A stretch of 12,884 bases of DNA, from assembly GCA_963977445.1 (NCBI GenBank), contig CAXBPH010000203.1, forward strand, positions 1 through 12,884, written 5' to 3'. Origin of the DNA: an uncultured bacterium. Its GTDB lineage: Bacteria > Hydrogenedentota > Hydrogenedentia > Hydrogenedentales > JAEUWI01. The position numbers were made by a program, and so were the translations under genes. Shown piece after piece: positions 1-12,884 of the stretch (its first letter is position 1; each line of letters begins with the position of its first letter). The notes under the pieces are model-generated. The model saw only the letters and a list, made by a program, of their open reading frames with translations, ran no database searches and had not been told where the DNA came from.

Positions 1-2
1 CC

Positions 3-380
3 AAGAAAATCCGTCAAGCCACGTCGACGGATAAGGGCATCACCTGGGGCGAAGTTACCCCCATGGACATACCCAATCCCGGTTCTTCCGTGGATGTGGT
101 CGTTTTGGCCAACGGACACTGGGTCCTGTTGTGCAACGACACCACTGAGGGCCGACATATCGTAACCGCCTACCTTTCCGAAGACGAGGGACTCACCTGG
201 CCCCTATCACGTCAACTCGAATCTTTCGAGCCCGATGCCGGGTCCGGTTCCTATTTTTCTGTGATTCAGAGCAAGGATGGTCTGATTCACGTCACCTACT
301 CCTACAAAAACGAAAAAACGCCCGGTTCCAGCATCAAACATGTCGCCTTTGAAGAAGCCTGGATCACCGGGGGTAATTAA
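3..380 (+). CDS. BNR/Asp-box repeat protein (exo-alpha-sialidase-like beta-propeller), C-terminal part; 5' end lies outside the window
   Basis: Frame is open from base 3 (KKIRQATSTDKGITWGEVTPMDIPNPGS...). It has two Asp-boxes (STDKGITW, SEDEGLTW), the PNPGS motif and the SYxSVIQxxDGxIHVTYS...IKHV ending typical of BNR_2 proteins. Confidence 0.88.
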   Translation, partial: KKIRQATSTDKGITWGEVTPMDIPNPGSSVDVVVLANGHWVLLCNDTTEGRHIVTAYLSEDEGLTWPLSRQLESFEPDAGSGSYFSVIQSKDGLIHVTYSYKNEKTPGSSIKHVAFEEAWITGGN

Positions 381-520
381 ACGTCGGGAGAACCAACCGC
401 CCCTGTCGGCAAGCACTCACCGAGCGATGACGTTCCCCCGTTCTGTATTCAAGTCGGTGGGTCTCGCCTGGCAGCCCGTTGCAAAACTCGAACTTGGGTT
501 ACGTGTACAGAAATTCTCTT

Positions 521-626
521 AGCCCCGTAGGGGCGGCAGACCGTAGCCCAGGGTAAAGCGAGGTACGAGCGGAACCCTGGGTCCTCGTGAGTTGTCAATC
601 CATGAACCCCGGAGGGGTGGCACAGA
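521..626 (+). repeat. REP-like multi-hairpin intergenic element
   Basis: Hairpins GCCCC-GTA-GGGGC (522-534), CCCAGGGT/ACCCTGGG (547-554/574-581) and ACCCC-GGA-GGGGT (606-618). The first and last are degenerate direct copies (AGCCCCGTAGGGGCGGCAGA vs AACCCCGGAGGGGTGGCACA). Confidence 0.7.
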
Positions 627-800
627 GACAAGGGGGAATGGGGCAAGTGCGTCTCCAAGGTTCGCTTTGGCCGGTGGGGGTAATTAAACCTCTACCCCAA
701 TTCACCCTCCCCCCCGCCGTTCCCCCCCCGTTCAGCCCACCCTATTGTGCAACGTCGCCGCTCCATAAATAGGAAGCGTCAACGCACACAAGGGGGAATC

Positions 801-1217
801 ATGGAGCTATCGACACTGGCCCGGGGCGAAACCTGGATGAATGAGGAAGAATCGGCGTTGAACCGCCAATTCGTGCAGGGCGTAGGCGAATTGCTACACG
901 ACCGGGGCGTGGTGCTGAATCCACTCCTCACACTCCGCATCAATGATGTGCTCGTGTCCTGGTTGCTGGTCCGCCGCATGGAACGCAACCTCGCAGAAGT
1001 GGACTCCTCGGCAGAACTGCCCGAAGCACCCCAAACCACACCCGCCCAGGCCGATGCCATCGGAAAGAGCCGGGAACGTCTCCGCAAATCCATCAAGGAC
1101 CTGGAAGACTATTGCGCACGGGCAGGCACACCCATCGACACGGGACTTGCCGACGCCATGAAACCCGTCATCCAGCAGGTCCAGGGTAAGCACCCCTTCT
1201 TCTCCACAGAGCCATAA
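801..1217 (+). CDS. Hypothetical helical protein (138 aa), possible terminase small subunit
   Basis: ATG at 801 preceded by AGGGGGA at 791-797. GC3-rich codons. Two amphipathic helices (LRINDVLVSWLLVRRMERNL; ADAIGKSRERLRKSIKDLEDY) joined by a P/A/E-rich linker. The coding call is solid; the TerS function is inference. Confidence 0.75.
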   Translation: MELSTLARGETWMNEEESALNRQFVQGVGELLHDRGVVLNPLLTLRINDVLVSWLLVRRMERNLAEVDSSAELPEAPQTTPAQADAIGKSRERLRKSIKDLEDYCARAGTPIDTGLADAMKPVIQQVQGKHPFFSTEP

Positions 1218-1283
1218 GAAGCGAAGGGCTTGTGAAACTTGTCGCCACGAATATTTTGGCGGGAAAAACCACAAACCATGGGC

Positions 1284-1472
1284 GTGCCGCGCGATCTGGT
1301 ACTCCAGTTCGTGCGTTGGGACTGCGGGAGCAAAGTGCGATCTATGTGGTTGTGGGAAGTCTTCAAGATCTCATTTTGAATAGCGCATTGTGCTTGGCCT
1401 TGGCCTCAATGGAGAGACATAATCATTTCTCCCAACCCGCGCACGAACCGGAAATACCGGATCGCGCGGCAC
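1284..1472. repeat. Inverted REP doublet (REPIN-like), GTGCCRCGCGATC family, copy pair 1
   Basis: Left arm 1284-1315 is GTGCCGCGCGATCTGGTACTCCAGTTCGTGCG. The reverse complement of the right arm 1440-1472 is GTGCCGCGCGATCCGGTATTTCCGGTTCGTGCG. The spacer is about 124 bp with lower GC, and each arm is itself a hairpin. Confidence 0.85.
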
Positions 1473-1646
1473 AATTGGTGGGTTCAGTTTGTTTTGATGG
1501 AGCGAGTCTTTGTTGGGACTCAAGAAGCTCAGTGGGGTCTAAAATGGGCCGCACGGAAGGGAATCTCGTGTGCGTGCCCGTTTTAGTGCGATTACCCTGA
1601 TCCGACACGCTTGAAACGCTGCCGGGCGATATGCGATAGATCAGGT

Positions 1647-2084
1647 ATGAAATATCTTACCCTACTCGCGCTGTGCGCCCTCTTCGTCCTCCCCGGTTGT
1701 GCCTCCCACCCCAAGACCACGGGCAAACCCGTCGTCAAGGAAGTGCTGACCACGGGCTATTGTAAGTGTGGTCGCTGTTGTAACTGGACCCACACGACCT
1801 TCCTGCGACGCACCGTTATCAAGGACGGCCCCAACAAGGGCGACCGAAAGAAAGTGCGGAAGACAGCCAGTGGTAAAATGGCCAAGAAAGGCCACACCAT
1901 CGCCGCCGACCCGAAGATCTACCCCTTTGGCACGGTCATGTACATTCCTGATTACGGTTATGGCGTCGTAGAAGACGTGGGCGGGGCCATCAAGGGCGAA
2001 CACATCGACCTGTACTTCGGAAGTCACGAGGCCGCGCTGAAGTGGGGCAAACGGCGAAAGACCATCCAAATCTGGCGCCCGTAA
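1647..2084 (+). CDS. 3D (Asp-Asp-Asp) domain lipoprotein, MltA-like putative peptidoglycan lytic transglycosylase
   Basis: Signal peptide with lipobox LPGC. Motifs TTGYC, TASG, TIAADPKIYPFGTVMYIPDYG, EDVGGAIKGEHIDLYF and ALKWG include all three conserved Asp. Confidence 0.92.
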   Translation: MKYLTLLALCALFVLPGCASHPKTTGKPVVKEVLTTGYCKCGRCCNWTHTTFLRRTVIKDGPNKGDRKKVRKTASGKMAKKGHTIAADPKIYPFGTVMYIPDYGYGVVEDVGGAIKGEHIDLYFGSHEAALKWGKRRKTIQIWRP

Positions 2085-2101
2085 GCCCGGTCTGAGACCC
2101 C

Positions 2102-3019
2102 TCAGGGGGCCATGTAGGTCGCCAGGAATTGCTTGGTCAGGGTGGCCAGATCCTGGCCCTCAAAGAGCCCTTCCCACGCGCCGTGACTTTCGCCCGAAAT
2201 GGGATAATAGGCCACAGGGATACCGTTGGCATTACAGGCATCCCGAATTTCCAGCGCCGGGGCTAGCGAAATACCAACGGTAAAATCGTTGGTTCCGTGG
2301 AAAATCATTACGGGGGGATCGGACGGATCGAAGGCATTCACCACGGGGGCGGCACTTCCCCAGCAATCGATGATAACTTCGGGACGGGCATTAACGCCGG
2401 GATTATTTTTCGCCGGCACGGGAAAAGCTTCGCCATCGCTGCTGAAGAGGGCGTCGCCCGTTAATCCGGCGGCCAGCGCGGCAAAGGCACCGGCGGACTC
2501 ACCCCACAGCGCAATGCGATTCGGCTCGACCCGCAGGGAACTCGCGTTGGCCCGCACATAACGCATGGCCGTCTTGGCATCCACAAAAGACGCATGCATG
2601 GCCGAGCGCAAATCCAGGGCGTCAAAGAGGAACTCCGAAGTATCCGGCGTCCAATCCTTGGGCGCGGGTGGCTCATCGCCCTTGAGGCGGTAATCAATCA
2701 AAAAACAGACGTAACCCTCGAGGGCCAGTGCGTTGGCCTGGATCAGCAGGTTTTCGTCTTCTTTGGTGCCCCCTTCAAAGGAGCCCCCGTGAATCATGAC
2801 GACGGCCGGGCGATTTTCTTCGACCCCTTCAAGTTCCACCAGGTCAAATTTGAGGTCCACCAGGGTGTAACCCGCCTCCGTCGTGTTGGCCACGTTGCCC
2901 TGACCATAAACCAGGTCTACGGTGCGTATTACGCCGGGGGACAGGGGGCCGGGACAGCCGCTCATCAAGATGAGGGCGACAGGCAACGCGAACACGCTGA
3001 GAAACTTCACAAACTTCAT
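2102..3019 (-). CDS. Alpha/beta hydrolase lipoprotein (HSL/BD-FAE-like carboxylesterase)
   Basis: Lipobox LMSGC, oxyanion HGGSF, IDYRL, nucleophile elbow GESAG, HGTND (Asp) and ESHG (His). RBS AGGAG upstream of the ATG. Confidence 0.93.
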   Translation of the reverse strand: MKFVKFLSVFALPVALILMSGCPGPLSPGVIRTVDLVYGQGNVANTTEAGYTLVDLKFDLVELEGVEENRPAVVMIHGGSFEGGTKEDENLLIQANALALEGYVCFLIDYRLKGDEPPAPKDWTPDTSEFLFDALDLRSAMHASFVDAKTAMRYVRANASSLRVEPNRIALWGESAGAFAALAAGLTGDALFSSDGEAFPVPAKNNPGVNARPEVIIDCWGSAAPVVNAFDPSDPPVMIFHGTNDFTVGISLAPALEIRDACNANGIPVAYYPISGESHGAWEGLFEGQDLATLTKQFLATYMAP

Positions 3020-3127
3020 GAGACCTACTCCTTGGGTGTCTATTCTGCTTCCTAGTATAAACCATCGCGCCCGACGATGGCAGCGGCAGCCCGAGGGGTC
3101 TCCTCAACCAGGCGAAAGGCCCTACCT

Positions 3128-4588
3128 ATGACCACGAAACTACCGACGCTGGCCCAACTGCAGAATCGCGGACTCAACGAGTCGGACGCCCAACGCTGGC
3201 TTGCCCTGCAAGACCGCGTCACCTTTGTGGAGACCTTCTTTGCCGATCGCGCAGGCACCCCATGGGAGGTCCGGGCCTATCAGCGGGGCTCGCTCAATTC
3301 CCTCGCTGCGCGGAAGGTTCATTGCGACGGCCGCGACGTGGGCAAGACGACCGAGATCGAGGCCATCGCCTGCTGGGCCATGGTGGCCTGCCCCGATTCG
3401 GAGATGCTGATTGCGACGCAAACAGAGAATCAGCTTTTTCCCCTCATGAATCGCATTGCCCGGCGCTTTGAAAATACGCCCGCCTTCGCACCTTCCCTGA
3501 TAGAAATGAAACGGTCCCCCTCGTGGTATTTTCGCTTCTCCAATGGCTTTGTTTTGTGGGGGCGTATCGCCGGCCCCCGAGGCACCAATTTTCAGGGCAT
3601 GCACGTGGACTGGCAAATTGTGGATGAGGCCCAGGAGATGACCGACACCGCCTGGGGTGAGCTTTACCAGGCCCTCAATGGGGGTGGACGCCGCTGGGTC
3701 TATGGTGTGCCCAATGGCCTGCGAAATACCTTCTATCGCATGAGTCAGATGCCCGACACGGAGCAATACAACTGGCCCAGCACCATCAACCCCGATTTTG
3801 ATGGTGCCAAAGAACGAGAGCTGACCCTCCTCTATGGTGGACGGAATACGCCGGGTTATATGCATCGTGTCTTGGGACAGCACGGTGCACCCATGCATGC
3901 CGTCTTCTCCCTCGACGAATATCTCCAATGTGTGGAGGAGGCCATCGAATTTGAAGATGTCGTACTGCGGGAAGAAGACCCCTTCGACGGACCCCGTGAT
4001 GTGGTGCCGGGCGATTATTATCTCGGCTGCGATTTGGGCTACGCCCGGGACCCCTCCGAGTTCGTCGTCTACCGCAGCGAATCGCCCCACTTCACCAACG
4101 TGCTTCGTGTGCACCTGGAGGGCGTCAACTATGCACGGCAACAGCAGATTATCGTAGACCTCGATCAGGCCTACGACTTTCGCGGTATTGGCATCGACGC
4201 TGGCAATAGTGGACGCGCCGTGGCCCACCAGCTCATGGCCCTGGGGGAAGACTGGTGCGACAAAATCCAGGCCTTCGAGTTTGGCGGCACCATGGAATTA
4301 CAGCCCCTGCCCGACGGCCGCCTTGTCCGTCGCCGGGTGAAGGAGTTCATGACGGAACTGCTGCAACGCCGCATGAACGAAGGCACCATCCGCTTCCCCG
4401 TGTTGGCCGACCGAGAGAGCCAATACGCCGCCCACACCTACGCCGTTGGGGCCTCCGGACAGATCGTCTATGAAAAAGGCAACGACCACCTCATCGATGC
4501 TGACCGCTGCGCCATCCTGCGCCACTATCGGGACCATCTCGAAGAGAGCGCACCAACCTGCCCCGGCATCGGGCTGGTGGGATTCTGA
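3128..4588 (+). CDS. terL: Phage terminase large subunit (ATPase plus RNase H-like nuclease), 486 aa
   Basis: Q-motif RAYQ, Walker A GRDVGKT (3329-3349), Walker B WQIVDE (3611-3628), motif-III region YGVPNG, and nuclease acidic motifs LGCDLG..DPS, GIDAG and NDHLID (4481-4498). ATG 3128 has GAAAGG upstream; an alternative start is 3077. Confidence 0.9.
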   Translation: MTTKLPTLAQLQNRGLNESDAQRWLALQDRVTFVETFFADRAGTPWEVRAYQRGSLNSLAARKVHCDGRDVGKTTEIEAIACWAMVACPDSEMLIATQTENQLFPLMNRIARRFENTPAFAPSLIEMKRSPSWYFRFSNGFVLWGRIAGPRGTNFQGMHVDWQIVDEAQEMTDTAWGELYQALNGGGRRWVYGVPNGLRNTFYRMSQMPDTEQYNWPSTINPDFDGAKERELTLLYGGRNTPGYMHRVLGQHGAPMHAVFSLDEYLQCVEEAIEFEDVVLREEDPFDGPRDVVPGDYYLGCDLGYARDPSEFVVYRSESPHFTNVLRVHLEGVNYARQQQIIVDLDQAYDFRGIGIDAGNSGRAVAHQLMALGEDWCDKIQAFEFGGTMELQPLPDGRLVRRRVKEFMTELLQRRMNEGTIRFPVLADRESQYAAHTYAVGASGQIVYEKGNDHLIDADRCAILRHYRDHLEESAPTCPGIGLVGF

Positions 4589-4605
4589 CACACGGGAACG
4601 GGCGC

Positions 4606-4970
4606 GTCGGGGACTGCACCGACCTCGCATACTTGATTCGAGCGGTAAAGACGGCCTGGTGCCAGAATGCGTGTCGGTAGGCTGGAACACGTAGAAGATC
4701 GGGGCTGTCCCCCCGAGGGCAAATCCCCCTCAGGGGGTCTACAAAACACCCACCACCGTGCCACGCGATCCGACAACGTCGGTTCGTGTGTATGAAGCAA
4801 CTAAAACGAGAAACAACACAAAAAAATCATACGGGCGTTAACAAACCATGCACCAAACAATAAGATTGACACAAACCCACACTCCATGGGACGCACACGA
4901 ACCGACGTTGTCGGATCGCGTGGCACGAAAAAGTTCCTGCTCTTAAACGTTTCGGAGTGCAGTCCCCGAA
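4606..4970. repeat. Three copies of a short TCGGGG(A)CTG...CCGA hairpin (REP-like)
   Basis: TCGGGGACTGCAC at 4607-4619 and its exact reverse complement at 4957-4969, plus the variant TCGGGGCTGTCCCCCCGA at 4699-4716. Each copy forms a local hairpin. Confidence 0.7.
4757..4927. repeat. Perfect 34-bp inverted repeat (REPIN/MITE-like), GTGCCRCGCGATC family, copy pair 2
   Basis: CGTGCCACGCGATCCGACAACGTCGGTTCGTGTG at 4757-4790 and its exact reverse complement at 4894-4927, around a 103-bp A-rich spacer between convergent genes. Confidence 0.92.
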
Positions 4971-6077
4971 CTACTCCGGCACGCTGTAGTCGATGAGCCG
5001 CACGTCCACTTCGTCGCGACTGAGGTGCACCGCTACATCGGGCGCTCGTTGACCATCGATGGTAATCGGTTCCGCATCGTAGCGGGCATAGGGTTCGTCG
5101 TCGCAGAGAAACGACAAGGTGTACACCCCCCGCTCGACAAAGGCCGAGGCTTTTCCTTTTGGCGGCACCACCAGGTCTTGTCCCATTTTCCCTTGGCGCA
5201 GACCCGCCGTCATGGTCACGTCGGAGTCGTTCAGCAGACGGATTTCATGGCGGCCCTCGGCCAGTGACCGGGTAAATTCGGGTAAACGGGCATGGGGTTG
5301 ATAGGAGCGGGATTTCGCACCCGCCCCCCCGTCATTTCCCCGTCGTCCCGCACCACCCACGGTGATGGTCGGCCCGGCGCTCTGCTCTGCCGTCCCTTCC
5401 GAAGGCGTTGGGCCCGGCGCGACCCATCGGATGGGCTTGCGAACCCCTTCTTCCTTGACGGCATCCGGCATCTGCCCAATGCCCATGGGTTGGGAATTGG
5501 CCGAGGTGACAGCGCGCTCCAAGGGCACAAAAACACCGGGGGCGATTTCGGCCACCGGGCGTCCGTCGATTTCAGCCGTTGGCGGGGCTGGTGTCGGGGA
5601 TTCCGTCCTGGGCGTGGCTACCTGGGCGGTCCGCAGTCGCCCCGAAGTACGCACCTGTCCCCCGTCAAAGCGCACCGTAACGCTGCTTCCGATATCATCC
5701 ACCCAACGGAGTACCTCTACCTGTCCCCCATCGCCGCCAACACGGAGACCCTCCCAGCCCACCAGGCCTTCTACCGCTTCCCGGGTCATCCCCCGTTGAA
5801 TCTGCGCGACGACGGATGGCGTAAGCTCGTGACGAATTTCTCCGGTGTCGGAACGCTCAAGCGCCGGGACAGGCTCCACCGCCGTGTCGGGCAACGCCCC
5901 GTCGGTCTCGACGTTGACGACGGCAGGAGGCTCAGCCGATTCCACTACCGTAATGTCCGGCGCATCGTGCTTCGACGTTTCCTGGCCACAGCCGACAAGC
6001 ACGAGCCCCCCCAGAAGCAACCCCAAAAAGGGTTTCACGCCGACGTACAGCCCGTTCGTTTTAGTTGGATTACGCAT
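4971..6077 (-). CDS. Hypothetical lipoprotein with a SmpA/BamE- or BLIP-like small domain, Pro/Gly-rich linkers and a C-terminal beta-rich domain
   Basis: Hydrophobic stretch with lipobox LVGC. Segment QIQRGMTREAVEGLVGWEG...LRW...SVTVRFDGGQV matches the IxxGMTxxxVxxLxG pattern. 368-aa ORF. Confidence 0.8.
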   Translation of the reverse strand: MRNPTKTNGLYVGVKPFLGLLLGGLVLVGCGQETSKHDAPDITVVESAEPPAVVNVETDGALPDTAVEPVPALERSDTGEIRHELTPSVVAQIQRGMTREAVEGLVGWEGLRVGGDGGQVEVLRWVDDIGSSVTVRFDGGQVRTSGRLRTAQVATPRTESPTPAPPTAEIDGRPVAEIAPGVFVPLERAVTSANSQPMGIGQMPDAVKEEGVRKPIRWVAPGPTPSEGTAEQSAGPTITVGGAGRRGNDGGAGAKSRSYQPHARLPEFTRSLAEGRHEIRLLNDSDVTMTAGLRQGKMGQDLVVPPKGKASAFVERGVYTLSFLCDDEPYARYDAEPITIDGQRAPDVAVHLSRDEVDVRLIDYSVPE

Positions 6078-6178
6078 GCTTCAGTATCCCGCCCTTCCGA
6101 AAGGAATGCAAGCTTCCGAAGTCCATCGACACCGCGCAACTTGCCCCCGGTTGCCTTGAATCGGTAGGCTGCTGGTCT

Positions 6179-7375
6179 ATGGCACCCCAATCCAAGGAGA
6201 TTCTTTTGCGCACCATTCTGAATGTAGTCCTGTTGTTTTTGACTCTTGCGGCAACCCTGGCCCGTCCCGCCGCTGCCGACACGCCCTATACGCTGTGGAC
6301 CGGCACCTCGCCCTTCCCCCCAGTCGCCGCAATTCCGCCAGTACCCGGCGTGACCCATCATGTTATCCATGAGGGCGAAACGGGCGCCTATCAGTTTCTA
6401 CTCGGCACCGCCCTCGCCTTCCACGAGGGCACTCTATGGGCCAGTTGGGGCAACAGCCTCGTTGATGAAAATGACGATGGCTCCATCATGGGCGGGCGGG
6501 CCTCCCGCGATGGGGGCACCACGTGGGGCCCCTTTCAAATCATTGCCCCCGGCGCGCCCGGGCCCGACTCCCACAGCCATGGGGTTTTCTTGAACCACAA
6601 CGACGAACTCTGGGCCTACGCGGCACGGGCCGACTATATCGCCGGTGGAAAAGCCTACCCCAAGCTGCGCGCGGAAGCCTACCGCCTTGAGGACAATGCC
6701 TGGGTATCGAAAGGTATCGTCGCGGAGGGCCTCTTCTGGCCCCTGACCGAGCCCCAACCCATGAAAGACGGCAATTACATCATGGGTGGGCTCATCGTGG
6801 ACCCTGAAAACGGTTGGCCCGATGCGGAAGGGGCCGTGGCTATTTCGGCGGGGGACGATGTGACGAAATGGACCCCCGTAGAAATCCCGCGCGTTCCCGG
6901 CGACAAGGTCTGGGGCGAGACGTCGCTCATCGTAGAAGACGACCTGATTACCGCCATCGTCCGCTATGGAAGCAAGGCCGTGGCGCTGGTGTCCTTCAGC
7001 GAAGACTTCGGCAAAACCTGGACCACCCTCCGGGACAGCAATCTGCCCAACGCCAACTCCAAGCCCTACGCCGGCACACTAAGCACGGGGCATTGGTATG
7101 CCCTTGTCAATCTGGAGAATCGAGACACCCTGGCCATCGTCATCGGCGAACCCGGCGCAAGGACATTCTCCAAGGTGTGGACCATACGAACAGGCAAATC
7201 CCACGTACCACGAAATCCGGGCGGCGGCAAACATCCCCAATGGTCCTACCCCTATGCCGTGGAACACGACGGCAAGCTCTTTGTAGGCTATTCCATTTCG
7301 AAAGAAGATTGCGGCCTGTCGGTGCTCCCCATCGAAAACCTTATCGCCCCGGGCGTGGAGTTATCCAATGAATGA
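6179..7375 (+). CDS. Secreted BNR/Asp-box (sialidase-like) beta-propeller glycosidase
   Basis: Signal peptide ending ARPAAA-D, Asp-boxes SRDGGTTW and SEDFGKTW, SKPYAG and a C-terminal WSYPYA motif. The likely start is ATG 6179 rather than 6065. Confidence 0.87.
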   Translation: MAPQSKEILLRTILNVVLLFLTLAATLARPAAADTPYTLWTGTSPFPPVAAIPPVPGVTHHVIHEGETGAYQFLLGTALAFHEGTLWASWGNSLVDENDDGSIMGGRASRDGGTTWGPFQIIAPGAPGPDSHSHGVFLNHNDELWAYAARADYIAGGKAYPKLRAEAYRLEDNAWVSKGIVAEGLFWPLTEPQPMKDGNYIMGGLIVDPENGWPDAEGAVAISAGDDVTKWTPVEIPRVPGDKVWGETSLIVEDDLITAIVRYGSKAVALVSFSEDFGKTWTTLRDSNLPNANSKPYAGTLSTGHWYALVNLENRDTLAIVIGEPGARTFSKVWTIRTGKSHVPRNPGGGKHPQWSYPYAVEHDGKLFVGYSISKEDCGLSVLPIENLIAPGVELSNE

Positions 7376-7862
7376 ACTCGAAAAAGGGCTGGAAATCGCC
7401 GCCCCCCTTGACATACAGCGCGATGCGCTACTGCGTTTTCAAAGCCAGATAGGGGAATGGGGAATCTCTCTACCGGATGTGCGGCCTCTTGTGCTCGACT
7501 TTGGCCTCCAGGATTTCAATACGACGGGGCTCATCGAATACTGGATCGCCAACGAGATGGAAGCCGGGTATTGCGCGAAGTACCTCTTCGTCTTTGACGG
7601 CCAGAGCTGTCCCCTCCACCACCACAAGACCAAGCACGAGACTTTTTTCATCGTGCAGGGCCTGGTGGACGTCACCTATGGCGGCGCCCACCATCACCTC
7701 CACCCCGGCGATGTGCTCCCCATTGAGGTGGGGCAGGTACACGGCTTCACGGGCATGGGACCTGCCCTGCTACTTGAGGTCTCCAAGCCCTGCGTCATCG
7801 ACGACAATTACTTTGAAGACACGCGCATACCTATCGGCGGCAATTACCAGGCGGAAGGCTGA
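7368..7862 (+). CDS. D-lyxose/D-mannose family sugar isomerase (cupin)
   Basis: DFGLxDFxxTGL, GYCAKYLFVFDGQSCPLHHHKTKHETF, LHPGD, HGF and EVS...DNYFED are the metal-binding cupin signature of D-lyxose isomerases. Overlaps the upstream gene by 8 nt (ATGAATGA). Confidence 0.9.
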   Translation: MNELEKGLEIAAPLDIQRDALLRFQSQIGEWGISLPDVRPLVLDFGLQDFNTTGLIEYWIANEMEAGYCAKYLFVFDGQSCPLHHHKTKHETFFIVQGLVDVTYGGAHHHLHPGDVLPIEVGQVHGFTGMGPALLLEVSKPCVIDDNYFEDTRIPIGGNYQAEG

Positions 7863-7865
7863 GAC

Positions 7866-10800
7866 TCAGTCCTTAAAAGCAATTTTCGCAAGATAGATGC
7901 TCGTCTTTTCTTCGTGGGAAGAATAGTAGGTCATCCACAACACGTCATCGTGCCAGGCAAAACCGGGGTAGCTCGTGTCTCCGCCGCTGGGCAGGGTCAA
8001 CACGGGCTTCAGATGGCTCGCTGTCATATAGGCCAGTTCCGTCGTGGCCTTTCCAACGTAGTTGCGGTACCCCGCCCACATGGAGCCATCGGGCAGACGG
8101 ATAAAGTCCGGCCCACCCGCGCGGATACCGGTGTTGCGCCAGTTCCAATCGGTGTAGGGCGGGAGGCTGGTGCCGATATAGGCCCCTTTGTCGCTCTCCT
8201 CCCGACGTGCGAGGAGCATCATGGTGTCGTCGGGCAAGAAGCGCGCGGTGACTTCGAAACGATTTCCCGTAATATCGAGGGTCGTGCGAATGCGAAAGTT
8301 GATGCCGTCGTCGCTCGTGTACAGGACCAGGCTGCGCGGTTTGTCTTCCCCGATCACGTAATGATTCGAGACGCCCCAGGCCGTTCCGTCCCGCCAGGTC
8401 ACCCGCCACAACCAGTCGCCTTCGCTACACACCCGCTGGAGTGCAGACCAGTCGGTGCCATTCTTTGAGAAGGCGACCCGAGGCTGACGGCCCACCAATT
8501 CTTTGCCCTCATAATCCGAGCCGCCCATCACCAGCATGAGCCGCTTGTCCGGGGTGACGGAAATCTTGGGATCCCTGAGGTCGATGCTGTCTTCCGTGAG
8601 CAGTCCGCAGGATTCCCACCCGTCGCCGTCTTTGGAGCGAATCACCCGGATAACGCCATCGCTCCCCACGTGGTTTTCCGCTTCACGAAAGGTCACATAG
8701 AAGTAGTCGCCGTGGCGGATGATATCGGTGAAGGCATTGTGGCCCCCCTGGTCCCATATTTTGGTGACGGACAACACTTCCGGTGTTTTGGGCAAGGGCG
8801 GCACAAAAGGTGGACGTTGTATTGCGTTGGGCTTGTCGACCCACGCAGCATCACCGTAGAGGCCCACGTCACTCAGATCGATTGGCTGGAAGCCCGTGCC
8901 CAGCGCCGGTGAGTCGGCGGCGAGGGTGAAGTTACCCGATTCGGCATCCACAAACCCGGGATTGGCGATGATGCTGTGGCGGTCATGCCCCGCCGCCTGC
9001 CACTCCGTAAAGGTCTTTTCTTTGAAGGTCACGGGACGGCCACTGGTGTCCCAATACGTATTGTGGTCCATGGTGAAATTATTGTTCTGCCAGTTGCTCC
9101 CCAGGAGTTGGCCATTGTTGAAGTAGACAATGTTTCGCTCGAAGAAGAAGGAGTTGTGCTCCTCGTTTCGGGTGCGAATGATATTCGGCGTATGGGAGTA
9201 GGCGAAGACATTGTTCACCACCCGATTGTCCTTGCCATAGTGCTGATGGAAGCCGCCCGTGCGTGTGTTGTAGACCACGTTGTTTTCCAACACGATATCC
9301 GTGCTGCCCTCATCGGTGTAAAGTCCCCAGCCGCCATAAAGCCGGGGATGAGAGATCACGTCGTGAATCAGGTTGTGCTTTACTTCGGTCCCGGGCGAGA
9401 CACCGAGCAGATAGACCGCACCCATATCGTTGAGCTGGCCCCGACCGATGTGGTGAATATGGTTGTCATTAATACGATTGTGGTGGGCCGAACTGGGCTG
9501 GTAACCCCAGGACCACCCCACCGAAACGCCCGTATAGCGGAAGTCGGCGATTTCATTGTGGGTCACGTCGTTGTGGGAAGCACGGCCAATCCACACGCCC
9601 ACCGCCTCCCGCCAGACCCGGCCCCCATCGTGAAGGTAGTTGTTGTCGATGATATTGTGGTCCGACGCTTCTGCGGGCGTAGCGGGCGAATTCACCTCGC
9701 CAATGCGCACGCCGCCGGCGCCAAGATCGGTGAGTTCGTTGCGTCGCACGACCACGTGCTGGGAGCCCGCCCGCAACCAGAGACCATAGGTGCCCACATT
9801 GGCGATGCGGCAATCTTCAATGGTTATGTGCCGCGCACCGGTCGCTTCGAAGGCGGCATTCACCCGGGCCGCCGCCTGAGAATCACTGTGCCCCTCGTCG
9901 GATATGGGAAACTCGCAGTGGCGGAGATCCAGCTGCTGAAATTGGAGGTGGGTCACAAATTTTTCTGATGCGGGGTCGCCCTGGAGGACAATCAATTGAC
10001 GGGCCTGCGGAATGGTGGCCGTGAAGCCGTCCAGCGTTTCGCCGGGCATGGGTACGTAGTAGAGTTTGCCGACAGCATGATCCCCATACCACTCGCCGGG
10101 CGCGTCCAGCCCCTCAAAGAGATGCTCGATGTAATAGCGCTGGTCCTGCTGCCAGCGACAGAATTCATAGCGCGAGGGCCCCGTGAATTCGATAACGTGC
10201 TTGTCCCAATCCACCTGCTTAACCCGCATGAGCGAGGTGGTCCAGGAATTGAAGGCCACCACGATGGCGTTGCTGTCCAGGGACTTCCACGGCTGGATGT
10301 CGCCTTCGCGAAACATGAAAGCCTGGTTGCTCTTGACGTCCTTGCCCTCTTTATCTTTTACCATCACCGGGCCAGCGGTGTAGAAAAAATCGGAATCCGG
10401 TGGTTCATCACCTGCCGGGTTGGCCGCATTGGGCGTTCGGGCCGGGGTGCGCCGTTCGTCACCGACCCAGAGCTCGTGGAAATTGGTGTCCACCCCGTCG
10501 GGCACCTGGGCCACCCAGAAATCACCTTCTTGCTGCCAGTTGCCCACCGCCACGCCGCCGGAAAGAATCGGGTGCTCGTCGGGATAGGCCACATAGCGGA
10601 TGGGTGCTGCGGCCGTGCCCGAATCTTCCGGCGTAAAGACCACGGGGGCCGCCACGGGATAGGTTCCCCCACGAAGATAAACCTGGACCCCTTCGGATAG
10701 CCCGCCGTCTGCCTTGATCGTGCGGATACGGTCGCGCGCACCTTCCAGACTGTGCAGCGGGCCGTCCGACCCGTCGGCGTTGGGGCTGGCGATCGCACCC

Positions 10801-10919
10801 GACCAGTCGTCGTTACCGGTGGGGGAAACAAAGAGGCTCATCTCGGCATGGGCACCGAGGGTGATCAGGCAAAGAAAGACAACAAGGACATTGCGAAGGG
10901 CAGCGGCAACAAAATTCAT
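7866..10919 (-). CDS. Secreted GH141-like right-handed beta-helix protein fused to a C-terminal BNR/sialidase-like propeller (1017 aa)
   Basis: Start ATG 10919 with GGAGA upstream and signal peptide AHA-E. N-terminal FVSPTGNDDWSG...YLRGGTY, LDAPGEWY, YTGVSVGWSW, DMGAVYLLG and GLYTDEGS. A Pro-rich linker precedes HNAFTD...FRE, SKDGDGW, DLRDPK, WLWRVTW, SDDGINF and GDTSYPG. Confidence 0.9.
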   Translation of the reverse strand: MNFVAAALRNVLVVFLCLITLGAHAEMSLFVSPTGNDDWSGAIASPNADGSDGPLHSLEGARDRIRTIKADGGLSEGVQVYLRGGTYPVAAPVVFTPEDSGTAAAPIRYVAYPDEHPILSGGVAVGNWQQEGDFWVAQVPDGVDTNFHELWVGDERRTPARTPNAANPAGDEPPDSDFFYTAGPVMVKDKEGKDVKSNQAFMFREGDIQPWKSLDSNAIVVAFNSWTTSLMRVKQVDWDKHVIEFTGPSRYEFCRWQQDQRYYIEHLFEGLDAPGEWYGDHAVGKLYYVPMPGETLDGFTATIPQARQLIVLQGDPASEKFVTHLQFQQLDLRHCEFPISDEGHSDSQAAARVNAAFEATGARHITIEDCRIANVGTYGLWLRAGSQHVVVRRNELTDLGAGGVRIGEVNSPATPAEASDHNIIDNNYLHDGGRVWREAVGVWIGRASHNDVTHNEIADFRYTGVSVGWSWGYQPSSAHHNRINDNHIHHIGRGQLNDMGAVYLLGVSPGTEVKHNLIHDVISHPRLYGGWGLYTDEGSTDIVLENNVVYNTRTGGFHQHYGKDNRVVNNVFAYSHTPNIIRTRNEEHNSFFFERNIVYFNNGQLLGSNWQNNNFTMDHNTYWDTSGRPVTFKEKTFTEWQAAGHDRHSIIANPGFVDAESGNFTLAADSPALGTGFQPIDLSDVGLYGDAAWVDKPNAIQRPPFVPPLPKTPEVLSVTKIWDQGGHNAFTDIIRHGDYFYVTFREAENHVGSDGVIRVIRSKDGDGWESCGLLTEDSIDLRDPKISVTPDKRLMLVMGGSDYEGKELVGRQPRVAFSKNGTDWSALQRVCSEGDWLWRVTWRDGTAWGVSNHYVIGEDKPRSLVLYTSDDGINFRIRTTLDITGNRFEVTARFLPDDTMMLLARREESDKGAYIGTSLPPYTDWNWRNTGIRAGGPDFIRLPDGSMWAGYRNYVGKATTELAYMTASHLKPVLTLPSGGDTSYPGFAWHDDVLWMTYYSSHEEKTSIYLAKIAFKD

Positions 10920-10991
10920 GATTGAGATATCTCCATTTCGGGCTGAGCTAGCCATTATGAAGAGACGGTTGCTGCCGTGCAAACCACTTTA

Positions 10992-11008
10992 GAAATCGAT
11001 TCGATTTC
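10992..11008. promoter_or_regulatory. Palindromic candidate operator upstream of the GH141-like gene
   Basis: Perfect dyad GAAATCGA-T-TCGATTTC in an AT-rich stretch about 75 bp upstream of ATG 10919. Confidence 0.4.
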
Positions 11009-11134
11009 AATGCACGTTTAAATAGGTGAAAGCTGACCTATATCAAATCCAACGCGTTAATTTCGGCAGCGTACGCAAGCGCCTGCAAAGGAAAAACTTA
11101 CCAGCGGCTTTGCCACTGTCACCTAAAGAAGCCC

Positions 11135-11261
11135 TTGACCATTGGGAGCGCAGGTCTCGGACGCGCCTAAGGAGGGCAGGCCGCCTGCCACGGGCCGAAG
11201 GCACGTAGTTTTTACGTCTTCGACGTAATGCAGACGGGCCGCCTGCGCTCCCAATGGTCAA
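11135..11261. repeat. Inverted REP doublet, GGAG-type (TGGGAGCGCAGG) family
   Basis: Perfect 20-bp inverted repeat TTGACCATTGGGAGCGCAGG (11135-11154 and 11242-11261). The right copy continues into the hairpin GCAGGCGGCCCGTCTGC, and a third degenerate copy GGAGGGCAGGCCGCCTGCC lies inside. Confidence 0.8.
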
Positions 11262-11325
11262 ATTCTGAAAGCTGGAAACCGATTGTCGTGAAAAATACCC
11301 GAGATGAGGATCCTCCTTTTCTCAC

Positions 11326-11370
11326 AAAAAAAGATTGGCCGGGCGGTCGTTGCAACCGTCCGGCCAATCT
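11326..11370 (-). terminator. Intrinsic terminator-like hairpin
   Basis: 16-bp stem AGATTGGCCGGGCGGT/ACCGTCCGGCCAATCT with one mismatch and a 7-nt loop. It is followed on the minus strand by T7 (A-run 11326-11332 on plus). Confidence 0.75.
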
Positions 11371-11386
11371 AACTTCTTCCGGTGTG

Positions 11387-11701
11387 TCAGTGCGGAAGCC
11401 AGGCTGGACTTCGGCGCGGAAGAAGGCGGAACCTGCCTGTATTTGGGTAGGTTGGGCAGCAGTGATGCGGCAGGTTCCTGGCAGTGAGTCGAACCACGTG
11501 TGTGACACGCGGAGGCATGGGCAAATGGAAACCGGCTGTCTCGGCAAGGTCCATGGGAGCGTTCCATGTGCCTTGTTCAACTGCGTTGGGCGCTGTAGCG
11601 CGCGCGGAAACAGCCGGGAAGTGTGCGATGGACCATGCCGACAGGGAGTCGTGGTGTCTGTACAAACGCTGGTCGTGATAGGTTTGAGTCGATTCCGACA
11701 T
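11387..11701 (-). CDS. Possible small hypothetical protein or leader peptide (104 aa); the region may instead be a structured RNA
   Basis: ATG 11701 with GGAAG upstream and a stop 16 nt before the terminator stem. No recognisable domain, His/Pro/Arg-rich, weak codon bias. Confidence 0.35.
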   Translation of the reverse strand: MSESTQTYHDQRLYRHHDSLSAWSIAHFPAVSARATAPNAVEQGTWNAPMDLAETAGFHLPMPPRVTHVVRLTARNLPHHCCPTYPNTGRFRLLPRRSPAWLPH

Positions 11702-12117
11702 GGTCCAAACTTCCATCGGCCCGTAGGCCTTTGTCAGCGCAAACTGTGCGCTGTTAATTGGATAAAGCATAGCCCATGCCAACAGTGACCCCGGGCGAAT
11801 CGAAACGCTCAAATCCTTTACTTAAGGGCACTTATGCAACAACATGGCGAAAAACCTCGTTACCGTCTGTGGAGTTCCATCACTCACGATGCACACTTGT
11901 GCCCACAACAAAAGTGCGCACTGAACAGAAAGGGCGGAGACACAATATGAAGTATATGCAACGAATGGGCCTGCCAAATGTATAGTTTTTGTCATAGAGT
12001 TGCGATTTGCCCTGTTCTCACGTACCATTCAGGTGGTGGGTTCCGTGTGTCATCCCCCCCGGATGGCCGCGGCGCAGCACTATATATGATTTGATAAAAT
12101 GAGGTATCCCAAGAACA

Positions 12118-12789
12118 ATGTCTACCCATGTTGAATACTCCATCGGCGAGGAAATTGCCAACAGCATTACCCACGGCATCGGTGCCCTCCTGAGCGTGGC
12201 GGCCCTGACCATGATGGTCGTTTATGCGGCCATGGCGGCCGACCCGTGGTGCATCGCCAGTGTAAGCGTCTTTGGTGCGACCCTGGTCATCATGTATCTT
12301 GCGTCCACCCTCTACCACGCCTTCCCTCAGCCTCGCTTGAAGAAGCTCTTTCGCAAATTTGACCATTGCGCCATTTACCTGCTCATTGCGGGCACCTACA
12401 CCCCCTTCCTGCTGGTGAATCTGCGGGGCCCCTGGGGCTGGAGCCTCTTTGCCGTCATATGGACGGTGGCGGCCATGGGATGCCTGTTCAAGTTTTTCTT
12501 TCTCGACCACGGTGCCCATCTGAAATGGTGGGACAGGGTTTCAACAGCGCTCTATGTCGCCATGGGCTGGATCATTGTCATTGCCCTGAAGCCGACCCTG
12601 GAATTGGTGCCCCACCCCGCCCTGCTGCTCATGGCTCTCGGTGGTCTTGCCTACACGGGCGGTACCATCTTTTACCTGTGGCAGCGCCTCCCCTACAACC
12701 ACGCTATCTGGCACCTCTTTGTATTGGCAGGCAGCACCTTTCACTTCTTCGCCGTGTTCTTCTTCGTGGTGCCCGCCGCAACGGTTTAG
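12118..12789 (+). CDS. trhA: Hemolysin III family (PAQR) membrane protein, YqfA/TrhA
   Basis: EEIANSITHGIG, STLYH, DHCAIYLLIAGTYTP, YVAMGW and HAIWHLFV with seven hydrophobic segments. GAGGT upstream of the ATG. Confidence 0.96.
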   Translation: MSTHVEYSIGEEIANSITHGIGALLSVAALTMMVVYAAMAADPWCIASVSVFGATLVIMYLASTLYHAFPQPRLKKLFRKFDHCAIYLLIAGTYTPFLLVNLRGPWGWSLFAVIWTVAAMGCLFKFFFLDHGAHLKWWDRVSTALYVAMGWIIVIALKPTLELVPHPALLLMALGGLAYTGGTIFYLWQRLPYNHAIWHLFVLAGSTFHFFAVFFFVVPAATV

Positions 12790-12884
12790 GATTACGTAGC
12801 CAGCCCGTTCGCGATGGACAGGGTCACCCTTGAACCAACGCCTACCCGCCTCGCACAATATGAATTAGAGAACCAGTCGTGCCG

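Follow-up and report, generated by a model that had tools for sequence, protein, structure and literature searches.

The gene at 3128-4588 in a 12,884-nt stretch of Hydrogenedentota DNA (the window) is, as judged from its sequence, an intact homologue of the phage terminase large subunit (TerL) with all ATPase and nuclease catalytic residues. We consider it probable, at roughly 60%, that TerL drives DNA packaging for a scattered element, domesticated long ago, which would resemble a gene transfer agent (GTA). The gene is conserved under purifying selection, it is linked to a small upstream gene (F2), and portal and capsid genes are co-conserved in the same phylum-level records. The features of the window are collected in Table 1.

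Table 1. Features of the window in the vicinity of the terminase gene
Feature	Position	Strand	Basis or location
F2, small all-helical protein in the position of a terminase small subunit	801..1217	+	Family HMM, AF2, complex model
F3, 3D-domain (MltA-like) lipoprotein	1611..2084	+	Pfam 3D (E=3e-20); lipobox LPGC read from sequence
Esterase (BD-FAE / alpha-beta hydrolase), host-type	2102..3019	-	Pfam BD-FAE (E=1e-23)
TerL-like packaging ATPase-nuclease (486 aa)	3128..4588	+	phrog_2, Foldseek, invariant catalytic residues
Perfect inverted repeat (34-nt arms, A-rich spacer of 103 nt)	4757-4790/4894-4927		TerL-F6 intergenic region
F6, convergent lipobox protein	4971..6077	-	No Pfam match at E<=0.01

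The open reading frame encoding TerL spans 3077-4588, with ATG 3128 as the likely start, as in the stored protein and its homologues; the residue numbers given here follow the 486-aa numbering. Among PHROGs the protein matches phrog_2, 'terminase large subunit' (E=7e-22). The AF2 model, in which residues ~160-260 show low confidence, gives 54 PDB matches in Foldseek at E<=1e-3, with T4 gp17 as the best one (9e-17). Nearly all the matches listed are large terminases (T4 gp17, D6E, HK97 and Sf6 are included), along with complexes that contain one. The ATPase domain matches P74-26 TerL in a PDB profile (E=6e-4) and also in Foldseek, and the nuclease domain matches those of G20c and P74-26 with TM values of 0.73-0.76 (0.76 for G20c). 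Confirmation by the Pfam terminase families, proposed in the first-pass annotation, was not obtained, as Terminase_6N (E=0.13, 12.3 bits, cutoff 22) and Terminase_6C (E=0.21, 12.0 bits, cutoff 22.6) are both under the curated thresholds, and a NCBIfam search with TerL gave no match.

The residues expected of a terminase ATPase are all present, in motifs which we take to be the Q motif (Y51-Q52), Walker A (CDGRDVGKT, 66-74), Walker B (VDWQIVDEAQE, 160-170) and the coupling motif (YGVPNG(L/I/M)RN). The C-terminal acidic residues of an RNase H-like nuclease are found as D302, D357 and D457/D459. Across the aligned homologues, Y51-Q52 and G72-K73-T/S74 are each invariant in the 77 rows that cover them, D166, E167, D302 and D357 are kept in all 81 rows and D457/D459 in 80 of 80, and the coupling motif is found in 81 of 81. 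The full-length reading frame with intact motifs and nuclease acids, described from the letters of the sequence in the first-pass annotation, is thus confirmed, and so are the host-like codons reported there (GC3 of 0.715, within the 0.63-0.76 of the other genes; RSCU r=0.93).

TerL is separated by 108 nt from the divergently oriented esterase, which agrees with the short upstream region recognized earlier. The downstream repeats and convergent lipoprotein gene of that reading correspond to the 34-nt inverted repeat and F6. The repeat, when compared with shuffled sequences, gives 2 matches that are reached in 0 of 200 shuffles; it is missing from all 80 related loci, is without an Rfam match, and the region 4757-4927 probably does not belong to the system. 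In the window as a whole, neither an Rfam family nor a tRNA was detected. The surroundings of TerL are glycan-degradation and membrane genes (Pfam, 11 ORFs), and these ORFs include no portal, capsid, protease, tail or integrase gene; the HMMs of the head-module genes also gave 0 matches in the window. The initial description of an orphan gene is just partly right, and TerL is not stand-alone, because a conserved small partner gene, F2, is located 1.9 kb upstream, with F3 and the esterase placed between the two.

This arrangement is shared by a part of the relatives (the counts for F2, F3, F6 and the esterase across loci were obtained by HMM searches over all stop-to-stop ORFs). F3 occupies a place in the interval from F2 to TerL in 31 of 81 loci, in one clade, and its presence in the neighborhood requires only 3 changes on the TerL tree, while the esterase adjoins TerL in 21 of 81 loci. 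F6 is confined to the 7 closest sources, including the window. In the locus L054 it sits between TerL and the portal gene, and this copy is matched weakly by a BLIP-like family of PHROGs (E=1e-6).

In the case of F2, the longest ORF begins from GTG 747, and ATG 801 is the likely start. In 53 of 81 loci the family HMM has a match that is upstream of TerL and shares its strand; in 24 it lies at most 60 nt from the TerL match. The AF2 model (pLDDT 79.7) comprises 4-5 helices and shows no PDB fold match at E<=1e-3; no known small terminase (TerS) was matched by sequence or fold. Searches in Pfam, NCBIfam and PADLOC gave no match, PHROGs nothing better than E=0.015 across the 22 members of the family, and the Atlas weak leads (scores 0.86-0.88). 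As neither a fold, a PHROG nor a strong Atlas match is available, the putative TerS role is based on the position of the gene and on the complex model. The F2-TerL model scores 0.71 (0.73, 0.71 and 0.67 in the separate runs) and the best control 0.03; this mark is attained by 116 of 157 solved complexes and by 2 of 215 mismatched pairs. At least 92% of the contacts agree between the runs, with a partner pLDDT of 66 or more. In the model, F2 is predicted to bind the ATPase domain of TerL, with the interface on F2 formed by residues 130-154 (156-aa reading). The binding of TerL by the C-terminal segment of TerS is a known arrangement in phages, as stated in a review (PMC11841831), and for this reason the passing score may partly reflect a likeness to solved complexes.

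Of the 80 related loci analysed (from 70 assemblies, out of 118 confirmed copies in one-genome-per-species contigs), 5 carry a portal gene no more than 10 kb from TerL, with the head module 0.7-8.2 kb away from TerL. That this module is near TerL in just 5 of 80 loci, with portal, capsid and tail genes absent from the window, counts against the reading of TerL as the motor of a scattered element. Host genes separate TerL from the module in three of the five loci (L042, L047 and L054), and in L045, L054 and L015 portal and capsid directly adjoin TerL or come close to doing so. The portal gene is recognized by Pfam Portal_Mu above cutoff and by phrog_3753 (E~5e-46). In L054 and L045, the genes that come after it encode a protease-like protein (phrog_16951; Atlas scores of 0.92-0.94 with viral clusters in which Peptidase_S78 is found), a virion structural protein (phrog_4588) and an HK97-type major head protein (matched by phrog_3922, E~2e-51, and above cutoff by Pfam Phage_capsid_4). 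Dit-like and hub-like proteins close the series, and the module as a whole comprises portal, protease-like, decoration-like, capsid, Dit-like and hub-like genes. In L015, L042 and L047 the module genes are found in part. The 537-579 aa protein that comes after the Dit-like one contains a Staphylococcal-nuclease-like stretch (Pfam SNase, 23.6 bits with a cutoff of 21 in L054) and has a weak Phage-tail_3 match. Between the capsid and Dit-like genes there is no tail tube or tape measure gene, unlike in the related Bacillus phage CUBc25, which weakens the case for a complete particle.

Across records labelled Hydrogenedentes, the portal and capsid genes are conserved in a pattern like that of TerL. 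The database homologues number 397 for the portal (best 120 of 397, 68-99% identical), 360 for the capsid (best 120 of 360, 67-100% identical) and 389 for TerL (best 120 of 389, 66-100% identical). The co-occurrence of the parts in the same genome is seen directly in the five loci, and is also indicated by locus tags in three MAGs, in which TerL and a capsid gene share the same prefix on different contigs. The multi-locus layout of TerL and the head genes is directly observed, and the early suggestion that TerL is one locus of a scattered GTA-like system gains support, since relatives hold portal, capsid and tail-tip genes that are split from TerL by host genes.

Among the organism-named TerL homologues (n=9), 8 are from Hydrogenedentes and 1 is from 'Nitrospiraceae'. 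In species-representative genomes, 118 copies were confirmed by tblastn (53-86% identity); the gene is therefore not strain-specific. Nearly all of these copies are titled Hydrogenedentota, a restriction that is partly by construction, because the genome scan was seeded by two peptide patterns taken from the same clade as TerL. Of the 80 locus titles, 16 bear a different label (13 Nitrospirota, and one each Latescibacterota, Armatimonadota and FCB group). The dN/dS ratio of TerL is 0.031-0.213 in 22 of 22 pairs, equal to or below that of the adjacent esterase (0.065-0.20; F3 shows 0.04-0.24), and dS is of the same order as in the flanking genes, in agreement with the retention under selection proposed at the outset. 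In the TerL tree the 80 rows form one clade with a long stem (SH-aLRT 93), and the gene neighborhoods follow this tree. The TerL gene set appears, from these sequences, to have been inherited vertically in Hydrogenedentota. The dN/dS values, the single clade, the neighborhood states and the 360-397 homologues are in line with the long-term inheritance under purifying selection that is characteristic of a GTA.

The same data make it very improbable that TerL belongs to an ordinary prophage remnant, or to a currently mobile phage or satellite that is common in these bacteria and without host function. Against this reading stand the dN/dS far under 1 in every pair, with dS like that of the flanks, the invariant catalytic residues, the host-like codons and the neighborhoods tracking the gene tree. 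TerL does resemble phage proteins (Microcystis phage MACPNOA1 reaches 31% identity, and a mangrove-soil phage record, in which the match is annotated as terminase large subunit, 24%), but the phage collections hold nothing above 31%. Also in favor of this reading, a second or third TerL copy is present in 9 of 70 assemblies, so that TerL is not strictly single-copy (a point which the first-pass annotation proposed to test), and one copy (L077) is broken into three pieces. On the other hand, host genes are interspersed, and no integrase is found among the 31 neighbor genes scanned around the head module, which are ordinary host genes. Neither integrase nor replication or lysogeny genes occur among the Pfam-scanned ORFs (11 in the window, 107 + 31 in related loci). 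None of the loci examined lies within a complete prophage, in which genes for integrase, regulation, replication and lysis would form one uninterrupted block together with the full structural set.

A paralogous TerL clade of 9 rows is without F2, and so is L077, a third copy that is fragmentary. Genes of the defence type (TIR_2, KAP NTPase, SLFN/AlbA_2, AEP-TOTE with ResIII, BrnT/BrnA and FRG) surround 6 of the 7 scanned loci of this clade and L077. One further gene found near the paralogous TerL, F16, has no Pfam or PHROG match; a relation of F16 to F2 or to the portal was considered and rejected, as the profile comparison shows no similarity. The defence-type surroundings of these F2-less copies, together with the finding that neither the window nor 75 of 80 related loci has a head gene within 10 kb, would be compatible with TerL and F2 acting as a capsid-free host ATPase-nuclease, for example in defence by interference with phage packaging, a co-option raised in the first-pass annotation. 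For the copy in the window we find no support for it and regard it as improbable: this copy falls in the F2-linked main clade and outside the paralogue clade, PADLOC gave 0 families at E<=0.1 for TerL, F2, F3 and F6, and portal and capsid are equally conserved in the same phylum-level records, next to TerL in the contiguous or nearly contiguous loci described above.

In the reading that we prefer, a phage head-and-packaging set would have been domesticated long ago and passed down vertically in Hydrogenedentota, while host genes came to separate its parts. TerL would serve as the ATP-driven DNA translocase and headful nuclease of this set, and F2 as a small-terminase-like adaptor, which would use its C-terminal helix to dock on the ATPase domain at the N terminus of TerL. 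The F2-TerL complex may then dock on a portal and an HK97-type procapsid encoded elsewhere in the genome and package DNA into particles in the style of a gene transfer agent (viriform). The formation of the particles, their DNA content and gene transfer by them are what we infer from this scheme. A domesticated particle made for a purpose other than gene transfer, such as killing or delivery or the packaging of specific DNA, is unlikely, even if it would account equally well for the conservation, the dN/dS values and the portal and capsid pattern. The unusual tail part, in which the Dit-like protein is followed by the SNase-bearing one with no tube or tape measure nearby, would suit it; the retention of both ATPase and nuclease residues in TerL argues against it, and a killing particle is further disfavored by the portal and capsid genes of the set, which are missing in tailocin-type killing particles. 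A more detailed version of the domestication scheme is put forward tentatively, and we hold it to be possible rather than probable: Hydrogenedentota would keep an independently domesticated, functional GTA, with F2-TerL apart from the portal-protease-capsid-Dit-hub genes and with a reduced tail, and in one sub-lineage a duplicated TerL would have taken on a role independent of the capsid, in neighborhoods of the defence type.

In the literature on terminase, prophage, capsid and gene transfer agents of Hydrogenedentes/Hydrogenedentota, no description of this element was found. GTA particles package pieces of host DNA shorter than the genes that encode them and transfer these pieces. The GTA lineages known so far are no more than a handful, every one found by experiment. 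Detection by sequence is blocked by encoding at several loci and by independent origins, according to a review (PMC11841831). If our interpretation is true, a phage head-and-packaging set under strong selection across an uncultured phylum would be an independent case of virus domestication, and would show the extent of scattering that is possible while each gene stays conserved. On the practical side, software that calls prophages or viruses will give these genes a viral score in every MAG of Hydrogenedentota.

In comparison with known systems, the set resembles the RcGTA-type GTAs of Alphaproteobacteria, for which PMC11841831 and the abstract of PMC10883770 describe phage-derived terminase, portal, protease, capsid, Dit and hub genes. 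The hosts have retained these genes throughout a large clade, where they are under purifying selection and lie at more than one locus. The small terminase of RcGTA has no recognisable DNA-binding domain, which can be compared with F2. The host phylum and the protein families are different (here the portal is of the Portal_Mu type and the capsid of the Phage_capsid_4 type), and no alphaproteobacterial record is present among the matches of any search made here. The Hydrogenedentota set also differs in being without a tail tube or tape measure beside the head genes, and in that TerL is apart from these genes in most loci. VSH-1 of Brachyspira shares the division of the GTA genes among chromosomal loci (as given by the title of Stanton et al. 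2009, cited in PMC11841831); it is of an unrelated lineage and has experimental particle and transfer data (PMC11841831), whereas the Hydrogenedentota set, in contrast to both VSH-1 and RcGTA, has been read from genomes.

In respect to phage large terminases (T4 gp17, D6E, HK97, Sf6 gp2, P74-26/G20c), TerL has the same two-domain fold and catalytic motifs, with full-length Foldseek E values of 1e-15 to 1e-17, yet the identity in the structural alignments is 13-21%. Unlike them, it is below the Pfam cutoffs, chromosomal, host-like in its codons, distributed phylum-wide and mostly separated from the portal. PBSX of Bacillus subtilis is a defective prophage-like element, with phage structural and packaging genes that are retained by the host and no autonomous replication. 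The retention of such genes is common to PBSX and the Hydrogenedentota set. Elements of the PBSX type are contiguous and confined to close relatives, whereas the Hydrogenedentota set is scattered and is kept among genomes whose TerL proteins differ by up to ~40%.

The reading frame of the terminase large subunit gene (TerL) was confirmed, with the ATG used in the homologues and in the stored protein P0001 as the start, giving a protein of 486 residues. In Pfam no match is found at E≤0.01, and at relaxed thresholds Terminase_6N (E=0.13), GpA_ATPase (0.19) and Terminase_6C (0.21) all stay below the cutoff; the Terminase_6N/6C confirmation that the first-pass annotation had proposed was not obtained. 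NCBIfam and PADLOC searches with TerL returned nothing. With Pfam and NCBIfam silent, TerL is identified from its PHROG, phage tblastn, PDB profile and AF2 fold matches. It matches phrog_2 (‘terminase large subunit’) with E=7e-22 and four further TerL PHROGs more weakly. Ten phage records are matched in all by tblastn. The best are Microcystis phage MACPNOA1, whose matched product (30.8% identity, 87% of the query covered) is annotated ‘hypothetical protein’, and Caudovirales GX15bay, whose matched product (24.2% identity) is annotated as terminase large subunit. The P74-26 TerL ATPase domain is matched in the PDB profile search (E=6e-4). The AF2 model (mean pLDDT of 73.8, residues about 160–260 poor) gives 54 PDB matches at E≤1e-3, with T4 gp17 first (9e-17) and D6E and HK97 next; nearly every row listed is a large terminase or a complex that includes one. 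The TM score to the G20c nuclease domain is 0.76. The catalytic residues are intact, as had been seen from the sequence, and invariant across the related rows: K73 in 77 of the 77 covering the position, D166, E167, D302 and D357 each in 81/81, and D457 and D459 in 80/80. The host-like codon usage also holds (GC3 of 0.715 vs 0.63–0.76 for the other window genes; RSCU r=0.93).

TerL is conserved across a phylum and is not the strain-specific insert whose finding would have spoken against the first-pass annotation. Among 5.8 billion proteins 389 homologues were found (the best 120 with 66–100% identity and 464–531 residues); eight of the nine with organism names are Candidatus Hydrogenedentes and one is ‘Nitrospiraceae’. 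In a one-genome-per-species scan (185,579 species) 118 copies were confirmed by tblastn, and the best 80 loci, from 70 assemblies, were analysed; the scan used two peptide patterns from TerL's own clade, and the taxonomic restriction is partly by construction. The NCBI phylum label of these 80 is Hydrogenedentota for 48, Nitrospirota for 13, Latescibacterota and Armatimonadota for one each, and none parsed for 17 (several ‘Candidatus Hydrogenedentes bacterium’, some ‘uncultured bacterium’, one ‘FCB group’). Titles of Nitrospirota type (L009, L012–L015, L018, L024, L032, L035, L058, L066, L071, L080), Latescibacterota (L023), Armatimonadota (L033) and FCB group (L043) are carried by 16 loci. 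Their TerL rows nest among Hydrogenedentota rows at short tree distances, and the odd labels are probably due to MAGs being labelled inconsistently, not to transfer. Among 1.84 billion cluster representatives, a profile search gave 1264 relatives at E≤1e-3; over the best 150 the bit score declines steadily, starting at 632 and ending near 125. The tree places the 80 Hydrogenedentota-type rows in a single clade (SH-aLRT 93) with a long stem, apart from twelve of these representatives, which are more distant.

The dN/dS ratio of TerL (Nei-Gojobori) is well below 1, a check named beforehand, in 22 of 22 pairs (0.031–0.213), including those with unsaturated dS (0.10–0.66). Its neighbours show similar or higher values (esterase 0.065–0.20, 3D-domain lipoprotein F3 0.04–0.24, small helical protein F2 0.07–0.54). 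The dS of TerL is of the same order as that of the flanking genes (0.49 vs 0.36–0.81 for L001–L002).

TerL is not strictly single-copy, one of the points that were to be checked: a second TerL is present in nine assemblies, one of which (CAVUWV01) has a third, fragmentary copy. The latter (L077) matches in three pieces with 53% identity, is possibly a pseudogene, and was left out of the tree as too fragmentary. The nine second copies form their own paralogue clade (SH-aLRT 100), keep all catalytic residues and show dN/dS of 0.08–0.12 in the two pairs tried. F2 and F3 are absent upstream of them in the HMM search of the loci, and F16, a conserved protein with a Cys/His-rich N-terminus, lies near six. 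Defence-type surroundings were found in 6 of the 7 second-copy loci scanned, with none in L079. The paralogues thus offer a lead for the alternative that the protein was co-opted as an ATPase-nuclease, for example against phage packaging; the lead concerns them and not the window gene.

Positions of features in the window and in related loci
Locus	Feature	Position	Strand	Assignment or remark
Window	BNR_2 protein	3–380		Pfam; sialidase-like
Window	F2	747/801–1217	+	no known family
Window	F3, 3D-domain lipoprotein	1611–2084		Pfam
Window	esterase	2102–3019	-	Pfam
Window	TerL	3128–4588	+	ORF 3077–4588
Window	inverted repeat	4757–4927		34 nt, perfect; 103-nt A-rich spacer; between TerL and convergent lipoprotein gene
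Window	F6, lipobox protein	4971–6077	-	no known family
Window	BNR_2 protein	6065–7375		Pfam; sialidase-like
Window	cupin/lyxose-isomerase-like protein	7368–7862		Pfam
Window	GH141-like beta-helix protein	7866–10982	-	Pfam
Window	lower G+C (0.52–0.55)	11000–12000		ORFs overlapping, unconvincing
Window	HlyIII	12118–12789		Pfam
L054, L045	protease-like protein			phrog_16951 E~1e-31 to 3e-35; Atlas 0.92–0.94, viral clusters, some with Peptidase_S78
L054, L045	235-aa protein	L045 15120–15833; L054 15698–16405		between protease-like and decoration-like genes
L054, L045	virion structural protein (decoration-like)			phrog_4588
L054, L045	major head protein			phrog_3922 E~2e-51; Pfam Phage_capsid_4 above cutoff
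L054, L045	137–160 aa protein			no assignment; between capsid and Dit-like
L054, L045	Dit-like protein			phrog_5577 and phrog_33; Pfam SPP1_Dit below cutoff
L054, L045	537–579 aa protein			Staphylococcal-nuclease (SNase)-like stretch; weak Phage-tail_3 match
L060, L061, L064, L065, L069, L070, L072, L079, L080	second TerL copy	near 10000–11400 in most		
Second-copy loci	defence-type neighbours			TIR_2 with Hypoth_Ymh; KAP NTPase; SLFN/AlbA_2 with AEP-TOTE and ResIII; BrnT/BrnA; FRG domain; dCTP-deaminase-like
L077	third TerL copy	9950–11515		

In the window the neighbours of TerL are host-type genes according to Pfam. The two BNR_2, the cupin/lyxose-isomerase-like and the GH141-like genes give it a glycan-degradation setting, and L002, L004 and L006 share with the window a BNR_2 gene lying upstream of F2. 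None of the 80 related loci has the inverted repeat, and Rfam gives no match to it; in the stretch of lower G+C neither a tRNA nor an Rfam match was found.

ORFs were called in the 80 loci and the window (81 sources) and clustered, followed by an HMM re-search over all stop-to-stop ORFs. TerL had been described as an orphan, but in 53 of the 81 sources an F2 homologue lies upstream on the same strand, and in 24 of these its match ends ≤60 nt from that of TerL. F3 lies between F2 and TerL in 31 sources, within a 36-row clade (SH-aLRT 99) that holds the window, and the layout of the window, with F3 and the opposite-strand esterase inserted, is found in 21. As few as three changes explain the presence of F3 on the TerL tree (present in 31 rows, absent from 40, not scorable in 9); TerL has therefore kept its neighbourhood. 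The sequence of F2 changes quickly (mean column identity of 26% vs 74% for TerL), and its all-helical model (pLDDT of 79.7) has no PDB fold match; the protein has no PHROG match. Atlas leads are weak (scores of 0.86–0.88, Terminase_4 in 16% and 56% of the members of two clusters). The predicted F2–TerL complex, modelled with our own alignments, supports binding of F2 to TerL: it scores 0.71 (runs 0.73, 0.71 and 0.67; best control 0.03), with contact agreement between runs of at least 92% and partner pLDDT of at least 66. Of 157 solved complexes 116 reach this mark, as do 2 of 215 mismatched pairs. In the model, residues 130–154 of F2 lie on TerL 5–28, 84–91, 119–123, 137–141, 161–162 and 186–188. 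TerS proteins usually bind TerL through a C-terminal segment (PMC11841831), and the pass may for this reason partly reflect likeness to known complexes. The same paper describes GTA small terminases without a recognisable DNA-binding domain.

One neighbour family is a portal protein (Pfam Portal_Mu 31–40 bits, cutoff 23.9; phrog_3753 E~5e-46). Its gene lies less than 10 kb from TerL in 5 of the 80 loci: at about 0.7 kb in L015 (inverted), 1.4 in L045, 2.0 in L054 (a complete chromosome), 6.1 in L042 and 8.2 kb in L047. The gap holds F6 in L054, and ordinary host genes in L042 and L047 (e.g. melibiase/GH31-type glycosidase, TPR, CAAX protease, GDPD, GT2). In L054 and L045 the portal is followed on the same strand by the genes of the table, in the order listed. 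Only the L045 copy of the 235-aa protein gives a Pfam match, to LigD_N (DNA ligase D 3'-phosphoesterase), which at E=0.0012 stays below the cutoff. No integrase was found among the 31 neighbour ORFs scanned at head-module loci, and none of the head-module HMMs matches the window, in agreement with the first reading of it. Portal and capsid have 397 and 360 matches in a large protein database (best 120 at 68–99% identity, and at 67–100% with 342–352 residues, respectively); those with names are overwhelmingly Hydrogenedentes, the same pattern as for TerL, and nothing nearer than 29% (portal) or 34.5% (capsid) was found in phage collections. Three MAG locus-tag prefixes are common to a TerL and a capsid protein on different contigs. 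In the related Bacillus phage CUBc25 the capsid and distal tail genes are separated by a tape measure and some eight small genes, whereas L054 (18447–21431) and L045 (17567–20422) have a single small gene between capsid and Dit-like; no tail tube or tape measure was found near these genes, and the tail would therefore be reduced or encoded elsewhere.

We put at roughly 60% the probability that TerL is the motor of a domesticated particle-forming system. A phage head-and-packaging set would have entered the ancestor of these bacteria, lost its autonomy, and then been passed on vertically under selection, with its genes becoming separated through rearrangements and insertions; the window fits as one fragment, with F2, two inserted genes and then TerL. 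The scattered GTA-like option raised earlier is retained in its dispersal, given the selection and the portal and capsid genes lying apart from TerL in relatives, and is corrected as regards a stand-alone TerL, as F2 lies upstream in 53 of the 81 sources. In the literature, with subscription journals mostly outside the scope, no description of a Hydrogenedentota TerL/head-module element was found. Gene transfer would be a putative function of such particles. As a GTA-like viriform the element would clearly interest the field, and its proposed history fits the description of a gene transfer agent.
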